Virus record (IMG/VR): IMGVR_UViG_3300024255_000006
Location: 71,243 to 135,242 of that record
Reading direction: 5' to 3' (one strand)
Length of the DNA stretch: 64,000 nucleotides
Source: a virus
The position numbers and the translations under genes were made by a program. Within the stretch, counting starts at the first letter, position 1. Every line of letters begins with the position of its first letter. Positions 1 through 64,000 of this stretch are shown here, one piece after another. The notes under the pieces were generated by a model. The model was not told where the DNA came from, did not search any database, and saw nothing but the letters and a program-made list of their open reading frames with translations.

Positions 1-2
1 AG

Positions 3-3000
3 GAAGCAATCGGATATGCAAAGGCGACTTATCCCAATCTAGCATGGAACCAATTAGAGTCTAAGTGCTCTAGAGATATTGGTCTCATTGTAGACGCATA
101 TGAACACGATGTTAGATTTGGTGGAAACTGGAAGACAATCCAGGCAGCAGAGTCTTATTTCAATAACGGTAACTTAGCGTATATCAATGCTCAGTTAACA
201 GAAAGTATTGCAACATATAAGTATGCAACTTCACTGTGTGTTGCTGCAATGAGAAATTGGGATCTTTCTTTAGATGGATGTACAATTACTGCAGGATCTG
301 ATCTTATCACAGTTCCAACAACATTGGGTCTGGCGGTTGGAATGGATGTTAGTAGTGGAGCACAGTTCTACCCAGGAACAAAATTACTAGAGATTCTTAG
401 CGACACAGAAGTTAGAGTATCGAATCCTGGTAATTTTAATTACAGTCCTAATATTATTTCGACCACAGTTGTTACATCAACAAATGTTACCTATGGTCCA
501 ACCACCGTTACAAATACAGGTCTTCTACATGTTGGTATTCCATCGACAGTTACTATTACAAGTACTGTAAACAACATTGACCAAGTTACATTCTCTTTCA
601 GCAGAATCAACAATGGAACATTTATGGATGCTGCTAATTTGATTGAGAAGAATAAAGAGTATATCAAGGAAGAAACTCTCGGATGGGTCAAGGCAACTTA
701 TCCTTCATTAGTTATTCCTAATGAAGCGAAATGTACCAGAGATACTGGATATCTAGTTGATGCATTTGTATACCATCTCAGATATGGAGGAAATGCAAAC
801 GTCGTAGATTTTGGTGAGAGATATTGGGTAGGAAACAAGTTGTCCTACATCAATACAGAATTTACCGAGAGTAAAGGTGCATATAGACATGCTACTGGTT
901 TGATGGTTAAGGCAATGAGAAATAATCTCACTACTGGTACATATACATCTATTGTTCCTTTTACAGATACATCTATTTTTTCAGATCCTGCTAGTTCATA
1001 TACATCTACTTGTGCTCAAGTTGAACAAACTCTCAACACTTACATCGACATTGTTGACGAAGTTCTAAACAAAGGAACTAACATCGTTGAAGTTTCTGAT
1101 GAGAATAGTCAACGTTCAGGTAACTATACTTCAACTCTAACTTACTCTAACAATAATATTCTAGCAGATAGTCTTTTTGCAGAATGTGCTATTGTACAAT
1201 CTGCTTTAGGATCACTCTTCGACAACATTAGCGATGTCTTAAATGCTCAGACAGTAGACACTGCATTACCCGATTATTTTGACGGAGAAAATGTTGATTT
1301 TGAATTGTATTACACTGATAACACACCAGTTAAAACATCTAAAAATGAAGATTTATTCGTAGGTGTAAATGGGGTGTTCCAGAGTGCAAAATATGATGCT
1401 ACATTCCCAAGAAATAACGCTTATCATATTGTAAGATCTTCTGTAGCATCTGAACCAGATAGAATTGTTTTCGCAGAACCACCAAAATGGGAGCAATCTC
1501 TCAATACAATTTTGGTACAAGAACCACTTGCAGTAGAAAAATTCTTTGCACATAATTTAGGTAAGTATCTGCGTCTATCAATTCAGTCAGAAAACTTCAA
1601 TGGAAAGACTCTAGGATCTTTCACTATGAGAAATGAGGAGACTGGTGATGTTGTTATTGTTGATGACGATAGATTCTTGCTCGTGTTCCTTGACGGTGTT
1701 CTACAAGAAAGAGAAAGAGCGTACACAATTAATGAATCGAGTATCACATTTAAGCAAGCTCCAAGATCAGGACAAAAAGTAAATATTGTTCTTCTCATTG
1801 GAGATTCTGTAGATCAACTTCTTAGTGCTTATAATTTTGAATCAAGCAAGTTTTATAATGAAATTGCAGTATCTGTTACTGGTGGATCTGCTGAGTACGC
1901 TACATTCAAAGAAAATATTAGAGAACGTTCTATCATCTATCAATTAGATAGTGGCGTCTATAAAACTCTAGGAATGTTTAAAAATCATCAACCTACTACT
2001 GGTGGATGGAAATTCCGTATGCTAGCACACAATCCAGACATCGATTTATCTCAACCAATCAGAATTGCATCAACTGTTGATATCGTCAATTCTTCATATA
2101 CATCGATTGATCTTGCTGCTCTCTCAACTAGTATAGATTATGTTGTGGATTCTGATAGTAATAGAGTCCTCAGAAAAGATACTACATCTTGGTTGTATGA
2201 TGTTGTAAAACCAACCATCACTGGACTTGAACCTGGAGATCAAATTAAGCTTGATGGTGAGACAGAATTCAGAACCGTCAAGAAAACTCCAAATACATTG
2301 ACCGCTCTAGACTATGCTTCTAATTCGGATATTTCCGATACTCTTGGAACTGTTAGCGTATCAAATTATAATGGAGTTCAAAGAGGAGAAGGACTTGATG
2401 TAGTAGCTACTGTAACTAATGGTGTTGTTACTAGTTTAACTTGGAATAAGAGAGACTATTCGAGAAACCCAGATGCTTATCAATACAATACTGCACCTAC
2501 TCTCGTTTTTGAACCTGTTGATCAAAATGGTGGCGGTGCTAGGGCATATGTTATTGTTAGTGGTGGTGAAATTATCGATGTTATTCTTGACCATGGTGGT
2601 AGTGGTTACACTTCTTCTCCTATCGTCAATGTAACAAGAAGATACAAGATCAAGAAGAAAAAGAGAACCATTGATACCAAATATACTATTGGTGTCCAAG
2701 GCAAAACTTCTGGTGGATTTAACACATATGCAACTCTAGTCCGCACACCAACTAATAATGGATTTGAAAGCACACAACTTGCTAGACTTGGATCTTCTGA
2801 ACTAGCAGTTAGACTAACAGATCAAAATGTTCTGGATCCACAACCAATTTCACATAAAGAAACATATATTGAGAGAACTCGTACTATCAGACCAGTTGAA
2901 TCTGCATTGATGGTCTCTACTCCAACTCAATCTATTGTGGATTACAAACTGCAGAAGATTCTTACTACAAGTGTAAGTTCATCTACTGCTTTTACTACGA

Positions 3001-3281
3001 ATCATCCTCCAACAACTCAGTCTGTACCTATGGGAACAGCGCAGCAGTCTTCTATTAAGATTGCAACTATGTTGGACGTTGATTATTCCGCAGGTGATCC
3101 ATACGTATTTGCAAATACTGTTCAGTTCCCAGCAACAGGAATTATTCAGGTTGGTCTATATCAACTTGAGTACAGCTCTAAAGTTTCTGATCGTTTCACC
3201 ATCGATTATGGAAGCGCAAATACATTGCAACCATCCAACGGAGGAATAGTCACTGCAGGAAACCTCGCTAGAGAAGTATAA
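3..3281 (+). CDS. Baseplate wedge protein (gp7-like 'wedge initiator' of cyanomyoviruses), 5'-truncated by the window edge
   Basis: The frame is open from nt 3 (EAIGYAKATYPNLAW...) into the 249..3281 ORF, so ATG249 is internal. It lies directly upstream of gp8. It carries two 'LFVGVNGVFQ / LVFLDGVLQE...YTI...ITF..AP' wedge modules typical of cyanophage baseplate proteins. Confidence 0.7.
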   Translation, partial: EAIGYAKATYPNLAWNQLESKCSRDIGLIVDAYEHDVRFGGNWKTIQAAESYFNNGNLAYINAQLTESIATYKYATSLCVAAMRNWDLSLDGCTITAGSDLITVPTTLGLAVGMDVSSGAQFYPGTKLLEILSDTEVRVSNPGNFNYSPNIISTTVVTSTNVTYGPTTVTNTGLLHVGIPSTVTITSTVNNIDQVTFSFSRINNGTFMDAANLIEKNKEYIKEETLGWVKATYPSLVIPNEAKCTRDTGYLVDAFVYHLRYGGNANVVDFGERYWVGNKLSYINTEFTESKGAYRHATGLMVKAMRNNLTTGTYTSIVPFTDTSIFSDPASSYTSTCAQVEQTLNTYIDIVDEVLNKGTNIVEVSDENSQRSGNYTSTLTYSNNNILADSLFAECAIVQSALGSLFDNISDVLNAQTVDTALPDYFDGENVDFELYYTDNTPVKTSKNEDLFVGVNGVFQSAKYDATFPRNNAYHIVRSSVASEPDRIVFAEPPKWEQSLNTILVQEPLAVEKFFAHNLGKYLRLSIQSENFNGKTLGSFTMRNEETGDVVIVDDDRFLLVFLDGVLQERERAYTINESSITFKQAPRSGQKVNIVLLIGDSVDQLLSAYNFESSKFYNEIAVSVTGGSAEYATFKENIRERSIIYQLDSGVYKTLGMFKNHQPTTGGWKFRMLAHNPDIDLSQPIRIASTVDIVNSSYTSIDLAALSTSIDYVVDSDSNRVLRKDTTSWLYDVVKPTITGLEPGDQIKLDGETEFRTVKKTPNTLTALDYASNSDISDTLGTVSVSNYNGVQRGEGLDVVATVTNGVVTSLTWNKRDYSRNPDAYQYNTAPTLVFEPVDQNGGGARAYVIVSGGEIIDVILDHGGSGYTSSPIVNVTRRYKIKKKKRTIDTKYTIGVQGKTSGGFNTYATLVRTPTNNGFESTQLARLGSSELAVRLTDQNVLDPQPISHKETYIERTRTIRPVESALMVSTPTQSIVDYKLQKILTTSVSSSTAFTTNHPPTTQSVPMGTAQQSSIKIATMLDVDYSAGDPYVFANTVQFPATGIIQVGLYQLEYSSKVSDRFTIDYGSANTLQPSNGGIVTAGNLAREV

Positions 3282-3301
3282 ATAAATTATCAATATAAAT
3301 A
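3277..3301 (+). promoter_or_regulatory. Two tandem T4-type late promoters (TATAAATA at 3277-3284 and 3294-3301)
   Basis: Exact T4 gp55 late consensus, intergenic, upstream of gp8. Confidence 0.85.
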
Positions 3302-3338
3302 AGTTGGATCCAACTGTAGCAATCTACCTTAATCAATT

Positions 3339-5167
3339 ATGTCGGCACTCATTTCTGAAAATTTTCGTATTTTTAACGCACAGCAGTTTCTAGAGTCATT
3401 ATCCGAAGGAGCTAATGACCAGGATCCTGCAAAGTCTCGTATGTACTTCTTTGTAGGTAGATCTGATCCCTGGAATTCTTACCTAGAAATCTATAACGTT
3501 GGAGGAACTGCCGCATTTGCAGTTGGAGATAGCATCTATGATGCTGGTGCTTCTGGAGCAACTGCATATGGATCTACCACATTTGCATCTACAGTTGTCG
3601 CAGTATATCCTAATTCACTTTTAGTTAACAACCAAGTTCCCGCTGCTGCAGTTCCTGGTATTGGTAACGTTATTAAGGGTTACTCTGGTGGATCCGATAC
3701 TGGTGCTGAAGCAGAAGCAGGTGTTTATCGTTTGCCGACGAACAGAATGCACCCGCTCCTCTTGATAACCAAGAAGAGAAGTTTAATGTATACAGAGAGA
3801 TTATCGGCGCTAAAAGAGTTGAGTCGTCGAATGTAATCTCAGTTATTCCTCGCCTTAACTGGAATACAGCGTTGAACCCAACGTTCGATATGTACAAACC
3901 TGACTATAGTGCAGTTCCTTCGACTGGTGGTTCTTCTAAACAGACCACAACTGGTCAAACTTCACTTGGTGCAGCAAAACTTTACGTAATGAATACTAAC
4001 TACGAAGTATTCAAGTGCATCTATAACAAGGAAGATCTTGCACCTGGAACAAACACGGCATCTGATATGCCTGTAACATCAGCAAACTATGCTAATGGTG
4101 TTTACAGTGGTCCTAACGATGGATATCGTTGGAAGTATCTTTACACTATGACCACACAGCAAGTCATGGACTTCTTGTCCAGCGACTTCATGCCTATTGG
4201 AACATATGCTGGTCCTGCTGCTGTTGATGGCGCAATCGATACAATTTTTGTTTCTGCAACTGGTAGTGGACTACCTGCAAACAAAACTGGTGCTAGCGCA
4301 CTATATGCTCCAATCCTAGGAGATGGTACAGGTGGTATCGCTAAGTTTGAAACCGATGGTTCTGGTACAATTACTTCAGCAGAAGTACATGCTGCAGGAG
4401 CAGGATATACCTATGCTGCAATTGCACTAGAGACTGGTGCTGGAACTGGTGCTGGTGGAGATGCATATGGTGTATTTGCTGACTCTGCTCTAGCAACTGC
4501 AGAAACTATTGCTGCTGGTGCTCGCGGTGAACTAGAAGCAATCATTCCTCCTCAAGGTGGTCATGGTTCAAATCTAGCACAAGAGATGAACGCTAAGCGT
4601 GTGATGGTAAACGTTCGTCTAACTTATGATGAAGGTCAAGGTGACTTCCCTGTAGAGAACGAATTCCGTAGAATCGGTATTATTCGCGATCCTCTTCAGT
4701 GGGGTTCTACTTCTTTCCTAGCAACTAACACTGCATCTGGTGTATATGCTGTACGAGTTACTGGTACAGGTCTTTCCAACTCATCTTTTGGTGGAGATAA
4801 TATCATCCAACAAACAGTAACTGGTGGAACTGCTAAAGGAAGTGTTGTTTCTTGGGAACTAGATGATAGCAGCACTACATCTGGCGTTCTTAAGTATTAT
4901 CAGTCACCAGAACTTCACAAAGATTCTGGTATTGTTCGTGCTTTTGAATCAAACGCTGCTAACGCAGTTGTAGATCAAGGCACCAACGGTTCAGTAAACG
5001 TAGCAACAACATCTACCGAAACTGTTAGAGGAGTTACTTTTACTGCTGGTTTAGCAAATCCAGAAATTAAAACAAACTCTGGCGAACTCGTATACATAGA
5101 GAACAGAAGACTTATTACTAGATCTTCCGATCAAATCGAAGATATTAAACTAGTAATCGAATTCTAA
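3339..5167 (+). CDS. gp8: Baseplate wedge subunit gp8, split by a -1 frameshift near 3731
   Basis: N-terminal MSALISENFRIFNAQQFLESL...MYFFVGR, middle FDMYKPDY/YVMNTNYEVFKCIYN/DGYRWKYLYT and C-terminal YIENRRLITRSSDQIEDIKLVIEF are all gp8-like. Switching to the frame of the second ORF at 3731 gives continuous gp8-like text (GVYR-FADEQNAPAPLDNQEEKFNVYREIIGAKRV...PRLNW). Confidence 0.85.
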
Positions 5168-5190
5168 TTCCATGTTAGACTTGGTTTACG

Positions 5191-8100
5191 ATGCCCCAGA
5201 AGACAAATTTAAACGTATCACCATATTACGATGATTATGATGCGAAAAGGAACTTTTATAGGGTTCTTTTTCGCCCTGGTTATGCTATCCAAGCAAGAGA
5301 ATTAACTCAACTTCAATCTATTTTACAAAATCAGATTGAGTCGATTGGTAGAAGGCAGTTTAAACAAGGGGATCTTGTAATCCCAGGTGAAGTTGGTCTT
5401 AACAATAAATTAGACTACGTAAAGTTGTCCTCAGTTAGCGAAGTTGCTATCTCTGAGGGCAATTCTGTTGTCTATAAAAAGTACGATATTTCTTTGCTAG
5501 TTGATCAGACGTTGAGGGGCATCACGTCTGGAGTTACTGGTACAGTAATTACAACTAGATATGCAACAGAATCGTCATCAGATACGATTTATGTAAACTA
5601 CACCAGCAGTGGAAACGCAAACAACGAATCTACATTCCGTCAAGGGGAAACACTAGAAGTCGTAGATGGCGTCAATACGCCTCTCCTAGTGGTCGGAACT
5701 GATGGAAGCGTTCTTCCCACCTCCGTTACTACTACGGACCCTGATACGGGCATAGAGACCTCACAGAGCAGTTCTGCTGTGGGGTTTGCATCTGCTGTTA
5801 AAGTAGAAGAAGGCATTTACTTCGTCAATGGTCATTTTGTTAGAAATGATGAGGATCTCATCATTCTAGATGCATATACAAATTCACCATCAGCAAAAGT
5901 AGGATTTAAGATCTCCGAGTCGCTAGCGACTCCAGAAGAAGATAATACTCTTTACGATCAAGCGAGAGGGTTTGCTAACTTTAGTGCTCCTGGAGCACAT
6001 CGTCTACTGATCAAACTAAATCTAGAAAAGTATGATCTAGATGCAAGCACCGATAGCAACTTCATTCAACTTGTATCTGTAAAAAAAGGTGCTGTACAAA
6101 GAAAAATTAAAGCAGCAGATTATAACATTATTGAAGAGACTCTAGCAAGAAGAACTTACGACGAGTCTGGAGATTATGTTGTTGAGGATTTTCCATCAGA
6201 AATTCGTGAATATTATCAGAGAAATGGTAACAGAGGATTATACTCAAAGAATACTGAAACTGATCTAGTTAATGGACTTGATGAATCGTCTGCAGCAGAA
6301 AAACTAATCCTTTCTTTGGGTGCTGGTAAGGCATACATTAAAGGATATGAAATCGTCAATAAAGAAGCGAAATATTTAACTCTCAATAAATCCAGAGAGT
6401 CTCTTGAAAGAGACAACATTACACTCAAGCACACTGGTCTAAGTTCATATTATCTCACAAACGTTTATAATACAGTTCCACTGAACTCATTTGATGCTGA
6501 ACTAACAGCATTCCCATCACTATATCTCAACAAAGTTTTTTCTGACGGTTCTATTGGTCAGAATAATTCTGAGGCAAGTACATCTCAGAAGCAGACAAGA
6601 TCCAGAAGAACATCAACCTTTGATAGTGATCAGGCAATCAAAACTGTTCTTATTGATATTACTACAACTGCAACTGGAAAAACTTTTGCGGACTTAAACG
6701 ACTCTACATTTGAGTCCACATTTGGTAGTTTCTTTGTTCGTTTGTCTTCACAAAGCAATGATACTAAGGAAATTACATCACTTGCTTTCTCTAAGTTTAA
6801 CGGCACAACTTTCTTAGGTGCTGGTCAATACGTAGAGTTTACATTTGTTGGACGTAGAGACATTATTGATACTATTCTAAAAGAATACAATGATAATGAC
6901 GCTGTAGATAAGAGAACAAAACTATTCTTTACAGAAAATGGAGCAGAGAGTTCCGATTCAACAGATATCTTTGGTAAAATTGTTTCTTATTCCGAGACTA
7001 TTGTTCCTACAATTGGACTAGCAAAACCAAAGAATATGGTTCTTCAAGAAAGAGGATCAGGATTCGATCCAAACTCAGACAGAATTCTTTCTAAAGGAAG
7101 AATTGGAAGCACTGGAGTTTACAATACGACTTTTAAAATGTCGTACTTCAATCCAGTATTTCTAACAAAAATTTTGTTAGATAGTGAAATTCCATCTGGT
7201 CAGTTCCAAACTGGTAAGTACGTTTCTGGAACAAGAAGTGGTGCTTATGGAGTTATCGAAGGATCTCCAAATGGATATCTAACTTCAGGAAACAGAATTT
7301 ATCTAAAAGTAATTTCAGGAGAATTCCAGCAGGGAGAGACCATCGTAGATGAAGCAGGTAATTCACTCAGAATTGCAACAGAAAATACGATCTCACACTT
7401 TATCGTTGATAACAGAGGAATCAACTACGGTGGTTTGAGTGCTGCTGTTATTGATGGCGTAACATATGATCCTTCTGTTGTAGGTGTAGATATTGATCCT
7501 TCAACTGGAGTCTATAAATTAAATGTTAGAAAGAGAGCACTACTCGCTAACAGATATGCACAACCACCAAGTGTAGTAATCTCAACCACGTCTACCCAAT
7601 TCAATTCAGCTAATGCTGCAGTTGTACGTGCAATTCTATTCAAGAACGTCATTGAGACTTACACACCACAAAATGTTAAGTCTATGTGGGCACGTTTTGG
7701 TGTTGCACCACAAGGAGCATCTGCACCAAATCTATTCACTTCTGATGTAGAGCTATCAAGAACCAGTTATATTGATTCAACTACTGTAACCGATTTTACT
7801 TTCAGTGGTAATCAAGGCGAACAATATCTTGAGTGTACTGGTTTTGGAGGGGATGCTTCTAAATTCCTAACTCAAGGAGATCTAGTTCAGTTCTCTGATG
7901 CTAATAATAATGTTGTACAGGCAATTGTACAATTAGCAACTAAACCAGAAGGAACTAAAAAATCCAGAATTTATCTAGACTCATTAGTACCAGAAGATGT
8001 TTCAGCATCTACTGTATTGAGAGTGAGACCACAGATTAATAACGCTTCCAAGTCCACGCTGATCTTTCCAACTGGATCCAAGCAAATCAGATCACTTGTT

Positions 8101-11100
8101 AAGAACTCAGACGATACTGCTATCAAGATGTATCAGAGAAGGGACTTCGTTCTTGACTCATCTGCTGCTGGTGGTAATATCACATTCAGAGCACAACTTG
8201 AATTTGGTACTCAGAAATTTGTAAACTTTACAGAAGACAATTTTGTTCTATCTGTTCTTGATAAAGGTAATGCAACTTCAGTAGAAACTGGAGATATTGT
8301 ATATGTACCCGAGGATCAAGTAACAGTTGCTTCTTCTACTGATAGTACAACTGGATTGACTGCTGGTAGTGTTACTGTTACTTTACCTGCGAACTACTTT
8401 GGAGCACTATCAGGAGGATCTATATATCCAAAACTAAAACTAAGTGCTACTCTAGAGGTTACAAAAGCACGTCCGAGACTTAAGACTGTTGTAAGGAACA
8501 AACAGATTCTAATTAAACCAACAGGAGACAGAATTCTTCCTTTCAGAGGTCAAGACATCAACGCAGCAGAAATCAATACTATTTCTTATGCTGATGCATT
8601 TAAGGTCAACTATATTTACGAAGGATCGCCAACATCAGCACCCGAAGTAGATAGTTCAGGTAAGTTGATTAATGGTACTGATGTTACTAATAGATTCAAC
8701 TTTGATAATGGTCAGAGAGACACTCTATATGATGTATCTCGTATTGTTCTAAAACCTGGATTTGAAAATCCAACTGGTCAGATTTTGATTTCATTTGACT
8801 ACTTTGATCATTCTCAAGGTGACTTCTGTGTCGTAGATTCTTATCTACACGAAGCAGGTGTACCAGCAGATGAAATTCCACAATTTAACTCATCTGTATA
8901 TGGAGTAACAAACCTTCGAGATGTTATTGATTTCAGACCAAAGGTAGACAGTGAAGCGACTGTTACGGGATTCCAAGATCAGTCTATCTTTGCAAACTCT
9001 ATTTTCAACAACTTTACTGGAGATAGTGGTGTCGTATCAAGTTGCCCTGCATCTGATAGTAATCTTCCATGGACAATCTCATTCTATCAGAATCAATATC
9101 TAGATAGAATTGATGGTTTGTTCTTGAATAAGAAAGGTGAGTTTATCATCAAGGAAGGAAATTCATCTCTCAATCCATCCAAACCAGAGATGGTTGATGA
9201 TGCAATTGTTCTAGCATACATTTACATTCCTGCTTACACAAGCAAGAGCACAGATGTAAGAATTGTTCCTGTTGATAATCGTCGATTCACTATGCGTGAT
9301 ATCGGCAAACTAGAAAAGCGTGTTGAAAGACTTGAGTATTACACTCTCCTTAGTGTTTTAGAGCAGCAAGCTCTCAATATGCAAATCAAAGACCAATCTG
9401 GATTTGAAAGACTTAAGAGTGGTTTTGTAGTCGATAACTTTGAGACACATAAAGTAGGAAATCTAGCATCAGAAGATTATAAGTGTTCTATTGATACAAA
9501 GCAGTCTGTACTCAGACCTCAAGCGAGAGAAGACTCTTTAGAGTTGCAGGAAGTTAATACTACAAATGATCAACGTGTTGTATCTGGATATCAAAGAAGT
9601 GGTGATGTTATTACTTTACCATATACAAATCTAACTCTAATTGAGAATCCATTCGCAACAAAGACTATCAAACCAAATCCATTTGTTGTGGTTCAGTATG
9701 TTGGAGATGCGTCTTTGGATGCACCTGTTGACTCATGGTATGAGAATACCGATGCTCCTTTGATCACTGATAACAATGCTCAAACATATACTATTTTCTT
9801 AGCGAAAGATAACGTAAGAGAAGCATATTCAAGTTTATATAACTCTTACAGAGTAAACTGGGTTGGATCTGATGACTCATTCTTTAATATTGGATCTCTA
9901 TCAGATATTAATAGTGATCAGGTATCTTCTACAGTAAAAATTGCTTCAGTAGGAAGTTCTTCAAATATCAGTCCACAAAACCACGAGACTGGTCAAGGTC
10001 TAAAGACCAAGCTTGTTGGAGATTCTGCTGTTGCAACATCTCTACAACAGTTCTGTAGATCAAAAGTTCTCAAGTTCACCATCAGAAGAATGAAGGCGAA
10101 CACTAAAATTTATCCCTTCATTGAGGGAAGAGACATTAGTCGATGGACATGCCCCGATCTCAGATTTAGTGGTATGTCTGGTAATTCTCTAGGAACGTTT
10201 GGTGGAGAACTTGTTACCGATAGTGCTGGTAATGCAAGTGGTATCATTATATTCCCTAATGGATTACCACCTGTAGAAGGAAGCACATGGAACAACTATC
10301 TCTTTAACGTTCAATATGATACCAACGGAGAAGAACTACAATTCACTGTTGGTGAAAAGACTATCAGATTCACGTCAAGTGCAACTGATGAATTAAAAGA
10401 GAATGTAACCACATTTACAGAAGTCAAGTATTATCCTACTGGTGTTACACCAAGGAATCCTGCATCTATCATTTCAACTCTACCAGCAGAGTTCAAATCA
10501 AATGAAGGTAAGCAGATTGTAGATACAGATACGCAGACCAAGAAGAATCCAAGTCCCCTTACTCAAACATTCAAAGTTGAGAATATGGATGGTGGATGTT
10601 TTGTAACTGGAATCAATCTCTTCTTTAATAAGAAAGATTCTAAGGTTCCTGTTAGAACTTATCTGACTTCTACTGAAAGTGGTAAACCAGGCAAGTTTAT
10701 TGTTCCTGGAACTGTTAAAACAGTTGACTCGGAAACTAAACTTAAAGTATTCATCTCCCAAGACGGTAGTGTTGAGATTGGAGAAATTGTAACTGGAAAT
10801 ACTTCAGGTGCGTCTGGTCCTGTGTATAAGATCTTTGATAGAACTAATACTGAAGTTCTACCTGGAACTGGTAACAAGATTCCTCTATCAGCAGATCAAG
10901 TATATACATTGATTTTGTCTAATAACAATGGATCTTCATTCCAGAAAGCAGAGACACTAGAAGTTCCATCTTTGACCTTAGCAAATAACACTAACAATAC
11001 CAGTATCACTCTTACTATTGCAAGAGATTCTGGTAAACTTACTGATCTAAAAGTTATTTCTAAAGGATCAAACTATGATACCGCATCGATGACTATTGAG

Positions 11101-13341
11101 AGTCCTCAGTTGCCTGGTGGAACTACTGCTACTGGATCTCTAGGAGTTTCTGGTGGTAATCTATACAACTCAGAAGTTTCTATTGCAGGATCTGGATATA
11201 CCAGCGCACCATCTATTGTTATCAATGGAACTGGTTCTGGAAATGCTGGCGGTGAAGTTCAATCTTTCATCACTATCGATACTCCAGCAGTAAGAATGGG
11301 TGTAGCAACAAATGACGAGGGTGAATCACCAATCTCTACTCAGTTCATGTTTGATTATCCTGTATATCTACAGAATGATACCGAATATGCATTTGTTGTA
11401 GAAACAGATTCTCCAACATATGAAGTTTGGGCATCTGAAGTTGGTGCTGCATCTGGATCTGGTACTGTTACACCTATTTCTGGTCTTGGATCTGTATTCA
11501 GATCTCAGAACGTTGATAGTTGGACAGAAGATCTCAGAGAAGATATCAAGTTCCAAATGCTTCGTGCTGAATTTGATATTTCAAGAACAGCATCTCTACT
11601 CTTGTCTAACACTCCAATTGGTTATGAAACCATGGATACCGATCCAATTAGAACAAGTAGTGAATCTAATAGCAGTGCGACTCTAAAGAGATTTAGAGGT
11701 AACAATAACTACGTCCAAGTCACACATAGAGATCATGGACTTGAGGATGCATCAAAGTCATATGCATTCTTCAAAGCACTAACACAAAGTGGTGGAGTTT
11801 CTGCATCTACATTGAACACGACATTGTTCCAAGTAGAAAATGCTGGCGTTGATACTTTTAATATTGCATCTCCAACCAAAGCAAGTTCTAGTGATATCGC
11901 TGGTGGGTCTGCTGGTTTAATTTCTACTAACAGAAAATTTGAAAAACTATTCGCTCAAATTGGATACCTCTCATTCCCAGAGACTACTTTAAACAGTTCA
12001 GTTAAGACTACTAATGTAGTTCCTGTAGATAATGGTGCTGTTAATTATGTTTCTTATTCTCAATCTGATTATGAGAAGACATTTATTGGTCAAGAGCATT
12101 TCTTCATTAATCAGAAGGTTGTTGCTTCGAGAGTAAATGAACTGTATAACGACATCTCAAATTCCCTTGTTTATAAAGTAGACCTTGGATCCACAACTTC
12201 TAATCTGTCTCCGCTGATTGACTTGAGAACCAGTTCTGTTAAGACTATTTCAAACAGAATTGAAAATGCTACTGGTAAAGAATCTAGATTCGGTAGAAGA
12301 AATCAAATTCTTGAGTTCTACAAAATCTTTACGTTTACCGTTGCAGGCAACTCTGGTAATGCTATTGATGTTGGACAGACAGTTGATTCAACAACCAACA
12401 CTACAACATCTGAAGTAGCTGGTCTTCAGGGAGGAAGTGGAAAAGTCCTTGCGTTTGATTCAAGCACAAACAGTGTTACAGTTCAATTGAGAAGTGCTGG
12501 TCAATTCAAAGCGACTGAATCTCTCACGTTCTCATCACAAACTGCTTTGACGGGAGTTACTATTTCTAACTCAGGACCACAAGAGCTAGTCCCATCATTT
12601 ACATTGAACACTGTTCTAAACGGTTATAACGTAAATGAAAATGCTTCTACTGCAGATGACGAACTATACTTAGACAAGATCAGTGGTAAGATTATTGATT
12701 GGGATGTTAACAACCAACAATTGGTAGTCTTCAATGATAAGAATCCTATCAATGATAACTATAATGCTGCTGTGACTGGAGGATCTGTATATACAAGAAA
12801 TTCAGATCCATCTGCTCAGCAATCAGATATCTTACGTGTTGGAGATTATGTGCAGTATACAGGTCAAATTGCAAATACTGAAGATTGGTGGGAAGTTCGT
12901 AAAGTTACTTTCCAAGAGGGTATTTCTTTTGTACCTGAAGATAGATCTTCAAATACCTCTGGTATTGCTAAGTATCTAACTAAGGAAATTAGTTTGGATA
13001 ACCCAGGAACTAGCATTGATGTTAAGTTGACTGCTAACGTCAGAGACATCAAGAATCTCAAGATTCTGTACAAGATTAGAGAATCTTCCAGTGAAGTTAA
13101 CTTTGAAAATATTGAGTGGAAATACTTTAATGTGAATGGATCTCCAGATATCACTCTGGAGGCTTCAGCAGAAAATGAAATCTCAGGTCTCTTTGAAAAA
13201 CAAGAATCTTATCAAGAGATTCCATTTAGTATTTCTGATCTACCAGAATTCAGTTCTTTCGCAGTCAAAGTTGTTATGCAGTCTGATAACCCAGCATATG
13301 TTCCAAAAGTTCAAGATCTAAGAGCAGTTGCTTCATTCTGA
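5191..13341 (+). CDS. Large virion structural protein, DUF4815-type (baseplate/fibre-associated), 2716 aa
   Basis: The N-terminus MPQKTNLNVSPYYDDYD..NFYRVLFRPGYAIQARELTQLQSILQNQIE and the motifs ETLARRTYDESGDY and RLKSGFVVDNF are characteristic of this T4-like cyanophage family, and the position after gp8 fits. Confidence 0.8.
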   Translation: MPQKTNLNVSPYYDDYDAKRNFYRVLFRPGYAIQARELTQLQSILQNQIESIGRRQFKQGDLVIPGEVGLNNKLDYVKLSSVSEVAISEGNSVVYKKYDISLLVDQTLRGITSGVTGTVITTRYATESSSDTIYVNYTSSGNANNESTFRQGETLEVVDGVNTPLLVVGTDGSVLPTSVTTTDPDTGIETSQSSSAVGFASAVKVEEGIYFVNGHFVRNDEDLIILDAYTNSPSAKVGFKISESLATPEEDNTLYDQARGFANFSAPGAHRLLIKLNLEKYDLDASTDSNFIQLVSVKKGAVQRKIKAADYNIIEETLARRTYDESGDYVVEDFPSEIREYYQRNGNRGLYSKNTETDLVNGLDESSAAEKLILSLGAGKAYIKGYEIVNKEAKYLTLNKSRESLERDNITLKHTGLSSYYLTNVYNTVPLNSFDAELTAFPSLYLNKVFSDGSIGQNNSEASTSQKQTRSRRTSTFDSDQAIKTVLIDITTTATGKTFADLNDSTFESTFGSFFVRLSSQSNDTKEITSLAFSKFNGTTFLGAGQYVEFTFVGRRDIIDTILKEYNDNDAVDKRTKLFFTENGAESSDSTDIFGKIVSYSETIVPTIGLAKPKNMVLQERGSGFDPNSDRILSKGRIGSTGVYNTTFKMSYFNPVFLTKILLDSEIPSGQFQTGKYVSGTRSGAYGVIEGSPNGYLTSGNRIYLKVISGEFQQGETIVDEAGNSLRIATENTISHFIVDNRGINYGGLSAAVIDGVTYDPSVVGVDIDPSTGVYKLNVRKRALLANRYAQPPSVVISTTSTQFNSANAAVVRAILFKNVIETYTPQNVKSMWARFGVAPQGASAPNLFTSDVELSRTSYIDSTTVTDFTFSGNQGEQYLECTGFGGDASKFLTQGDLVQFSDANNNVVQAIVQLATKPEGTKKSRIYLDSLVPEDVSASTVLRVRPQINNASKSTLIFPTGSKQIRSLVKNSDDTAIKMYQRRDFVLDSSAAGGNITFRAQLEFGTQKFVNFTEDNFVLSVLDKGNATSVETGDIVYVPEDQVTVASSTDSTTGLTAGSVTVTLPANYFGALSGGSIYPKLKLSATLEVTKARPRLKTVVRNKQILIKPTGDRILPFRGQDINAAEINTISYADAFKVNYIYEGSPTSAPEVDSSGKLINGTDVTNRFNFDNGQRDTLYDVSRIVLKPGFENPTGQILISFDYFDHSQGDFCVVDSYLHEAGVPADEIPQFNSSVYGVTNLRDVIDFRPKVDSEATVTGFQDQSIFANSIFNNFTGDSGVVSSCPASDSNLPWTISFYQNQYLDRIDGLFLNKKGEFIIKEGNSSLNPSKPEMVDDAIVLAYIYIPAYTSKSTDVRIVPVDNRRFTMRDIGKLEKRVERLEYYTLLSVLEQQALNMQIKDQSGFERLKSGFVVDNFETHKVGNLASEDYKCSIDTKQSVLRPQAREDSLELQEVNTTNDQRVVSGYQRSGDVITLPYTNLTLIENPFATKTIKPNPFVVVQYVGDASLDAPVDSWYENTDAPLITDNNAQTYTIFLAKDNVREAYSSLYNSYRVNWVGSDDSFFNIGSLSDINSDQVSSTVKIASVGSSSNISPQNHETGQGLKTKLVGDSAVATSLQQFCRSKVLKFTIRRMKANTKIYPFIEGRDISRWTCPDLRFSGMSGNSLGTFGGELVTDSAGNASGIIIFPNGLPPVEGSTWNNYLFNVQYDTNGEELQFTVGEKTIRFTSSATDELKENVTTFTEVKYYPTGVTPRNPASIISTLPAEFKSNEGKQIVDTDTQTKKNPSPLTQTFKVENMDGGCFVTGINLFFNKKDSKVPVRTYLTSTESGKPGKFIVPGTVKTVDSETKLKVFISQDGSVEIGEIVTGNTSGASGPVYKIFDRTNTEVLPGTGNKIPLSADQVYTLILSNNNGSSFQKAETLEVPSLTLANNTNNTSITLTIARDSGKLTDLKVISKGSNYDTASMTIESPQLPGGTTATGSLGVSGGNLYNSEVSIAGSGYTSAPSIVINGTGSGNAGGEVQSFITIDTPAVRMGVATNDEGESPISTQFMFDYPVYLQNDTEYAFVVETDSPTYEVWASEVGAASGSGTVTPISGLGSVFRSQNVDSWTEDLREDIKFQMLRAEFDISRTASLLLSNTPIGYETMDTDPIRTSSESNSSATLKRFRGNNNYVQVTHRDHGLEDASKSYAFFKALTQSGGVSASTLNTTLFQVENAGVDTFNIASPTKASSSDIAGGSAGLISTNRKFEKLFAQIGYLSFPETTLNSSVKTTNVVPVDNGAVNYVSYSQSDYEKTFIGQEHFFINQKVVASRVNELYNDISNSLVYKVDLGSTTSNLSPLIDLRTSSVKTISNRIENATGKESRFGRRNQILEFYKIFTFTVAGNSGNAIDVGQTVDSTTNTTTSEVAGLQGGSGKVLAFDSSTNSVTVQLRSAGQFKATESLTFSSQTALTGVTISNSGPQELVPSFTLNTVLNGYNVNENASTADDELYLDKISGKIIDWDVNNQQLVVFNDKNPINDNYNAAVTGGSVYTRNSDPSAQQSDILRVGDYVQYTGQIANTEDWWEVRKVTFQEGISFVPEDRSSNTSGIAKYLTKEISLDNPGTSIDVKLTANVRDIKNLKILYKIRESSSEVNFENIEWKYFNVNGSPDITLEASAENEISGLFEKQESYQEIPFSISDLPEFSSFAVKVVMQSDNPAYVPKVQDLRAVASF

Positions 13342-13553
13342 TGAATTATATACAAGTAGATGGTGAGGACGGACTCTTTAGAGATCCGTCCACTGGTGCT
13401 ATTATCAATCGCGATAAGAAAGCATTTGATCAGGTCCGTGCTTCTAGAATGAAATCTATATTAGCGGATGCTGAAATTCAGGAACTTAGAGACGAGGTAT
13501 CAGAACTAAAGCATCTTGTACATGCTATAATAAATAGGTCAGATCATGCATGA
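13341..13553 (+). CDS. Conserved small hypothetical protein (C-terminal coiled coil)
   Basis: TGATG overlap with the upstream gene; L.RDP.TGAIIN motif typical of the small gene following DUF4815 proteins. Confidence 0.65.
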   Translation: MNYIQVDGEDGLFRDPSTGAIINRDKKAFDQVRASRMKSILADAEIQELRDEVSELKHLVHAIINRSDHA

Positions 13554-13556
13554 CTT

Positions 13557-13793
13557 ATGGAAACTACAAAATTAAAATCAGAATTTGAACAGCAAATCAA
13601 AGATGCTAATGAGCGTATTGCAAAATCCGAGGCTGAACTTGTACGCCTGAAAGAATACCGTACTAAACTACAAGGTGGTCTTGAAACTATTGCTCTGTTA
13701 GAGGAAGGTGTGTCTGAAGAAGAAGCGCCGAGTCAACCAGAAGTTTCTTCCGTTTCTCCCGAAATTTCTCCAGAATCAGTAGCATTTCAATAA
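13557..13793 (+). CDS. Small coiled-coil hypothetical protein
   Basis: ORF track; preceded by AATAAATA (13529-13536); heptad pattern ...KLQGGLETIALL. Confidence 0.65.
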   Translation: METTKLKSEFEQQIKDANERIAKSEAELVRLKEYRTKLQGGLETIALLEEGVSEEEAPSQPEVSSVSPEISPESVAFQ

Positions 13794-13801
13794 TAACTTC
13801 G

Positions 13802-13832
13802 CCCTTCACTAAATAGTGAGGGGTTTTATTTT
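13802..13832 (+). terminator. Intrinsic terminator whose stem-loop contains a late promoter (CTAAATA)
   Basis: CCCTTCACT-AAAT-AGTGAGGGG followed by TTTTATTTT. Confidence 0.8.
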
Positions 13833-13838
13833 AGTCTG

Positions 13839-14174
13839 ATGGCGGCAATTCCAATTAATTTAATTTGTGAGAAAGGAACGGATTTCACAGCAACATTCAA
13901 TATTCAGAATGAAGCTAACACAACTCCGCTAAATCTCACTGGATATACTGCTGTCGCTAAGTTGAAAAAGAGTTACTACTCTTCAACCTCTACCGATTTT
14001 GCTGTTGGTTTTCCAGATAGGTATAACGGTCAACTTTCAATTACGTTATCTAATACTGTTACTATAGGATTAGATCCTAGAAGATATGTTTATGATATTT
14101 TGTTGACTGCTCCATCTGGATCAAAATCTAGAGTTATTGAAGGTATTATCGAAATTACACCTGGAGTTTCCTGA
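13839..14174 (+). CDS. Small virion structural protein (BppU-N-like / fibre adaptor)
   Basis: KGTDF.ATF...LNLTGYT...K....YVYDILLT.PSG.KSRVIEG.I...PGVS pattern common in cyanophage tail modules. Confidence 0.6.
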   Translation: MAAIPINLICEKGTDFTATFNIQNEANTTPLNLTGYTAVAKLKKSYYSSTSTDFAVGFPDRYNGQLSITLSNTVTIGLDPRRYVYDILLTAPSGSKSRVIEGIIEITPGVS

Positions 14175-14878
14175 TGCCCACATATAACGTATCAGTACAA
14201 AACTCTAATTACAACGTTCTCTCTGAACCACAGAAGAACTATGCGATTGGAGTTACGTATGATATTCCAGCAAAATACTTACAGAACAATAACATTGTTC
14301 TTGATGATGTTACTGGACAGTTTAATGGTGTTCAAACTGCGTTTAATCTAACTAATAATAATGCGGCGTATACACCAACTGATTCCAGTCAACTGATTGT
14401 ATCTGTTAATGGCGCTATTCAGCACCCTGGTGTTGACTACAGTGTGAGCGGTTCACAAATTATCTTAACTCAAGCACCACAAATTGGTGATAAGATTTTC
14501 ATTATTGCTCTAGCAACAACTGCAGATCTTACTAGAACAATTAATTTTGTTCATAGTAGTGGATCATTCGATATGAACTTGGGAGATAAGGGAGAAGTTA
14601 CCTTAGACGTAACTGGTCTTCTAGAGTCTTGGGTTTTAACTGCAGACACTTCAGGTGTCCTAGCTATAAACGTAGAGAAATGTACTCTAAATGACTATCC
14701 CAATTTCCAGTCAATCTGTGGAACAGACAAACCAACTATACTAAATAGTGTGAAAGGGTCGAACGATAATCTAACTGCATGGACAAAAGAAATCATTGCT
14801 GGCGATATTATTAGAGTCAGTGTTGATCAAGTGTCCAACATCAGAAGATTTATGTTGGGCATGAAACTTCTCCTCTGA
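14174..14878 (+). CDS. Virion structural protein (baseplate/fibre module)
   Basis: LDD...QFNG..TAF.L...LIVSVNG.IQHPG.DY...GSQI....AP wedge module; TGATG coupling. Confidence 0.6.
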   Translation: MPTYNVSVQNSNYNVLSEPQKNYAIGVTYDIPAKYLQNNNIVLDDVTGQFNGVQTAFNLTNNNAAYTPTDSSQLIVSVNGAIQHPGVDYSVSGSQIILTQAPQIGDKIFIIALATTADLTRTINFVHSSGSFDMNLGDKGEVTLDVTGLLESWVLTADTSGVLAINVEKCTLNDYPNFQSICGTDKPTILNSVKGSNDNLTAWTKEIIAGDIIRVSVDQVSNIRRFMLGMKLLL

Positions 14879-14909
14879 TAAATATAGAGGGTCGCATATT
14901 TTATAAATA
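14877..14909 (+). promoter_or_regulatory. Late promoters GATAAATA (14877-14884) and TATAAATA (14902-14909)
   Basis: Consensus matches in the intergenic region upstream of 14946. Confidence 0.75.
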
Positions 14910-14945
14910 AACTTAAGCAAGCAACACACTTTGGAGAACAACTAA

Positions 14946-15947
14946 ATGGCACTTCTAGTACCTGATATCGGAGAACTAGAATCACTTCGATACCTAATCA
15001 ATGCAAATAATCATGTCCCTTCAAGGGAAGACAATGCTCCTAGGGATTTGATTCTAAAGCTTTACGTAAGTAACACCACTCCTGCTGAGGGTGATGTTCC
15101 TTCACAAACTGCTTACTTTGAGCCTTACAATGCAGCAGGTACTCTAGGTTATGGTACTAATCCAGTTACCAACTACCCTGCTTGTGTTAATAACAGAACC
15201 GAAACACGCTATGATTATACCGATCAGTACGGTATTCTTCTAAACGGTTCTCGTTGGACTATCGCTACATCTGGCGGTACTACAACTGCTTCATACCCAG
15301 AGCAAACATTCACATTCTCTGGTCCTGCTGGTAACGTATATGGTTACTACATCGTAAGAGCAAACAACATGCCTATCGATGTCCAAGGTGTTGCTGACGC
15401 TGCTACTGCTGCAAGTGCTACTCAGATTATTAAGGGTACAACCGCTGATCCTTGTATCGGTGTTATTGGTAATAGTTTCATCACCCTTCCAAACGTTGCT
15501 AACGTAATGGATAACGTTACTAACGGAATGGTTGTTGGTGGTAACACTGGTGTTCCTGCAAATACCGTCATTCAGGGTGTTGATCGTGCAACTCGTGTGA
15601 TTTATCTATCGAACAATCTCACTGCGAACATTGAAGCTCTGACTGATCCCGATATTACTCTAGACTACTCACAGGTTGCGACTGGTGCTAATGCTCACGG
15701 TCTCCAGCCTGGTGATGTTATCTACGTAGAGCGTGGTACTGGTAATACAACCACAACTGCTGGAACATATGTAGTTCATACAGCTCCTTCTGGAACTACC
15801 TTCACCACGACACCTGCCCTCGATGGTTCTGGTTCATTGTCTCTCTACAGCAGCATCATGTTTGCTGAGAGATTCACCAATGGTCCATACCCAATTCAGA
15901 ACAATGGTGACCAAATTAAGGTAACCCTCAACATCAGCCTCGACTGA
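14946..15947 (+). CDS. Conserved cyanophage virion structural protein
   Basis: MALLVPDIGELESLRYL...LKLY..N.TP and C-terminal FAERFTNGPY.IQNNGDQIKVTLNISLD; highly expressed-type codon usage. Confidence 0.65.
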   Translation: MALLVPDIGELESLRYLINANNHVPSREDNAPRDLILKLYVSNTTPAEGDVPSQTAYFEPYNAAGTLGYGTNPVTNYPACVNNRTETRYDYTDQYGILLNGSRWTIATSGGTTTASYPEQTFTFSGPAGNVYGYYIVRANNMPIDVQGVADAATAASATQIIKGTTADPCIGVIGNSFITLPNVANVMDNVTNGMVVGGNTGVPANTVIQGVDRATRVIYLSNNLTANIEALTDPDITLDYSQVATGANAHGLQPGDVIYVERGTGNTTTTAGTYVVHTAPSGTTFTTTPALDGSGSLSLYSSIMFAERFTNGPYPIQNNGDQIKVTLNISLD

Positions 15948-15981
15948 TATTATTGAGATCATTCTTAATACTTTATAATGG

Positions 15982-16004
15982 AAGGGGGGTTTAGACCCCC
16001 CTTT
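15982..16004 (+). terminator. Probable intrinsic terminator
   Basis: AAGGGGGGT-TTAG-ACCCCCCTT hairpin followed by a short T run. Confidence 0.65.
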
Positions 16005-16030
16005 GTGCTGTAGATGCATACATATGGAGT

Positions 16031-19000
16031 ATGAGCGTAATTTACATCTACAATTCGTCCACTGTTAACCTGTTCGTCACCGAAGATCTTGGATCGATTA
16101 CATCGACTCCAACCACGGAAGACTACGGGTCCATTTCTGCTGCTCATACTCAAGAAGAAAATTATTACGAAGTTCAGTACGTTGGAGATGTAACGCCGTT
16201 TGGAACAGCGACCATTGGCGGATCTGCAAATGCTGTAAAACAAAACGTTTATCAATTCGCATCTATAGGAAGATTCAGATTCATCTTCCAAGAAGCGTCA
16301 TCATTCCTCATTCATGCATGGATTGGTAGTGGATCTCTATTCGAGATCGGAGGAGGACTAGAAAGAATTGTTGCTCCATACTTAGGAGCGGATCCGTTAG
16401 GGGGTATCACCCTATTCAACACATCTGGTAGTGCTGAGGAGTCCTTCAGCACTATCTACAATATCGAGGACACTACGACCCTTTCGACGGAAGACTATGG
16501 ATCAGTCTCCGTTGGAGGGTCTTCTGTCGATTATGGGCAGGTCAATACCTACACTACTGCTCAACTAGAGTATGGAACTGTTAGCGACGTATTTGCAGTT
16601 CCGTATGAAGGAACTATTAGCATTACTGGTTCTGGAGAGGAATCCTTTACTGAGTCTGGATATGTAGGAACTGGATCCTATGGAGGATTCTCTGGTTCTG
16701 CATTTAACAGTATTCCTAGAAGATATGAAGGATCTGGATCTCTATTCTCTGTTGGTGGTGGAGAAGAACAAAACGCATATCGCTGGGTATCACTTACACC
16801 TGTTATCAAACTTACAGGTGGAACATCATCAACAAATAGTTTTAGACCTCAAGGTCCCATCTATATCGAAGGTGGTGCTGATTCATGTGCTGCTTTCAGA
16901 AATGTTTCTACAGGATCTCTATTTGGATTCTCTGGAGGAGATGAATCGGTAACTAGAGATTATGATGAGGATAATGTACTCGTCTTTAGCACTCAGGATT
17001 ATGGTTCTGTATCTGCTTCCGCTACAACAACTGCAGATTATGGATCAGTAACATCTATCGCTACTGAGTATAGTGATTTTGGATCTGTTATTTACGGTCA
17101 AACAGCGTATTCAACTACAGGTGGATTTACTCTATCTGGTTCCGCAGATGTACAGTTCATTACGAAACGAGAGTTTACTGGATCTGGATCTCTATTTGCA
17201 ATTGGCGGCGAAGCAAACTCCTTCATTCCAAATTGGGTCGCTACTGGACTATTTGGAATTACAGGATCATCAACATCCAGAGTATTCAGAGAGTATGAAT
17301 CCTTAGGTGCTCTAATTACATCTGGTGGTGAAGCAAATAGTCTAACTGTAGTATATAACGACAATATCAATATACAGTTTGTAACAGAAGACAGAGGACT
17401 TATTACTTCTGCTGTTACAACTTCAGAAGATTTAGGTGTAGTTACTCAAGACTCTACTTCTGTTGATAATGGTCAGGTAGTATTCTTAGGAGCACCATTT
17501 GGAGGAATGACTCTGAGTGGAACTGGCGATGGAGCGCCACTCAGAACGTTTGTATACGCAGGAACTGCATCTATTACTACGAGCGGAGCAGCTACCAAGT
17601 TTGCGTTTGTTCCTGGACCATGGAGAGGCGATGGTCTATTTGCGATCACAGGTGGGGATCAATATTCTAATCCAAGAGCGTTCCAAGGATTTGGTTCCCT
17701 ATTTTTGGGAGAACACTCGAACGAAAAAGCAACAAAGGATTACAGCGATTCAATTATCGATGTATTCTCTACAGAAGACAGAGGACTTGTTTCTGTATCC
17801 GCTACATCAACAGAAGATCAAGGTCTTGTTACTAACAATCCAGCACTATCAGACCTTGGATCTATTTCAAGATCTCAGACTGATGTTGCTGCTACTGCAA
17901 ATATCGTTGTTAGTGGATCTGCAGTCACGGCAAATCCAAGGAAGATTTCTTACGTTGCAGTTGGAGGAGGAATTCTATTCAGTGTCTCTGGATCGAATCA
18001 AGTATTTGTACCAGAGTTTACTGGATCTGGTTCAATTTCTATATCTGCAAATTCTGTTCCCAACTTCAGTCTTGGATTTATTGGAAACTACACATTCAAT
18101 GTTGTTGGTGGAAATATCTCCGAAGAGATTACAAAAGACTACAGCAACGATCAGATTTCTTGGGATTTCTACCAAGAAACCGAATTTGGTACACTTACAA
18201 CAAATCCACAAGCACCAAGGGACAGCATTTATCCTGTTGGAGAATCTGCTGTATCACTACCAAACAGCACTCAAGACTTTGGATTAGTATTAGACACCAA
18301 TCTTGCAAGATATTATAACTTCGGTAGAGTTTCCATCACTGCTGATAGTCAGTCAGCAGCAGGAACATTTACATTCACTGGAACTGCAGTTCCAGAATAC
18401 AAACCAGAATTTGCTCAAACTGGTACTGGTCTATTCAGAATTACTGGTGTTGCTCCAAACTCATTCTTCCCAACTTGGAATGCATTCGGTACTCTGAATG
18501 TTACTGGTCAACCAATTTACAACTTCTCCCTATCAAACCCAGGAACAGGTTCTCTATTTGCAAATGGTATTAGTGGAGAAGCGATTACAAGTTCTTACAA
18601 CTTGTCTTCTATCGATAGCTTTACCATTGGTGATTTTGGACAAATTACAACTACTGCAGTTAACTCGACTGTTAGTTCGATTGTCACACCAAATAACACT
18701 CTATTCTTTAATCAGAACTCCAAGACTAATGTAGTCTTTTCTAATGGTGGAACGGGAATTGGTTCTTTCGGTGGATTCAACATTGGTGATCACCTAAGAT
18801 TTGGTCAGTCTACTAATGAAACTGATGTTGGAACAAGCAGATTTATTCTAACAAACACCTTCAATGATACCAGTAACTGGGAATCTCTCGATTTTAGAGT
18901 AATTCGTGGTAATAACGCCAATGGCGGAGAAAGACCAGATAGTGGAGAAGACCTAGTTCTCTATTTTAGGTCGCCTGATACTGCTGGAAATACATTCTTC

Positions 19001-22000
19001 AGAGTAGGGACTATTCTCGATAATAATTCTTCTAATGGTCAGAATTCTCCAATATGGAAAAGGTTAAATCTTCCTTCACTTGCAAGGGCACAAGGTGTTC
19101 AATTTGCAATCCGTTCTACAGGAACCTATTATGCTAGCCCTGAAGGATTCGACCATTATGGTCTGCAGCAAGTCAATGTTAACATAGGAGTTTCTGGATT
19201 TACTGATTATGAGTATGTAAATGAACTTGCAACCGAAGCAGAAGATTGGGGATCAATCTACTACGGTAATGAATCAAATGTTCCATTTGGTTTGTTCCGA
19301 ATTACTGGTGCTGCAGAAACCGCAGGTCTCAGTCGTCCAATTATTGTTGGATCTGGTGGTGTTACTCTCAGTGGAGATGCAGTCAAACAGTTTGCTCCGA
19401 ACTGGAACACAACAGGTCTATTTGCAATCTCTGGGTCTGCTGAAACTCCATACTCCTTACGCGAAATTTCTACAGGAACTCTATTCACGATTGGCGATAC
19501 ATCACATAGAGTTGTATTTGACTACAATATCGATTCAGATATTTCCTTTACTACTGAAGACAATGGATCTGTTGCAGTCAATGCGACATCTACAGAAGAT
19601 AATGGATCTCTTACTGCTCCTATCACTGGAGGGGAAGTTGATAATGGATATGTTGTATTCAACGCATCGAATAGTGATTCATTTGGTGGAATCACAATTA
19701 GTGGTTCAGTGGATGATGAATTCAAACCTGAGTTTGCTCAAACTAGTACTGGTCTCTTTGCGATCACAGGTATTGGTATTGACTCCTTCTTCCCCAACTG
19801 GAATGGATCTGGTGTTATCAATACTTCTGGTGGAGACGGATACAACTTCAGTCTTCTCCATCCTGGTTCTGGTACACTGTTCTCGAATGGTATCGCAGGA
19901 GAGGCGATTACCAATCACTATAATATTTCTTCTGCTGATATCTACAGCACGGTTGATTACGGTAACCTCACCACAGTTGCAACATCAACTGATGATTATC
20001 AGAGCATAACTGGTCCTGGTACTTCCGTCAATCTTGACTTTGGTAATGTTATTACTCAAGGTCAAACAAACGAACCATTTGGTCTATTCAGAATCACTGG
20101 TTCTGCACAAACAGCGAAGATTCTACGTGGTGTCGAATCTGGATCTGGTTCTCTATTCGCGATTGGTGGTGCAGTAGAAACATTCCATCTGGAATACACA
20201 ACTACAGGACTGTTCAGATTCTCTGGATCTGCTGTTCCAAAAGCAATTTTACGTAATATCTCCACAGGAACTTTATTCACTATTGGTGGAGCTGCAGAAG
20301 CAGTTGTATTTGATTACAATCAATCTTCTATTAATTCCTTTATCTCTACAGATAATGGTCTGGTATCTGCAACTGCAACATCGACGGAAGACCATGGATC
20401 TCTTGTCGGACCTATTACTGGTGGCGAAGTTGATAATGGATACGTCGTATTCAACGCTCTTACTGGTATTCCCTTCGGTTCTATCAATATCGGAAGTGAT
20501 GCTGAGTACGAATTTAAACCTGAGTTTGCACAGATTGGTACAGGTCTATTTGCGATTACTGGTCAAAGTATCAATTCGTTCTTACCCAACTGGAATGGAT
20601 CGGGTGTTATCAATACTTCTGGTGGAGACGATTACAACTTCAGTCTTCTACAGATTACGACTGGTGGTTTGTTTACCAACGGTATTGTTGGCGAAGCAGT
20701 TACCAAACATTATAACATCTCTTCTACTGATGTTTATAGTGCAGAAGATTACGGTTCTATTGCTACAACCGCAACAACAACTGAGGATTATGAATCAGTA
20801 ACCGATATCGGTACTTCCGTTAATCTTGACTTTGGTAATGTTATTACTCAAGGTCAAACAAACGAACCATTCGGATTATTCCAGATCAGCGGTGCTGCTG
20901 TTACAGCAGGTCTCAGAAAACCATCTTTCAACGGAAGTGGAGTTGCATTCGTATTCCGTAGTGCAACAGAGTCCTTCAGTCTTGAGTACACAACTACTGG
21001 TCTATTTGGATTCTCTGGATCTGCTGTTCCAAAAGCAATTTTACGCAATATCTCCACAGGAACTCTGTTCACTGTCGGTGGAGCTGCAGAAGCAATCGTT
21101 TACGACTACACCCAGTCATCGATTGCAGTATTTACTACCACAGATAACGGATCTGTTGTATCCAACGCTACATCAACTCAAGACCATGGATCTCTTGTCG
21201 GACCTATTACTGGCGGTGAAGTTGATAATGGATTCATTGTATTTAATGCAGCAACTGGAATTCCATTTGGTGGAATTACAATTGGATCTGCAGCAGATAC
21301 TGTATATGCACCAGAGTTTGGTCAGGTTGGAGACGGTCTCTTTGCGATTACAGGATTTGCAGAGGATCAGTTTATTCCAAACTGGGTTGGTTCTGGTGTT
21401 CTACAAACTTCAGGTGGAGACGGATACAACTTCAGTCTTCTACAAATTACAACTGGAGGACTGTTTGCGTTCGGTGGATCTGCAGAGGCAGCAGTTAAGC
21501 ATTACAACATCTCGTCTAGAGATATTTACAGCACTGTCGATCATGGAGCACTTACTACAACTCCAACTTCGACAGACGACTATCAGTCGGTAACTGATTC
21601 TAACACATCTTCTAATCTTGACTTCGGTAATCTTATTACTCAAGGTCAGACTAATGAACCATTTGGATTGTTCCAAATCAGTGGCGCTGCAGACACAGCA
21701 AAGATTCTCAATATTTCTTTTGTTGGATCTGGTTCTATATTCACTGCAAGTGGAGCTGCAGATTCTCTCACATCAAATCCTCCAGAGAATACAGTTCTAT
21801 TCACTTTTACTGGATCGACTGTACCAAACTTCTCGTTCAGTCAACCAGCAAATGCTTTCATCACACTCGATGTCGAGTCGGAAGAAAGAAGAGTATACGA
21901 TTACAACGAAGATACCGTTGTTACGTTTGGAACAGAAGATCTTGGTCTTATCAGCAATACTGCTACGACAACGGAAGACAACGGTCAACTTACAGATCCA

Positions 22001-25000
22001 GTTACAGGATATGATGATCGTGGATTCGTTATCTACGATTCTATCGTTAGATCTGCTAGTGGAACTATTACTATTAGTGGTGCGGTTACTCCAGACTTTA
22101 TTGCAGAAAATGCTCACAATGGTTCTGGAACAATCACCCTGTCGAGCAATGCAGCAGTTCAGTTTATTCCAAACTGGGTTGGTACTGGTCTGTTCGGATT
22201 CAGTGGTGGAGATGGATACAACTTCAGTCTTCTACAGATTACGACTGGTGGTTTGTTTACCAACGGTATTGTTGGCGAAGCAGTTACCAAACATTATAAC
22301 ATCTCTTCTACTGCTACGTTTACAACAGCAGATTATGGTGCTCTGTCTGGTACTCCAACTACCACAACAGACTACGGAACTGTTACGACAGCATACTCAG
22401 ATATTGAAGACTTCGGTCTCATCACCGTTACTCAATCTCTCGATCCATACGGTCTATTCCAGATCAGTGGTTCTGCAGGCACGTTCTTCCAGCCATTCCG
22501 AGGATCCGAGTCTACAGTTCTATTCCAGTTCAGTGGAACTCGTGCATTCGAGCAATTCATTCCCAACTGGAATGGATCTGGTTTTATCACACTATCTGGT
22601 ACTGCTGGTCAGGTTGCATACCGCAACTTCCCATATGCAGGAACAGGTGCTCTGTTCGGAAATGGTATTGTTGGCGAAGCAGTCGTCAAGGACTACTCTG
22701 CAACTTCTATCGTTCCATTCAACACAGAAGACTTTGGTCAGATTTCTTCTGTCCCAACTACAACATCCGACTACGGTCAAATCACGGATGGATCTACTCA
22801 AGATGTAGATTACAGATATATTTGGGAGTATCCATCTTACGGTATTCCATTCGGAACAATCACGATTAGTGGTAACAACAGTGCTACCACCAACTTTATT
22901 CGTGCTCCATATGCTGCATTTGGTAACTTCACCATTATCAGTAATAATCTTGTACCGATGCAAGAAGCATTTGCTGCCGAAGCAGATGTGTCTGGAGTTA
23001 TCTACCTTGGATTTGCTTCTGCAGGTGCAGATCGTACTCGTGCATACGATGGTTCTGGAACTCTGTTTGCTACAAGTGGAGCTGCAGAAAGCAAGACCAC
23101 AAACAAACCAGAAAGCACTGTACTATTTGCATCTAGTGGATCTGCAGAGTCTCCAAGAACAAGAGACTTTATTGGATCTGGATCAATATTCACTTTCGGT
23201 GGTTCTGCAGAAGCAGTAGCAGTTGCACAAGAAACAACAGGACTATTCACACTTTCTGGTACAGCAGATACAGACCGATCCAGAGACTATGTTGGATCTG
23301 GATCACTGTTCGCAATTGATGGAGCAGCAGAAGCAGTTGCAGTTGCACCAGAAACAACAGGACTATTCACTATTGGTGGAAGTGGAGATCCACCAATCAT
23401 CACCCTCAAGTTCTTCGGTGGTGGAACAATTACTCTCAGTGGAACAGCAGAGTCTCCAAGAGCAAGAGACTATGTTGGTTCTGGTTCCCTATTCGCAATC
23501 GGTGGTGCAGCAGAAAGCAAGACGAGCGACGAAGAATTTACTGGTCTCTATACCTTCTCTGGTACTGCAGAACCAATCATCAGAACTCAGGCATTCCAAG
23601 GTTCTGGTCAAACCACCATTTCTGGTACAGCAATCGAGAGACAACTCGATCACTACCATGGATCTGGAGTATTCCAAGTTACTGGTATTGCATCTGCTCA
23701 AGAATCTTATGTACCAGCAGCAGAGATTGGATCTGGTTCACTATTCAGTGCAAGTGGAGCTGCAGAAAGCAAGACCAGCAACCCACCAGAGAATACAATT
23801 CTCTATACATTCGCTGGTACTGCAGAACCAATCATCAGAACTCAGGCATTCCAAGGTTCTGGAACTATCAGTATTTCTGGTCAACTTGGTCTCAAGGTTA
23901 TTCTCAACTACTTTGGTTCTGGTGGAATTATCCTCAGTGGAACTGTCGGAGAATCCTTTACACCAGCTACGGAAGTTGGATCTGGTTCGATTACTCTATC
24001 TGGAACCGTTGGAGAATCCTTTACACCAGCTACAGAAGTTGGATCTGGTTCTATTACACTCTCTGGTGCAGCGGTCGAGAGACAACTCGATCATTACACT
24101 GGGTCTGGTACGGCAACGATTTCTGGTACTGCTGGAATCAAACTCATTATCGACTTCATTGGTTCTGGATCTCTATTCTCTGCAGGTGGAGCTGCAGAAA
24201 GCAAGACCACAAACAAACCAGAGTCTACAGTTCTATTCGCAGTTTCTGGCGCAGCAGACGAGTCATTCGGTAAGGGTAACTACGACGCTTCTGGAATTAC
24301 ATCAGTTTCTGGCGCAGGAATTGAGAAGCAAACTGACGATTATGTTGGAAATGGTTCAGCAACTCTATCGGGTACGGCAGATACAGATAGAACAAGAGCA
24401 TTTGCTGGATCAGGATCTCTATTCAGTACTGGTGGAGCGGCAGAAGTTGCTGTTGTCGATTACGAAAGTGTTGGTCTCTTCTCGATCATTGGATCTGCAA
24501 ACGAAGCGATTACTCCATTCATTCCGCCTGGTTCTGGATCTGCATTCTTCTCTGGTACTGGAGTCGAAAGACAAGCAGACGATTACGTTGGAACTGGATC
24601 AGCAACTCTATCTGGTCAGGCTACAGACATCAAACTGTCTTATGGTCACCAGGGAACTGGTGGAATCACACTTTCTGGATCTGCAGTCGAAAGACAAGCA
24701 GACGATTACGTTGGTACAGGATCTCTATTCTCTACAGGTGGAGCTGCAGAAAGCAAGACCACCAACAATCCAGAATCTACAGTTCTGTTCTCCTTCTCTG
24801 GAACAGCAGCAGAGTCTACAACGTTCGATGAAGTCAGTCCTGGTGGAACAATTGTTCTATCTGGTCAAGCAACCAACATCAAATTCAACAGAGGATGGGA
24901 AGGCAGTGGTACTGCAACGTTATTTGGATCTGCAGTCGAAAGACAAGCAGACGATTACGATGGTTCTGGAACTCTGTTTGCTACAAGTGGAGCTGCAGAA

Positions 25001-26221
25001 AGTAAAACTTCAAATCCACCAGAGAACATTGTTCTTTACACATTCTCTGGAACTGCTGGAGATCAGAAACTTACCTTCAGCGAAGTTGCTTCTGGTACTA
25101 TCACTCTATCTGGTTCTGCTGTCGAAAGACAACTCGATCACTACCATGGATCTGGAGTCTTTACTCTCAGCGGCGCAGCCGAAACTCCAAGAGCAAGAGA
25201 CTGGGTTGGAAGTGGTACGATTATCAAATTCTCTGCTCGTCAGGGAACTCTATATGCGAAGGTCGTCGATCTTCCAGAATTCAGTGGTCTATTCTCTATC
25301 TCGGGAACAGCAGATACAGACCGATCCAGAGACTATGTTGGATCTGGTTCTCTGTTCTCTACAGGTGGAGCTGCAGAAAACAAGACTACCAACAAACCAG
25401 AATCCACTGTTCTATTCAACTTCTCTGGAACAGCAACAGAATCCAGAACAAACGATTATGTTGGATCTGGTTCTCTATTCGCGATTGGTGGTGCAGCAGA
25501 ATCTGCAACTGTCGCAGAAGCTTCTACTGGTTTATTCAGTCTTTCTGGTACAGCAGATACAGATCGTTCACGCGCTTATGCTGGATCTGGAACTCTGTTT
25601 GGATTCTCTGGAGCAGCAGAATCTGCTACTGTCTCCGAAGATGCTACTGGTCTCTTCACGATTTCTGGAACAGCAGAGTCTCCAAGAGCAAGAGACTATG
25701 TTGGTTCTGGTTCTCTGTTTGCAATCGGTGGTGCTTCCGAAAGCAAAGCAACCAATTATCCATCGATTGGTCTATTCCAGATTTCTGGAACCGCTGGAAT
25801 CAAACTTATTATTCATTACACTGGTTCTGGATCAGTTACTCTCAGCGGCAATGCTGCAGAAGCATTCGTCAGACCAACATATGTCGGATCTGGTTCTTTC
25901 GGTGGATTCTCTGGATCTGCGACAGAAAGCAAGACGAGCGACGAAGAATTTACTGGAACTACAACGATATCTGGAGAAGCAACAGATATCAAACTTACGT
26001 TTGGATATCGTGGATCTGGTTCTCTATTCTCTACAAGTGGAACTGGAGAAAGTGCAACAGTCGATTACGAAAATACTGTTCTCTTCACATTTACAGGCGG
26101 AGGAACGGAAGAGTTTGTTCCTGGAGGATTCAGTGGAACAGGTCAGGTCACAATTTCTGGAAATGCTGCTACAGAACTCAGAATATTCCAACCTGCATTT
26201 ACGTTCGTTACGATCATATAA
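16031..26221 (+). CDS. Giant Gly/Ser/Thr-rich repetitive fibre/adhesin-like virion protein (3396 aa)
   Basis: Dozens of G(S/T)GxLF and D(Y/F/L/N)G repeats; lies in the tail-fibre module. Confidence 0.7.
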   Translation: MSVIYIYNSSTVNLFVTEDLGSITSTPTTEDYGSISAAHTQEENYYEVQYVGDVTPFGTATIGGSANAVKQNVYQFASIGRFRFIFQEASSFLIHAWIGSGSLFEIGGGLERIVAPYLGADPLGGITLFNTSGSAEESFSTIYNIEDTTTLSTEDYGSVSVGGSSVDYGQVNTYTTAQLEYGTVSDVFAVPYEGTISITGSGEESFTESGYVGTGSYGGFSGSAFNSIPRRYEGSGSLFSVGGGEEQNAYRWVSLTPVIKLTGGTSSTNSFRPQGPIYIEGGADSCAAFRNVSTGSLFGFSGGDESVTRDYDEDNVLVFSTQDYGSVSASATTTADYGSVTSIATEYSDFGSVIYGQTAYSTTGGFTLSGSADVQFITKREFTGSGSLFAIGGEANSFIPNWVATGLFGITGSSTSRVFREYESLGALITSGGEANSLTVVYNDNINIQFVTEDRGLITSAVTTSEDLGVVTQDSTSVDNGQVVFLGAPFGGMTLSGTGDGAPLRTFVYAGTASITTSGAATKFAFVPGPWRGDGLFAITGGDQYSNPRAFQGFGSLFLGEHSNEKATKDYSDSIIDVFSTEDRGLVSVSATSTEDQGLVTNNPALSDLGSISRSQTDVAATANIVVSGSAVTANPRKISYVAVGGGILFSVSGSNQVFVPEFTGSGSISISANSVPNFSLGFIGNYTFNVVGGNISEEITKDYSNDQISWDFYQETEFGTLTTNPQAPRDSIYPVGESAVSLPNSTQDFGLVLDTNLARYYNFGRVSITADSQSAAGTFTFTGTAVPEYKPEFAQTGTGLFRITGVAPNSFFPTWNAFGTLNVTGQPIYNFSLSNPGTGSLFANGISGEAITSSYNLSSIDSFTIGDFGQITTTAVNSTVSSIVTPNNTLFFNQNSKTNVVFSNGGTGIGSFGGFNIGDHLRFGQSTNETDVGTSRFILTNTFNDTSNWESLDFRVIRGNNANGGERPDSGEDLVLYFRSPDTAGNTFFRVGTILDNNSSNGQNSPIWKRLNLPSLARAQGVQFAIRSTGTYYASPEGFDHYGLQQVNVNIGVSGFTDYEYVNELATEAEDWGSIYYGNESNVPFGLFRITGAAETAGLSRPIIVGSGGVTLSGDAVKQFAPNWNTTGLFAISGSAETPYSLREISTGTLFTIGDTSHRVVFDYNIDSDISFTTEDNGSVAVNATSTEDNGSLTAPITGGEVDNGYVVFNASNSDSFGGITISGSVDDEFKPEFAQTSTGLFAITGIGIDSFFPNWNGSGVINTSGGDGYNFSLLHPGSGTLFSNGIAGEAITNHYNISSADIYSTVDYGNLTTVATSTDDYQSITGPGTSVNLDFGNVITQGQTNEPFGLFRITGSAQTAKILRGVESGSGSLFAIGGAVETFHLEYTTTGLFRFSGSAVPKAILRNISTGTLFTIGGAAEAVVFDYNQSSINSFISTDNGLVSATATSTEDHGSLVGPITGGEVDNGYVVFNALTGIPFGSINIGSDAEYEFKPEFAQIGTGLFAITGQSINSFLPNWNGSGVINTSGGDDYNFSLLQITTGGLFTNGIVGEAVTKHYNISSTDVYSAEDYGSIATTATTTEDYESVTDIGTSVNLDFGNVITQGQTNEPFGLFQISGAAVTAGLRKPSFNGSGVAFVFRSATESFSLEYTTTGLFGFSGSAVPKAILRNISTGTLFTVGGAAEAIVYDYTQSSIAVFTTTDNGSVVSNATSTQDHGSLVGPITGGEVDNGFIVFNAATGIPFGGITIGSAADTVYAPEFGQVGDGLFAITGFAEDQFIPNWVGSGVLQTSGGDGYNFSLLQITTGGLFAFGGSAEAAVKHYNISSRDIYSTVDHGALTTTPTSTDDYQSVTDSNTSSNLDFGNLITQGQTNEPFGLFQISGAADTAKILNISFVGSGSIFTASGAADSLTSNPPENTVLFTFTGSTVPNFSFSQPANAFITLDVESEERRVYDYNEDTVVTFGTEDLGLISNTATTTEDNGQLTDPVTGYDDRGFVIYDSIVRSASGTITISGAVTPDFIAENAHNGSGTITLSSNAAVQFIPNWVGTGLFGFSGGDGYNFSLLQITTGGLFTNGIVGEAVTKHYNISSTATFTTADYGALSGTPTTTTDYGTVTTAYSDIEDFGLITVTQSLDPYGLFQISGSAGTFFQPFRGSESTVLFQFSGTRAFEQFIPNWNGSGFITLSGTAGQVAYRNFPYAGTGALFGNGIVGEAVVKDYSATSIVPFNTEDFGQISSVPTTTSDYGQITDGSTQDVDYRYIWEYPSYGIPFGTITISGNNSATTNFIRAPYAAFGNFTIISNNLVPMQEAFAAEADVSGVIYLGFASAGADRTRAYDGSGTLFATSGAAESKTTNKPESTVLFASSGSAESPRTRDFIGSGSIFTFGGSAEAVAVAQETTGLFTLSGTADTDRSRDYVGSGSLFAIDGAAEAVAVAPETTGLFTIGGSGDPPIITLKFFGGGTITLSGTAESPRARDYVGSGSLFAIGGAAESKTSDEEFTGLYTFSGTAEPIIRTQAFQGSGQTTISGTAIERQLDHYHGSGVFQVTGIASAQESYVPAAEIGSGSLFSASGAAESKTSNPPENTILYTFAGTAEPIIRTQAFQGSGTISISGQLGLKVILNYFGSGGIILSGTVGESFTPATEVGSGSITLSGTVGESFTPATEVGSGSITLSGAAVERQLDHYTGSGTATISGTAGIKLIIDFIGSGSLFSAGGAAESKTTNKPESTVLFAVSGAADESFGKGNYDASGITSVSGAGIEKQTDDYVGNGSATLSGTADTDRTRAFAGSGSLFSTGGAAEVAVVDYESVGLFSIIGSANEAITPFIPPGSGSAFFSGTGVERQADDYVGTGSATLSGQATDIKLSYGHQGTGGITLSGSAVERQADDYVGTGSLFSTGGAAESKTTNNPESTVLFSFSGTAAESTTFDEVSPGGTIVLSGQATNIKFNRGWEGSGTATLFGSAVERQADDYDGSGTLFATSGAAESKTSNPPENIVLYTFSGTAGDQKLTFSEVASGTITLSGSAVERQLDHYHGSGVFTLSGAAETPRARDWVGSGTIIKFSARQGTLYAKVVDLPEFSGLFSISGTADTDRSRDYVGSGSLFSTGGAAENKTTNKPESTVLFNFSGTATESRTNDYVGSGSLFAIGGAAESATVAEASTGLFSLSGTADTDRSRAYAGSGTLFGFSGAAESATVSEDATGLFTISGTAESPRARDYVGSGSLFAIGGASESKATNYPSIGLFQISGTAGIKLIIHYTGSGSVTLSGNAAEAFVRPTYVGSGSFGGFSGSATESKTSDEEFTGTTTISGEATDIKLTFGYRGSGSLFSTSGTGESATVDYENTVLFTFTGGGTEEFVPGGFSGTGQVTISGNAATELRIFQPAFTFVTII
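20633..22313 (+). repeat. Identical 97-nt direct repeat (20633-20729 and 22217-22313) inside the giant fibre gene
   Basis: Both copies read tacaacttcagtcttctacagattacgactggtggtttgtttaccaacggtattgttggcgaagcagttaccaaacattataacatctcttctactg. Confidence 0.9.
23559..23862 (+). repeat. Identical 49-nt direct repeat (23559-23607 and 23814-23862)
   Basis: ctggtactgcagaaccaatcatcagaactcaggcattccaaggttctgg occurs twice. Confidence 0.9.
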
Positions 26222-26233
26222 AAACTTCCGCGT

Positions 26234-26241
26234 TATAAATA
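26234..26241 (+). promoter_or_regulatory. Late promoter TATAAATA
   Basis: Exact consensus, intergenic. Confidence 0.85.
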
Positions 26242-26269
26242 AATCTAGAAAAACTCTAGGCATCGAAAT

Positions 26270-26479
26270 ATGACTACCCAGGTACAGCTTCGTAGAGGCA
26301 CCACTGCTGAGCACGCATCATTTACTGGTGCAGTTGCTGAACTCACGGTAGATACTACATTAAATGAGTTGGTGCTCCACGATGGGGCAACTGCGGGCGG
26401 CATTCCAGTCGCACGTAAGGATTACGTGAACACAGAGTTAACGAAAGCAATTGCAACAATGATTGCAGTAGGCTTCTAA
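26270..26479 (+). CDS. Stand-alone Mtd_N-like (major tropism determinant N-terminal / fibre-attachment) domain protein, 69 aa
   Basis: MTTQVQLRRGT.A....FTGA..EL.VDT......LHDG...GG motif. Confidence 0.7.
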   Translation: MTTQVQLRRGTTAEHASFTGAVAELTVDTTLNELVLHDGATAGGIPVARKDYVNTELTKAIATMIAVGF

Positions 26480-26529
26480 TTTATATTTCGTTAAACAAAC
26501 ATCATTCAACAGAAAAGTAGAGTACCAAA

Positions 26530-29500
26530 ATGGCAAAGAAACTAGTATACGAGTATCAGTTTAATGCATCCACAAGGAAAATCAAAATTTATGATAACGT
26601 AAGTGTTAAGAAACTTCTTCTTATTACTAACGTAACTGATAATATCATCCTCTATAACTTCGCTGATGAAGCGAAGGGTGCAGCAAGTGTAACATTTGAT
26701 CCCATCACTGAGCACACAGAAATCACATTAAACTTCGATACAACATCGATGTCTGATAGTGATCAACTTCAAATCTTTATTGAAAAACCAGAAGTTGCAT
26801 TTGAACCATCAGAAACTTTTGTTGACCCAGTATCAAAGATTCGTGTATCTAACCCAGAGAACTTGGTTGATACCGACTTTGAATATGGTCCTCAGGCATC
26901 GAAGTGGGAGACACTTCAGCTTGTAAATAACATTCCTTCTGCATATTCAAATACTTCAGATACTACAATTTCTGGTATTATATCAATTTCAGCAACCAAT
27001 GGTAGTGACGTTATTGTCGTCACTACGAAATTCGAGCACAACCTAAATCCTGGTACTCCAATTGACGTTCGTGGTCTTACTAGTTTCACCGCAGAAGGTT
27101 CGTATCTGATCCAGTCAGTACCAACGCCATCTACATTTACTTATCGTTGCCGTGGTACTCAATCACAAACTGGAAACCTATCTGGTGCATATTCATCTGT
27201 TATTCCTGGTCAGTTCTACTCCAACTCACAGCTAATTCTAGACTCTTATGATGGTCTTCTTGCTGACTCTAGAAACTATATTGTCGATATTCCTGGTGGA
27301 TCGGGCGGTGGTTTCTATATTGATGGTGTAGCTAGCCCAGACCTTACTATTACCAAGAATGGTATCTTCTACTTCACTCAGGAAGCAAACAGCAACACAA
27401 CTCACAGAATTAGATTTGCTAGAGCGGATCAATTTGTCGATGAAGTCACGAAGCAAATCCACCATTTAGATGATGGTACTGAAGGATCACCTGTTGTATT
27501 TGCTACTAACAACACTACTGCTAACGTATATGCTTCCGATAACGGATATATCTACACAGCAGACACCGACATTGAAATTGTAGGATCTCAATGGTTAGAA
27601 ACAACCTACAACCTTACAGCTGGTTCAGCAGCACTTCCAGCTGGTCCTGTATTTAACAAGGGCGCATATGCTTCAACTCTAAAGTTACAAATTAGAGTTG
27701 GTGCAGCTGGTCTAATTGCAACATCAACAGATAACCTAAATTGGACAGTTCAAACTTCTGGTACTCCTAACGATCTTTATGATGTAGATTACGACGGAGC
27801 ATTCTTCACTGTTGTTGGTGATAGTGGAACTGTTCTTCGCTCTGCTGACGGTACTTCCTGGACAGCAGTTGCGGGTACAACAGGTACAACAAACTATAGA
27901 GGTGTAAGATCAAACTCACAAGACCTCGTTATTGTTGGTGCTGGTGGTGAAATCAGACAGTCTTCTGATGGCGGTGCTAACTTAACAGTTAGAACTACAT
28001 CTGGATCAGAAAATCTAGAAGCAGCTGCATGGTCTGGTCAAAAGTGGACAGTTGTTGGTGCATCAGGTGCTGTATACACATCTCCCGATGCTGTTACTTG
28101 GACTAAAGAAACCGCAGTTGGATCTGCTAACAACCTTACTGATATTAAGTGGGATACGGACAATGATCAGTTCGTAATTATTGGTGCTTCTGGAACACTT
28201 CTAACAACTCCAGATGCTAGTACATTTACAACTAGAACTACTGGTCTCTCCAATACACTAATTGGTCTTGCATGTGGAGATGGTGGAAATGGATATCGCA
28301 TCGTAATCATCGATACTCAAGGTGATGGAGCGTATTCGAGTGATGGTGGTGTTAACTGGGTAGCATTCACAACTGGTACAGGTGTTACAACTACTGAGTG
28401 TTACTGGACAGGATATGCATTCAATATCTTCCAGCATACTGGAACTCCAGGAACCAATGCTGCATCTACGTACTTCTCTGCTATCCAACAACCATATACT
28501 GCAATTCCTGCTGGTCAAATCCAATTCGGTGCAAGTGGTACTGTAAGACCAAGAGATATTGTTTGGGTTACTGATGATAACCAGTTTGTTCTTTGTGCAG
28601 ATAACAATGGTGCTGGTACTAATGGTGGTATCTTTGTTTCTTCTGCTGGTACATCTTGGACAGAAAAAAGTGATGCAAACATCCCTAATGAAAGCTTCCT
28701 CAAAGTCCAGTATGCTGGAAATGCATATTGGTTCCTAACTGAAGATAAACTACACTCAACTGCAGACGGTACTACATTTGCTACTTGGACTGAAATTCTA
28801 GATAAATCTAACATCACAACAAACTCAGGTTTTTCTACAGATACTGTTGTTACTGGTGGTTCTGCATATAACGCAGGTACAAATATTTCTCTAACCACTC
28901 TTACTGGTGATGGTTCTGGTGCTGAAGCAACTGTTGTTGTTGTAGGTGGTGTTGTTTCTGATGTTACAATCACCAATGCTGGTAAAGATTACAAGCAAGG
29001 AGATAGAGTACAAATTTCTGGTGGTAACGGAGACGCTATTCTTGAAGTCGCGACTATCGGAACTGGAGTAAACTCAACAGCATCAACATTCAGAGATTTC
29101 TTTATCTCCAGTGACGCTGGTATTATCGCTGTTGTAGGTTCGGATGGAGCAATTGTTTGGTCAATTAATGGTGGTACTTCATTTGAAGTAGATAATGTTG
29201 GAACTAATATTAACTTGAACGGTATCATTAGAGACGACACATACGAAAATCAGTATGCTGTTGTTGGTGATGCTGCTACTGGGGCATTCGTTGCTACTGC
29301 AACTAACCTCGAAACTTGGACAAGAGTTCCTACTTCTAACATCCCAGTTACTACAAATCTCACATCAATCTTCTTTGATGGCGAAAGATATGTTGCTGCT
29401 GGTGCTGCAGGTTCGATCATTTCATCTTATGACGGTACTCACTGGAGTAAAGTTATTGGATATGGTATTGATGCAGATATTAACTTTGCTGCATCATTTA

Positions 29501-32500
29501 CAAATACCAATACGATTACAGGCGAAGGTACGTATCTAGCATTTGGTGTTGATAGAAATGCATCCCATCAAAATGAATCTGGTCTTTGGGTAGCTGAAGA
29601 AGGTCGCAAGCAATATACAGATAGTGTATATGAAACAGCAATCTCTCCAGGTTCTACAGGATCGTATACTAGAATTTTCGTTGATGTAAACACTCCAAAG
29701 TATCTGACTTATTACTGTCAGACTCATGGAATGAACATGAAGGGAAATCTTTTCTTCGATGAGCAATCAATCTCGAAGATTTACATGATGACTGAGCATG
29801 AGAATGGATTCTCGACTGGTACTGATTTCTATGTTGTTAATACAGTTTCTCCAAAGGTTGTAGAGATTGTTGATCCAGCTGGTACTGCACCTGATGGTCG
29901 TGGATATGTTGATATTGTTCAAACCTTGAGCATTAATGCACAAGATACTAGAGGACTTCCTCTAGCAACAGCAGCAGATCAAGGTTATGACGCTCCAGAA
30001 CAAACTGGTAACCAACTAATTGGTTTTAAGGGTTCTTATGAACTGCAGATTCAGTCCAAGAACGTTGATTATTCAACGAACACAATTACTTTTGATGAAG
30101 ATCACAAGTTATATGATGGTGCTGCATTGTACTACTATCCAATGCCTGGTGATAAACCAATTGGTGGTTTGATGAGATCGCAGGTTTATTATGTACAGGT
30201 TGTAAATACTAAAGCAATTAGACTACACAATGCAGGTGTAACTCCATCTTACTATAGCAGTGGAGTTAAGATTGATAAGTTCGATGACTGGGATTATCCA
30301 GTTACCCTAAGAGAATGGGCATTCACTGGAATGCGTCAACCACAAACAGCAGAATATACCACTGAGTATACTCAAGATATTCGCTACGGCATGTCTCATG
30401 CTATCTCTAAAGATGGTAGAACATGTGCTATCGGTGGTAGATATTCTGATGATGGGCAAACGAACCGTGGACAAGTTTGGGTTTATCAGAAGAATCCATT
30501 CACTAATGAGTGGGATTGGAAGCAAAGATTCCAGCCATACACTTCGGCAGGATCATCACAGTATTTTGGTCATGCAGTTGCTCTAAACAAAGACGGTACA
30601 AGACTTATCGTTGGTGCTCCAAGAACTGACCGTGCAGGTAGTGATACTGGTTCATGCTACGTATATGATAGAGCGAAAGCTTACGCTAACATGACTGGTC
30701 CAGAAGATTATGCTAACTACTTCGATGGTAATTACCAGAGCTTCTCGGGTACACATGTATTTGAAAGTAATGATATCTCTGGTATCGATAACGATACATC
30801 CTCTTACATGGGTACTACACTAGATATCAATGATCTAGGAGATTACTTCATTGTTGGTATTCCAAGAAACGATGAAAACGGTGGACAATCTGGTGTTTGT
30901 GTCGTTGCACATCAAACAAACTTTAATACAACCCACCAAAGAAATGGTGGTAGTGGTAGTGGTGAAACTTATGACTATGAAGAGGTTAAACCTACCGATG
31001 GTACTTTTAGTAGTGAGGACTACTTTGGTGCAACAGTCAAGATGGCTGGAGATCAATCCAAGATTGTTATCTCTGCAGATCGTGATGACCAATCTCAGTC
31101 TAATTCTGGTTCGGTTTACATTTTCAACAGAGGATCGGGTAATACTTGGACTCAGGCACAGAGAATTAATTCTCCTGCACCATCTGCGAGTGCATACTTT
31201 GGACAATCAATTGCATACTCCAAAGACACTATGTGGTTGGGTATTGCAGAACCAAGACAAGAGACTAGTCGTGGTAACGACATGGGTCAAGTCCACATCT
31301 ACAACTGGGATAGTGGTACTGGATCGTATGTCTGGAAGCAAACTCTAGAGTGTCCAGAAGGAACTACTAACTGGGCAGATGGTAAGTCTTCAATCCATTT
31401 TGGTGGTAATGAAGTCGATGGTGATAACCCCGACGGTAGCGGAAAAGGTCAAGGCGATGGTCTCGTCATGAGTTATGATGGTTCTGTAATGTGTATTGGT
31501 GTTCCCCAGTACGACATTAGAGACATCAGACCTAATACTAGCTTCTCTGGTACTGACATTACAAATTACAGTAATGTAGGTGCAGCATTCACATATCGTT
31601 TGAATGATACTAAAACTGGATACGATAATGATGGTAAGATCCTTTGTGATTACAGTCATGATGGTAAGTTCGGTGTATCCATGGCTATGGATCAGCACGG
31701 TGAAGAAATGGTTATCGGTGCTCCAGGAACCAATATTCGTTACGATGACTCCACTGTTAATCTGGGTGTCTCGATGTTCTACAGTAGAGCACATACTGCT
31801 AATGATTCATCTGAATCTCCAAGTGCAATTTCTTCAGTTGGATCTGATACACTAACAATTAGTGCTTCAGTATACAATACTCTAAGAGATGAAGACGTAG
31901 TTCTTTACTACCATGCTCCTGCTGCATCTGCTGATGGTTCTGGTGGTGATCAACTAGTCAGTGGTACTAAGTATTACATCACTAAGAGAGGAAGTAATCA
32001 GATTAGTCTCTCTAGTACATTTGATCTTCAGAAAGCAGGTACATATTTAAACCTTAATTCTAGTGCTGGTAGTGGATTACGTAACATCAAGAAACTTCCT
32101 AGAGGTGCTACGTTTGAAAGAGGAAACCACAAATTCGCTCTCTGCTATAGAATTCAGAGAGAAGAGAAGGATGGTTCTTACCAGTGGTACTATAGAACCA
32201 TGTACTGGAAGCTTCAAAACCAAGCAAGTGGTTCTTATCTAAACGGTGTTGGTGCTGCAGGAATTACATATGGTTCTGGTTATGATCTTTATCAATATGG
32301 TGCTAACTCCTATGGTCTAGCAGGTGCTGGTGGATATGTTGGAAACGCTAGTAACGTTGAAAACAGCATGATCTTCCATACCTACAGACCTGGAATTGGA
32401 TATCCACGTCATAGAAAAGTAATTGAAAACACTGGAGTAAGATTCAGAGGTGTATATGCAGAACAACATAACCAAGGATGGGCGCAACATTTAACAAATG

Positions 32501-35500
32501 AAGGTTGTATCTATCCACAGACCAAAGCAATTACAGGTCATAGAGGTGATCCACTTCTACAACCAAGAAACACCTCTGCAGAGAGAAACTTCTACGGTCC
32601 TTACGGTTCTTCAGGAGATTCATCAATTGCTCCTGGTAACTGTGCTGTCTATAATGACAATGCAAACCCATATACAAACGGAACTACCCTAGACGGTCAG
32701 ATCAAAATTTATGGTAACAACAGAGAGTGGAGAAGTTACAACAGAGAAACTGATGTTTCTAACTGGCAGAACGATTGGTCTGGTTCATTGTACTGGATGC
32801 CTTTGTCTAGGGTAAATGATCAAGACACAATCTATTCTGAGAATCACAACCTAATTACCAATGAAGTGTTAACGTTCAACGTTATAACTGGTGAACCAAT
32901 CGAGTATAACAAAAACACTGGTTGGAATACCAGCGACACGGACACGCTAGACAACGGTACTAGCGTATATGTTGAGGTTGTTGATGATAACAGATTCAGA
33001 CTCAAGACAACACTTGCTGGTCAACCCCTAAGACTTCTCCAACTACCTGGAACGTATTCACTAACAGGTGTAATTGATAACCCTAAGAGAAACTCAATGT
33101 ATGTTGAGGATCACCAGTTGTCTGAAAACAACAAGGTTATCTACAGCAATGAGGGAAGTGCAATTATCAGTGGTCTAGTTGATGGTGATACTTACTACAT
33201 TGATGTTATCAATGGTAACAGATTTGCACTAAGAGATTCTGCTTCGGTTGCATTTACTGGTAGAGCAAGATCTCTCAATACAAACAGTGCTCCTAGCAAC
33301 CAAACCAGAATTACCAGACTATCAATTACTACTGGTCTACAACTGGGTATGAAGGTTGATCTAATTGCAAATACTCAGGGTCTATCCCAAGAAGGTGAAT
33401 ACGAGATCACCAATGTTAACTTCACTACTGTAAACGCAGATACTAACTACATCGAAGTCGATAATCAGTGGGGTGGTACTGCTACTTCATTGGTAAGTAA
33501 CGTTTCATTCGCTGCTGCGGTCTCTTCTGAAGTTCTATCTGGTGTTGGTGCTGGTCAACAAGCATTTGAAGATCAGACTTCTGACTTCGGTGTTTCTGAC
33601 GGTGGTTATAAGAACACTGTTATTATCGATGAGAAGACTCTTGAGATTAACGTTCCATTTAAGGTACGTCCTACCAAGAAACTCTTTGATACCAGCAATG
33701 ATGTAAGTCTAGTCAACAACTCATTCACAATCGCTGATCACTTCTTTGTAACTGGTCAGAAAGTTATCTACTCTAACAATGGTGGACTAAATATCGGCGG
33801 TCTATTAAACGATACCGATTACTACGTAATTCAGTTAGATGATAATGAATTCAAACTTGCAGCGACAAGAGCAGAAGCAGAAGCAGGTACTTCTATTGCA
33901 TTAACCGAAGTTCCTGGAGTACCACAGAACCATCTGTTTACCCACGCTAACGTTGCTGGTCGTGTTCTTGGTGCTGGTAGACTTGATATTTCCAATGGTT
34001 CTAGAAGAATCCTTGGTACACAAGGTGATGCTACTTACACCGATACATCCTTCAAGCGTTACTTCAAGGTTGGTGATGTTATCCGTGTCCTAGACACAAA
34101 CACTTCACCTTCAACCATCCACCAGCGTCTAATCACCGCAATTAAGGATGACTTTGAAATGCTGGTTGACGAACCATTCACATTTACCGACGCAAACTCT
34201 CAATACTTTATTGATACTCTTGTTTATGTACGTCCTGATGGATACTATCTCCACAGACCATTTGACGGTGGTATGGAAATCGGTTCATCCAAGTCTCCAG
34301 ATGGTCTAATCTGTCGTCAAACACGTAAGTATTTCCGTTACCAGTCAGGTAAAGGTATCCAGACCTCACTTGCTATCAACTTCAATCCAAAGATCGCTGC
34401 TAAGTCAATGTCTTACAGACAGGTTTCTGGTGATGTTTATGGTAACATCGAGAACTATAGCGTTTCTAACGCTCCTGGTGATGTTTCATGGACATTCACA
34501 GGAGATGCTTCTGGAAGTAACCTTGGACTCACACTCAAGGCAGGTGATACATTGAACATTGCGGTTGCAAATGGATCAGATAATCTCTGGATTACTTCTT
34601 CTACTGCAACTACTGGTCTTGGACCATCTTACGCTGATAACATCAACGTTGGTATCACAAATAACGGTACTAACGATGGTACTATCAAGTGGGATACAGA
34701 CAAAATTACTGCTGGTACATACTACTTCATCTCTCAGCAAAACCCAGTTGCAATGCGTGGTGAGATTGTTATCTCGGACGCAGCAGATGGTGCTAAGAAC
34801 AGAATGGTTATTGTAACAAGATATCCACATAGTGTACAAGAGAACACCAACGTTATTATTAATGACTCAGCTGATGCAGAATTCAATAGCGGAACTAACG
34901 GATGGAAAGTCATTAATCTTGTTGACGACTTCACATTTGAAGTTGACCTCAAGACTTTAATTCCAACATCTTCCAACGCAACTGGATTCCTAGGATATCA
35001 TATCAAGGAATGGTTGAATTCTGCAGTACGCTGTGGTATGTTTGACTTCCAGAATGGATTCTTCTTTGAATTCGATGGAACTGATGTCTACTGTGTAAGA
35101 AGATCTTCTACTCAGCAGATGACTGGTTCAGTTTCTGTTCGCAGGAACAGCAACGAAGTTTCAGGTATAGGTACTAAGTTTACCACTCAACTTGGTTTCG
35201 GTGATAAAGTCGTTATTCGTGGTCAAACCTACAAGGTTGTTAAGGTTACTTCCGATACAACCCTTAAGATTCAACCTTCTTACAGAGGAACCACAACTGA
35301 TAACGTCTTGATCTCCAAGACAGTTGATACTAGGATTCCACAATATAACTGGAATATGGATCACTGCGATGGAACTGGAGAGTCTGGTTACAACCTAGAT
35401 CTCACTAAGATTCAGATGGCGTATATGGATTACTCCTGGTACGGTGCTGGTAAGATCCGCTTTGGATTTAAGGATCAGAACGGACACGTCAAGTACGTCC

Positions 35501-36612
35501 ATGAGTTCAGACATAACAATCGTCTCACCGAATCTTACTTCCGTTCAGGTAACCTACCTGCACGTTATGAGATCGAATCTAGCGGTATCTCGTCTCACAC
35601 ACCAACCCTGTTCCACTGGGGTACTTCGGTCATGATGGATGGTATGTTCCAAGATGACGATGCTTACCTATTCACTGCATCTGGTCAGGTTCTTAAGTAT
35701 ACCAACGAAGATTCAGTTGCGATTACTACCAGAACTGATACTTCATATGTACGTACACAGAGAGTTTCTAACCTCTATAAGCACTACATTGTTCTTAGAT
35801 TTGGTACAACTAACGCCCAAGCAATAACTGCTCAAGCAGCAGCACCTGTTGGTACTTACCTCTATAATGATTCGATCACTGGTTACCTTTCGGGATTCTT
35901 CTCAGATGGTCGTCCAGTCTCCGCATACAATGAAACCAGACTACTCTCAAATGAGTATCGCGCTTCTATTCTATACTATGATGGTACTGCATCTGAACTC
36001 AGCTACTCACCATACAGATCATACAGAGGTTCAACTGGTTACCTGGATGAAAGCGCAAACAAAGTTCCTGGAGGAACAATCTTCTATGCAGGTGCTCCTC
36101 AGGGTGATCCAAACGTCGTTGAGTCTAATATTCCTATTATCTCGATTCGCTTGGCTCCATCAGTTGACTCTTCAATCCAAGGTCTACTTGGTGAAAGAGA
36201 AATCATCAACAGAATGCAACTTAAGTTGAATGCGATTGATATCCAGACATCTTATGAAACTGAGGTTGAACTCAGACTCAACGGTGCTCTAAGTTCTGAC
36301 TCCTGGTATACTGTTGACTCTCCATCCCTATCGCAACTTATCTCACATGAGAAGGGCGACACGATCTCGGGTGGTCTTAAGGTCTTCACCTTCCGCGCAG
36401 CGGGTGGTTCGACAGGATCAGCAGAAACCACGACTCTTGACCTATCGAAACTGATTGACCTCGGTAACTCGATTCAGGGTGGAGATGGCGTATTCCCCAA
36501 CGGTCCTGACGTTCTAACAATTGTTGCGAACATCATTGACTCTTCGGATGTTAGCTCTAGTCAACCTTACACAGTCTCTGGTAAGATCTCCTGGGCAGAA
36601 TCTCAGGCATAA
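26530..36612 (+). CDS. Giant multidomain tail fibre/adhesin (3360 aa) with BNR-type and FG-GAP beta-propellers and cupredoxin-like domains
   Basis: SNPENLVDTDFEYG..KWE and RQTRKYFRYQSGKG family motifs; repeated VVG.SG.V..S.DG..W; seven FG-GAP-like blades (e.g. YFGHAVALNKDGTRLIVGAP...G.CYVY). Confidence 0.75.
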   Translation: MAKKLVYEYQFNASTRKIKIYDNVSVKKLLLITNVTDNIILYNFADEAKGAASVTFDPITEHTEITLNFDTTSMSDSDQLQIFIEKPEVAFEPSETFVDPVSKIRVSNPENLVDTDFEYGPQASKWETLQLVNNIPSAYSNTSDTTISGIISISATNGSDVIVVTTKFEHNLNPGTPIDVRGLTSFTAEGSYLIQSVPTPSTFTYRCRGTQSQTGNLSGAYSSVIPGQFYSNSQLILDSYDGLLADSRNYIVDIPGGSGGGFYIDGVASPDLTITKNGIFYFTQEANSNTTHRIRFARADQFVDEVTKQIHHLDDGTEGSPVVFATNNTTANVYASDNGYIYTADTDIEIVGSQWLETTYNLTAGSAALPAGPVFNKGAYASTLKLQIRVGAAGLIATSTDNLNWTVQTSGTPNDLYDVDYDGAFFTVVGDSGTVLRSADGTSWTAVAGTTGTTNYRGVRSNSQDLVIVGAGGEIRQSSDGGANLTVRTTSGSENLEAAAWSGQKWTVVGASGAVYTSPDAVTWTKETAVGSANNLTDIKWDTDNDQFVIIGASGTLLTTPDASTFTTRTTGLSNTLIGLACGDGGNGYRIVIIDTQGDGAYSSDGGVNWVAFTTGTGVTTTECYWTGYAFNIFQHTGTPGTNAASTYFSAIQQPYTAIPAGQIQFGASGTVRPRDIVWVTDDNQFVLCADNNGAGTNGGIFVSSAGTSWTEKSDANIPNESFLKVQYAGNAYWFLTEDKLHSTADGTTFATWTEILDKSNITTNSGFSTDTVVTGGSAYNAGTNISLTTLTGDGSGAEATVVVVGGVVSDVTITNAGKDYKQGDRVQISGGNGDAILEVATIGTGVNSTASTFRDFFISSDAGIIAVVGSDGAIVWSINGGTSFEVDNVGTNINLNGIIRDDTYENQYAVVGDAATGAFVATATNLETWTRVPTSNIPVTTNLTSIFFDGERYVAAGAAGSIISSYDGTHWSKVIGYGIDADINFAASFTNTNTITGEGTYLAFGVDRNASHQNESGLWVAEEGRKQYTDSVYETAISPGSTGSYTRIFVDVNTPKYLTYYCQTHGMNMKGNLFFDEQSISKIYMMTEHENGFSTGTDFYVVNTVSPKVVEIVDPAGTAPDGRGYVDIVQTLSINAQDTRGLPLATAADQGYDAPEQTGNQLIGFKGSYELQIQSKNVDYSTNTITFDEDHKLYDGAALYYYPMPGDKPIGGLMRSQVYYVQVVNTKAIRLHNAGVTPSYYSSGVKIDKFDDWDYPVTLREWAFTGMRQPQTAEYTTEYTQDIRYGMSHAISKDGRTCAIGGRYSDDGQTNRGQVWVYQKNPFTNEWDWKQRFQPYTSAGSSQYFGHAVALNKDGTRLIVGAPRTDRAGSDTGSCYVYDRAKAYANMTGPEDYANYFDGNYQSFSGTHVFESNDISGIDNDTSSYMGTTLDINDLGDYFIVGIPRNDENGGQSGVCVVAHQTNFNTTHQRNGGSGSGETYDYEEVKPTDGTFSSEDYFGATVKMAGDQSKIVISADRDDQSQSNSGSVYIFNRGSGNTWTQAQRINSPAPSASAYFGQSIAYSKDTMWLGIAEPRQETSRGNDMGQVHIYNWDSGTGSYVWKQTLECPEGTTNWADGKSSIHFGGNEVDGDNPDGSGKGQGDGLVMSYDGSVMCIGVPQYDIRDIRPNTSFSGTDITNYSNVGAAFTYRLNDTKTGYDNDGKILCDYSHDGKFGVSMAMDQHGEEMVIGAPGTNIRYDDSTVNLGVSMFYSRAHTANDSSESPSAISSVGSDTLTISASVYNTLRDEDVVLYYHAPAASADGSGGDQLVSGTKYYITKRGSNQISLSSTFDLQKAGTYLNLNSSAGSGLRNIKKLPRGATFERGNHKFALCYRIQREEKDGSYQWYYRTMYWKLQNQASGSYLNGVGAAGITYGSGYDLYQYGANSYGLAGAGGYVGNASNVENSMIFHTYRPGIGYPRHRKVIENTGVRFRGVYAEQHNQGWAQHLTNEGCIYPQTKAITGHRGDPLLQPRNTSAERNFYGPYGSSGDSSIAPGNCAVYNDNANPYTNGTTLDGQIKIYGNNREWRSYNRETDVSNWQNDWSGSLYWMPLSRVNDQDTIYSENHNLITNEVLTFNVITGEPIEYNKNTGWNTSDTDTLDNGTSVYVEVVDDNRFRLKTTLAGQPLRLLQLPGTYSLTGVIDNPKRNSMYVEDHQLSENNKVIYSNEGSAIISGLVDGDTYYIDVINGNRFALRDSASVAFTGRARSLNTNSAPSNQTRITRLSITTGLQLGMKVDLIANTQGLSQEGEYEITNVNFTTVNADTNYIEVDNQWGGTATSLVSNVSFAAAVSSEVLSGVGAGQQAFEDQTSDFGVSDGGYKNTVIIDEKTLEINVPFKVRPTKKLFDTSNDVSLVNNSFTIADHFFVTGQKVIYSNNGGLNIGGLLNDTDYYVIQLDDNEFKLAATRAEAEAGTSIALTEVPGVPQNHLFTHANVAGRVLGAGRLDISNGSRRILGTQGDATYTDTSFKRYFKVGDVIRVLDTNTSPSTIHQRLITAIKDDFEMLVDEPFTFTDANSQYFIDTLVYVRPDGYYLHRPFDGGMEIGSSKSPDGLICRQTRKYFRYQSGKGIQTSLAINFNPKIAAKSMSYRQVSGDVYGNIENYSVSNAPGDVSWTFTGDASGSNLGLTLKAGDTLNIAVANGSDNLWITSSTATTGLGPSYADNINVGITNNGTNDGTIKWDTDKITAGTYYFISQQNPVAMRGEIVISDAADGAKNRMVIVTRYPHSVQENTNVIINDSADAEFNSGTNGWKVINLVDDFTFEVDLKTLIPTSSNATGFLGYHIKEWLNSAVRCGMFDFQNGFFFEFDGTDVYCVRRSSTQQMTGSVSVRRNSNEVSGIGTKFTTQLGFGDKVVIRGQTYKVVKVTSDTTLKIQPSYRGTTTDNVLISKTVDTRIPQYNWNMDHCDGTGESGYNLDLTKIQMAYMDYSWYGAGKIRFGFKDQNGHVKYVHEFRHNNRLTESYFRSGNLPARYEIESSGISSHTPTLFHWGTSVMMDGMFQDDDAYLFTASGQVLKYTNEDSVAITTRTDTSYVRTQRVSNLYKHYIVLRFGTTNAQAITAQAAAPVGTYLYNDSITGYLSGFFSDGRPVSAYNETRLLSNEYRASILYYDGTASELSYSPYRSYRGSTGYLDESANKVPGGTIFYAGAPQGDPNVVESNIPIISIRLAPSVDSSIQGLLGEREIINRMQLKLNAIDIQTSYETEVELRLNGALSSDSWYTVDSPSLSQLISHEKGDTISGGLKVFTFRAAGGSTGSAETTTLDLSKLIDLGNSIQGGDGVFPNGPDVLTIVANIIDSSDVSSSQPYTVSGKISWAESQA

Positions 36613-36633
36613 TCTTCCAAACACACTGTTAAT

Positions 36634-36668
36634 CATAAATACCTCTAGGAGACTAGGGGTATTTTTTT
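36634..36668 (+). terminator. Intrinsic terminator overlapping late promoter CATAAATA (36634-36641)
   Basis: AAATACCTCTAG-GAGA-CTAGGGGTATTT stem-loop followed by a T run, directly before the gp13 GTG. Confidence 0.8.
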
Positions 36669-37505
36669 GTGGCTCAACCATCCAGTAGATCAGATTTAAG
36701 GGACTACTGCTTAAGGCAGTTAGGATTTCCTGTGCTTGAAATTAACTTAGATGATGATCAAATTGATGATGCTATCGATGACGCTCTTCAATATTACAGA
36801 GAACGTCACTATGATGGTTCAGAAAGAATGTATCTAAAGCATCAGTTCACTGCTGATGATGTTACACGATTCACTTCTTCTGACGAAACGGAAACTACAG
36901 CAGCTCCAGATGCTACTACCTGGGAAAATAGAGATAATTTTCTTGAGATTCCAGATCATGTATTTGGTATTTCTAAAGTATTTGGTATCAGTTCTTCATT
37001 TGTTCGTAACAGTTTGTTCGGACTAAACAATCAATATTATCTGATGGATCTGTTCTCATATACATCGGGAACTGGTCTAGCATTTGGTGGTGTTGATATG
37101 GTCAACTATTATATGGTTAAGTCTCATTTTGAGACTGTCGATATGATTATCAACACTGGTGCTCTGGTCAGTTTTAGATTCAATATTCGACAGGATCGTC
37201 TTTATATTGATATTGATCCAGATAGAGTTACAGAAGGTCAATATCTTCTAATCGAATGCCATAGAGCATTAGATCCCCAAGATTTTACCAAAGTTTATAA
37301 CGATCCATTTATTAAAAAGTATGCTACTGCTCTATTGAAAAGACAGTGGGGACAAAACCTAATTAAGTTCAATGGAGTTCAACTCCCTGGCGGCGTATCA
37401 ATGAATGGTAGAGAGCTCTATCAAGATGCTCTCAATGAAATTCAAGCGTTGATGGATGCGTCTTCCAGTACATACGAATTACCACCTCTGGATATGATCG
37501 GATGA
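36669..37505 (+). CDS. gp13: Neck protein gp13
   Basis: L..YCLR.LG.PV.EIN.DDDQI.D.IDDALQY; KRQWGQNLIKF.GVQLPGGV..NG; GTG start. Confidence 0.92.
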   Translation: MAQPSSRSDLRDYCLRQLGFPVLEINLDDDQIDDAIDDALQYYRERHYDGSERMYLKHQFTADDVTRFTSSDETETTAAPDATTWENRDNFLEIPDHVFGISKVFGISSSFVRNSLFGLNNQYYLMDLFSYTSGTGLAFGGVDMVNYYMVKSHFETVDMIINTGALVSFRFNIRQDRLYIDIDPDRVTEGQYLLIECHRALDPQDFTKVYNDPFIKKYATALLKRQWGQNLIKFNGVQLPGGVSMNGRELYQDALNEIQALMDASSSTYELPPLDMIG

Positions 37506-38908
37506 AAAAGGTATACTTTCCTCAAAACGGTGGTATTTCCACTGAACAAAATCTAGTACAAGACTTGGTTGATGAGCAAATCAAGTTGTTTGGAACCGAT
37601 GTCTATTATATTCCTAGAACTCTACTGAGAGATAAGACATTGGGAGAAGTTGTTTACTCGGAGTTTAATCAAGCATACATGATTGAGATGCTTCTGATTA
37701 ACGTAGAGGGATTTGGTTCGCCTTCAGAATTCATCAGTCAGTTTGGTGTTCGTATTACTGACGAAATCAAGTTCGTCCTATCAAAAAGAAGGTGGGAGCA
37801 ATCACTGGTTCCTGCTTTAAGTCTGAATATAACTACCAGACCAAACGAAGGAGATTTAATTTATTATCCTTTAACAGGAAATGCTTACGAAATTAAATTT
37901 GTAGAAAGAGAATCCCCATTTTATCAGTTAGGTAAATTATATTACTATGAAATTACTGCTGAAATTTATGAGCAGGGTAGTGATGAGTTTGATACTGGTA
38001 TTGAGGAAATTGATGAGATTGAACTTGATAATGCAGTTGTTACTACACTAACACTTAGTGTTCAAAGATCTGCAGCAACTGCTACCAGCACTCTAGCTTC
38101 TGGTGGAGTGATTGGATCAATTAATCTGACTAGTGGTGGGTCTGGATATAGAACAGCACCAGCAGTCACATTGCCTGCTCCACCATCTGGAGGATCGCAA
38201 GCAACTGCTACATGTACAATAGACAATGGTGTAGTAAATGCTGTTCAAATTATAAATTTAGGATCTGGATATACAACACCACCAACAGTTACATTTGATG
38301 CTCCTGACCTTCCCGCTGATTTTCTTGCTAGAGAATATGTTGTTTCTGGTAACTTTATTGATAGAGGTGGGGATAGAACATGGGCAGCAGATGGATCTGG
38401 TCTTGTTTTTATCGATCACTCTGCATCATTTGATCCTACTTACGCTACAACAACACAATCAAAATATTTCTTCTGGAGTTTTGAAGACAATAGATTGAAA
38501 TATAGATATACGTATAATGGAACCACTGCTACTGTAACCAAAGGTCATTTCTACTACGACGCCGCAAATAACAGATATGTTTTAAACGCATATGAGGCAA
38601 CCGACACTAGTGGAAATAGAGCGCAGATGTATGATTTGTCTTCGTCTGTAATTGGTGAAGTTGCTAGCTGGAATGGATCTAAGTTCCAACTAGGTATAAT
38701 GAATAAGACTGGGGATTTCAGAGATGGGGATTTAATTAGAGGCACTACTTCTAATGCCCTATATACTTTAGGAGCTTTTACCTCAATTGATAATCTCAAT
38801 TCTGAGTATGATCAGAATCTATCCATTGAAGATGGTGGTGACGACATTGTTGATTGGGTTGAAGGAAATCCTTTCGGTGAATATGGTAATTTTACAGGTA
38901 GTTTCTGA
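37502..38908 (+). CDS. gp14: Neck protein gp14 (with internal insertion)
   Basis: EQNLVQDLVDEQIK.FG.DVYYIPR; PNEGDLIY.P; C-terminal E.NPFG. Confidence 0.92.
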   Translation: MKKVYFPQNGGISTEQNLVQDLVDEQIKLFGTDVYYIPRTLLRDKTLGEVVYSEFNQAYMIEMLLINVEGFGSPSEFISQFGVRITDEIKFVLSKRRWEQSLVPALSLNITTRPNEGDLIYYPLTGNAYEIKFVERESPFYQLGKLYYYEITAEIYEQGSDEFDTGIEEIDEIELDNAVVTTLTLSVQRSAATATSTLASGGVIGSINLTSGGSGYRTAPAVTLPAPPSGGSQATATCTIDNGVVNAVQIINLGSGYTTPPTVTFDAPDLPADFLAREYVVSGNFIDRGGDRTWAADGSGLVFIDHSASFDPTYATTTQSKYFFWSFEDNRLKYRYTYNGTTATVTKGHFYYDAANNRYVLNAYEATDTSGNRAQMYDLSSSVIGEVASWNGSKFQLGIMNKTGDFRDGDLIRGTTSNALYTLGAFTSIDNLNSEYDQNLSIEDGGDDIVDWVEGNPFGEYGNFTGSF

Positions 38909-39708
38909 TGTTAGGATCACATTTTTATAACGAAACCATCCGAAGAACAGTAGTCGGTTTCGGAACCCTATTTAATAATATTGAGATCAAGAAAAAAGAT
39001 CCCACAAGTGGGGAAGTAATTGAGACTGAAAAAGTTGCATTGGCATATGGTCCAAAGCAAAAGTTTTTATATCGTATTTTTGAAAGCCCATCAACTCAAA
39101 AAGTTGCAATTACCATGCCTCGCATGTACTTTGAGATGAATGGGATTTCTTATGATGCTGCTAGAAAAACAAGTCCCATCCAAAAATATAAAACTGTTAT
39201 TGAAGATAATGGAAATGAACTGAGAGTTCAGTATGTACCTGTTCCATATACTTTGAGTTTTGAAGTTGGTATTCTATCTAAAGATCAGGATACTGGTCTT
39301 CAAATTCTAGAACAAATCCTCCCATACTTCCAACCATCTTTTAACATCACATTAAAGATGATTCCTGATATGGATGAAAAACGAGATGTTTCCATCACTT
39401 TGAATAATGTTAATTTGGAAGATGAATGGGACGATACATTCTTAAGTAGAAGACTAGTAATTTATACATTACAATTTACTGCTAAGTCATATCTGTATGG
39501 TCCATACAATAAGGCAGACATCATCAGAAAGGCTACAGTTTTTGAAAGCATTGGAGGTAAGGATGTTAGTCGTAGGGCAGCAGAACTTACATACACGCCA
39601 AAGGCAACTACAGATCTCAACCAAGATGGTCAAGTCGATGCTAATGATGATTTAATCGTCACTTCAGATGATGACTTTGGATTTAATAGTGGGTTTAATA
39701 TCTTATGA
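38908..39708 (+). CDS. gp15: Tail terminator / sheath stabiliser gp15
   Basis: MLG.HFYNETIRR.V..FGTLFNNI; LAYGPKQKFL; QILEQILPYFQP. Confidence 0.93.
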   Translation: MLGSHFYNETIRRTVVGFGTLFNNIEIKKKDPTSGEVIETEKVALAYGPKQKFLYRIFESPSTQKVAITMPRMYFEMNGISYDAARKTSPIQKYKTVIEDNGNELRVQYVPVPYTLSFEVGILSKDQDTGLQILEQILPYFQPSFNITLKMIPDMDEKRDVSITLNNVNLEDEWDDTFLSRRLVIYTLQFTAKSYLYGPYNKADIIRKATVFESIGGKDVSRRAAELTYTPKATTDLNQDGQVDANDDLIVTSDDDFGFNSGFNIL

Positions 39709-40115
39709 GCAAGTTTGAAAATAACATGGAAGACGCTTTTGATATCGAAGTACAAGTAGAGGAAAGCAAACCAATCAAACCAAAACCAGAGAAGGTTGAT
39801 AAAGATGACCGCACAAAAGATTATGAATATACAAGAGGAGAACTCTACTCCCTCATAGATCAGGGTCAGGAGGCGGTCAGAGGCGCTTTAGAGGTCGCAC
39901 AGGAGTCAGGGCACCCAAGAGCGTATGAAGTCGCTGTAGCGGCAATGAAGCACGTTGCAGACATGACAGAGAAACTCCAAGACCTGCATAAGAAGATGAA
40001 GGATTTGGACGAAGAAAAGAAAGGTCCATCTAAAGTTACCAACAACGCTATGTTTGTAGGTAGTACATCAGAGTTACAAAAGATGCTGAAGGATATGAGT
40101 GGTGGTAAACGCTAA
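39705..40115 (+). CDS. gp16: Terminase small subunit gp16
   Basis: DYEYTR..L; A.ESGHPRAYEV; TNNAMFVGSTSELQKML. Confidence 0.93.
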   Translation: MSKFENNMEDAFDIEVQVEESKPIKPKPEKVDKDDRTKDYEYTRGELYSLIDQGQEAVRGALEVAQESGHPRAYEVAVAAMKHVADMTEKLQDLHKKMKDLDEEKKGPSKVTNNAMFVGSTSELQKMLKDMSGGKR

Positions 40116-40142
40116 ATAGTCTGGTACACCCTTTTGTTTATC

Positions 40143-40574
40143 ATGAGAACATACGGAGAAATTAAGGATCTTGCCTCTCATGTTTTAGCAGAACAGCAAG
40201 AAGAACAAAAGTTTTGCAAACTGTGTCAGAAACCTGAAACTAGAGAAGAATGCTCCTATGGTCCTAAGGCATGGGACAGATTTGCTGTGCCCGTTCGCTC
40301 AGTGAAGAAAGAGGAACTTGAATTAGATGAAGCAGCCTGGACCAAGAAGGAAGGAAAGAAAAAGTCAGGAGGACTCAACGAAAAAGGTAGGAAGTCGTAT
40401 GAGCGCGAGAACCCAGGAAGCGATCTTAAGGCACCTTCAAAGAAAGTTGGGAACCCTCGTAGAGCAAGCTTTTGTGCGAGAATGAAAGGTATGAAAAAGA
40501 AACTGACCTCCAAGAAAACATCAAGAGATCCTGATTCCCGCATAAACAAATCATTGCGTGCTTGGAACTGCTAA
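40143..40574 (+). CDS. Basic late protein, possible internal head protein (DUF6321-like C-terminus)
   Basis: Late promoter GCTAAATA at 40111-40118; ATG at 40143 (the track start 40134 is probably too early); GGLNEKGRKSYERENPGSDLKAP...RRASFCARM. Confidence 0.6.
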   Translation: MRTYGEIKDLASHVLAEQQEEQKFCKLCQKPETREECSYGPKAWDRFAVPVRSVKKEELELDEAAWTKKEGKKKSGGLNEKGRKSYERENPGSDLKAPSKKVGNPRRASFCARMKGMKKKLTSKKTSRDPDSRINKSLRAWNC

Positions 40575-40583
40575 TTATAATAT

Positions 40584-40766
40584 GTGAGCATTGTTACTAT
40601 GGGTATGAGATTCAAAGGTACAGACATCTACCGCCTTATCAAAGCATGTGAGGTATACCAGTCTCAGACTGGTTCAGAATACATGTGGGATGAATACGAT
40701 GACCTGAAGCAAAAACTTCAGTTCTATATGGAAGAGTATTGCCCAGACGAAGTTACCAATTCCTAA
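40584..40766 (+). CDS. Hypothetical protein
   Basis: ORF track; a possible sigma70 promoter lies upstream (TTGCGT 40554-59, TATAAT 40576-81, 16-nt spacer). Confidence 0.55.
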   Translation: MSIVTMGMRFKGTDIYRLIKACEVYQSQTGSEYMWDEYDDLKQKLQFYMEEYCPDEVTNS

Positions 40767-40842
40767 CGAAAATCATAAAAAATTATAAAGAATAGGTACT
40801 TATACAGTAACTGCTAATAGATAAAGAAGTTACTACGTACTT

Positions 40843-41166
40843 ATGAAGCTATTAGTTTCGTTATTCGCTTCATTATTCCTAGCACTTCCTGTATGGGCAG
40901 TAGATGTACAAATGGGTGCTGGTGGCAACTTAGCATTTGAACCGAATGAGATCACAATCTCTGCGGGCGATACAATTCATTTCATCAATCAAGCACTACC
41001 TCCACATAATATTATTGTTGAGGCACGTCCAGATCTTTCTAGAGAAGCATTACTATTTGCTCCAGGAGAATCGCAGGACGTTGTATTTGCAGACAAAGGG
41101 GACTATAATTTCTTTTGTGGACCTCATCAAGGAGCAGGTATGACTGGCGTAGTCCATGTGGAGTAA
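40843..41166 (+). CDS. petE: Plastocyanin (auxiliary metabolic gene)
   Basis: Signal peptide ending VWA; V.MG..G.L.FEP; copper ligands HN...C.PH.GAGM intact. Confidence 0.96.
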   Translation: MKLLVSLFASLFLALPVWAVDVQMGAGGNLAFEPNEITISAGDTIHFINQALPPHNIIVEARPDLSREALLFAPGESQDVVFADKGDYNFFCGPHQGAGMTGVVHVE

Positions 41167-41356
41167 GAGTAACAATTACATAACCAAAGAACAAGCACAG
41201 GAGATGATTGACGATGCAATACGAAAGCACAATCGTAATGCTGGAATTATTAGTATGTGTGTTGGTTGGGTTGTTCTCGCACTTTTTGCTGAGGGTCTTC
41301 TTAGACTCATTGGAATAATTCCCCCACTATTACCTTGGTTAAAGATACCACTATGA
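41156..41356 (+). CDS. Small membrane protein
   Basis: Hydrophobic C-terminal half (IISMCVGWVVLALFAEGLLRLIG); overlaps the petE stop. Confidence 0.6.
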   Translation: MWSKSNNYITKEQAQEMIDDAIRKHNRNAGIISMCVGWVVLALFAEGLLRLIGIIPPLLPWLKIPL

Positions 41357-41448
41357 TGAGCGGACTATTTGTATTTGCATTTATTACACTAATGGTAATT
41401 ACCATGGAGATAACATGGTCTGTAAAAAATAAAGGAAGATTAAAATGA
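41353..41448 (+). CDS. 31-aa single-pass membrane microprotein (MMSGLFVFAFITLMVITMEITWSVKNKGRLK)
   Basis: Read by hand; ATGA overlaps at both ends; TM helix plus basic tail. Confidence 0.55.
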   Translation: MMSGLFVFAFITLMVITMEITWSVKNKGRLK

Positions 41449-41921
41449 AAGTTGGAATGATTGGTTTAGGTCGTACTGGTGAAGGTATGTCTCGCCGTAT
41501 GATTGAGAAAGGAATTGAAGTCTGGGGTTATAGTAGTACAAACTATGAGAATGCCTGTGGACAATATGAAGCAGGATATATTAGTGGATGTGTAACTTCA
41601 CTGGAATTTCTTGTTCAAGCAGTTAAGTCCGATGGTAAGAAATTTACTAGTGCTGGTAAAGTTCCTGGTATTTTTCAAATCACATGTCCTGAGCAAAAGG
41701 CAGAAGACACTCTAGATGAGTTACTGCCGTTACTCGAAGAGGGTGATATTGTTATTGATTACAGCACCAATGACATCTCAAAATGTAAGGAACTGGAACT
41801 GTATTGTTCCAAGTTAGGTATCTCATATATCTTCTCTGGAGTATATGGAGCAACCCATGCTGTAAATGCATGTTCTAAAATTTTCCAATCGCTATCACCA
41901 GGTAATGCTATCCGAATTTGA
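41445..41921 (+). CDS. Truncated 6-phosphogluconate-dehydrogenase-like protein (NAD(P)-binding domain only)
   Basis: MKVGMIGLGR.G..M...M...G.EV.GY; L.EGDIVID; only 158 aa, with no KMVHNGIEY catalytic segment. Confidence 0.8.
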   Translation: MKVGMIGLGRTGEGMSRRMIEKGIEVWGYSSTNYENACGQYEAGYISGCVTSLEFLVQAVKSDGKKFTSAGKVPGIFQITCPEQKAEDTLDELLPLLEEGDIVIDYSTNDISKCKELELYCSKLGISYIFSGVYGATHAVNACSKIFQSLSPGNAIRI

Positions 41922-42087
41922 TTACGTTGAAGCACCCACCGAAGGTGAAGTTGATAAGTGGGGGTTTACTATCAAACCCACTATCAGTGATAATGAATTG
42001 ATCCTTCGATGTTTAAGAAATGCTCCGTGTGGATCTGATAGGAAACAAGCAATGAAACTAATTAAAATCTACGAGGACAAAATTTAA
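41905..42087 (+). CDS. Hypothetical protein (likely start ATG41905)
   Basis: ORF track 41866..42087; the later ATG gives a short overlap with the gnd-like gene; TAATG coupling to the next ORF. Confidence 0.55.
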   Translation: MLSEFDYVEAPTEGEVDKWGFTIKPTISDNELILRCLRNAPCGSDRKQAMKLIKIYEDKI

Positions 42088-42218
42088 TGACCCTAGCACA
42101 TGTCCTACTTTTCGGATCACTACCATTTATATGTGCCACCGCATATTTCGGGTACAGAAAAGGTGAAAATAACTATTACGAAACTGACGCCTACTCAGGA
42201 AATGGAACAGCGCATTAG
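42087..42218 (+). CDS. ndhP: NdhP-like subunit of photosynthetic complex I (NDH-1L), 43 aa
   Basis: MTLAHVLLFGSLPFICATAYFGYRKGENNYYETDAYSGNGTAH. One TM helix followed by FG....YY.TD.Y.GNG.AH matches the recalled NdhP C-terminus (FGTRNGFYDTDQYHGNGSAH). Not in the ORF track. Confidence 0.88.
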   Translation: MTLAHVLLFGSLPFICATAYFGYRKGENNYYETDAYSGNGTAH

Positions 42219-42414
42219 AATGAGATTTGCATTCGCTATGTCTTCATTCGGACGAATGTTTAAACCTTCAGGTATATCACACGAAATGAGAATGCTCTGC
42301 AAAGACTGGTCTGAAAATTCTAATGAAGATCCACCCAAAAAAGACTTGTATCAAGTTGATCGTTACTTCTTAGAACTCTGGAAAAAAAGAAATGAATCAT
42401 CAGAAGAAAATTAA
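42202..42414 (+). CDS. Hypothetical protein (start 42202 or 42220)
   Basis: The 3' part of the track ORF 42100..42414; its 5' part overlaps ndhP in another frame. Confidence 0.5.
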   Translation: MEQRIRMRFAFAMSSFGRMFKPSGISHEMRMLCKDWSENSNEDPPKKDLYQVDRYFLELWKKRNESSEEN

Positions 42415-42547
42415 AAAGTTAGAGAAAGAAAACATTATGTTGAAACTAGAAAATTTGAAGCTAAAATTGGAACTACATGAATTAAATAAAGAGTGGGTAC
42501 ATCCCAGATCATGCCTCCACAATTCAGATCCTTGGCCAGATTTATAA
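42392..42547 (+). CDS. 51-aa coiled-coil microprotein (MNHQKKIKKLEKENIMLKLENLKLKLELHEL...)
   Basis: Read by hand; leucine heptad pattern; fills the gap between coupled ORFs. Confidence 0.5.
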   Translation: MNHQKKIKKLEKENIMLKLENLKLKLELHELNKEWVHPRSCLHNSDPWPDL

Positions 42548-42549
42548 AA

Positions 42550-42642
42550 ATGAAACCAGAAACTAGTCTTTCAGCAACAATTATATTTGGTTTGATTATA
42601 GGTTTTGTGTCTTGGAGTTTAGTAAATGCTTATCCATTATGA
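42550..42642 (+). CDS. ndhQ: NdhQ-like subunit of NDH-1L (30 aa; 43 aa if started at ATG42511)
   Basis: MKPETSLSATIIFGLIIGFVSWSLVNAYPL aligns without gaps to the recalled NdhQ TM/C-terminus (AISAVLILGFIAGLIWWALHTAY); ATGA overlap with the next ORF. Confidence 0.7.
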   Translation: MKPETSLSATIIFGLIIGFVSWSLVNAYPL

Positions 42643-42800
42643 TGTTACAGTTTGCTAGATTTTGTGGAACAGTATTAAACAACCCATGGGGATGTGGACT
42701 ATTGGCATGGTGCCTAGTCTTCGTTCCCATTATTGGTATGTGGGCAGTCCATACTTATGGTTGGCAACATTGGGAACCTTTTAACAAAGCACATAAATGA
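42639..42800 (+). CDS. Small membrane protein (start likely ATG42639)
   Basis: LLAWCLVFVPIIGMWAVH TM helix; ATGA coupling on both sides. Confidence 0.6.
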   Translation: MMLQFARFCGTVLNNPWGCGLLAWCLVFVPIIGMWAVHTYGWQHWEPFNKAHK

Positions 42801-43006
42801 ATTTACTATTAAGACCTCTTGATAATGCTAACGACCCTGTGTGGTCAGTAATTATCTGTGTGATACTTGGAGTTGCAGGTGCATTATTTGTAGTTGTATA
42901 CATATTAAGACAAGCATTTGCAGAGTTAGAAAATGGGAGCATTGACACCCCCAAGCAGAAAGAGCTGCTACAACTTCCGAGTGACGGAGATCAACCGTGT
43001 CCTTGA
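42797..43006 (+). CDS. Small membrane protein
   Basis: DPVWSVIICVILGVAGALFVVVYIL TM helix. Confidence 0.6.
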   Translation: MNLLLRPLDNANDPVWSVIICVILGVAGALFVVVYILRQAFAELENGSIDTPKQKELLQLPSDGDQPCP

Positions 43007-43391
43007 TGGTGATACTATTGATGTTACTATCGACCTCGGGTTTGATTTATACAAGAAAGAAAGAGTTAGAGTTGCAGGAGTTGATACGCCAGAGAAAAGG
43101 ACGAGAAACCTAGAGGAGAAAGCACTTGGAATCGAAGCAACCAACTGGCTCAAAGAAAAACTGGAAGGTACGTTGGCTGGTGATGATGAGTTGTCTGTTA
43201 GGACTGAACTTGTTGGTGGTACTGGGAAGTATGGGCGTCTTCTGGGTTGGCTTTACATCGGGGATAGCAGCGTGTCCCTCAACGAGCAAATGATTGAGGA
43301 GGGTTATGCTCATGCCTACGACGGAGGAACAAAAAATATGGACCTTGAAGCACTCAGGGAAATCAGAAGGGCGCACGGTACATTAGTATAG
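42933..43391 (+). CDS. Staphylococcal-nuclease (thermonuclease)-like endonuclease
   Basis: RVLDGDTID, R..GVDTPE, KYGRLLG, LNEQMIEEGYA motifs. Confidence 0.9.
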   Translation: MGALTPPSRKSCYNFRVTEINRVLDGDTIDVTIDLGFDLYKKERVRVAGVDTPEKRTRNLEEKALGIEATNWLKEKLEGTLAGDDELSVRTELVGGTGKYGRLLGWLYIGDSSVSLNEQMIEEGYAHAYDGGTKNMDLEALREIRRAHGTLV

Positions 43392-43484
43392 GATGTGTAA
43401 ACCAACACTTATAAAAAAGTAGCCTATCGATACACAATTTTCACCTACATAGTCCTATAATACTTTGTATCAGAGTGTAAAGAA

Positions 43485-43706
43485 ATGCTTGGTCTTTATG
43501 TATTAATCACTTGTTTTATTCTGCTTGTAGCGTATGCAGGTATGGAAGAAACGGTGCGTCTATTCGCATACATTGATCTCGTAATTAGATATCAATGGAT
43601 TAAGTTTAGAATGTTTATGATGAGACGTAAATTAGAACAACAACTTATAAAGGATCTACCTGATTACAACAAACTTATAAAGGAATTAAAAAATGACCAA
43701 CGATAA
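43485..43706 (+). CDS. Hypothetical membrane-anchored protein
   Basis: N-terminal hydrophobic helix; ORF track. Confidence 0.55.
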   Translation: MLGLYVLITCFILLVAYAGMEETVRLFAYIDLVIRYQWIKFRMFMMRRKLEQQLIKDLPDYNKLIKELKNDQR

Positions 43707-43992
43707 GGAACTGTCGGATCTCAAACTTGAGAGAAAAGAATGTCCTAAATGTGGTGCTATTTGGATCAACGGCAAGCATGTTTTTAGTGGTACAGCCGCA
43801 TCATACGACAAGAGTGAACTAGACCTTGCTGGTCTTGTTTGTAATAAACTAGGTGACGAGACATGCATCAATCCATCAAAAGGAATTGAGGGTGGTCAGA
43901 CGTGGGAACGACGTGCTGGTTATATTGAAGGTGCTATTGCCGCAAAGAAAGGAATTATGGAAGATATGCGCGATCAATTTGGAGACCTATAA
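43693..43992 (+). CDS. Hypothetical Cys-containing protein
   Basis: CPKC...GLVCN....CIN; ORF track. Confidence 0.6.
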   Translation: MTNDKELSDLKLERKECPKCGAIWINGKHVFSGTAASYDKSELDLAGLVCNKLGDETCINPSKGIEGGQTWERRAGYIEGAIAAKKGIMEDMRDQFGDL

Positions 43993-43995
43993 ATA
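43988..43995 (+). promoter_or_regulatory. Late promoter TATAAATA for gp17
   Basis: Exact consensus 24 nt upstream of the gp17 start. Confidence 0.85.
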
Positions 43996-44019
43996 GTAGT
44001 GGTGAACTAGGTTTTTGTT

Positions 44020-45672
44020 TTGGCAACTAGTAATGATGTGTACTTGGGTAATCCCAACCTGAAAAAGGCGGGGACCCCAATACAATTTACAAAAAAGCAA
44101 ATTGATGAGTGGATCAAGTGTAAGAACGATCCCATTTACTTTGCGATGAATTATATTAAGATCATCTCGCTTGATGAAGGTTTGGTTCCTTTCAACATGT
44201 ATGATTTTCAGAAAGAAATTCTCAGAGACTTCCACAACAATAGATTTAACATTGCGAAACTTCCTAGACAGACTGGTAAATCAACTACTGTTGTCGCCTA
44301 CCTATTATATTATGCTATCTTTTACGATAGTGTTAATATTGGTATCCTTGCTAACAAGGCTAGTACCGCAAGGGAGCTTCTAGGAAGGTTACAACTTGCA
44401 TACGAAAACTTACCAAAGTGGATGCAGCATGGTATTCTTGTATGGAACAAAGGTAATGTGGAGTTAGAAAATGGATCAAAGATTCTGGCTGCTTCTACAT
44501 CTGCAAGTGCTGTCCGAGGCATGTCGTTTAACATCCTCTTCCTCGATGAGTTTGCGTTCGTTCCAAACCATGTTGCAGAGCAATTCTTTGCCTCTGTTTA
44601 TCCTACTATTACGTCTGGTAAATCAACCAAAGTAATTATCATTTCTACGCCTAACGGCATGAATCACTTCTATAAGATGTGGGAAGATGCTAGTAGAGGT
44701 AGAAATGATTATATTACTAATGAAGTCCACTGGTCTCAAGTTCCTGGAAGGGACTCTAAGTGGAAAGAAGAGACGATTAAGAACACATCTCCAAGACAGT
44801 TTGCACAAGAGTTTGAGTGCGACTTCCTTGGATCTGCTGATACTTTGATTAGTCCAGCAAAACTACAAAATATACCATTCCACGATCCCATACAAAGCAA
44901 TGCAGGACTTGACGTATATACGAGGGCAGAAAAAGATCATGAATACATTGTTACTGTGGATGTTGCCCGAGGAATCGGTGGCGATTATTCTGCTTTCGTC
45001 GTGTTTGATATCACCACTGTCCCGTATAAAATTGTTGCCAAGTACAGAAATAATGAGATTAAGCCTGTACTGTTTCCCTCGGTCATTTTTCAAGTAGCAA
45101 AAGAATATAATAATCCTTATATTTTAGTTGAAGTAAATGATATTGGAGATGGTATTGCTTCCACTCTCAATTATGACCTTGAATATCCTAACGTACTTAT
45201 GTGTGCGATGCGTGGTAGAGCAGGTCAAGTTGTTGGTCAAGGTTTCTCAGGAAACAAAACCCAACTAGGTGTAAAGATGAGCGTGACTGTGAAGAAGATT
45301 GGTTGCGCTAATCTCAAAGCTATTATTGAAGAAGACAAATTAATATTCAATGACTTCCAGATCTTCCAAGAACTTACTACGTTTGTGCAGAAGAAGCAAG
45401 CATGGGAAGCAGACGAAGGATATCATGATGACCTTGTTATGTGTATGGTATTGTTTGCATGGTTAGTCATGCAGGAATACTTTAAGGAGATGACGGACCA
45501 GGATATCAGAAGAAGAATCTATGATGAACAGCGTAATCAAATAGAACAGGACATGGCTCCATTTGGTTTTATTGATGATGGTATGGGTGATGATACCTTC
45601 GTGGACGGAGACGGAACTCTTTGGGAGTATGGAACAACACAGGAAGAAGTCGGATACATGTGGAACTACTAA
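44020..45672 (+). CDS. gp17: Terminase large subunit gp17
   Basis: YLGNPNLK; Walker A PRQTGKST; Walker B LFLDEFAF; nuclease motifs TVDVARG and HDDLVM; TTG start. Confidence 0.97.
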   Translation: MATSNDVYLGNPNLKKAGTPIQFTKKQIDEWIKCKNDPIYFAMNYIKIISLDEGLVPFNMYDFQKEILRDFHNNRFNIAKLPRQTGKSTTVVAYLLYYAIFYDSVNIGILANKASTARELLGRLQLAYENLPKWMQHGILVWNKGNVELENGSKILAASTSASAVRGMSFNILFLDEFAFVPNHVAEQFFASVYPTITSGKSTKVIIISTPNGMNHFYKMWEDASRGRNDYITNEVHWSQVPGRDSKWKEETIKNTSPRQFAQEFECDFLGSADTLISPAKLQNIPFHDPIQSNAGLDVYTRAEKDHEYIVTVDVARGIGGDYSAFVVFDITTVPYKIVAKYRNNEIKPVLFPSVIFQVAKEYNNPYILVEVNDIGDGIASTLNYDLEYPNVLMCAMRGRAGQVVGQGFSGNKTQLGVKMSVTVKKIGCANLKAIIEEDKLIFNDFQIFQELTTFVQKKQAWEADEGYHDDLVMCMVLFAWLVMQEYFKEMTDQDIRRRIYDEQRNQIEQDMAPFGFIDDGMGDDTFVDGDGTLWEYGTTQEEVGYMWNY

Positions 45673-45932
45673 TGGACTTAGGCGATCAGTTTGAGTTAGA
45701 ACATCTATTATTCAAAACAAGACAATGCAGGTCTTGTGGTGGGGCAAAAGATTTACTCACAGATTTTTATAGGATTAGAAAAGATAGAAAGTCACTGTCT
45801 GCATATTCTTATGAGTGTAAAGACTGTACCGTTAAAAGAGTAACTGAATCTAGAAAAAAGAAAAAAGAAAAACTAGACCTATCATATGATCCTGTCCCCA
45901 GATTTAGACCAGATATCTACCCTGACTGGTAG
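45672..45932 (+). CDS. Zn-ribbon (CxxC...CxxC) protein between gp17 and gp18
   Basis: TAATG coupling to gp17; CRSC...DFY...YSYECKDC. Confidence 0.7.
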   Translation: MDLGDQFELEHLLFKTRQCRSCGGAKDLLTDFYRIRKDRKSLSAYSYECKDCTVKRVTESRKKKKEKLDLSYDPVPRFRPDIYPDW

Positions 45933-45972
45933 GGTGTTCATGCATTGTTTCCCCACTGAAAAGAGACAAAAC

Positions 45973-45980
45973 TCTAAATA
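45973..45980 (+). promoter_or_regulatory. Late promoter TCTAAATA for gp18
   Basis: CTAAATA variant, intergenic, with SD AGGAG before ATG46020. Confidence 0.75.
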
Positions 45981-46019
45981 ATCATAGACAATTTTGGGTA
46001 CTTTTCAGGAGACAAAAAC

Positions 46020-48467
46020 ATGGCAAGTCAAATCTCGCCTGGTGTCGTTATTAAAGAACGTGACCTAACTACAGGAACCGTTGTAAACTCCGCTGCTACT
46101 ACGGCTGCTTTAGTTTCAACATTCCAAAAAGGTCCCGTTGGTGAAATTACCACCATCGCATCTCAGAGAGAACTAGTAGACACATTTGGTGCTCCTGGTT
46201 CTGATAACGCAGACGACTACTTTGTAGCATCTGAGTTTCTAAACTACGGCGGTCGCCTATCAGTTGTACGCGCAGAAACAGGCGCAGTCAACGCTGGTGC
46301 TGCTGCTATCATCAGAAGTCAAACCGACTACGAATCAAGAATCGAAACAACTACTCCCGCTTGGAAGTGGGCAGCAAAAACTCCTGGTATTTGGGGTAAC
46401 GCACTGGATGTTGTTATCACTGACCGTGGTGCTGACCAGTATGTTACTTTCGCATCAGCACCTGCTGGAATGGCTGCAGGAACAAACCTAGACTTCGGCA
46501 GCAGCAAAACCGCCGAGGTTCTTTCTTGGGACACTGCATCTCTCAAGGCAGCAGTTATCCTTGATAACCCAACCACAAGACTAACATCTTCAGATACTCT
46601 AGATACTCCTGATACTGGTATTGCAACGGCACTTAGCGTTAACGCTGCTGGTAGTGATTACACTACAGGTGCTGCTACCGTAACTGGTGGTAGTGGTGCA
46701 AACTTAACTGTAAACGTTGTAGTTAATACTGGTGCTCCTTCTGCAATCACCCTATCAACAGGTGGATCTACTTACAGCGCAACTGGAACTGCAGTTGCTG
46801 TAACTGGTGGTACTGGACAAAACATGACTGTCGATTTCACTTCAGTTGGTGGAGTTATCGATAGCATCGCAATCGACACTCCTGGTACTGGATATACTAA
46901 CGGTGAAGTTCTAGTTGTATCTGGTGGTGGTAACAACGCAACCTTCACAATCGACAACGTTCTTGGCGTTATCTCTTCTGCTAGTGTTACCACTGGTGGT
47001 ACTGGTTATCAGACTAGCGATATCGTACAAGTTGTTCAAGGTTCTGGCGCTGCTGGTACTCTTGAGGTTACATTTGTTCAAGATACATCGATCGCAATCA
47101 CTGTTGAAGACTGGTGGACAAATACCAACATTGATGCATCTTATGCAGTACCAGGTGATAATAAGATTCGCCTATCAGCAATCGGACCTCGCCCTGGTAC
47201 TTCTCAGTTTGCAGCAGACAGAGGACTTTCATATGATGAAGTTCATGTTGCAGTTATCGACAGAACTGGTGGTGTTGCAGGAACAGCAAACACAGTTCTA
47301 GAGAGACTACTTTATCTCTCCAAGTTGTCTGATGGTAAGGCATCTGAGGGTTCATCCTCATACTATCCAACCTCAGTTAAACTAGCATCTGAGTACGTTT
47401 ACTTCGGATCACACCACATTCCAGCATATAACCCATCATCTGCTGGTGCTGGTTTCGCTCCTGGTGTTGCTGGTTCTGCACAGACTTCGGGTACAAAAGC
47501 ACAACTCTTTGGTGTAGTCAAGACAACCCTAGCAGGTGGTACTGATGACTATTCTTACACTCCTGCAGAGTTTGGAACTGGAATGACTCTATTCCATGAT
47601 ACCGAAACTGTTGATGTTGACTTCATTCTAATGGGTGGTTCCCTAACAGATGAGTCTGATACCAAAGTCAAAGCAGGTCACTGTATCACTGCATCAAACC
47701 TAAGAAAAGATTGTATCGCGTTCGTTTCTGCTCACAAAGGAAACCAAGTTTCTGGAACAACAACTCTAACAAGAGCACAGCAGAAGGACAACACAATCAA
47801 CTTCTTCTCCACTATTCAATCTACTTCATACGCAGTATTTGATAGCGGTTATAAGTATTTCTATGATCGCTTCAATGATGAGTATCGTTACATCCCATGT
47901 AACGGAGATGTAGCGGGTCTATGTGTTGCAACTTCGGCAACACTCGATGACTGGTTCTCACCAGCAGGTCTATCAAGAGGTGGTGTACGTAATGCTATCA
48001 AATTAGCATATAACCCAACTCAAGCAGATAGAGACGAACTCTATCAGAACAGAATCAATCCTATTGTTTCTTTCCCAGGTCAGGGTATCACTCTATTCGG
48101 TGATAAGACTGCACTCTCCTCACCTTCTGCATTCGACAGAATCAACGTCCGTCGTCTCTTTATCAACATCGAGCAAAGAGCAGAAGCACTTGCTAAAGGA
48201 GTCATTTTTGAACAGAATGACGAAACCACAAGACTCGGATTTACAAATGCACTTACTTCCTACCTCTCTGAGGTTCAGGCAAGAAGAGGTATTACTGACT
48301 ACCTAGTTGTTTGTGATGAGTCAAACAACACTTCATCTGTAATTGACCGTAACGAATTTGTTGCTGAAATCTTTGTAAAACCAACACGTTCGATTAACTA
48401 CATTACTCTCTCGTTCATCGCTACTAGATCTGGAGTTTCCTTCAGTGAAGTAGTCGGACGCGCTTGA
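46020..48467 (+). CDS. gp18: Tail sheath protein gp18 (815 aa, with a repeat insertion)
   Basis: SPGV.IKE.DLT; WFSPAG..RG; LY..RINP; FDRINVRRLF; FEQND..TR; IKP.RSINYI.L.F.A. Confidence 0.97.
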   Translation: MASQISPGVVIKERDLTTGTVVNSAATTAALVSTFQKGPVGEITTIASQRELVDTFGAPGSDNADDYFVASEFLNYGGRLSVVRAETGAVNAGAAAIIRSQTDYESRIETTTPAWKWAAKTPGIWGNALDVVITDRGADQYVTFASAPAGMAAGTNLDFGSSKTAEVLSWDTASLKAAVILDNPTTRLTSSDTLDTPDTGIATALSVNAAGSDYTTGAATVTGGSGANLTVNVVVNTGAPSAITLSTGGSTYSATGTAVAVTGGTGQNMTVDFTSVGGVIDSIAIDTPGTGYTNGEVLVVSGGGNNATFTIDNVLGVISSASVTTGGTGYQTSDIVQVVQGSGAAGTLEVTFVQDTSIAITVEDWWTNTNIDASYAVPGDNKIRLSAIGPRPGTSQFAADRGLSYDEVHVAVIDRTGGVAGTANTVLERLLYLSKLSDGKASEGSSSYYPTSVKLASEYVYFGSHHIPAYNPSSAGAGFAPGVAGSAQTSGTKAQLFGVVKTTLAGGTDDYSYTPAEFGTGMTLFHDTETVDVDFILMGGSLTDESDTKVKAGHCITASNLRKDCIAFVSAHKGNQVSGTTTLTRAQQKDNTINFFSTIQSTSYAVFDSGYKYFYDRFNDEYRYIPCNGDVAGLCVATSATLDDWFSPAGLSRGGVRNAIKLAYNPTQADRDELYQNRINPIVSFPGQGITLFGDKTALSSPSAFDRINVRRLFINIEQRAEALAKGVIFEQNDETTRLGFTNALTSYLSEVQARRGITDYLVVCDESNNTSSVIDRNEFVAEIFVKPTRSINYITLSFIATRSGVSFSEVVGRA

Positions 48468-48509
48468 TCTTACCAACTATTCAACTAACCAAGGGAAAAG
48501 GAAAAAACA

Positions 48510-49112
48510 ATGGCTATTAACTCAAACGTATCTGAGTTTCTGCAGAAGATCAGACAAGGCGTTAAGCCTAATATGTTCTTGGTGGACATCGAGTTCCCAG
48601 GAACCCTCGCAAAGGGTGGTACTGATAAAGACCTCACTAACATCCTCTGCAAATCTGCAGCACTCCCCGCATCCAACATGGGTGTAATCGATGTTCCTTT
48701 TAGAGGAAGAACTGTAAAGATCTCAGGAGATCGTACATTCGATACCTGGACTGCTACATTCGTCAATGACGAAGACATGAGAATCCGTGCATTCATGGAG
48801 CAATGGGTTGCTCAAATGAATACACACGAGGGCAACAGAGCACCACTATTCACACCTGAAACTAGTGGAACTGGTTACATGGCGCACCTACTAGTCAAGC
48901 AACTTGAGAAAGATGCATCTGACGCAGGTAGCGTTATCAGATCCTATAAACTCTGGCATGCTTTCCCAACTAACGTTTCACAAATTGATCTTGCATACGA
49001 CAGCAACGATCAGGTTTCTGAGTTCACAGTTGAGTTCCAACTCTCCTACTGGACTGCTGAAACTGGATCTGCTGCTGGGTCTAACCCACCTGAAGTTGCT
49101 CCTGGAGAGTGA
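48510..49112 (+). CDS. gp19: Tail tube protein gp19
   Basis: PN.F.V; LCK.A.LPAS..G.I.VPFRGR.VK..GDRTF..WT.T..ND. Confidence 0.96.
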   Translation: MAINSNVSEFLQKIRQGVKPNMFLVDIEFPGTLAKGGTDKDLTNILCKSAALPASNMGVIDVPFRGRTVKISGDRTFDTWTATFVNDEDMRIRAFMEQWVAQMNTHEGNRAPLFTPETSGTGYMAHLLVKQLEKDASDAGSVIRSYKLWHAFPTNVSQIDLAYDSNDQVSEFTVEFQLSYWTAETGSAAGSNPPEVAPGE

Positions 49113-49123
49113 TTTTTTAAGAT

Positions 49124-49131
49124 CATAAATA
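49124..49131 (+). promoter_or_regulatory. Late promoter CATAAATA for gp20
   Basis: Consensus match, intergenic. Confidence 0.8.
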
Positions 49132-49162
49132 GAATAGTTGGTGAACAGCACGTTAATACACA

Positions 49163-50854
49163 ATGAGTCAGTTATTTGGGTTTCAAATTAACCGTAAGGA
49201 TAAGGACAGGGGGCAATCCCCTGTCCCTCCCAACGCAGATGACGGAGTTGCCGTAGCTGCGGGGGGATATTTTGGTACTTACGTCGAAACAGATTCTCAA
49301 GCAAGAAATGAGTATGATCTGATTAAGAGATATAGAGATATGTCTCTTCATCCAGAAGTTGATTCTGCTATTGATGATATTGTAAATGAATTTGTCGTTA
49401 GCGATTCCAATGATACTTGTGTAGAGATTGAGTTAACAAATCTGGAAGTTGGCGCTTCAGTAAAGAAAAGAATTAGAGAAGAGTTTGAGCACATCAAGCG
49501 TATGCTCAACTTCGATATGAAGGCACACGAATTAATTCGTAATTGGTATATTGATGGTAGATGTTACTACCACAAAGTAATCGATCTTGCCGATCCTAAG
49601 AGAGGTATTTTAGAACTTCGTTATATTGATCCACTCAAAATCCGTCGTGTAAGACAGAAGATCGGAAAAGTAGAGGATCCTGTAGTTGTAAGAGGCACCG
49701 CTCTAGAACATGAGTGGGGAGACTACATTGATTACTATCTTTATAATCCAAAAGGTTATGCTAGGTCATCTTCCCTAATGGGATCAGGTGATTTTGGAGC
49801 AAACCAAGGAATTAAAATTGCATTTGATGCAATCACATTCTGCCACTCTGGTTTGCAGGATATGAACAAGAGAATGCACTTGAGCTTTATGCACAAGGCA
49901 ATCAAATCACTCAACCAACTTAGAATGATTGAGGATGCTCTTGTTATCTACAGATTGTCTCGCGCACCTGAGCGTAGAATTTTCTACATTGATGTTGGTA
50001 ACTTACCCAAGGTCAAAGCAGAACAATATCTTCGTGATGTAATGAATCGCTATCGCAACAAGCTTGTGTATGACGCACAAACTGGTGAGATGCGTGATGA
50101 TAAAAAGCACATGAGTATGCTTGAGGACTTCTGGTTACCTCGTAGAGAGGGTGGTCGCGGTACTGAGATTACAACTCTACCAGGAGCACAAAACCTTGGA
50201 GAACTTAAGGACGTTGAGTATTTTAAAAAGAAACTTTATAACTCTCTCAATCTTCCTCCTTCCCGTCTCACAGACGATAACAAAGGATTTAACCTTGGTA
50301 AATCAACTGAAGTCCTCCGTGACGAACTCAAGTTTAGTAAGTTTATCGGAAGACTACGTAAGAGATTTAGTGGAATCTTCCACGATATTCTTAAGACTCA
50401 ACTCATCCTCAAGGGTGTCATCGCTCCTGAAGATTGGGATGATATGCAAGAGCATATTCAATACGACTTCATACATGATAATCATTTTAATGAACTCAAA
50501 GAAATTGAAATGCTGACCCAACGAATGGGTCTTGTAGCACAGATGGATCCTTTTGTCGGTAAGTATTATTCTGTTGATTATGTTCGTCGTCATGTTCTTC
50601 AACAAACTGATAAAGACTTCAAGGAGATGGATAAACAAATCCAATCCGAGATCAATTCTGGTCTGGTCATGGATCCAACTCAGGTCAATATGTTCGATAC
50701 TATGGACCGACAAAATGCTGCATTCTCCCCAGAGTTGCAGGGCATTCAAGCAGATGACTCATTCGATAGAGAGCAAGATTCTGCTGATGCGAACCTTGAT
50801 AGAGAAGTACAAAAACAAAAATCTCTACCTCCAAGTCAATCTAAAGATAAATAA
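49163..50854 (+). CDS. gp20: Portal protein gp20
   Basis: YRLSRAPERRIFYIDVGNLPK.KAEQYL; MLEDFWLPRREGGRGTEI.TLPG. Confidence 0.98.
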   Translation: MSQLFGFQINRKDKDRGQSPVPPNADDGVAVAAGGYFGTYVETDSQARNEYDLIKRYRDMSLHPEVDSAIDDIVNEFVVSDSNDTCVEIELTNLEVGASVKKRIREEFEHIKRMLNFDMKAHELIRNWYIDGRCYYHKVIDLADPKRGILELRYIDPLKIRRVRQKIGKVEDPVVVRGTALEHEWGDYIDYYLYNPKGYARSSSLMGSGDFGANQGIKIAFDAITFCHSGLQDMNKRMHLSFMHKAIKSLNQLRMIEDALVIYRLSRAPERRIFYIDVGNLPKVKAEQYLRDVMNRYRNKLVYDAQTGEMRDDKKHMSMLEDFWLPRREGGRGTEITTLPGAQNLGELKDVEYFKKKLYNSLNLPPSRLTDDNKGFNLGKSTEVLRDELKFSKFIGRLRKRFSGIFHDILKTQLILKGVIAPEDWDDMQEHIQYDFIHDNHFNELKEIEMLTQRMGLVAQMDPFVGKYYSVDYVRRHVLQQTDKDFKEMDKQIQSEINSGLVMDPTQVNMFDTMDRQNAAFSPELQGIQADDSFDREQDSADANLDREVQKQKSLPPSQSKDK

Positions 50855-50863
50855 TTCTAAATT

Positions 50864-51073
50864 ATGGAACAATCCAACCCCAACGCCGAGGTTCTTAGCG
50901 TAGTTAAGTCCATCGAAGACGGACAAAGAGCAAATGCAATAGATGCAATTCAAGATCTTTTGTATTCTCGTGCTGCAGATGCAATGTCTCAGTACAAACA
51001 GATTGTAGCGAAATCATATTTTGACGAACCAGCAGAGGAACTACCAAATGAAACTGATAACGGAAACGATTGA
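50864..51073 (+). CDS. Small prohead-core-associated protein (gp67/68 position)
   Basis: Lies between gp20 and gp21, with late promoter GATAAATA just upstream. Confidence 0.6.
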   Translation: MEQSNPNAEVLSVVKSIEDGQRANAIDAIQDLLYSRAADAMSQYKQIVAKSYFDEPAEELPNETDNGND

Positions 51074-51692
51074 AGATGTAAAACTCATCACCGAAGGAAC
51101 TGGTGATGATAAAAAAATGTACATCGAAGGTGTATTTCTTCAGTCGGAATTAAAAAACCGTAACGGTCGCATGTATCCTTTCTCGGTTCTCGAAAAAGAA
51201 GTTAATCGTTACAACGAAGAATACGTAAAAACCAAGCGTGCTCTAGGTGAACTAGGTCACCCTGATGGTCCTACCGTAAACCTAGACAGAGTGTCTCATA
51301 GAATTACTGACTTACGTTCTGAAGGAAATAACTTCATGGGTAAGGCACAAATTCTAGATACTCCAATGGGTAAGATTGCTAAAAATTTACTAGAAGAAGG
51401 AGTTCAACTAGGAGTTTCTTCTCGTGGTATGGGAAGCATCGATAAGCGCGAAGACTGTAATGTTGTTATGGATGACTTCATGCTAGCAACTGCTGCAGAT
51501 ATCGTAGCAGATCCTTCCGCACCAGATGCATTCGTCAACGGCATCATGGAAGGTAAAGAATGGGTATGGGACAACGGAATTCTAAAGGAATCAAAAGTTG
51601 CTAAATACCAAAGATATGTGAGCGAGGCTACTCGCTCAGAACTGGAAGGGAGGACTCTCAAAGTCTTTGAGAACTTCCTTTCAGGATTATAA
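51048..51692 (+). CDS. gp21: Prohead protease gp21 (start ATG51048)
   Basis: MKLITE; YIEGVFLQ...NRNGR.Y; ALGELGHP; GVSSRG.GS; D.VADPSAPDA. Confidence 0.96.
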   Translation: MKLITETIEDVKLITEGTGDDKKMYIEGVFLQSELKNRNGRMYPFSVLEKEVNRYNEEYVKTKRALGELGHPDGPTVNLDRVSHRITDLRSEGNNFMGKAQILDTPMGKIAKNLLEEGVQLGVSSRGMGSIDKREDCNVVMDDFMLATAADIVADPSAPDAFVNGIMEGKEWVWDNGILKESKVAKYQRYVSEATRSELEGRTLKVFENFLSGL

Positions 51693-51695
51693 TTT

Positions 51696-51703
51696 AATAA
51701 ATA
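51696..51703 (+). promoter_or_regulatory. Late promoter AATAAATA for gp22/gp23
   Basis: Consensus match, intergenic. Confidence 0.8.
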
Positions 51704-51740
51704 AACTTAGACTAATCATACGAAACACGGGGAAACTCAA

Positions 51741-52904
51741 ATGTCAGATATGTTAAACGAAAAGTTTGCGGAGTTCGTTAGTGAGCAAAACATTGTCCTA
51801 GCAGAGGGCGACCCAATGCCTACCGTAACCGCAGCTGTACTTCCAGCAAATCCTGCCGCTCCTAGCGGTGGTATTTCTGGTGAACCAAATCGCGCAAAGG
51901 GAGGTAAAGATCCTGCTCCTAGCGTGGGTACTGAAGTTGCCCCATCAGGTCAGTCTGTTACCGATAATGGCGGTCCCCGTCCAGATGGTAACGATGAGGG
52001 CGAAAACAACCCAGGAGCTAAAGCAGCAACACCAGTTGGTGCTAAAGCAGCACAAAGTGATGGTACCGCACAAACCGCAAATATTAACGATGCTGGTGAT
52101 CAAGGAACCACACCTTCTATAGGTGCTGAGGTTGCTTACGGAACCAGCAAAGGTCCCGACGTTTCGTATCCTATCAAACCTTCCTACGAGTCACTTGACG
52201 TTTCTGACGACGTTAATGCACTATTTGAAGGAACAGAACTTTCCGAAGAGTTTAAAGAGAAAGCAACCACAATCTTTGAGGCTGCAATCAAAGCAAAACT
52301 CTCCGAAGAGTACGACAAGCTTGTAGAACATTTCGCTACTGAAATGGAGAAGCACGTTGCTGAAGCAAAGAACGAGCTTTCTGAAGAAGTTAGTGGAACT
52401 GTTAACTACGCCATCGGTCAATGGGTGGAGCAAAACCAAGTTGCTGTTGACCGTGGAATCAGAAATGAGATTACTGAAGACTTCATCGCAGGTCTCAAGA
52501 ATCTCTTTGAAGAGCACTACATCTCTATCCCCGAAGACAAAGTTGACGCGGTAGAGGGTATGGCTGATACTATTCGTGAAATGGAAGAGCGCCTAGACGA
52601 ACAGGTCAAGGCTAATGTGAAACTACAGAATCGTCTCAATGAGTCTGCTAAGCAAGTTGTTCTGAACATTGTTTCAGAAGGACTCGTAGATACTCAGAAA
52701 GACAAACTCGCTGCTCTCGCTGAAGGTGTTGAATTTACTTCTGAAGAGGAATACTCCAAGAAGATCAACACAATTAAAGAGAGTTATTTCCCTAACTCTC
52801 CAGTAGTGAGAGAAGAGTCTGAAGAGACTCCCGTAGAAGGCGAAGAGGCATCCCCAGCAATGACGGCATACCTCCACGCACTTAACCGTTGGGGTCAATC
52901 CTAA
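51741..52904 (+). CDS. gp22: Prohead core scaffold gp22
   Basis: LSEEFK.KA.TIFEAA; F..GLK.LF.EHY; acidic coiled coil; directly upstream of gp23. Confidence 0.93.
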   Translation: MSDMLNEKFAEFVSEQNIVLAEGDPMPTVTAAVLPANPAAPSGGISGEPNRAKGGKDPAPSVGTEVAPSGQSVTDNGGPRPDGNDEGENNPGAKAATPVGAKAAQSDGTAQTANINDAGDQGTTPSIGAEVAYGTSKGPDVSYPIKPSYESLDVSDDVNALFEGTELSEEFKEKATTIFEAAIKAKLSEEYDKLVEHFATEMEKHVAEAKNELSEEVSGTVNYAIGQWVEQNQVAVDRGIRNEITEDFIAGLKNLFEEHYISIPEDKVDAVEGMADTIREMEERLDEQVKANVKLQNRLNESAKQVVLNIVSEGLVDTQKDKLAALAEGVEFTSEEEYSKKINTIKESYFPNSPVVREESEETPVEGEEASPAMTAYLHALNRWGQS

Positions 52905-52945
52905 TTATAACGTACTAATTTTTCCAAACACATAGGCACAAACAA

Positions 52946-54352
52946 ATGTTTAATGCAAAATCTTTGCAGGAAAAGTGGGCACCTGTTCTAGGTCATGAGA
53001 GCGCAGGCTCCATTAAAGACAACTATAGAAAGAGTGTTACCGCTGTCCTGTTAGAAAATCAAGAGCGTTTCCTTCGCGAAGAGCGTGGAATGCTTTCCGA
53101 GGTCGCAGTTAACTCCCTCGGCGGTGCTGGAGTTAGCCCTGCTGGTTCAGCACTGGGCAACGCTAACACCGCAGGTCTTGCAGGATTCGATCCTGTACTG
53201 ATCTCCCTAATCCGCCGTGCAATGCCTAACCTCGTTGCATATGATATCTGTGGCGTCCAGCCAATGTCTGGTCCTACAGGTCTAATCTTCGCAATGCGTT
53301 CACGTTACGAGAACCAAGGCGGCGAAGAGGCACTATTCAACGAACCCGATACTGGATTCTCTTCTAGTTACGACGCTACAACAGGTGCTTATACACCTAG
53401 AACTGGCGCTGGTGTCGGTGGCGATTCCGAAGGCAACAACCCATCACTACTTAACGACTCACCTGCAGGCACCTATGAGGTAGCACAGGGAATGGCTCGT
53501 GAAGATCTTGAGCGCATGGGCGAATCTGGTCGTCTCTTCCGTGAGATGTCCTTCAGCATTGAGAAGACTTCGGTAACAGCGAAGTCCAGAGCACTCAAAG
53601 CTGAGTACACTCTAGAACTAGCACAAGACCTCAAGGCGATCCATGGTCTAGATGCTGAGCAGGAGCTTGCTAACATTCTGTCTAGCGAAGTTCTTGCTGA
53701 GATCAACCGTGAAGTCGTCAGAACGGTCTATCGTGTTGCTAAGCCTGGTGCTCAGAACAACACCGCTTCTCAAGGTATCTTTGACCTCGACGTTGACTCC
53801 AACGGTCGCTGGTCTGTTGAGAAGTTCAAGGGTCTTCTCTTCCAAATCGAGCGTGATGCTAACGCAATCGCACAAGAGACTCGTAGAGGAAAGGGCAACT
53901 TCCTAATGTGTTCCGCAGACGTTGCTAGCGCACTAGCAATGGCTGGTGTACTCGACTATTCCTCGGGTCTAACTGGTGCTGGTGGTCCTTCCATCGGTGA
54001 AGTTGATGACACTGGTAACCTCCTAGTCGGTACAATCAACGGACGCATTAAGGTCTATGTTGATCCTTATGCAGCAAACCTAAGCGACAAGCACTTCTAT
54101 GTCGTAGGTTACAAGGGCACCTCGCCTTATGACGCAGGACTATTCTACTGCCCATACGTACCCCTCCAAATGGTTCGCTCGATCGATCCTAGCAGCTTCC
54201 AACCAAAAATTGGTTTCAAGACTCGCTACGGCATGGTCAGCAATCCTTTCGTCACCACCAACGGTGCATACAACGGCACACCCGATGCTGAAGCACTTAC
54301 CGCAAGTGCTAACATGTACTACAGAAGAGTCCAAGTCACGAACTTGATGTGA
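52946..54352 (+). CDS. gp23: Major capsid protein gp23
   Basis: L.EKW.P.L; LIRRAMPNL.AYDICGVQPM.GPTGLIFAMR; KSRALKAEYT.ELAQDLKAIHGLDAE; FQPKIGFKTRYG. Confidence 0.99.
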   Translation: MFNAKSLQEKWAPVLGHESAGSIKDNYRKSVTAVLLENQERFLREERGMLSEVAVNSLGGAGVSPAGSALGNANTAGLAGFDPVLISLIRRAMPNLVAYDICGVQPMSGPTGLIFAMRSRYENQGGEEALFNEPDTGFSSSYDATTGAYTPRTGAGVGGDSEGNNPSLLNDSPAGTYEVAQGMAREDLERMGESGRLFREMSFSIEKTSVTAKSRALKAEYTLELAQDLKAIHGLDAEQELANILSSEVLAEINREVVRTVYRVAKPGAQNNTASQGIFDLDVDSNGRWSVEKFKGLLFQIERDANAIAQETRRGKGNFLMCSADVASALAMAGVLDYSSGLTGAGGPSIGEVDDTGNLLVGTINGRIKVYVDPYAANLSDKHFYVVGYKGTSPYDAGLFYCPYVPLQMVRSIDPSSFQPKIGFKTRYGMVSNPFVTTNGAYNGTPDAEALTASANMYYRRVQVTNLM

Positions 54353-54373
54353 TTCTCATCTACATATCAACAC

Positions 54374-54399
54374 AGAGGACCTTCGGGTCCTCTTTTTTT
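54374..54399 (+). terminator. Strong intrinsic terminator with UUCG tetraloop after gp23
   Basis: AGAGGACC-TTCG-GGTCCTCT-TTTTTT. Confidence 0.95.
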
Positions 54400-54422
54400 A
54401 TGTCTATATAAAAACAAAAACT

Positions 54423-54560
54423 ATGAAAAGTGAGATGCAACACCTCATTTGGTCGTCTATAGTGGGACAGTTGGAGAAAGCAGGCGATAGAAAGTCTGTT
54501 TACTATAATCAAGCATACGCTATAATGAAACAACATGAACCCAAACAGAACAATGCCTAG
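54423..54560 (+). CDS. 45-aa hypothetical protein (MKSEMQHLIWSSIVGQLEKAGDR...)
   Basis: Read by hand; first ORF after the terminator, overlapping the next start. Confidence 0.5.
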   Translation: MKSEMQHLIWSSIVGQLEKAGDRKSVYYNQAYAIMKQHEPKQNNA

Positions 54561-54717
54561 AGGAAATTTAAGTAAGGTTGATATGCTGGCGAAAGTATAC
54601 AAACTTAAGACAGAATTATACGATGGTACACTAGACAAGAAGTCTGAGGAGTACCACGAAGGTGCCCACACCGCTTACAATACTATCCTGGATATTATAA
54701 ATGAGTATGGAAATTGA
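54553..54717 (+). CDS. Hypothetical protein (start likely ATG54553)
   Basis: ORF track 54535..54717. Confidence 0.6.
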   Translation: MPRGNLSKVDMLAKVYKLKTELYDGTLDKKSEEYHEGAHTAYNTILDIINEYGN

Positions 54718-54919
54718 TTGGCGCTACAGTGATGAGCGCATGGATATCAGAACTCAAGGTCTAAACATCTTACTGAAAAAGTTTGGATCTGAAATTTGCT
54801 CTGATGGATCACCTAGATATTCTAACCAAAGCATTTATGAATGTGTTCATGATTGGGTGTCTCAGGGTAACGTGAGAACTGATGGTATTGTCGCTTACTA
54901 TAAAGCATACTACGTATGA
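54701..54919 (+). CDS. Hypothetical protein
   Basis: ORF track; ATGA coupling downstream. Confidence 0.6.
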   Translation: MSMEIDWRYSDERMDIRTQGLNILLKKFGSEICSDGSPRYSNQSIYECVHDWVSQGNVRTDGIVAYYKAYYV

Positions 54920-55092
54920 ATTCAAACGAGAGGAGAGAGTTCTACAAGTCATTACGAGAGAGAATTAACCAACTAAGGATGAGTCATCTCTTTGAAGAAC
55001 CATGCCCTCTTTATGAACCTGAATGGGATGAAGATCTTTGGGACTGTAGATTAACTTACGATTACGACGAGGACGAAGAGGATGACTTCTAA
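54916..55092 (+). CDS. 58-aa hypothetical protein with acidic tail
   Basis: Read by hand: MNSNERREFYKSLRERINQLRM...DYDEDEEDDF; ATGA overlap. Confidence 0.6.
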   Translation: MNSNERREFYKSLRERINQLRMSHLFEEPCPLYEPEWDEDLWDCRLTYDYDEDEEDDF

Positions 55093-55297
55093 GACCATTA
55101 TTCTTATTGGGTGCTTTCTACCACTCATCACTATCTACATAGTAATGAAACTTGCTGTATGGGTATCGGCTGTTAATACAGAAAACTCTTATGTCGGAAA
55201 AGAACCTTTACGAAAACGAGGACCCTTCGTGGATAATGCATATGCAGACATTGACGAAGATGAAGAGGAATTTACAGATCGCACAGACTATAGATGA
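55082..55297 (+). CDS. Small membrane-anchored protein with acidic tail
   Basis: N-terminal TM helix (IILIGCFLPLITIYIVMKLAVWV). Confidence 0.6.
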   Translation: MTSKTIILIGCFLPLITIYIVMKLAVWVSAVNTENSYVGKEPLRKRGPFVDNAYADIDEDEEEFTDRTDYR

Positions 55298-55421
55298 TGT
55301 GCTTTATCAACACTATGTTGTAGAACAAGGAAAACCTGTTCCCAACTGGAGATACATTAAAGATCAAAACTGGTGGGTTGATTATCTCAAAAACCTAGGC
55401 ATAGATCCACGTAACCCATGA
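55260..55421 (+). CDS. Hypothetical protein (start likely near 55260)
   Basis: 3' part of the track ORF 55152..55421; ATGA overlap with the next gene. Confidence 0.5.
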   Translation: MKRNLQIAQTIDDVLYQHYVVEQGKPVPNWRYIKDQNWWVDYLKNLGIDPRNP

Positions 55422-55609
55422 ACAAAGAACCAGACTACACAATAAATTTAACAATAGAAGATGTACGCTTGTTACATCATTCTGTTACGGAAACCATTAA
55501 ATATTGGCCAGGGGCTCCTGCTAGACCATATGAAGAGCAAGAACATCTATGGTTTATGAGAGATTCCTTGTATAGGATTATGTTAGATTATCGATTCAAT
55601 GATATGTGA
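55418..55609 (+). CDS. Hypothetical protein
   Basis: ORF track. Confidence 0.6.
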   Translation: MNKEPDYTINLTIEDVRLLHHSVTETIKYWPGAPARPYEEQEHLWFMRDSLYRIMLDYRFNDM

Positions 55610-55612
55610 CGC

Positions 55613-55620
55613 ACTAAATA
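55613..55620 (+). promoter_or_regulatory. Late promoter ACTAAATA for gp3
   Basis: Embedded in the palindrome CACTA-AA-TAGTG. Confidence 0.75.
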
Positions 55621-55642
55621 GTGTGTAGCTTGGGAAGTTGAC

Positions 55643-57310
55643 ATGTCTGCTGACTGGTATAAAAAGCAGCCAAAGAACAGAAATTATCTATCACCATTAG
55701 GATTCAAGTTAAATCTTGAGTTGTTTGATGGTGTAGATTTTTTCTGTCAGGCTGCAAATATACCAGACTTGACTATGCCTGTTACAGAAGTCCCCACTAG
55801 GTTTCGCAGTGTTCCCATCATTCCTGGTGGCGGCGTAACCTTCGGGGACTTTACTGTAACTTTCATTATCGATGAAGACTTACAAAATTACGAATCTATT
55901 CAAAAATGGATTCGTTCTAATGGTAATGCAGATAGTAGTGAAGATGTTCCAGACCTACCAGAATATAGTAGAGGTGAATTAATTATTAGCACCTCTAATT
56001 ACAATGCAAATTTTTCTGTTAACTTTTCAGGTCTATTCCCGATTGCTTTATCTGGTGTACAATTTGATACTAGACTAGGAGATCAAGAATATCTTTCTGC
56101 TGATGTAACATTTAAATATCATACATTCTCAGTTACCAATCTACGAGAACCAACCTCATCATCTATTCCAGTTCCAAGTGTTACGTTATCAAATAACTCT
56201 TGGCCAGTTGTTGGTCCACTAGAACCAACAGAACAATTTAACTTGCAGTATACATCATCATATGCAACTACTCTTAATATTGATAGGGGCGTAGGTTCAG
56301 TTAGAGTTGATAAAGATTCGATTGTTATTACTGGTAGTGATGTAGATGAGTACAAAGTAAACGTAGATAATTACTTTGCAGAAGTAACTTTCACAATTAC
56401 AGCGGTAGGACCAAGTGGAACATCAACAGCAACAACAACTGTAAGATTTAAGAGACCACAAACAAGTGCAAACCGAGTTTGTATTGCAGTTATTGATGAA
56501 AACAATAATAACTCTCTATCAAGCATGGAAAGTAAGTGGTTGCAGTTTAAAAATAACTGGCCAGATAGAAGTTTCTTCCTACTACAACCAGGATCGTGTG
56601 CAAGTCCTCAAGTATTGAATGCTCCTTTAACTTTCATGGAGCAGACAGATCCAACGTCCATTATTAATCCATGTACATCTACATTGATTACAGCATACGA
56701 TTCAAACTATGGTCTGTACTTATCTACATCTCAAAGTACTGCAGAAACACCAGCATTTACTAATGGAACTGTAGAGACTACCATAGATAATATTAATAAG
56801 TATGGTGTCTTTAGAATGGGTCTCGAACAAGGATGTGGAGACATGTCTGATATCATTACCCTTCTTCAAAATGCAACAAACCTATCTAAAGTTCTAACCT
56901 ATTTAAATAATGGTGGAGTTCTCTGGATCAATGCAGAGTGGATATCTGGTGGATGCTCAAATCAATCTAACGTAAATACTATTCTTACATTATTAGGATC
57001 AAATATTCAGATGGATGGAGACCTCTCCACCTCAGGAAACATGAATAGATCTAATAATACTGATGTTATTAGTGCAGGATTCCCTGCTACGTTATACCAC
57101 AATGCTACTGGTAAATTTACTGGAGGAACTCCAATTTATCAGGTAACAGAATCAGGAACTACTCATGATACTTTTGTATATGAGGAACTTGGTAATGGTA
57201 TTCTAGTAGTAAGTGCTGATGTTAATACTTACCAAGATAACACATACGACGTTCAGACCAATATTCCACCATCAGAGTTGTATTCATCTCTGCGAAGTTT
57301 GGTAGCATAA
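55643..57310 (+). CDS. gp3: Tail-tube terminator gp3 fused to a ~385-aa C-terminal extension
   Basis: The first ~170 aa show NRNYLSP.GF...VDFFCQ.ANIP...F.IDEDL.NY..I..W...F..LFP..LS...F.....Y..A.VTFKY; position upstream of uvsY/uvsW fits. Confidence 0.85.
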   Translation: MSADWYKKQPKNRNYLSPLGFKLNLELFDGVDFFCQAANIPDLTMPVTEVPTRFRSVPIIPGGGVTFGDFTVTFIIDEDLQNYESIQKWIRSNGNADSSEDVPDLPEYSRGELIISTSNYNANFSVNFSGLFPIALSGVQFDTRLGDQEYLSADVTFKYHTFSVTNLREPTSSSIPVPSVTLSNNSWPVVGPLEPTEQFNLQYTSSYATTLNIDRGVGSVRVDKDSIVITGSDVDEYKVNVDNYFAEVTFTITAVGPSGTSTATTTVRFKRPQTSANRVCIAVIDENNNNSLSSMESKWLQFKNNWPDRSFFLLQPGSCASPQVLNAPLTFMEQTDPTSIINPCTSTLITAYDSNYGLYLSTSQSTAETPAFTNGTVETTIDNINKYGVFRMGLEQGCGDMSDIITLLQNATNLSKVLTYLNNGGVLWINAEWISGGCSNQSNVNTILTLLGSNIQMDGDLSTSGNMNRSNNTDVISAGFPATLYHNATGKFTGGTPIYQVTESGTTHDTFVYEELGNGILVVSADVNTYQDNTYDVQTNIPPSELYSSLRSLVA

Positions 57311-57316
57311 TAAATA
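57309..57316 (+). promoter_or_regulatory. Late promoter AATAAATA
   Basis: Consensus match 12 nt upstream of ORF 57329. Confidence 0.7.
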
Positions 57317-57328
57317 CAGGTAAAAACT

Positions 57329-58780
57329 ATGGCTGTTTTAGGAGCACTAACAGTAGGTTCAGGATTGGTAAATTTCTTAAGTCCAAACTACTCTCCCGTT
57401 TCAGGGAGGGCGAATTCTGTTGACTGGACATATGGTGGAGGTGGAAATTATATTCGCCCATGGACAAGTTATTCACAACGTATTGTAGAAGCAACTAATT
57501 CCCTAGGTCCTTTTGCAATGAGACTAGGTGGTAATATTACAGGAAGAATTCTTATAAGCACTCAGTCAGAAAGTCTTGGGCAACTTGGATACTGCGACCA
57601 ACCATGGTATACAGTAAATGATGGTAATACTGGACATCAATCTAAAGCAGAATGGTGGGGAAGTGTTGTTAAAACAGTAATACAAGTTAGAGATTTAAAT
57701 ACAGCGAATCATCCAATGATTCATGTCGAAGTTGCTGTATTTGATCCAACAGATCCAAACGAAAGATATAATCCTCCTACTTGGTGGGATAATTTTTCCT
57801 CAACTATGAATGGATTTATTCCAGATAATATTGGATGGTTGACTGGTAACCCATTTCCAACTCCTCCAAATGATACAGCAGGAACTCCTCCCGTATCAGA
57901 TATGGCAGCATCGGTTGCTAACTGGGCAGCAAATATGATTTCCAATTTTGCTGTGGATATTATAACTTCACATACAGTTTTTACAGGAGAAGTTTTATCT
58001 GATGCTGAACCATTTATTAAAAATGTAATGAATGGAATTGAAGCTGGACAGATGGGAGTTAATAATCATATTGATCACAATAGAACTCCTCCAGACAGTA
58101 ATGGAGATTTTACTGGTATTCCTGGAGAGACACCATTAAATCCAAAAGATTTAATATTAAGGAATGGTTTACAACAAGATTACGCCGCAAATTTAGGAGA
58201 TGGATCTGGATTGACCAATTCTTTTGGTGATGTTACGACACCAAACGGTATAGATTCTGGTAAGTTATCCATAGCAGTAGTTAATCAAGGATTAGATACA
58301 TCTAGAGATTGGTATGGTATTGCAAATGGTGGTAGAGGAACGACAGCATTTTATATTCATGGAAGAACCATTTATAATGATGGAAACTCAGGAGGGAATC
58401 CTGCTGCTGCAACAAACCCAACAATTGATAATGATGGAAACTTAAGAGTTTATGATACGTATGAATTTCAAAATAGTGGTTTAGATTGGGTAGCTAATAC
58501 TTTTGTAAGACCATTTAGTGATTCATACGCCAATGAATTGCAAGCTTGGTTTGATACATCTCCAGGATTTCATACCGCTCCATCATTGAGTGATGCAGGA
58601 GCAGTAAGAACGACAAATGAAGGGAATACTCCAGGAAATAGTAACATCAGTTCTTTACAAAATACATATACTGGAGTGGTAGTAACACCACATAATTTGC
58701 AAAGCGGAAATCCAACTTTATATAACGAACTAAGGACCCACGGTTTTTATGACCACGTAGACCCAGAACTACTACCATGA
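57329..58780 (+). CDS. Unknown late protein (483 aa, Gly/Asn/Thr-rich)
   Basis: Long ORF with its own late promoter and ATGA coupling; no motif recognised. Confidence 0.6.
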   Translation: MAVLGALTVGSGLVNFLSPNYSPVSGRANSVDWTYGGGGNYIRPWTSYSQRIVEATNSLGPFAMRLGGNITGRILISTQSESLGQLGYCDQPWYTVNDGNTGHQSKAEWWGSVVKTVIQVRDLNTANHPMIHVEVAVFDPTDPNERYNPPTWWDNFSSTMNGFIPDNIGWLTGNPFPTPPNDTAGTPPVSDMAASVANWAANMISNFAVDIITSHTVFTGEVLSDAEPFIKNVMNGIEAGQMGVNNHIDHNRTPPDSNGDFTGIPGETPLNPKDLILRNGLQQDYAANLGDGSGLTNSFGDVTTPNGIDSGKLSIAVVNQGLDTSRDWYGIANGGRGTTAFYIHGRTIYNDGNSGGNPAAATNPTIDNDGNLRVYDTYEFQNSGLDWVANTFVRPFSDSYANELQAWFDTSPGFHTAPSLSDAGAVRTTNEGNTPGNSNISSLQNTYTGVVVTPHNLQSGNPTLYNELRTHGFYDHVDPELLP

Positions 58781-60777
58781 CCTCAACTTTCCCCACTTCT
58801 CAGAATAAAGAAACTTTTAAAAATTATCTGAGAGAAAATAAAAATAAGTTTTCTTCTTCTATTGTAGGAGCTAGATTTCAAGATATATCTCCAATGCTTG
58901 CGGGATACCACAACAGTTTAACAGATAGCACAGACTTGGATCTTCTTCTGTTTAACTATGGAGATACTGTAGATATTTCAAACGCTGCACAGTTAATTTA
59001 CATTCCTGGATTAGCAAATGATGTAATTAATTTAACCAACGGATCTACAACTAAGGCAGTAAAAGTTACTAGCAATGGTGTAGAAGTTGATTCTTATAGT
59101 TACACACTAGGATATTCTTTCTCTATTGGAGATAGAGTATATACTCTATACGGTGTTGGGGGTGTACTTTTAAATGCTCAGTCTGGTCCAACATATACCG
59201 CTACTGTAAGTTCCGCATCAATTAATGAGGGATCTTCAGTAACAGTTACATTTGTTACTGCGAACACAGCAGACGCAACTTTCTACTACACACTCAATGG
59301 TCTTTCTGGAACGATAGAAGCAGCAGATTTTACTACTGTTACTTCTGGATCATTTACGACTGTAAACAATACTGCATCTGTAACATTAACAACTTCGGCA
59401 GACATTACAACTGAAGGAGTAGAAACTTTTGAAGTTGAAATTAGAACTGATAGTCTCACAGGAAATATTGTAGCGACAACTCCTACAATTACAATTAATG
59501 ATACTTCATTAACAGCAACGTATGCAGTTTCTCCAGATGTAACCAGTGTAAATGAAGGAGATACAGTTACTTTCACTGTAACAACAGCAAATGTTCCTGA
59601 TGGAACTACACTGTACTACTCAACTACAGGAACGGTAGAAGCAGCAGACTTTACTGGTACTACCCTAACTGGATCGTTTGTTATAAACACTAACACAGCA
59701 ACAATCACAAAAACGTTAGAGAATGATTTAACTCTTGATGCTACTGAAGGAGAAGAAAATTTTGCATTAGAAATTAGAACGGGATCAACCACTGGTACAG
59801 TCCAAGCAACTTCTTCTAGTATAACTATTGCTGATACATCGATAGCTTCATACACATCAACAATTTCCACTACACAAGCAGCAGAAGGAACGACGCTAAC
59901 AATTGATGTTACCACTGTCGGAATTCCTGATGGATACACTCTGTACTACTCAACTTCAGGAGCTGCTTCTACAACTACAGATATAAATTCTGTATCAGGA
60001 TCGTTTGTTGTAAATTCAAATGCAGGTACGTTTGATATTGATTTACTGCAAGATTACATTCCTGATGATGGTGAAACGTTTACAGTAAATATTAGAACTG
60101 CTTCTACATCTGGAGCAATTGTATCTACTCTAGGTCCAATTATTGTAGATGATACACCATTTACATTAACTACTACTCCAAGTGCGACAATAATTGATGA
60201 GTCAACATTTAATACCAATGAGACATTAACCATTGCAGTTGCTACTGCTAATGTTCCAGACGGAACAACTTTTACTGCTGAAGTTAGAAGCACTGGGGGT
60301 TCTGTTAATAGTGGCGATCTAAGCCCCCTCACAAGGTCCCTGACGATCGCTAACAACGCAGCTAGCTTTGATATCGCATTGACCAGAGACGCCCTCACAG
60401 AGGGTCTGGAGACCTTTGTGGTTGATATCAAAAAAGGTGGAGTTACTATCACATCAACACCTACAATTGCTATCACAGATAGATCTTACATTGGTTCCAG
60501 AATAGACGGAAAAACATTTGGTCCGATTCAGGTCAACCGAGATGGGGGAGTTGCGACAAACATCTCAGACTGGTATACTTTATGTAAACTTGACCAAATT
60601 CCCAACGGATCTAAGGTAGCAATTTTTATTGATAAATCTGGTAGCATGACGCAATCAACTATTCAAGCGTCATTAGACTATCTAACAACACAATTATCTA
60701 CTAGACAAATTACATTTATTGTAGTTACGAATTCCAATGAGGACTGGATCACACCATTTGATATTGACCTAAATTAA
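58777..60777 (+). CDS. Calx-beta/Ig-like repeat protein with C-terminal vWA-like domain
   Basis: Four S.NEG.TVT.TVTT.N.PDGT.LYY...D...GSF......E.GEE.F repeats; terminal IFIDKSGSM (DxSxS MIDAS motif). Confidence 0.75.
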   Translation: MTSTFPTSQNKETFKNYLRENKNKFSSSIVGARFQDISPMLAGYHNSLTDSTDLDLLLFNYGDTVDISNAAQLIYIPGLANDVINLTNGSTTKAVKVTSNGVEVDSYSYTLGYSFSIGDRVYTLYGVGGVLLNAQSGPTYTATVSSASINEGSSVTVTFVTANTADATFYYTLNGLSGTIEAADFTTVTSGSFTTVNNTASVTLTTSADITTEGVETFEVEIRTDSLTGNIVATTPTITINDTSLTATYAVSPDVTSVNEGDTVTFTVTTANVPDGTTLYYSTTGTVEAADFTGTTLTGSFVINTNTATITKTLENDLTLDATEGEENFALEIRTGSTTGTVQATSSSITIADTSIASYTSTISTTQAAEGTTLTIDVTTVGIPDGYTLYYSTSGAASTTTDINSVSGSFVVNSNAGTFDIDLLQDYIPDDGETFTVNIRTASTSGAIVSTLGPIIVDDTPFTLTTTPSATIIDESTFNTNETLTIAVATANVPDGTTFTAEVRSTGGSVNSGDLSPLTRSLTIANNAASFDIALTRDALTEGLETFVVDIKKGGVTITSTPTIAITDRSYIGSRIDGKTFGPIQVNRDGGVATNISDWYTLCKLDQIPNGSKVAIFIDKSGSMTQSTIQASLDYLTTQLSTRQITFIVVTNSNEDWITPFDIDLN

Positions 60778-60780
60778 TTC

Positions 60781-61257
60781 ATGAATTTTGACGCTCTTCG
60801 TACTCGGTTTGAAAAAATCCGTGCTGAATGGAATGAAGACTCTGCTGTAGATTTCCAATTTAAGAATAAGCAATATAGCACAGATCTCGGACAACTCGCT
60901 TTAGAGATCCCTTTCCAGCACAATAAATACTTAAACCACTACACTGATCTATCACAAATTAAAACCTCACTTGAGTTTGAAGTACGCAAACTTGTACGAG
61001 AAAAACGAGAATACTACGGTGGAGAAGCGGAAGCAAAGGTGTATGCACAGAAACCCTTTGGATCGTCTATCAAAACATCGGAAAAAATGAAAGTATATCT
61101 TGAGTCTGATGAAGACATCATTAACATGGAAGCAAAGATTAAGTATCTGGATCAGATGCTTTACTTCCTTGATAGCGTAATGAAGCAGGTCTCAAACCGA
61201 GGTTTCCAAGTGAACTCAGCAATCCAGTGGGAGAAATTTATCAACGGAAGTGATTAA
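60781..61257 (+). CDS. uvsY: Recombination mediator UvsY
   Basis: LEIPFQH.KYL; YY.GEA....Y..KPF; Y.ESDEDI; I.NRGFQ...AI.W.KF..G. Confidence 0.9.
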   Translation: MNFDALRTRFEKIRAEWNEDSAVDFQFKNKQYSTDLGQLALEIPFQHNKYLNHYTDLSQIKTSLEFEVRKLVREKREYYGGEAEAKVYAQKPFGSSIKTSEKMKVYLESDEDIINMEAKIKYLDQMLYFLDSVMKQVSNRGFQVNSAIQWEKFINGSD

Positions 61258-62711
61258 TGACCGACATTGTAATCAAAAAGAAAAATGAAGTTTACGTCAC
61301 TATAAAAGGTGCTCCTCATGTACATCATGAACTGTCTGATTACTTTTCATTTGAAGTTCCAGAAGCAAAGTTCTTAAAAAGAAATCCCAGATACAAATAC
61401 TGGGATGGAATGATCCGCTTGTATTCGCCTGGGACTGGTGAGTTATATGGTGGTCTTCTAGATCACTTACAAGAGTGGGCACATGAAAGAGCATACACAG
61501 TTGGATTTGAGACTAACGATTGGTATGGTGAAGTAGAAGATAGTAATGACTTTGTGTCCTATGAGGGAGTCAAAGTTTTTATGGATAAGATTACTTCAAT
61601 AAAACCTCGTGAGTATCAATACAAAGCAGTGTATGAGGCGCTGAAGAACAATCGCAAATTACTTCTTTCTCCTACGGGCAGTGGAAAGAGTCTGATGATC
61701 TATTCCCTCGTCAGATACTATACTGCTACCAACAAGAAAACGCTCATCATCGTTCCTACTACGTCCTTGGTAGAACAGATGGTCAATGACTTTAAGGAGT
61801 ACGGGTGGAATGCTGATGCTCATGTCCATAAAATTTATAGTGGTAAAGATAAGAATACTGATAAGGAAGTCATCATTTCAACTTGGCAGTCTATCTACAA
61901 GTTTCCAAAAAGATACTTTGATGGTATTGACTGTGTGATTGGTGATGAAGCACACTTGTTTAAGTCTAAGTCATTAACAGGCATTATGACGAAACTTCAT
62001 AATGCAAAATATAGATTTGGTTTTACTGGAACACTAGATGGTAGTAAAACTCACAAGTGGGTATTGGAAGGATTGTTTGGATCATGTAAGCAAGTTACCA
62101 AAACAGATGATTTAATTAAATCAGGATACTTATCTAAATTTAGGATCAAGGTATTGCTATGTAAACATAATCCAGAATACTTTGAAACATATCACGAAGA
62201 AATTGATTACTTGTGTGAACATCGTGGTAGAAACAATCTCATCAAAAACTTAGTAGCAGATATTGAAGGAAATACTCTAGTGCTTTTCAATTATATCGAG
62301 AAGCATGGGGAACCGTTGTATGATTTGATAAATAGTACAGTAGAAGAACAGAGAAAAGTATTCTTTGTTCATGGTGGTACTGACGTTGAAGATAGAGAAG
62401 AAGTAAGAAAATTAACTGAAGCAGAAAACAATGCTGTAATCATTGCTTCTTACGGAACATTCTCTACTGGTATCAATATTAAACGACTACACAATATTAT
62501 CTTTGCATCACCCAGTAAGTCTCGTGTTCGTAACTTACAGTCCATTGGTAGAGTTCTACGTAAAGGTGAAGATAAAGATCTAGCAACACTATATGATATT
62601 GCTGATGATATCAATGGTAGAAACTATACTCTTAAACATTTAAATGAAAGAGTAAACATATATCAATCAGAAAACTTTAAGTATGAAGTTATAAAGGTAA
62701 ACCTACGATAA
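61257..62711 (+). CDS. uvsW: SF2 helicase UvsW
   Basis: WDG.IRL; SPTGSGKSL; IGDEAH; GFTGT; SYGTFSTGINIK.LHN; QSIGRVLR. Confidence 0.97.
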   Translation: MTDIVIKKKNEVYVTIKGAPHVHHELSDYFSFEVPEAKFLKRNPRYKYWDGMIRLYSPGTGELYGGLLDHLQEWAHERAYTVGFETNDWYGEVEDSNDFVSYEGVKVFMDKITSIKPREYQYKAVYEALKNNRKLLLSPTGSGKSLMIYSLVRYYTATNKKTLIIVPTTSLVEQMVNDFKEYGWNADAHVHKIYSGKDKNTDKEVIISTWQSIYKFPKRYFDGIDCVIGDEAHLFKSKSLTGIMTKLHNAKYRFGFTGTLDGSKTHKWVLEGLFGSCKQVTKTDDLIKSGYLSKFRIKVLLCKHNPEYFETYHEEIDYLCEHRGRNNLIKNLVADIEGNTLVLFNYIEKHGEPLYDLINSTVEEQRKVFFVHGGTDVEDREEVRKLTEAENNAVIIASYGTFSTGINIKRLHNIIFASPSKSRVRNLQSIGRVLRKGEDKDLATLYDIADDINGRNYTLKHLNERVNIYQSENFKYEVIKVNLR

Positions 62712-62718
62712 AGAACGT

Positions 62719-63150
62719 ATGGAAGAAGAATTTATTGCAACTATTAAATTAGTATCTGGAGAAGAAATTGTAACAAGAGTTGCTTACTTACCTGAAGAAG
62801 AGTCATGTTTAATACATGAACCTATGGAAGTAGAATTAATAAGCAAAACAAAGAAGAATCATACTGTAGATGGTTTTACTTTAAAAGAATGGATTCATTC
62901 TACTTTTGAAGATATGTTTGTTTTACCAAAAAGACATATCATTACTATGACTGAATGTGATGAGAAAATAACTGAGTTTTATTTACGTTGTTTATCTCAA
63001 GATAAGAAAGCAAAGTCATTAACTAAGTTTCATGGTGAAGGTAAGAAAGGTGATCCAAGTAAGATCTTACCTGGGTACGTTGGATCAGTAGAACAATCAA
63101 GAGATCTTCTAGAAAAGATTTATAAGTCAGGTACAGGTACTAAAGAGTAG
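62719..63150 (+). CDS. Sm-like domain protein conserved between uvsW and gp55
   Basis: ATIKLVSGEEIV N-terminus; syntenic position. Confidence 0.7.
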   Translation: MEEEFIATIKLVSGEEIVTRVAYLPEEESCLIHEPMEVELISKTKKNHTVDGFTLKEWIHSTFEDMFVLPKRHIITMTECDEKITEFYLRCLSQDKKAKSLTKFHGEGKKGDPSKILPGYVGSVEQSRDLLEKIYKSGTGTKE

Positions 63151-63189
63151 CTAAGAGCTTTAATTACCTTTGAACCTCTCACAAGGTTA

Positions 63190-63218
63190 ATTGTACTGAG
63201 TTTCTGAGGTTTCGTCAA
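63190..63218 (-). promoter_or_regulatory. Sigma70-type promoter on the minus strand (TTGACG-N17-TACAAT)
   Basis: Plus strand reads ATTGTA (63190-95) ... CGTCAA (63213-18), giving a 17-nt spacer. Confidence 0.75.
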
Positions 63219-63242
63219 GCCCCCTACTGAACCTATTTACAT

Positions 63243-63271
63243 TTGCACACAGAACCTCTATGTGCTATACT
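63243..63271 (+). promoter_or_regulatory. Sigma70-type early promoter for gp55 (TTGCAC-N17-TATACT, extended -10 TG)
   Basis: -35 at 63243-48, TG at 63263-64, -10 at 63266-71, SD AGGA upstream of ATG63295. Confidence 0.8.
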
Positions 63272-63294
63272 CCTAACAGGAATCAAAGACAACA

Positions 63295-63789
63295 ATGGTC
63301 AAGCGTAAAAACACCGAATACTATGTAAACAACAAAGAACTCCTAGAAGCAATGACTTCCTATCGGGAGAGAGTGATTTACGCTAAAGAACATGAGAAAC
63401 CTAAACCAAGGGTTCCCAATTACATTGGTGAGTGTTTCTTGAAGATCGCTACTCATTTGTCTTACAAACCAAACTTTGTAAACTATCCATTCAGAGAAGA
63501 CATGATCTGTGATGGTATTGAGAACTGTCTCCAGTACATTGATAACTTTGATCCTGAGAAATCTTCTAATCCATTCGCTTACTTCACGCAGATTATTTAC
63601 TACGCATTCCTTCGTCGTATTCAGAAAGAGAAGAAGCAGTTAGAAATTAAGCAGAAGATTCTAGACCATTCCGATTCTGCTACAGTGATGCATGTTGATG
63701 ACCATGGTAACGGCATGTCTGGTATGAATGCCTCTAGGTCTGATATGAATAGCATCAAAGAAAATATTGAAATTAGAATGAACCGATGA
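63295..63789 (+). CDS. gp55: Late-transcription sigma factor gp55
   Basis: YYVNNKELL; YIGECFLKIA.HLSYKPNF.NY; DMI.DGIENC; NPFAYFTQI.YYAFLRRI.KEK. Confidence 0.98.
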   Translation: MVKRKNTEYYVNNKELLEAMTSYRERVIYAKEHEKPKPRVPNYIGECFLKIATHLSYKPNFVNYPFREDMICDGIENCLQYIDNFDPEKSSNPFAYFTQIIYYAFLRRIQKEKKQLEIKQKILDHSDSATVMHVDDHGNGMSGMNASRSDMNSIKENIEIRMNR

Positions 63790-64000
63790 ATTATGAATGG
63801 TATGAAACACCCTATGGAAAATTCCGTATTGAGAAGAGACGGTTTGGAACGTGGACTAGCTTTGGTGAGGATGGCGAGGGAATCGTCACAGGCGGTACGA
63901 GGGAATCTGTCATGGTCGGAACGCCATTCCACTTGGAAGGTGTCGCTACTAACTGGGCAAACTGTAAATACTCAGCACGATATGATGGGACAGTAAGCGG
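63786..64000 (+). CDS. Hypothetical protein, 3'-truncated (MNYEWYETPYGKFRIEKRRFGTW...)
   Basis: ATGA overlap with the gp55 stop; frame open to the window end. Confidence 0.65.
   Translation, partial: MNYEWYETPYGKFRIEKRRFGTWTSFGEDGEGIVTGGTRESVMVGTPFHLEGVATNWANCKYSARYDGTVS

What the first reader, a model, noticed from the sequence alone, without database searches (positions are those of the whole stretch)
40843..43006. Putative thylakoid electron-flow cassette: petE, ndhP, ndhQ, a NAD(P)-binding domain and at least four more membrane microproteins
Eleven ORFs overlap or nearly abut, many through ATGA/TAATG junctions. Six are small proteins with a hydrophobic helix (41156, 41353, 42087, 42550, 42639, 42797). 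The gp16-gp17 interval is an established hyperplastic AMG site in cyanomyoviruses. Inference: a co-transcribed module that stabilises NDH-1L and supplies plastocyanin, favouring cyclic electron flow and ATP over carbon fixation during infection. The unassigned TM peptides may be further unrecognised small subunits or modulators of thylakoid complexes such as b6f, oxidases or NDH.
Basis: inference. Interest (0 to 1): 0.78.

Follow-up and report, generated by a model that had tools for sequence, protein, structure and literature searches.

The report
Cyanophage petE, ndhP, ndhQ gene island
A marine T4-like cyanophage packs eleven tiny abutting genes between its two DNA-packaging genes, including plastocyanin and copies of NdhP and NdhQ, the two one-helix proteins that hold the host's NDH-1L energy complex together; phage NdhP was known, but no searchable paper mentions a phage NdhQ.

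Summary
Between 40843 and 43006 lie eleven same-strand ORFs with no gap above 2 nt, four ATGA junctions and one TAATG junction. All belong to conserved cyanophage families with dN/dS of 0.11-0.5.

Three gene calls hold:
- petE: Pfam E=1e-20.
- ndhP: PDB NdhP E=4e-4, with 50-64% identical host genes.
- ndhQ (42550-42642, 30 aa): a phage-family profile puts NdhQ chains first in the PDB (E=1e-3). It finds one ORF per genome in five Synechococcus genomes (E 1e-5 to 1e-8), an ORF that one NCBI record names NdhQ. hhalign to that host family gives 97.8%, E=8e-13. All 40 NdhQ-anchored viral contigs also carry ndhP next to it.

The "NAD(P)-binding domain" is a Gnd cut to 158 aa and kept under strong purifying selection.

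The four other membrane microproteins are conserved in phages. They have no homologue in five host genomes or in the PDB, so "further thylakoid subunits" is unsupported.

The cassette itself is the published petE/gnd/zwf/endonuclease mobile cassette, here in degraded form.

The physiological reading (propping up NDH-1L and cyclic flow) is inference from host genetics.

This scan reported the same ndhP and ndhQ pair in at least ten other genomes. I rate it a new member of a known kind, of moderate interest.

The parts
40134..40574 (+). Flanking gene o146 (T4-GC119, DUF6321). It is a listed member of the published mobile cassette and lies outside the finding's coordinates.
   Evidence: Pfam DUF6321 E=4e-23. 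It is 87% identical to S-MbCM7_093, annotated as similar to T4-GC_119. The cassette is described in PMC3037559.
40843..41166 (+). petE, plastocyanin precursor of 107 aa. It has a hydrophobic N-terminal signal peptide and His, Cys, His, Met copper ligands.
   Evidence: Pfam PF00127 E=1e-20. Ligand motifs P-H-N and C-x2-H-x4-M were read from the translation. N-terminal hydropathy is 2.06. It is 84-88% identical to annotated phage PetE.
41156..41356 (+). o66TM: a 66-aa protein with a conserved polar N-terminal half and one C-terminal TM helix. It is found only in phages.
   Evidence: phrog_1096 E=2e-39. 28 distinct homologues, dN/dS 0.23. Atlas clusters are 'Gp7 family', viruses only. No host or PDB match.
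41353..41448 (+). o31TM: a 31-aa one-helix microprotein with an invariant F-V-F-x-F core. Its position in the cassette differs between phages.
   Evidence: No PHROG. 36 distinct segment variants in 51 loci; alignment A3 has 29 rows. dN/dS 0.23. No host or PDB match. Position varies.
41445..41921 (+). Truncated gnd: 158 aa holding the Rossmann N-domain of 6-phosphogluconate dehydrogenase only, with no catalytic C-domain.
   Evidence: Pfam PF03446 E=7e-13, profile positions 1-127 of 161. phrog_3646, a 158-position family, E=2e-100. The 155-158 aa class occurs in 30 loci with dN/dS 0.11. There is no PF00393 anywhere in the record.
41905..42087 (+). o73 (T4-GC47), a soluble small protein. The PHROG match begins at the ATG at 41905 (60 aa); an upstream ATG at 41866 would give 73 aa.
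   Evidence: phrog_1201 E=1e-37, matching residues 14-72. dN/dS 0.18. Annotated as T4-GC_47 in S-MbCM7.
42087..42218 (+). ndhP, 43 aa: one TM helix plus the conserved NdhP C-terminal tail.
   Evidence: PDB 6khi_P NdhP E=3.9e-4 with the tail aligned to its last residue. 68 genome-contig loci, nearly all picocyanobacterial, encode 40-64% identical ORFs. 383 phage records carry it. dN/dS is 0.37 in this frame against 0.81 in the overlapping frame.
42100..42414 (+). o104 (T4-GC1021, phrog_593), filed as a zwf remnant in 2010. Its first 39 codons overlap ndhP in another frame. An internal ATG at 42202 is an alternative start.
   Evidence: phrog_593 E=9e-50. The non-overlapping part has dN/dS 0.19. 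PMC3037559 lists T4-GC 921+1021 together as Zwf. hhalign to S-SM2 Zwf aligns only residues 4-44.
42392..42547 (+). o51cc: a 51-aa coiled-coil-like soluble protein, present in about a third of related loci.
   Evidence: phrog_2352 E=2e-13. dN/dS 0.22. Found in 31 loci.
42550..42642 (+). ndhQ, 30 aa: one TM helix ending in W-x-L-x-N-A-Y-P. It is a copy of host NdhQ that lacks the hydrophilic N-terminal 10-20 residues.
   Evidence: Profile A1 puts PDB NdhQ chains in the top three, E=1.1e-3. One ORF per genome in 5 Synechococcus genomes, E 8.6e-9 to 3.5e-5. That host family is named NdhQ in WH 8101. hhalign 97.8%, E=8.4e-13. 40 of 40 ndhQ-anchored loci carry ndhP. The start at 42550 is fixed by stop codons just upstream in many homologues.
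42639..42800 (+). o53TM: 53 aa, one TM helix followed by an invariant H-x3-W-x-H-W-x-P-F tail. Found only in phages.
   Evidence: phrog_1184 E=9e-31. Alignment A4 has 39 rows; dN/dS 0.29. No convincing host or PDB match. The Atlas gives unnamed clusters only.
42797..43006 (+). o69TM: 69 aa with a conserved N-terminus, one strongly hydrophobic helix and an acidic C-terminal tail. Found only in phages.
   Evidence: phrog_814 E=5e-38. Hydropathy 3.03. dN/dS 0.51. No match in 5 host genomes or in the PDB.
42933..43391 (+). Flanking SNase-type endonuclease (T4-GC228), the proposed mobilising gene of the cassette. It closes the gap-free block.
   Evidence: Pfam PF00565 E=4e-12. 96% identical to the S-MbCM7 'endonuclease'. 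PMC3037559.

Best explanation
This is a degraded copy of the known cyanomyovirus mobile cassette (petE, gnd, zwf, T4-GC119, endonuclease), sitting in the gp16-gp17 hot spot.

Shown:
- It encodes a lumen-targeted plastocyanin precursor.
- It encodes a stand-alone Gnd Rossmann domain.
- It encodes phage copies of both NDH-1L-specific one-helix subunits, NdhP and an N-terminally shortened NdhQ.
- It also encodes four phage-only one-helix microproteins and three small soluble proteins.
- All are conserved under purifying selection and packed without intergenic space.

Inferred:
- The block is read as one transcript with translational coupling.
- During infection, when host protein synthesis fades, phage NdhP and NdhQ insert into the thylakoid membrane and bind the two faces of host NdhD1.
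- This keeps the NdhD1/NdhF1 module attached to the NDH-1M core.
- The respiratory and cyclic-electron-flow form, NDH-1L, therefore persists.
- Phage plastocyanin keeps the cytochrome b6f to PSI link supplied.
- Together this would sustain proton pumping and ATP supply for phage replication.

The four unassigned microproteins are most likely phage-invented membrane proteins whose targets are unknown.
For: Gene identities:
- petE: Pfam E=1e-20.
- ndhP: PDB NdhP E=3.9e-4, with the C-terminal tail conserved to the last residue. Host ORFs are 40-64% identical.
- ndhQ: the profile puts PDB NdhQ first, E=1.1e-3. It gives a single hit per genome in 5 of 5 Synechococcus genomes. That host family is named NdhQ and itself puts PDB NdhQ first, E=0.028. 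hhalign gives 97.8%, E=8.4e-13.

Linkage:
- 40 of 40 ndhQ-anchored viral contigs have ndhP within a few hundred bases. This includes contigs with the order reversed to Q-P.
- 37 of 79 ndhP loci with enough downstream DNA have ndhQ.
- The order petE-[o66]-[o31]-gnd-[o73]-ndhP-o104-[o51]-[ndhQ]-o53-[o31]-o69-nuclease recurs in about 120 contigs.
- In S-ShM2 the order recurs at a different genome site.

Selection: dN/dS is 0.11-0.5 for every ORF.

Architecture:
- There is no gap above 2 nt from 40843 to 43391.
- There is no excess of sigma-70-like promoters or terminators inside.
- The only late-promoter motif in this region lies at 43988, before gp17.

Function of the host proteins:
- Deleting NdhP or NdhQ breaks about half of NDH-1L down to NDH-1M, and deleting both breaks nearly all of it. 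Both contact only NdhD1 (PMC11794437).
- NdhD1, NdhF1, NdhP and NdhQ form the NDH-1L-specific module (PMC7021789).

Context:
- The same record carries CP12.
- The cassette and the site are published (PMC3037559).
Against: - No expression, localisation or activity data exist for any of these ORFs.
- The link to the solved NdhQ is modest (E=1e-3 for a 29-position helix profile). It depends on the picocyanobacterial bridge, whose NdhQ name is an annotation rather than an experiment.
- Phage NdhQ lacks the host N-terminal segment, so it may bind differently or compete with host NdhQ.
- This phage has lost functional gnd and zwf. The NADPH-supply half of the published model is therefore missing from the 70% of the genome held.
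- ndhQ is absent from about half of ndhP-bearing phages, so the pair is not obligatory.
- Co-transcription is inferred only from the packing.
Confidence: 0.6

Rival explanations
1. The phage NdhP and NdhQ copies remodel or inhibit NDH-1 rather than prop it up. For example, the N-terminally shortened NdhQ could displace host NdhQ. That could weaken NDH-1L, or shift NdhD/NdhF partners away from the CO2-uptake forms. The aim would be to redirect electrons rather than preserve cyclic flow.
For: Phage NdhQ is 29-36 aa, whereas the host ORFs run 37-50 aa. The conserved hydrophilic host N-terminus is missing. Phage and host sequences are only about 36-64% identical, so binding properties may differ.
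Against: The helix and the C-terminal motifs of both proteins are the best conserved parts and match the host. That fits normal docking. Cyanophage auxiliary genes such as psbA and petE are generally read as functional replacements.
Confidence: 0.12
2. The four unassigned TM microproteins (o66, o31, o53, o69) have nothing to do with thylakoid electron flow. They would be ordinary phage membrane proteins, for instance for cell-envelope, lysis-timing or exclusion functions. They sit here only because gp16-gp17 is where cyanomyoviruses accumulate small accessory genes.
For: There is no homologue in five host genomes or among PDB chains. o53 and o69 also occur in gp16-gp17 intervals without ndhP or petE, for example L009, L046, L061, L063 and L082. 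o31 changes position and o66 is often absent. The Atlas neighbours of o66 are viral only.
Against: They keep a fixed order relative to ndhP and ndhQ in most contigs. They are joined to ndhQ by ATGA overlaps. o31 and o53 travel with the cassette to another genome site in S-ShM2.
Confidence: 0.5
3. The block is a decaying mobile element. The truncated gnd, the zwf remnant and the micro-ORFs would be relics carried along with petE and the endonuclease, with little or no function of their own.
For: gnd is cut to 158 aa and zwf to a 104-aa remnant. Sullivan et al. described such cassettes as variously degraded. The gene content of the interval is highly mosaic.
Against: Every ORF is under purifying selection. 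The truncated gnd has dN/dS 0.11, lower than full-length gnd at 0.18. The non-overlapping part of o104 gives 0.19. The others give 0.18-0.5. Lengths are conserved, with a 155-158 aa class in 30 loci.
Confidence: 0.05

Closest known systems
Cyanobacterial NdhQ (chain Q of T. elongatus NDH-1L in PDB 6L7O, 6KHI and 6HUM; the 37-50 aa picocyanobacterial ORFs, named NdhQ in Synechococcus WH 8101)
   Same: A single TM helix ending in the motif W-x-L-x-x-A-Y close to the C-terminus. The profile-profile match to the host family is 97.8%, and NdhQ chains are the top PDB hits.
   Different: The phage copy is 29-36 aa and lacks the hydrophilic N-terminal segment. It is encoded by a virus next to ndhP. 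It is unannotated in GenBank isolates; the features under the match read 'none'. I found no paper that mentions a phage ndhQ.
Cyanobacterial NdhP and the cyanophage ndhP reported for P-TIM68 and S-SCSM2R
   Same: A 43-aa one-helix protein with the conserved tail ending G-N-G-x-A-H. It is already listed as a cyanophage auxiliary gene.
   Different: It is far commoner than PMC12801897 states: 383 phage records carry it, mostly labelled hypothetical or hidden under zwf or gnd annotations. It lies out of frame inside the 5' end of zwf or of the zwf remnant.
The petE/PTOX/gnd/zwf/T4-GC119/endonuclease mobile cassette of T4-like cyanophages (Sullivan et al. 2010, PMC3037559; hyperplastic region of Millard et al. 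2009)
   Same: The same site (gp16-gp17), with the same flanking T4-GC119 and SNase-type endonuclease and the same petE and gnd.
   Different: Here gnd is cut to its Rossmann domain, zwf to a 104-aa remnant, and PTOX is absent from the interval. That paper left the small ORFs as hypothetical; two of them are ndhP and ndhQ.
6-phosphogluconate dehydrogenase (Gnd), full-length phage form of 339-354 aa
   Same: The N-terminal NAD(P)-binding Rossmann domain with the G-x-G-x-x-G motif.
   Different: The 6PGD catalytic domain is missing entirely. A 12-residue stretch around the G-T-S-G-G motif is deleted. The Arg after strand 2 (G-Y-R in full-length forms) is Ser here. It cannot be a 6PGDH, yet it is under strong purifying selection.

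Membership tests
NdhQ (NDH-1L small subunit) | Sequence homology to experimentally defined NdhQ (PDB chain Q) | tested here: met
   A profile of 30 phage sequences gives NdhQ chains as the top three PDB hits, E=1.1e-3 to 6e-3. The single sequence gives E=0.45 with NdhQ as the only hit.
NdhQ (NDH-1L small subunit) | Homology to the host (picocyanobacterial) NdhQ gene | tested here: met
   One strong ORF per genome in 5 of 5 Synechococcus genomes. The family is named NdhQ by one NCBI record. hhalign gives 97.8%, E=8.4e-13. The host profile puts PDB NdhQ first, E=0.028.
NdhQ (NDH-1L small subunit) | One TM helix with the C-terminal W-x-L-x-x-A-Y motif | tested here: met
   Hydropathy 2.13. A27 and Y28 are invariant and W22 is at least 90% conserved in A1. 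The motif aligns with the same residues in chain Q.
NdhQ (NDH-1L small subunit) | Hydrophilic N-terminal extension before the helix (host and T. elongatus forms) | tested here: not met
   Phage forms start 5-10 residues before the helix. Stop codons lie just upstream in many homologues, unlike the host alignment A8. This is a shortened variant.
NdhQ (NDH-1L small subunit) | Physical subunit of NDH-1L bound to NdhD1 | not testable with these tools
   Needs blue-native gels, pull-downs or cryo-EM from infected cells.
NdhP (NDH-1L small subunit) | About 40-45 aa, one TM helix and a conserved C-terminal tail homologous to PDB chain P | tested here: met
   6khi_P E=3.9e-4, aligned to the last residue. 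Hydropathy 1.69. 14 invariant columns in 38 phage sequences.
NdhP (NDH-1L small subunit) | Orthologue present in host genomes | tested here: met
   68 loci in genome contigs, nearly all picocyanobacterial and including WH7803 and RCC307, at 40-64% identity.
Plastocyanin (PetE) | Cupredoxin fold family with four type-1 copper ligands and a lumenal signal peptide | tested here: met
   PF00127 E=1e-20. His in P-H-N and the C-x2-H-x4-M motif were read from the translation. The N-terminus is hydrophobic, 2.06.
6-phosphogluconate dehydrogenase (Gnd) | N-terminal NAD(P)-binding domain PF03446 | tested here: met
   E=6.9e-13, profile positions 1-127 of 161.
6-phosphogluconate dehydrogenase (Gnd) | C-terminal catalytic 6PGD domain PF00393 | tested here: not met
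   The ORF stops at 158 aa. There is no PF00393 match anywhere in the 135-kb record. It is not an enzyme of this family.
Glucose-6-phosphate dehydrogenase (Zwf), for o104 | Homology to the Zwf Rossmann and catalytic domains | tested here: not met
   hhalign to S-SM2 Zwf aligns only residues 4-44, which is the stretch that overlaps ndhP. There is no PF02781 in the record. At most it is a remnant, as PMC3037559 lists it.
Cyanophage petE/gnd/zwf mobile cassette (Sullivan 2010) | petE and gnd together with T4-GC119 and an SNase-type endonuclease, in a variable genome site | tested here: met
   o146 is DUF6321/T4-GC119 and nuc152 is SNase/T4-GC228. The same gene order occurs at another site in S-ShM2. 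PTOX and full-length zwf are absent here.

The most novel reading that the evidence does not exclude
The phage encodes a complete NDH-1L clamp (NdhP plus NdhQ). At least some of the four phage-invented one-helix proteins translationally coupled to it (o31, o53, o66, o69) would be new viral binding partners of host thylakoid complexes. In addition, ndhP would be truly dual-coded with the N-terminus of zwf or its remnant, so one 120-nt stretch makes two proteins.
Probability: 0.2. Interest if true: 0.75.

Novelty: new member of a known kind. Interest (0 to 1): 0.55.

Why it matters
[quoted passage not shown] Whether cyanophages depend on it during infection is still a hypothesis. A phage that carries both NDH-1L-specific stabilising subunits gives a direct genetic handle: delete or express two genes of 30 and 43 codons and read out NDH-1L integrity, P700 kinetics and burst size.

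The result also corrects the record in two ways:
- ndhP is not rare in cyanophages. It occurs in 383 records but is hidden under a longer overlapping ORF.
- ndhQ is present but unannotated in isolates such as S-MbCM7, ACG-2014f and S-ShM2.

Finally, it flags a conserved set of viral membrane microproteins, and a selected, catalytically dead Gnd domain, as untested players.

Tried and rejected
- Pfam and NCBIfam scans of the microproteins gave only noise.
- Single-sequence PDB searches of o31 and o53 gave nothing.
A narrower alignment, A7, worked.
I reached host genomes through ndhP loci instead.
- The upstream starts for ndhQ (GTG 42493, ATG 42511) are rejected. Many homologues have a stop codon 2-4 codons before the proximal Met, and that stretch is the conserved end of o51cc.
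- o53 gave weak hits (E about 0.05) to a DUF3177 membrane protein about 6 kb from host ndhP in three genomes. The three are orthologues of each other, so this is one weak observation, and I treat it as chance.
- o73 is not a remnant of the gnd C-domain. It also follows full-length gnd in several phages.
- The open frame of o104 across ndhP is not evidence of dual coding by itself. For this phage's NdhP, the amino-acid sequence allows no stop in that frame under any synonymous codon choice.
- The Atlas searches gave only unnamed or viral 'Gp7' clusters.
- The intergenic stretches flanking the block show no significant RNA structure.


Full report
**What the window is.** The stretch lies in a marine Synechococcus T4-like cyanomyovirus (Kyanoviridae). 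The nearest isolate is S-MbCM7 (ACG-2014h), at 84% nucleotide identity over 59% of the interval. The record is an IMG/VR contig of 135 kb, estimated to be 70% complete. The small terminase gp16 ends at 40115 and the large terminase gp17 starts at 44020. The finding therefore sits in the gp16-gp17 interval, a published hot spot for accessory genes (PMC3037559, which cites Millard 2009).

Eleven + strand ORFs fill 40843-43006.
- Read from the sequence, there are four ATGA start/stop overlaps, at 41353, 41445, 42639 and 42797.
- There is one TAATG junction at 42085-42089, and the largest gap is 2 nt.
- The gap-free packing continues through the SNase-type nuclease to 43391.
- The block is bounded by intergenic stretches of 76 nt and 93 nt.

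The ORFs are real genes.
- Nine of the eleven match Pfam or PHROG families.
- The other two (o31TM and the ndhQ candidate) each have 35-36 distinct homologues in viral contigs.
- The nine small ORF families give pairwise dN/dS of 0.18-0.51, and the truncated gnd gives 0.11.

**petE.** Pfam Copper-bind scores E=1e-20. The translation shows the plastocyanin ligand pattern and a hydrophobic N-terminal signal.

**ndhP (42087-42218).**
- The 43-aa product hits T. elongatus NdhP in the PDB at E=3.9e-4, with the C-terminal tail aligned to the final residue.
- A scan of one genome per species with the phage alignment found 68 loci encoding 40-64% identical ORFs. Nearly all are picocyanobacterial, and they include WH7803 and RCC307.
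- tblastn finds the gene in 383 phage records, all cyanophages. Most label it hypothetical or lay it under gnd or zwf annotations.
- This contradicts a 2025 statement that ndhP is uncommon in cyanophages and previously known only from P-TIM68 (PMC12801897).

**ndhQ (42550-42642).** The single sequence gives a weak result: NdhQ is the only PDB hit, at E=0.45. I therefore built the family. Iterated HMM searches over 166 fetched sources (165 loci plus a window slice) gave 47 loci and 36 distinct sequences of 27-35 aa. All end in W-(G/S)-(L/I)-x-x-A-Y. Five results then support the call.
- The profile puts NdhQ chains at ranks 1-3 in the PDB, E=1.1e-3.
- It finds exactly one strong ORF in each of five complete or large marine Synechococcus genomes, E from 8.6e-9 to 3.5e-5 per genome. 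Those ORFs end in the same motif.
- That host family is named 'NADH dehydrogenase subunit NdhQ' in Synechococcus WH 8101. Its own profile puts PDB NdhQ first, E=0.028, aligned over 36 residues including the N-terminal segment.
- Comparing the phage profile with the host profile gives 97.8% probability, E=8.4e-13.
- Forty viral contigs fetched with ndhQ as the anchor all carry ndhP within a few hundred bases. Four of them have the order reversed to o66-Q-P.

The phage protein lacks the hydrophilic N-terminus of the host form. The start at 42550 is fixed by stop codons just upstream in many homologues.

In GenBank isolates the ORF is unannotated. These include S-MbCM7, about 45 ACG-2014f records, S-ShM2, S-RIM14 and S-SSM2. 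A full-text search for NdhQ together with phage returned one paper, where the word occurs only in a reference title.

**The NAD(P)-binding domain (41445-41921).** This is the Rossmann half of phage Gnd: PF03446 E=7e-13, and phrog_3646, a 158-position family.
- Among related loci there are 30 copies of 155-158 aa, 8 of a separate 187-192 aa class, and 31 full-length copies of 339-354 aa.
- The short class has lost 12 residues around the G-T-S-G-G motif and the Arg after strand 2.
- It nevertheless shows dN/dS of 0.11, lower than full-length gnd at 0.18.
- The record has no 6PGD catalytic domain and no zwf, but it does carry CP12.
- It is therefore a selected stand-alone domain, not an enzyme and not a pseudogene.

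**The other microproteins.** o66TM, o31TM, o53TM and o69TM each form a well-conserved phage family.
- Profiles of all four found nothing convincing in the five host genomes.
- They also found nothing among PDB chains, which include the small subunits of PSI, PSII, b6f and NDH-1.
- The Atlas gave unnamed clusters for o53 and virus-only 'Gp7' clusters for o66.
- o53 and o69 also occur in gp16-gp17 intervals that lack ndhP and petE, and o31 changes position between phages.
- They are not borrowed host subunits. Whether they act on thylakoid complexes is open.

**Cassette context.** Gene order is strikingly stable across about 120 contigs: petE-[o66]-[o31]-gnd-[o73]-ndhP-o104-[o51]-[ndhQ]-o53-[o31]-o69-nuclease.
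- In S-ShM2, part of the cassette (petE to o53) sits elsewhere in the genome.
- Sullivan et al. 2010 described this as a mobile cassette of petE, PTOX, gnd, zwf, T4-GC119 and an endonuclease, sometimes degraded. They listed T4-GC1021 (o104 here) with zwf as a remnant.
- The flanking o146 is T4-GC119/DUF6321 and the nuclease is SNase-type.
- My profile comparison of o104 with S-SM2 Zwf aligns only residues 4-44, which is the part that overlaps ndhP. The remnant claim is therefore not independently confirmed beyond that stretch.

**An unexpected feature.** ndhP lies out of frame inside the first 39 codons of o104. In phages with full-length zwf it lies inside the annotated 5' end of zwf. This is probably why gene callers miss it.
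- On the same locus pairs, synonymous divergence in the overlap is 0.21. It is 1.26 in the rest of o104 and 1.47 in o53.
- The ATG at +13 is kept in 41 of 42 distinct sequences.
- This sixfold loss of silent change is the signature of a second constraint, most simply dual coding.
- However, the openness of the second frame is forced by the NdhP amino-acid sequence itself.
- The second frame also shows dN/dS of 0.81 in the overlap. The point is unresolved.

**Mechanism.** The gene content is shown; the physiology is inferred.
- In Synechocystis, loss of NdhP or NdhQ converts about half of NDH-1L to NDH-1M, and loss of both converts nearly all of it. Cyclic-flow activity falls in parallel, and both proteins contact only NdhD1 (PMC11794437).
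- The cryo-EM work describes NdhD1, NdhF1, NdhP and NdhQ as the NDH-1L-specific module (PMC7021789).
- A phage that supplies both helices, together with lumenal plastocyanin, most simply keeps NDH-1L and the b6f-to-PSI link working while host synthesis declines.
- No promoter, terminator or late-promoter motif interrupts the block. This fits one transcript but does not prove it.

**Standing.** This scan's earlier reports describe the same ndhP and ndhQ pairing in at least ten other cyanophage genomes. My tests on this DNA reach the same conclusion independently.

**Verdict.** The known cassette and known ndhP make this a new member of a known kind. The new elements are the unreported phage ndhQ, the hidden abundance of ndhP, the selected dead Gnd domain and the possible dual coding.

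Noticed in passing
window 42100-42218 (ndhP/o104 overlap): Synonymous divergence in ndhP is about six times lower than in the adjacent non-overlapping part of o104 and in o53, measured on the same locus pairs (0.21 against 1.26 and 1.47). The ATG of the overlapping frame is kept in 41 of 42 sequences. This is a dual-coding signature, but the frame's openness is forced by the NdhP sequence itself.
   Followed up: partly
window 41445-41921; loci L091, L092, L125, L128, L130, L133, L141, L101: Besides the 155-158 aa truncated Gnd class (dN/dS 0.11), there is a second, separate truncated class of 187-192 aa (dN/dS 0.33). Gnd may thus have been shortened to its Rossmann domain more than once.
   Followed up: partly
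window 41353-41448; L001:4517-4657; L084:2563-2679: The 25-31 aa o31TM microgene sits in different places in different phages: before gnd, after o53, or after the nuclease just upstream of gp17. It behaves like a mobile microgene within the cassette.
   Followed up: partly
L084 (S-ShM2, NC_015281.1 38339-40330): The petE-gnd-ndhP-o104-ndhQ-o31-o53 block lies next to a 2OG-Fe(II) oxygenase gene and has no gp16 or gp17 in the fetched stretch. ndhP and ndhQ are both unannotated there.
   Followed up: partly
L292 (S-SM2, GU071095.1 173970-174110): In phages with full-length zwf, ndhP overlaps the end of gnd and the annotated first 39 codons of zwf. The recognisable G6PDH Rossmann motif starts only after the overlap, so the annotated zwf start may be too far upstream.
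   Followed up: partly
host loci L234-L238 (alignment A8): Picocyanobacterial NdhQ ORFs have an invariant internal Met directly before the TM helix. Starting there would give a product of about 28 aa, the same size as the phage NdhQ, so the true host start codon may deserve a check.
   Followed up: no
L247-L249 (host DUF3177 gene about 6 kb from host ndhP): The o53TM profile gives weak hits (E about 0.05) to the C-terminal helix region of a 203-206 aa DUF3177 membrane protein in three Synechococcus genomes. The three are orthologues of each other, so this is probably chance.
   Followed up: partly
window 43485-43706: o73b, outside the finding, also has a strong N-terminal hydrophobic helix (hydropathy 2.27). 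It is conserved next to o99 just upstream of gp17 in many contigs.
   Followed up: no
window 43988-43995: The only T4-type late-promoter motif (TATAAATA) in the whole gp16-gp17 interval lies 25 nt before the gp17 start. There is none inside the cassette.
   Followed up: no

What the first reader, a model, noticed from the sequence alone, without database searches (positions are those of the whole stretch)
42511..42642. Unannotated NdhQ-like microprotein, completing the NDH-1L-specific pair
SLSATIIFGLIIGFVSWSLVNAY aligns without gaps to recalled NdhQ AISAVLILGFIAGLIWWALHTAY, conserving S-A, G-x-I-x-G, W-x-L and A-Y. An in-frame ATG at 42511 would give 43 aa (MPPQFRSLARFIKMKPE...), close to NdhQ length. 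NdhQ is the other NDH-1L-specific small subunit. I am not aware of a description of a phage ndhQ, or of ndhP and ndhQ together within about 330 nt in a phage.
Basis: partly seen in the sequence, partly recalled or inferred. Interest (0 to 1): 0.82.

Follow-up and report, generated by a model that had tools for sequence, protein, structure and literature searches.

The report
Unannotated cyanophage copy of NdhQ
This T4-like cyanophage carries a real but normally unannotated 30-codon gene that is a shortened copy of its host's NdhQ; it lies 331 bases after the phage's NdhP gene, so the phage encodes both one-helix subunits that hold the host's photosynthetic NDH-1L complex together.

Summary
A profile of 25 cyanobacterial NdhQ proteins picks this ORF as the single outlier among all 1,658 six-frame segments of the window (16.5 bits, next 7.2). 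No composition-preserving shuffle out of 40,000 reaches its score. Marine picocyanobacteria, the hosts, have a short NdhQ of 36-40 aa that lacks the canonical N-terminal motif and ends in F-[IV]-V-W-G-L-x-N-A-Y-P. The phage ORFs share that ending. A profile of the phage ORFs finds the NdhQ locus as best genome-wide hit in 5 of 5 host-family genomes.

The start is wrong. The conserved start is ATG 42550 (30 aa), not 42511 (43 aa).

The gene belongs to a large cyanophage microprotein family. I found 104 distinct peptides in 131 IMG/VR loci, under purifying selection. ndhP lies on the same strand in half of those loci. The ORF is not annotated in any GenBank isolate I inspected.

Assembly into NDH-1L is inferred, not shown. 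Phage ndhP is known. I found no paper that reports a phage ndhQ. This scan has already reached the same conclusion on other phage genomes.

The parts
42550..42642 (+). Phage ndhQ-like gene: 30 codons plus TGA, product MKPETSLSATIIFGLIIGFVSWSLVNAYPL. It has one transmembrane helix and a C-terminal F-V-x-W-[GS]-L-x-N-A-Y-P motif.
   Evidence: Top outlier of the window for both NdhQ HMMs. The start ATG is conserved in all relatives, and pairwise dN/dS is mostly 0.1-0.4 with third-position changes dominant. Syntenic homologs occur in S-MbCM7 and S-CAM9. It matches no PHROG family, whereas every neighbouring ORF does.
42511..42549 (+). It is most likely not translated as part of this gene.
   Evidence: The upstream context is not conserved among relatives and is closed by a stop in S-MbCM7. 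It overlaps the conserved C-terminus of ORF 42392-42547 in another frame.
42087..42218 (+). Phage ndhP (43 aa, ends in GNGTAH), the partner small subunit of NDH-1L.
   Evidence: PDB NdhP 6khi_P at E 3.9e-4. It matches phrog_2173 over its full length. tblastn finds it in 383 GenBank phage records. Phage ndhP is reported in PMC12801897 and PMC10452541.
42392..42547 (+). Upstream 51-aa coiled-coil ORF (phrog_2352). Its TAA stop lies 2 nt before the ndhQ-like ATG.
   Evidence: Its C-terminus W[VI]HP[RQ]SCLHNSDPW is conserved in S-MbCM7 and S-CAM9. The ORF is absent from several relatives that still have the ndhQ-like gene.
42639..42800 (+). Downstream 53-aa ORF (phrog_1184). Its ATG overlaps the ndhQ-like stop (ATGA), which suggests translational coupling.
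   Evidence: It is conserved in S-MbCM100, S-MbCM7 and S-CAM9.
40843..41166 (+). petE (plastocyanin), at the upstream end of the same-strand gene run.
   Evidence: phrog_515 at E 3e-59. No terminator-like site was found on the + strand between 40721 and 43821.
41445..41921 (+). Short gnd (158 aa, NAD-binding part of 6-phosphogluconate dehydrogenase), in the same gene run.
   Evidence: phrog_3646 at E 2e-100, matching 158 of 158 profile positions. Relatives such as S-CAM9 have a 345-aa form.

Best explanation
Window 42550-42642 is a real 30-codon phage gene, derived from and homologous to the short NdhQ of marine picocyanobacteria. This part is shown by sequence evidence. The remaining steps are inferred.

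The one-helix product would insert into the host thylakoid membrane. There it would take the NdhQ position on NdhD1/NdhF1 of the host NDH-1L complex, while the phage NdhP encoded 331 nt upstream takes the opposite side. In cyanobacteria the loss of either subunit makes NDH-1L fall apart. A phage-made supply of both clamps would keep the NdhD1/NdhF1 module attached while host protein synthesis declines. That would sustain ferredoxin-to-plastoquinone cyclic electron flow and ATP supply for phage replication. This fits the neighbouring electron-transport and pentose-phosphate genes: petE and gnd here, and PTOX, gnd and talC between ndhQ and ndhP in related phages.
For: Homology:
- The canonical NdhQ HMM ranks the ORF first of 1,658 window segments (16.5 against 7.2 bits).
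- All phage homologs score 14-21 bits and align colinearly to model positions 21-44.
- 0 of 40,000 shuffles reach the observed score.
- Natural background from 29,251 phage segments peaks at 11.6 bits.
- NdhQ chains are the only PDB hits of the single sequence and the top hit of the 65-sequence profile.
- The NdhQ profile hits 55 of 61 genomes of the host family. Their ORFs are 36-40 aa, lack the DLNRGIMKFxGAD motif and end in F[IV]VWGLxNAYP, as the phage ORFs do.
- One of these host ORFs is the Prochlorococcus MIT 9303 protein that UniRef names NdhQ.
- Against the picocyanobacterial HMM, S-MbCM7 scores 30.9 bits, P0002 28.3, S-CAM9 27.5 and the window 18.9.
- The phage profile A1 finds the NdhQ locus as best hit in 5 of 5 host-family genomes, at 25-31 bits against 12 for the next hit.
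- hhalign gives 92.7% (A1 against canonical NdhQ), 98.5% (A3 against the picocyanobacterial form) and 95.3% (A3 against canonical).

Real gene:
- The ATG is conserved, the stops overlap neighbouring genes, and dN/dS is mostly 0.1-0.4.
- 104 distinct peptides in 131 of 133 IMG/VR loci keep a 26-36 aa one-helix ORF that ends right after AYP.
- An unbiased marine-clade profile searched against 1.84 billion proteins returns only this microprotein family at E<=0.001.

Function by context:
- ndhP lies on the same strand in 65 of 131 loci, and in 11 of the 28 loci with at least 3 kb on both sides.
- In other phages ndhQ and ndhP bracket PTOX, gnd or talC.
- NdhP and NdhQ sandwich NdhD1, contact NdhF1, lipids and beta-carotene, and each is needed for NDH-1L stability (PMC6992706 and PMC7021789).
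Against: - There is no direct evidence of translation, membrane insertion or association with NDH-1L.
- The phage form is shorter than the host form. Its N-tail is 3-4 residues, neutral or basic and never acidic. The host N-tail is about 11 residues and acidic in 95% of cases. Insertion or contacts on that side could therefore differ.
- The host-invariant glycines of LLGGIG in the N-terminal half of the helix are not kept in the phages.
- The window's own copy has WSL instead of the host-invariant WGL and scores lowest of its family on the host HMM.
- The phage-to-host link is significant at genome scale and profile-profile scale. No host NdhQ reaches E<=0.001 in the 1.84-billion-protein search, as expected for 30 residues.
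- Most of A3 was collected with a DNA pattern for the C-terminal motif, so its match to the host profile in those columns is partly built in. A1 and A5 are free of this bias.
Confidence: 0.55

Rival explanations
1. The gene is an NdhQ homolog that acts as a decoy or remodeller. The truncated phage peptide would compete with host NdhQ for its site and weaken or alter NDH-1L. For example, it could release NDH-1M or change which NdhD/NdhF module is bound, rather than stabilise the complex.
For: The phage form lacks the acidic host N-tail and has a neutral or basic one. It has lost the host-invariant GG of the helix. It keeps mainly the C-terminal half of the helix, as expected for a minimal binding element.
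Against: It usually travels with a full-length ndhP. Its gene neighbours are petE, PTOX, gnd and talC, which phages are thought to use to keep electron flow running. The hosts themselves have already lost the long canonical N-terminus, so N-terminal shortening does not by itself abolish function.
Confidence: 0.15
2. It is a small phage membrane protein with a role unrelated to NDH-1, such as a membrane anchor, a lysis or superinfection-exclusion helper, or a partner of another thylakoid complex. Its likeness to NdhQ would be convergent, or a relic of descent without retained function.
For: Only about 24 residues of a hydrophobic helix align. The ESM Atlas look-up returned only generic small membrane proteins at scores below the lead threshold. 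ndhP is missing from the fetched stretch in 17 of the 28 loci with at least 3 kb on both sides.
Against: The shared motif is specific: F-x-x-W-[GAS]-L-x-x-A-Y, placed 1-6 residues from the C-terminus. Shuffles and natural helices do not reach the score. The reciprocal best hit is NdhQ in 5 of 5 genomes. Linkage to ndhP is far above what a random position in a genome of roughly 170-200 kb would give.
Confidence: 0.1
3. It is not a gene. The open frame would be a chance ORF in a spacer, or the out-of-frame shadow of neighbouring genes.
For: It is very short, has no obvious Shine-Dalgarno sequence, is not annotated in any GenBank relative inspected and matches no PHROG family.
Against: The ORF is kept in 131 of 133 loci with 104 different peptides. 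dN is below dS in every pair. The ATG is conserved while the upstream gene changes. Between the stop of the upstream ORF and the start of the downstream ORF it does not overlap other conserved ORFs.
Confidence: 0.02

Closest known systems
Short NdhQ of marine and freshwater picocyanobacteria (36-40 aa; for example the 39-aa Prochlorococcus marinus MIT 9303 protein that UniRef names 'NADH dehydrogenase subunit NdhQ')
   Same: Both are one-helix microproteins without the canonical N-terminal motif. Both have the same C-terminal signature, F-[IV]-x-W-G-L-x-[NH]-A-Y-P, followed by 0-5 residues. They are reciprocal best hits.
   Different: The phage form is 26-36 aa, and 30 aa here. Its N-tail is 3-4 residues and neutral or basic, against about 11 acidic residues in the host. 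The host-invariant LLGGIG glycines are not kept. The window's copy has WSL instead of WGL. It is encoded by a virus.
Canonical NdhQ (45-47 aa; chain Q of Thermosynechococcus NDH-1L structures 6L7O, 6KHI, 6NBY, 6HUM; Norf6 of Synechocystis 6803)
   Same: The transmembrane helix and the W-[AGS]-L-x-x-A-Y ending align without gaps. The columns S24, W38, A43 and Y44 are invariant in NdhQ and are kept in the window's ORF.
   Different: The most conserved part of canonical NdhQ, the N-terminal D-[LF]-N-R-G-I-M-K-F-x-G-A-D-x-P, is entirely missing.
Cyanophage ndhP (auxiliary metabolic gene; phrog_2173; T4-GC 248)
   Same: It is also a host-derived one-helix NDH-1L-specific subunit carried by T4-like cyanophages. 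It lies in the same operon and on the same strand, 331 nt upstream here.
   Different: ndhP is a different protein family that sits on the opposite side of NdhD1. It is full-length relative to the host form, already reported in phages (PMC12801897, PMC10452541) and far more common in isolates, with 383 GenBank records.

Membership tests
NdhQ (NDH-1L small subunit Q) | Microprotein of at most about 50 aa with a single transmembrane helix | tested here: met
   The product is 30 aa, with a hydrophobic stretch from about residue 7 to 25 flanked by MKPET and NAYPL.
NdhQ (NDH-1L small subunit Q) | Significant match to an NdhQ sequence profile over the helix and the C-terminal W-[AGS]-L-x-x-A-Y motif near the C-terminus | tested here: met
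   Canonical HMM: 16.5-18.2 bits, ranked 1 of 1,658, with 0 of 40,000 shuffles reaching the score. Picocyanobacterial HMM: 17.5-18.9 bits for the window and 27-31 bits for close phage relatives. hhalign 92.7-98.5%.
NdhQ (NDH-1L small subunit Q) | Conserved N-terminal motif D-[LF]-N-R-G-I-M-K-F-x-G-A-D-x-P of canonical NdhQ | tested here: not met
   The motif is absent from the phage ORF. It is also absent from the NdhQ of the host group, one of which a public source names NdhQ. It therefore defines the canonical subgroup and not the whole family.
NdhQ (NDH-1L small subunit Q) | Reciprocal best hit with the host's NdhQ gene | tested here: met
   The phage profile A1 hits the same locus as the NdhQ profile A2 in G212, G305, G260, G144 and G348, at 25-31 bits against 12 or less for the next hit.
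NdhQ (NDH-1L small subunit Q) | Physical subunit of NDH-1L, bound to NdhD1/NdhF1, and needed for stability of the complex | not testable with these tools
   This needs biochemistry on infected cells or complementation of a mutant.
Cyanophage auxiliary metabolic gene | Host-derived metabolic gene inside a phage genome, flanked by phage genes and kept under purifying selection | tested here: met
   The window is a T4-like cyanomyovirus, with terminase, endonuclease, petE and gnd nearby and about 86% nucleotide identity to ACG-2014a/S-MbCM100. A host homolog is identified. dN/dS is below 1 in all pairs.

The most novel reading that the evidence does not exclude
Cyanophages do not merely top up host subunits. 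They would build a virus-specific version of NDH-1L. The truncated, basic-tailed phage NdhQ and the phage NdhP would replace the host clamps and change the behaviour of the complex, for example its stability under high light, its choice of NdhD/NdhF module, or its coupling to the phage PTOX that is encoded between the two genes in related phages. That would create a dedicated viral route from NDH-1L through plastoquinone to PTOX.
Probability: 0.15. Interest if true: 0.8.

Novelty: new member of a known kind. Interest (0 to 1): 0.6.

Why it matters
Cyanophage auxiliary genes are a main way in which viruses reshape ocean photosynthesis. This gene has been missed because it is only about 30 codons long. 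It was not annotated in any isolate genome I inspected, matches no PHROG family and appears in no paper I could search. Yet it forms a large family, often linked to ndhP and to PTOX, gnd or talC.

If the product joins NDH-1L, phages carry the complete pair of clamps that decide whether the NdhD1/NdhF1 module stays on the complex. That would make NDH-1L stability, and so cyclic electron flow and ATP supply, a direct viral target.

The idea is easy to test with existing phage-host pairs such as S-MbCM7 on Synechococcus WH7803 and with existing ndhQ mutants. The finding also shows that the host's own short NdhQ is easily overlooked.

Tried and rejected
- Pfam and NCBIfam hold no NdhP or NdhQ model, and nothing useful matched.
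- The search for homologous proteins with the 43-aa reading gave only 3 near-identical microproteins.
- The Thermosynechococcus NdhQ fragment (39 aa) was too short for the search for homologous proteins and the search for related loci.
- As a single sequence, that fragment found nothing in two picocyanobacterial genomes. A profile was needed.
- A petE query against genome contigs mostly returned phage contigs binned into MAGs. Two of these gave usable genome handles.
- A PDB search with the 5-sequence phage profile put a 15-residue stretch of mouse ND5 first (E 0.009) and NdhQ next. I treat the ND5 hit as chance, because it vanished with the 65-sequence profile, where NdhQ is first.
- Complex prediction of the phage peptide with Synechococcus WH7803 NdhD (NU4C_SYNPW) gave no answer: score 0.23 against a mark of 0.32. 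I use it neither for nor against binding.
- The ESM Atlas returned only generic small membrane proteins at 0.83, which is below a lead.
- The promoter and terminator scan showed nothing above shuffles near the ORF.
- The papers of Nowaczyk 2011 and Zhao 2015 are not held. I could not check whether they mention phage NdhQ, or which way round NdhQ sits in the membrane.
- I considered a phylogeny of phage against host NdhQ and left it out, because about 28 aligned columns cannot resolve it.

Full report
WHAT THE WINDOW IS. The window is the last 64 kb of a 135-kb IMG/VR virus record. Its nearest GenBank relatives are T4-like Synechococcus myoviruses (ACG-2014a and S-MbCM100, about 86% nucleotide identity over 41400-43400). 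Around the finding all genes run on the + strand:
- petE, 40843-41166
- a short gnd, 41445-41921
- a phrog_1201 ORF
- ndhP, 42087-42218
- a phrog_593 ORF
- a 51-aa coiled-coil ORF, 42392-42547
- the candidate ORF
- a 53-aa ORF starting at 42639
- a 69-aa membrane ORF
- an endonuclease

No terminator-like site lies on the + strand between 40721 and 43821.

THE OBSERVATION. The neighbouring ORF matches PDB NdhP at E 3.9e-4.

Neither Pfam nor NCBIfam has an NdhP or NdhQ model, so I built my own. A search of 301 cyanobacterial genomes with the Thermosynechococcus fragment gave about 110 clear NdhQ genes. From 25 distinct ones I made an HMM (alignment A2).
- Against every stop-to-stop segment of at least 20 aa in the window (1,658 segments), the candidate is the lone outlier at 16.5 bits and E 4.3e-4. 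The next segment scores 7.2 bits.
- None of 20,000 composition-preserving shuffles, and none of 20,000 shuffles of the hydrophobic core alone, reach the peptide's 18.2 bits.
- Among 29,251 natural six-frame segments of 133 phage loci, the best unrelated one scores 11.6 bits.

THE START CODON. The proposed ATG at 42511 does not hold. Syntenic homologs exist in S-MbCM7 (29 aa) and S-CAM9 (26-33 aa). In S-MbCM7 the frame is closed just before the ATG. In IMG/VR relatives the ATG equivalent to 42550 is always present, but the sequence upstream of it is not conserved. In six relatives the gene directly follows a different ORF, whose TAA overlaps the ATG. In the window, the upstream ORF's stop lies 2 nt before ATG 42550. 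The next ORF's ATG overlaps the TGA stop (ATGA). The gene is therefore 42550-42642, 30 codons. Pairwise dN/dS among relatives is mostly 0.1-0.4, and third-position changes dominate.

THE LINK TO THE HOST. The canonical NdhQ sequence alone finds nothing in picocyanobacterial genomes, but the profile does. It hits 55 of 61 genomes of that family. These host ORFs are only 36-40 aa. They lack the canonical N-terminal DLNRGIMKFxGADxP motif and end in F-[IV]-V-W-G-L-x-N-A-Y-P. Intermediate forms in the same family carry both the canonical N-terminus and the WGLTNAYP ending (L040 and L041). One of the short ORFs is identical to a Prochlorococcus MIT 9303 protein that UniRef names NdhQ.

The phage ORFs share exactly this ending: FVSWSLVNAYPL here, FVVWGLGHAYPS in S-MbCM7 and FVTWGLQNAYPH in S-CAM9. 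Against a picocyanobacterial NdhQ HMM they score 30.9 bits (S-MbCM7), 28.3 (P0002), 27.5 (S-CAM9) and 18.9 (window). The window segment is again the lone outlier of the window, at 17.5 bits against 8.3 for the next.

In the reverse direction, a profile of five phage ORFs (A1, collected by synteny and similarity only) finds the NdhQ locus as best six-frame hit in all five host-family genomes tried. The scores are 25-31 bits, against 12 for the next hit. Profile-profile comparison gives 92.7% (A1 against canonical), 98.5% with E 1.9e-15 (A3 against picocyanobacterial) and 95.3% (A3 against canonical).

One caveat applies. Most of A3 was collected with a DNA pattern for the C-terminal motif, so its match in those columns is partly built in. 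A1 and A5 are free of this bias.

A LARGE HIDDEN FAMILY. A1 found 13 IMG/VR loci. In 131 of the 133 loci, the match sits at the end of a 26-36 aa one-helix ORF, which gives 104 distinct peptides. An unbiased profile of the marine clade (A5), scored against 1.84 billion representative proteins, returns 11 proteins at E<=0.001. All are this microprotein type, including the non-marine-looking clade and two fusions with upstream ORFs. No other family appears.

Among GenBank isolates I found the gene in S-MbCM7, S-CAM9, S-SRM01 and DSL-LC03, and in divergent form in S-ShM2, S-RIM14 and S-SSM2. In the four records whose annotation I inspected, it has no CDS of its own. It matches no PHROG family, although all its neighbours do.

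CONTEXT. ndhP lies on the same strand in 65 of the 131 loci, and in 11 of the 28 with at least 3 kb on both sides. This is far more than a random position in a genome of roughly 170-200 kb would give. Two arrangements occur:
- ndhP lies 150-330 nt upstream of ndhQ, as in this window.
- ndhQ lies upstream, with 0.2-2.5 kb between the two genes.

In four examples of the second arrangement, the genes between them are PTOX (L118, L136), gnd plus PTOX (L113) and talC (L215).

ndhP itself is present in 383 GenBank phage records. That is much more common than the 'uncommon' stated in PMC12801897.

MECHANISM. The cryo-EM papers show NdhP and NdhQ on opposite sides of NdhD1. Both contact NdhF1, lipids and beta-carotene, and together with NdhD1 and NdhF1 they form the NDH-1L-specific module. 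Loss of either subunit disassembles NDH-1L (PMC6992706, PMC7021789, PMC12038448).

The best-supported reading is that the phage supplies both clamps, to keep NDH-1L, and thus cyclic electron flow and ATP supply, running during infection. That step is inference from homology and gene neighbourhood. Nothing here shows translation or assembly.

Some differences could matter:
- The phage N-tail is 3-4 residues and never acidic, while the host's is about 11 residues and acidic in 95% of cases.
- The host's invariant helix glycines are not kept in the phages.
- The window's copy has WSL in place of WGL.

These differences leave room for a decoy or remodelling role.

WHAT IS KNOWN. Phage ndhP, ndhI and ndhD have been reported (PMC12801897, PMC10452541). 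Full-text searches for NdhQ together with phage or virus terms found only a reference title. The original NdhP/NdhQ paper is not held, so I cannot exclude a mention there.

Earlier notes of this scan report the same phage NdhQ on other genomes. I read them after reaching my own conclusion. They agree with it but are not independent evidence.

VERDICT. The ORF is a real gene and a homolog of host NdhQ (about 0.9). It starts at 42550. It is a new member of a known kind, namely a cyanophage auxiliary gene for a photosynthetic complex subunit. Its function in NDH-1L is plausible but untested (about 0.55).

Noticed in passing
window 42087-42414: ndhP (42087-42218) is overlapped in another frame by the long reading of the phrog_593 / T4-GC 1021 ORF (42100-42414). 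An internal ATG near 42203 would cut the overlap to about 16 nt. GenBank relatives annotate either the long form without ndhP (S-MbCM100) or ndhP plus the short form (ACG-2014a). The conserved N-terminus of the long form is probably the shadow of ndhP.
   Followed up: partly
window 41445-41921: gnd is only 158 aa here, covering the NAD-binding part. It matches a 158-position PHROG profile end to end, so the short form is itself a conserved phage family. S-CAM9 and IMG/VR locus L113 have forms of about 345 aa.
   Followed up: partly
L001:2441-2530 (S-MbCM100) and L003:1717-1812 (S-MbCM7): A second unannotated one-helix micro-ORF of 29-31 aa (ending CLFGLFLFxLSVxQE) occupies the same slot. It is present instead of the ndhQ-like gene in ACG-2014a/S-MbCM100 and next to it in S-MbCM7.
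   Followed up: no
P0043, P0035; L120:11444-11671: There are natural fusions or read-throughs of the ndhQ-like ORF. In P0043 (74 aa) the upstream coiled-coil ORF is fused in frame to it. In P0035 the end of the T4-GC 1021 ORF is fused to it. L120 has a C-terminal extension past AYP. These could be real variants or assembly frameshifts.
   Followed up: no
L118, L136, L113, L215 (IMG/VR loci): In another cyanophage lineage, ndhQ-like and ndhP bracket PTOX (AOX family), gnd plus PTOX, or talC. This looks like a swappable slot between the two NDH-1L subunit genes.
   Followed up: partly
GenBank phage collection: ndhP-like ORFs occur in 383 phage records, including syn9, S-RSM4, S-RIM2 and S-RIM8. 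Most are labelled hypothetical or left unannotated. A recent paper (PMC12801897) calls ndhP uncommon in cyanophages.
   Followed up: partly
L006, L009: Contigs carrying a phage-like petE (60-85% identical to the window's) sit in MAGs labelled Verrucomicrobiales and Euryarchaeota. They are probably cyanophage contigs binned into the wrong genomes.
   Followed up: no
window 26530-36612: A single 3,360-aa ORF on the + strand, presumably a giant structural or fibre protein. I did not examine it.
   Followed up: no
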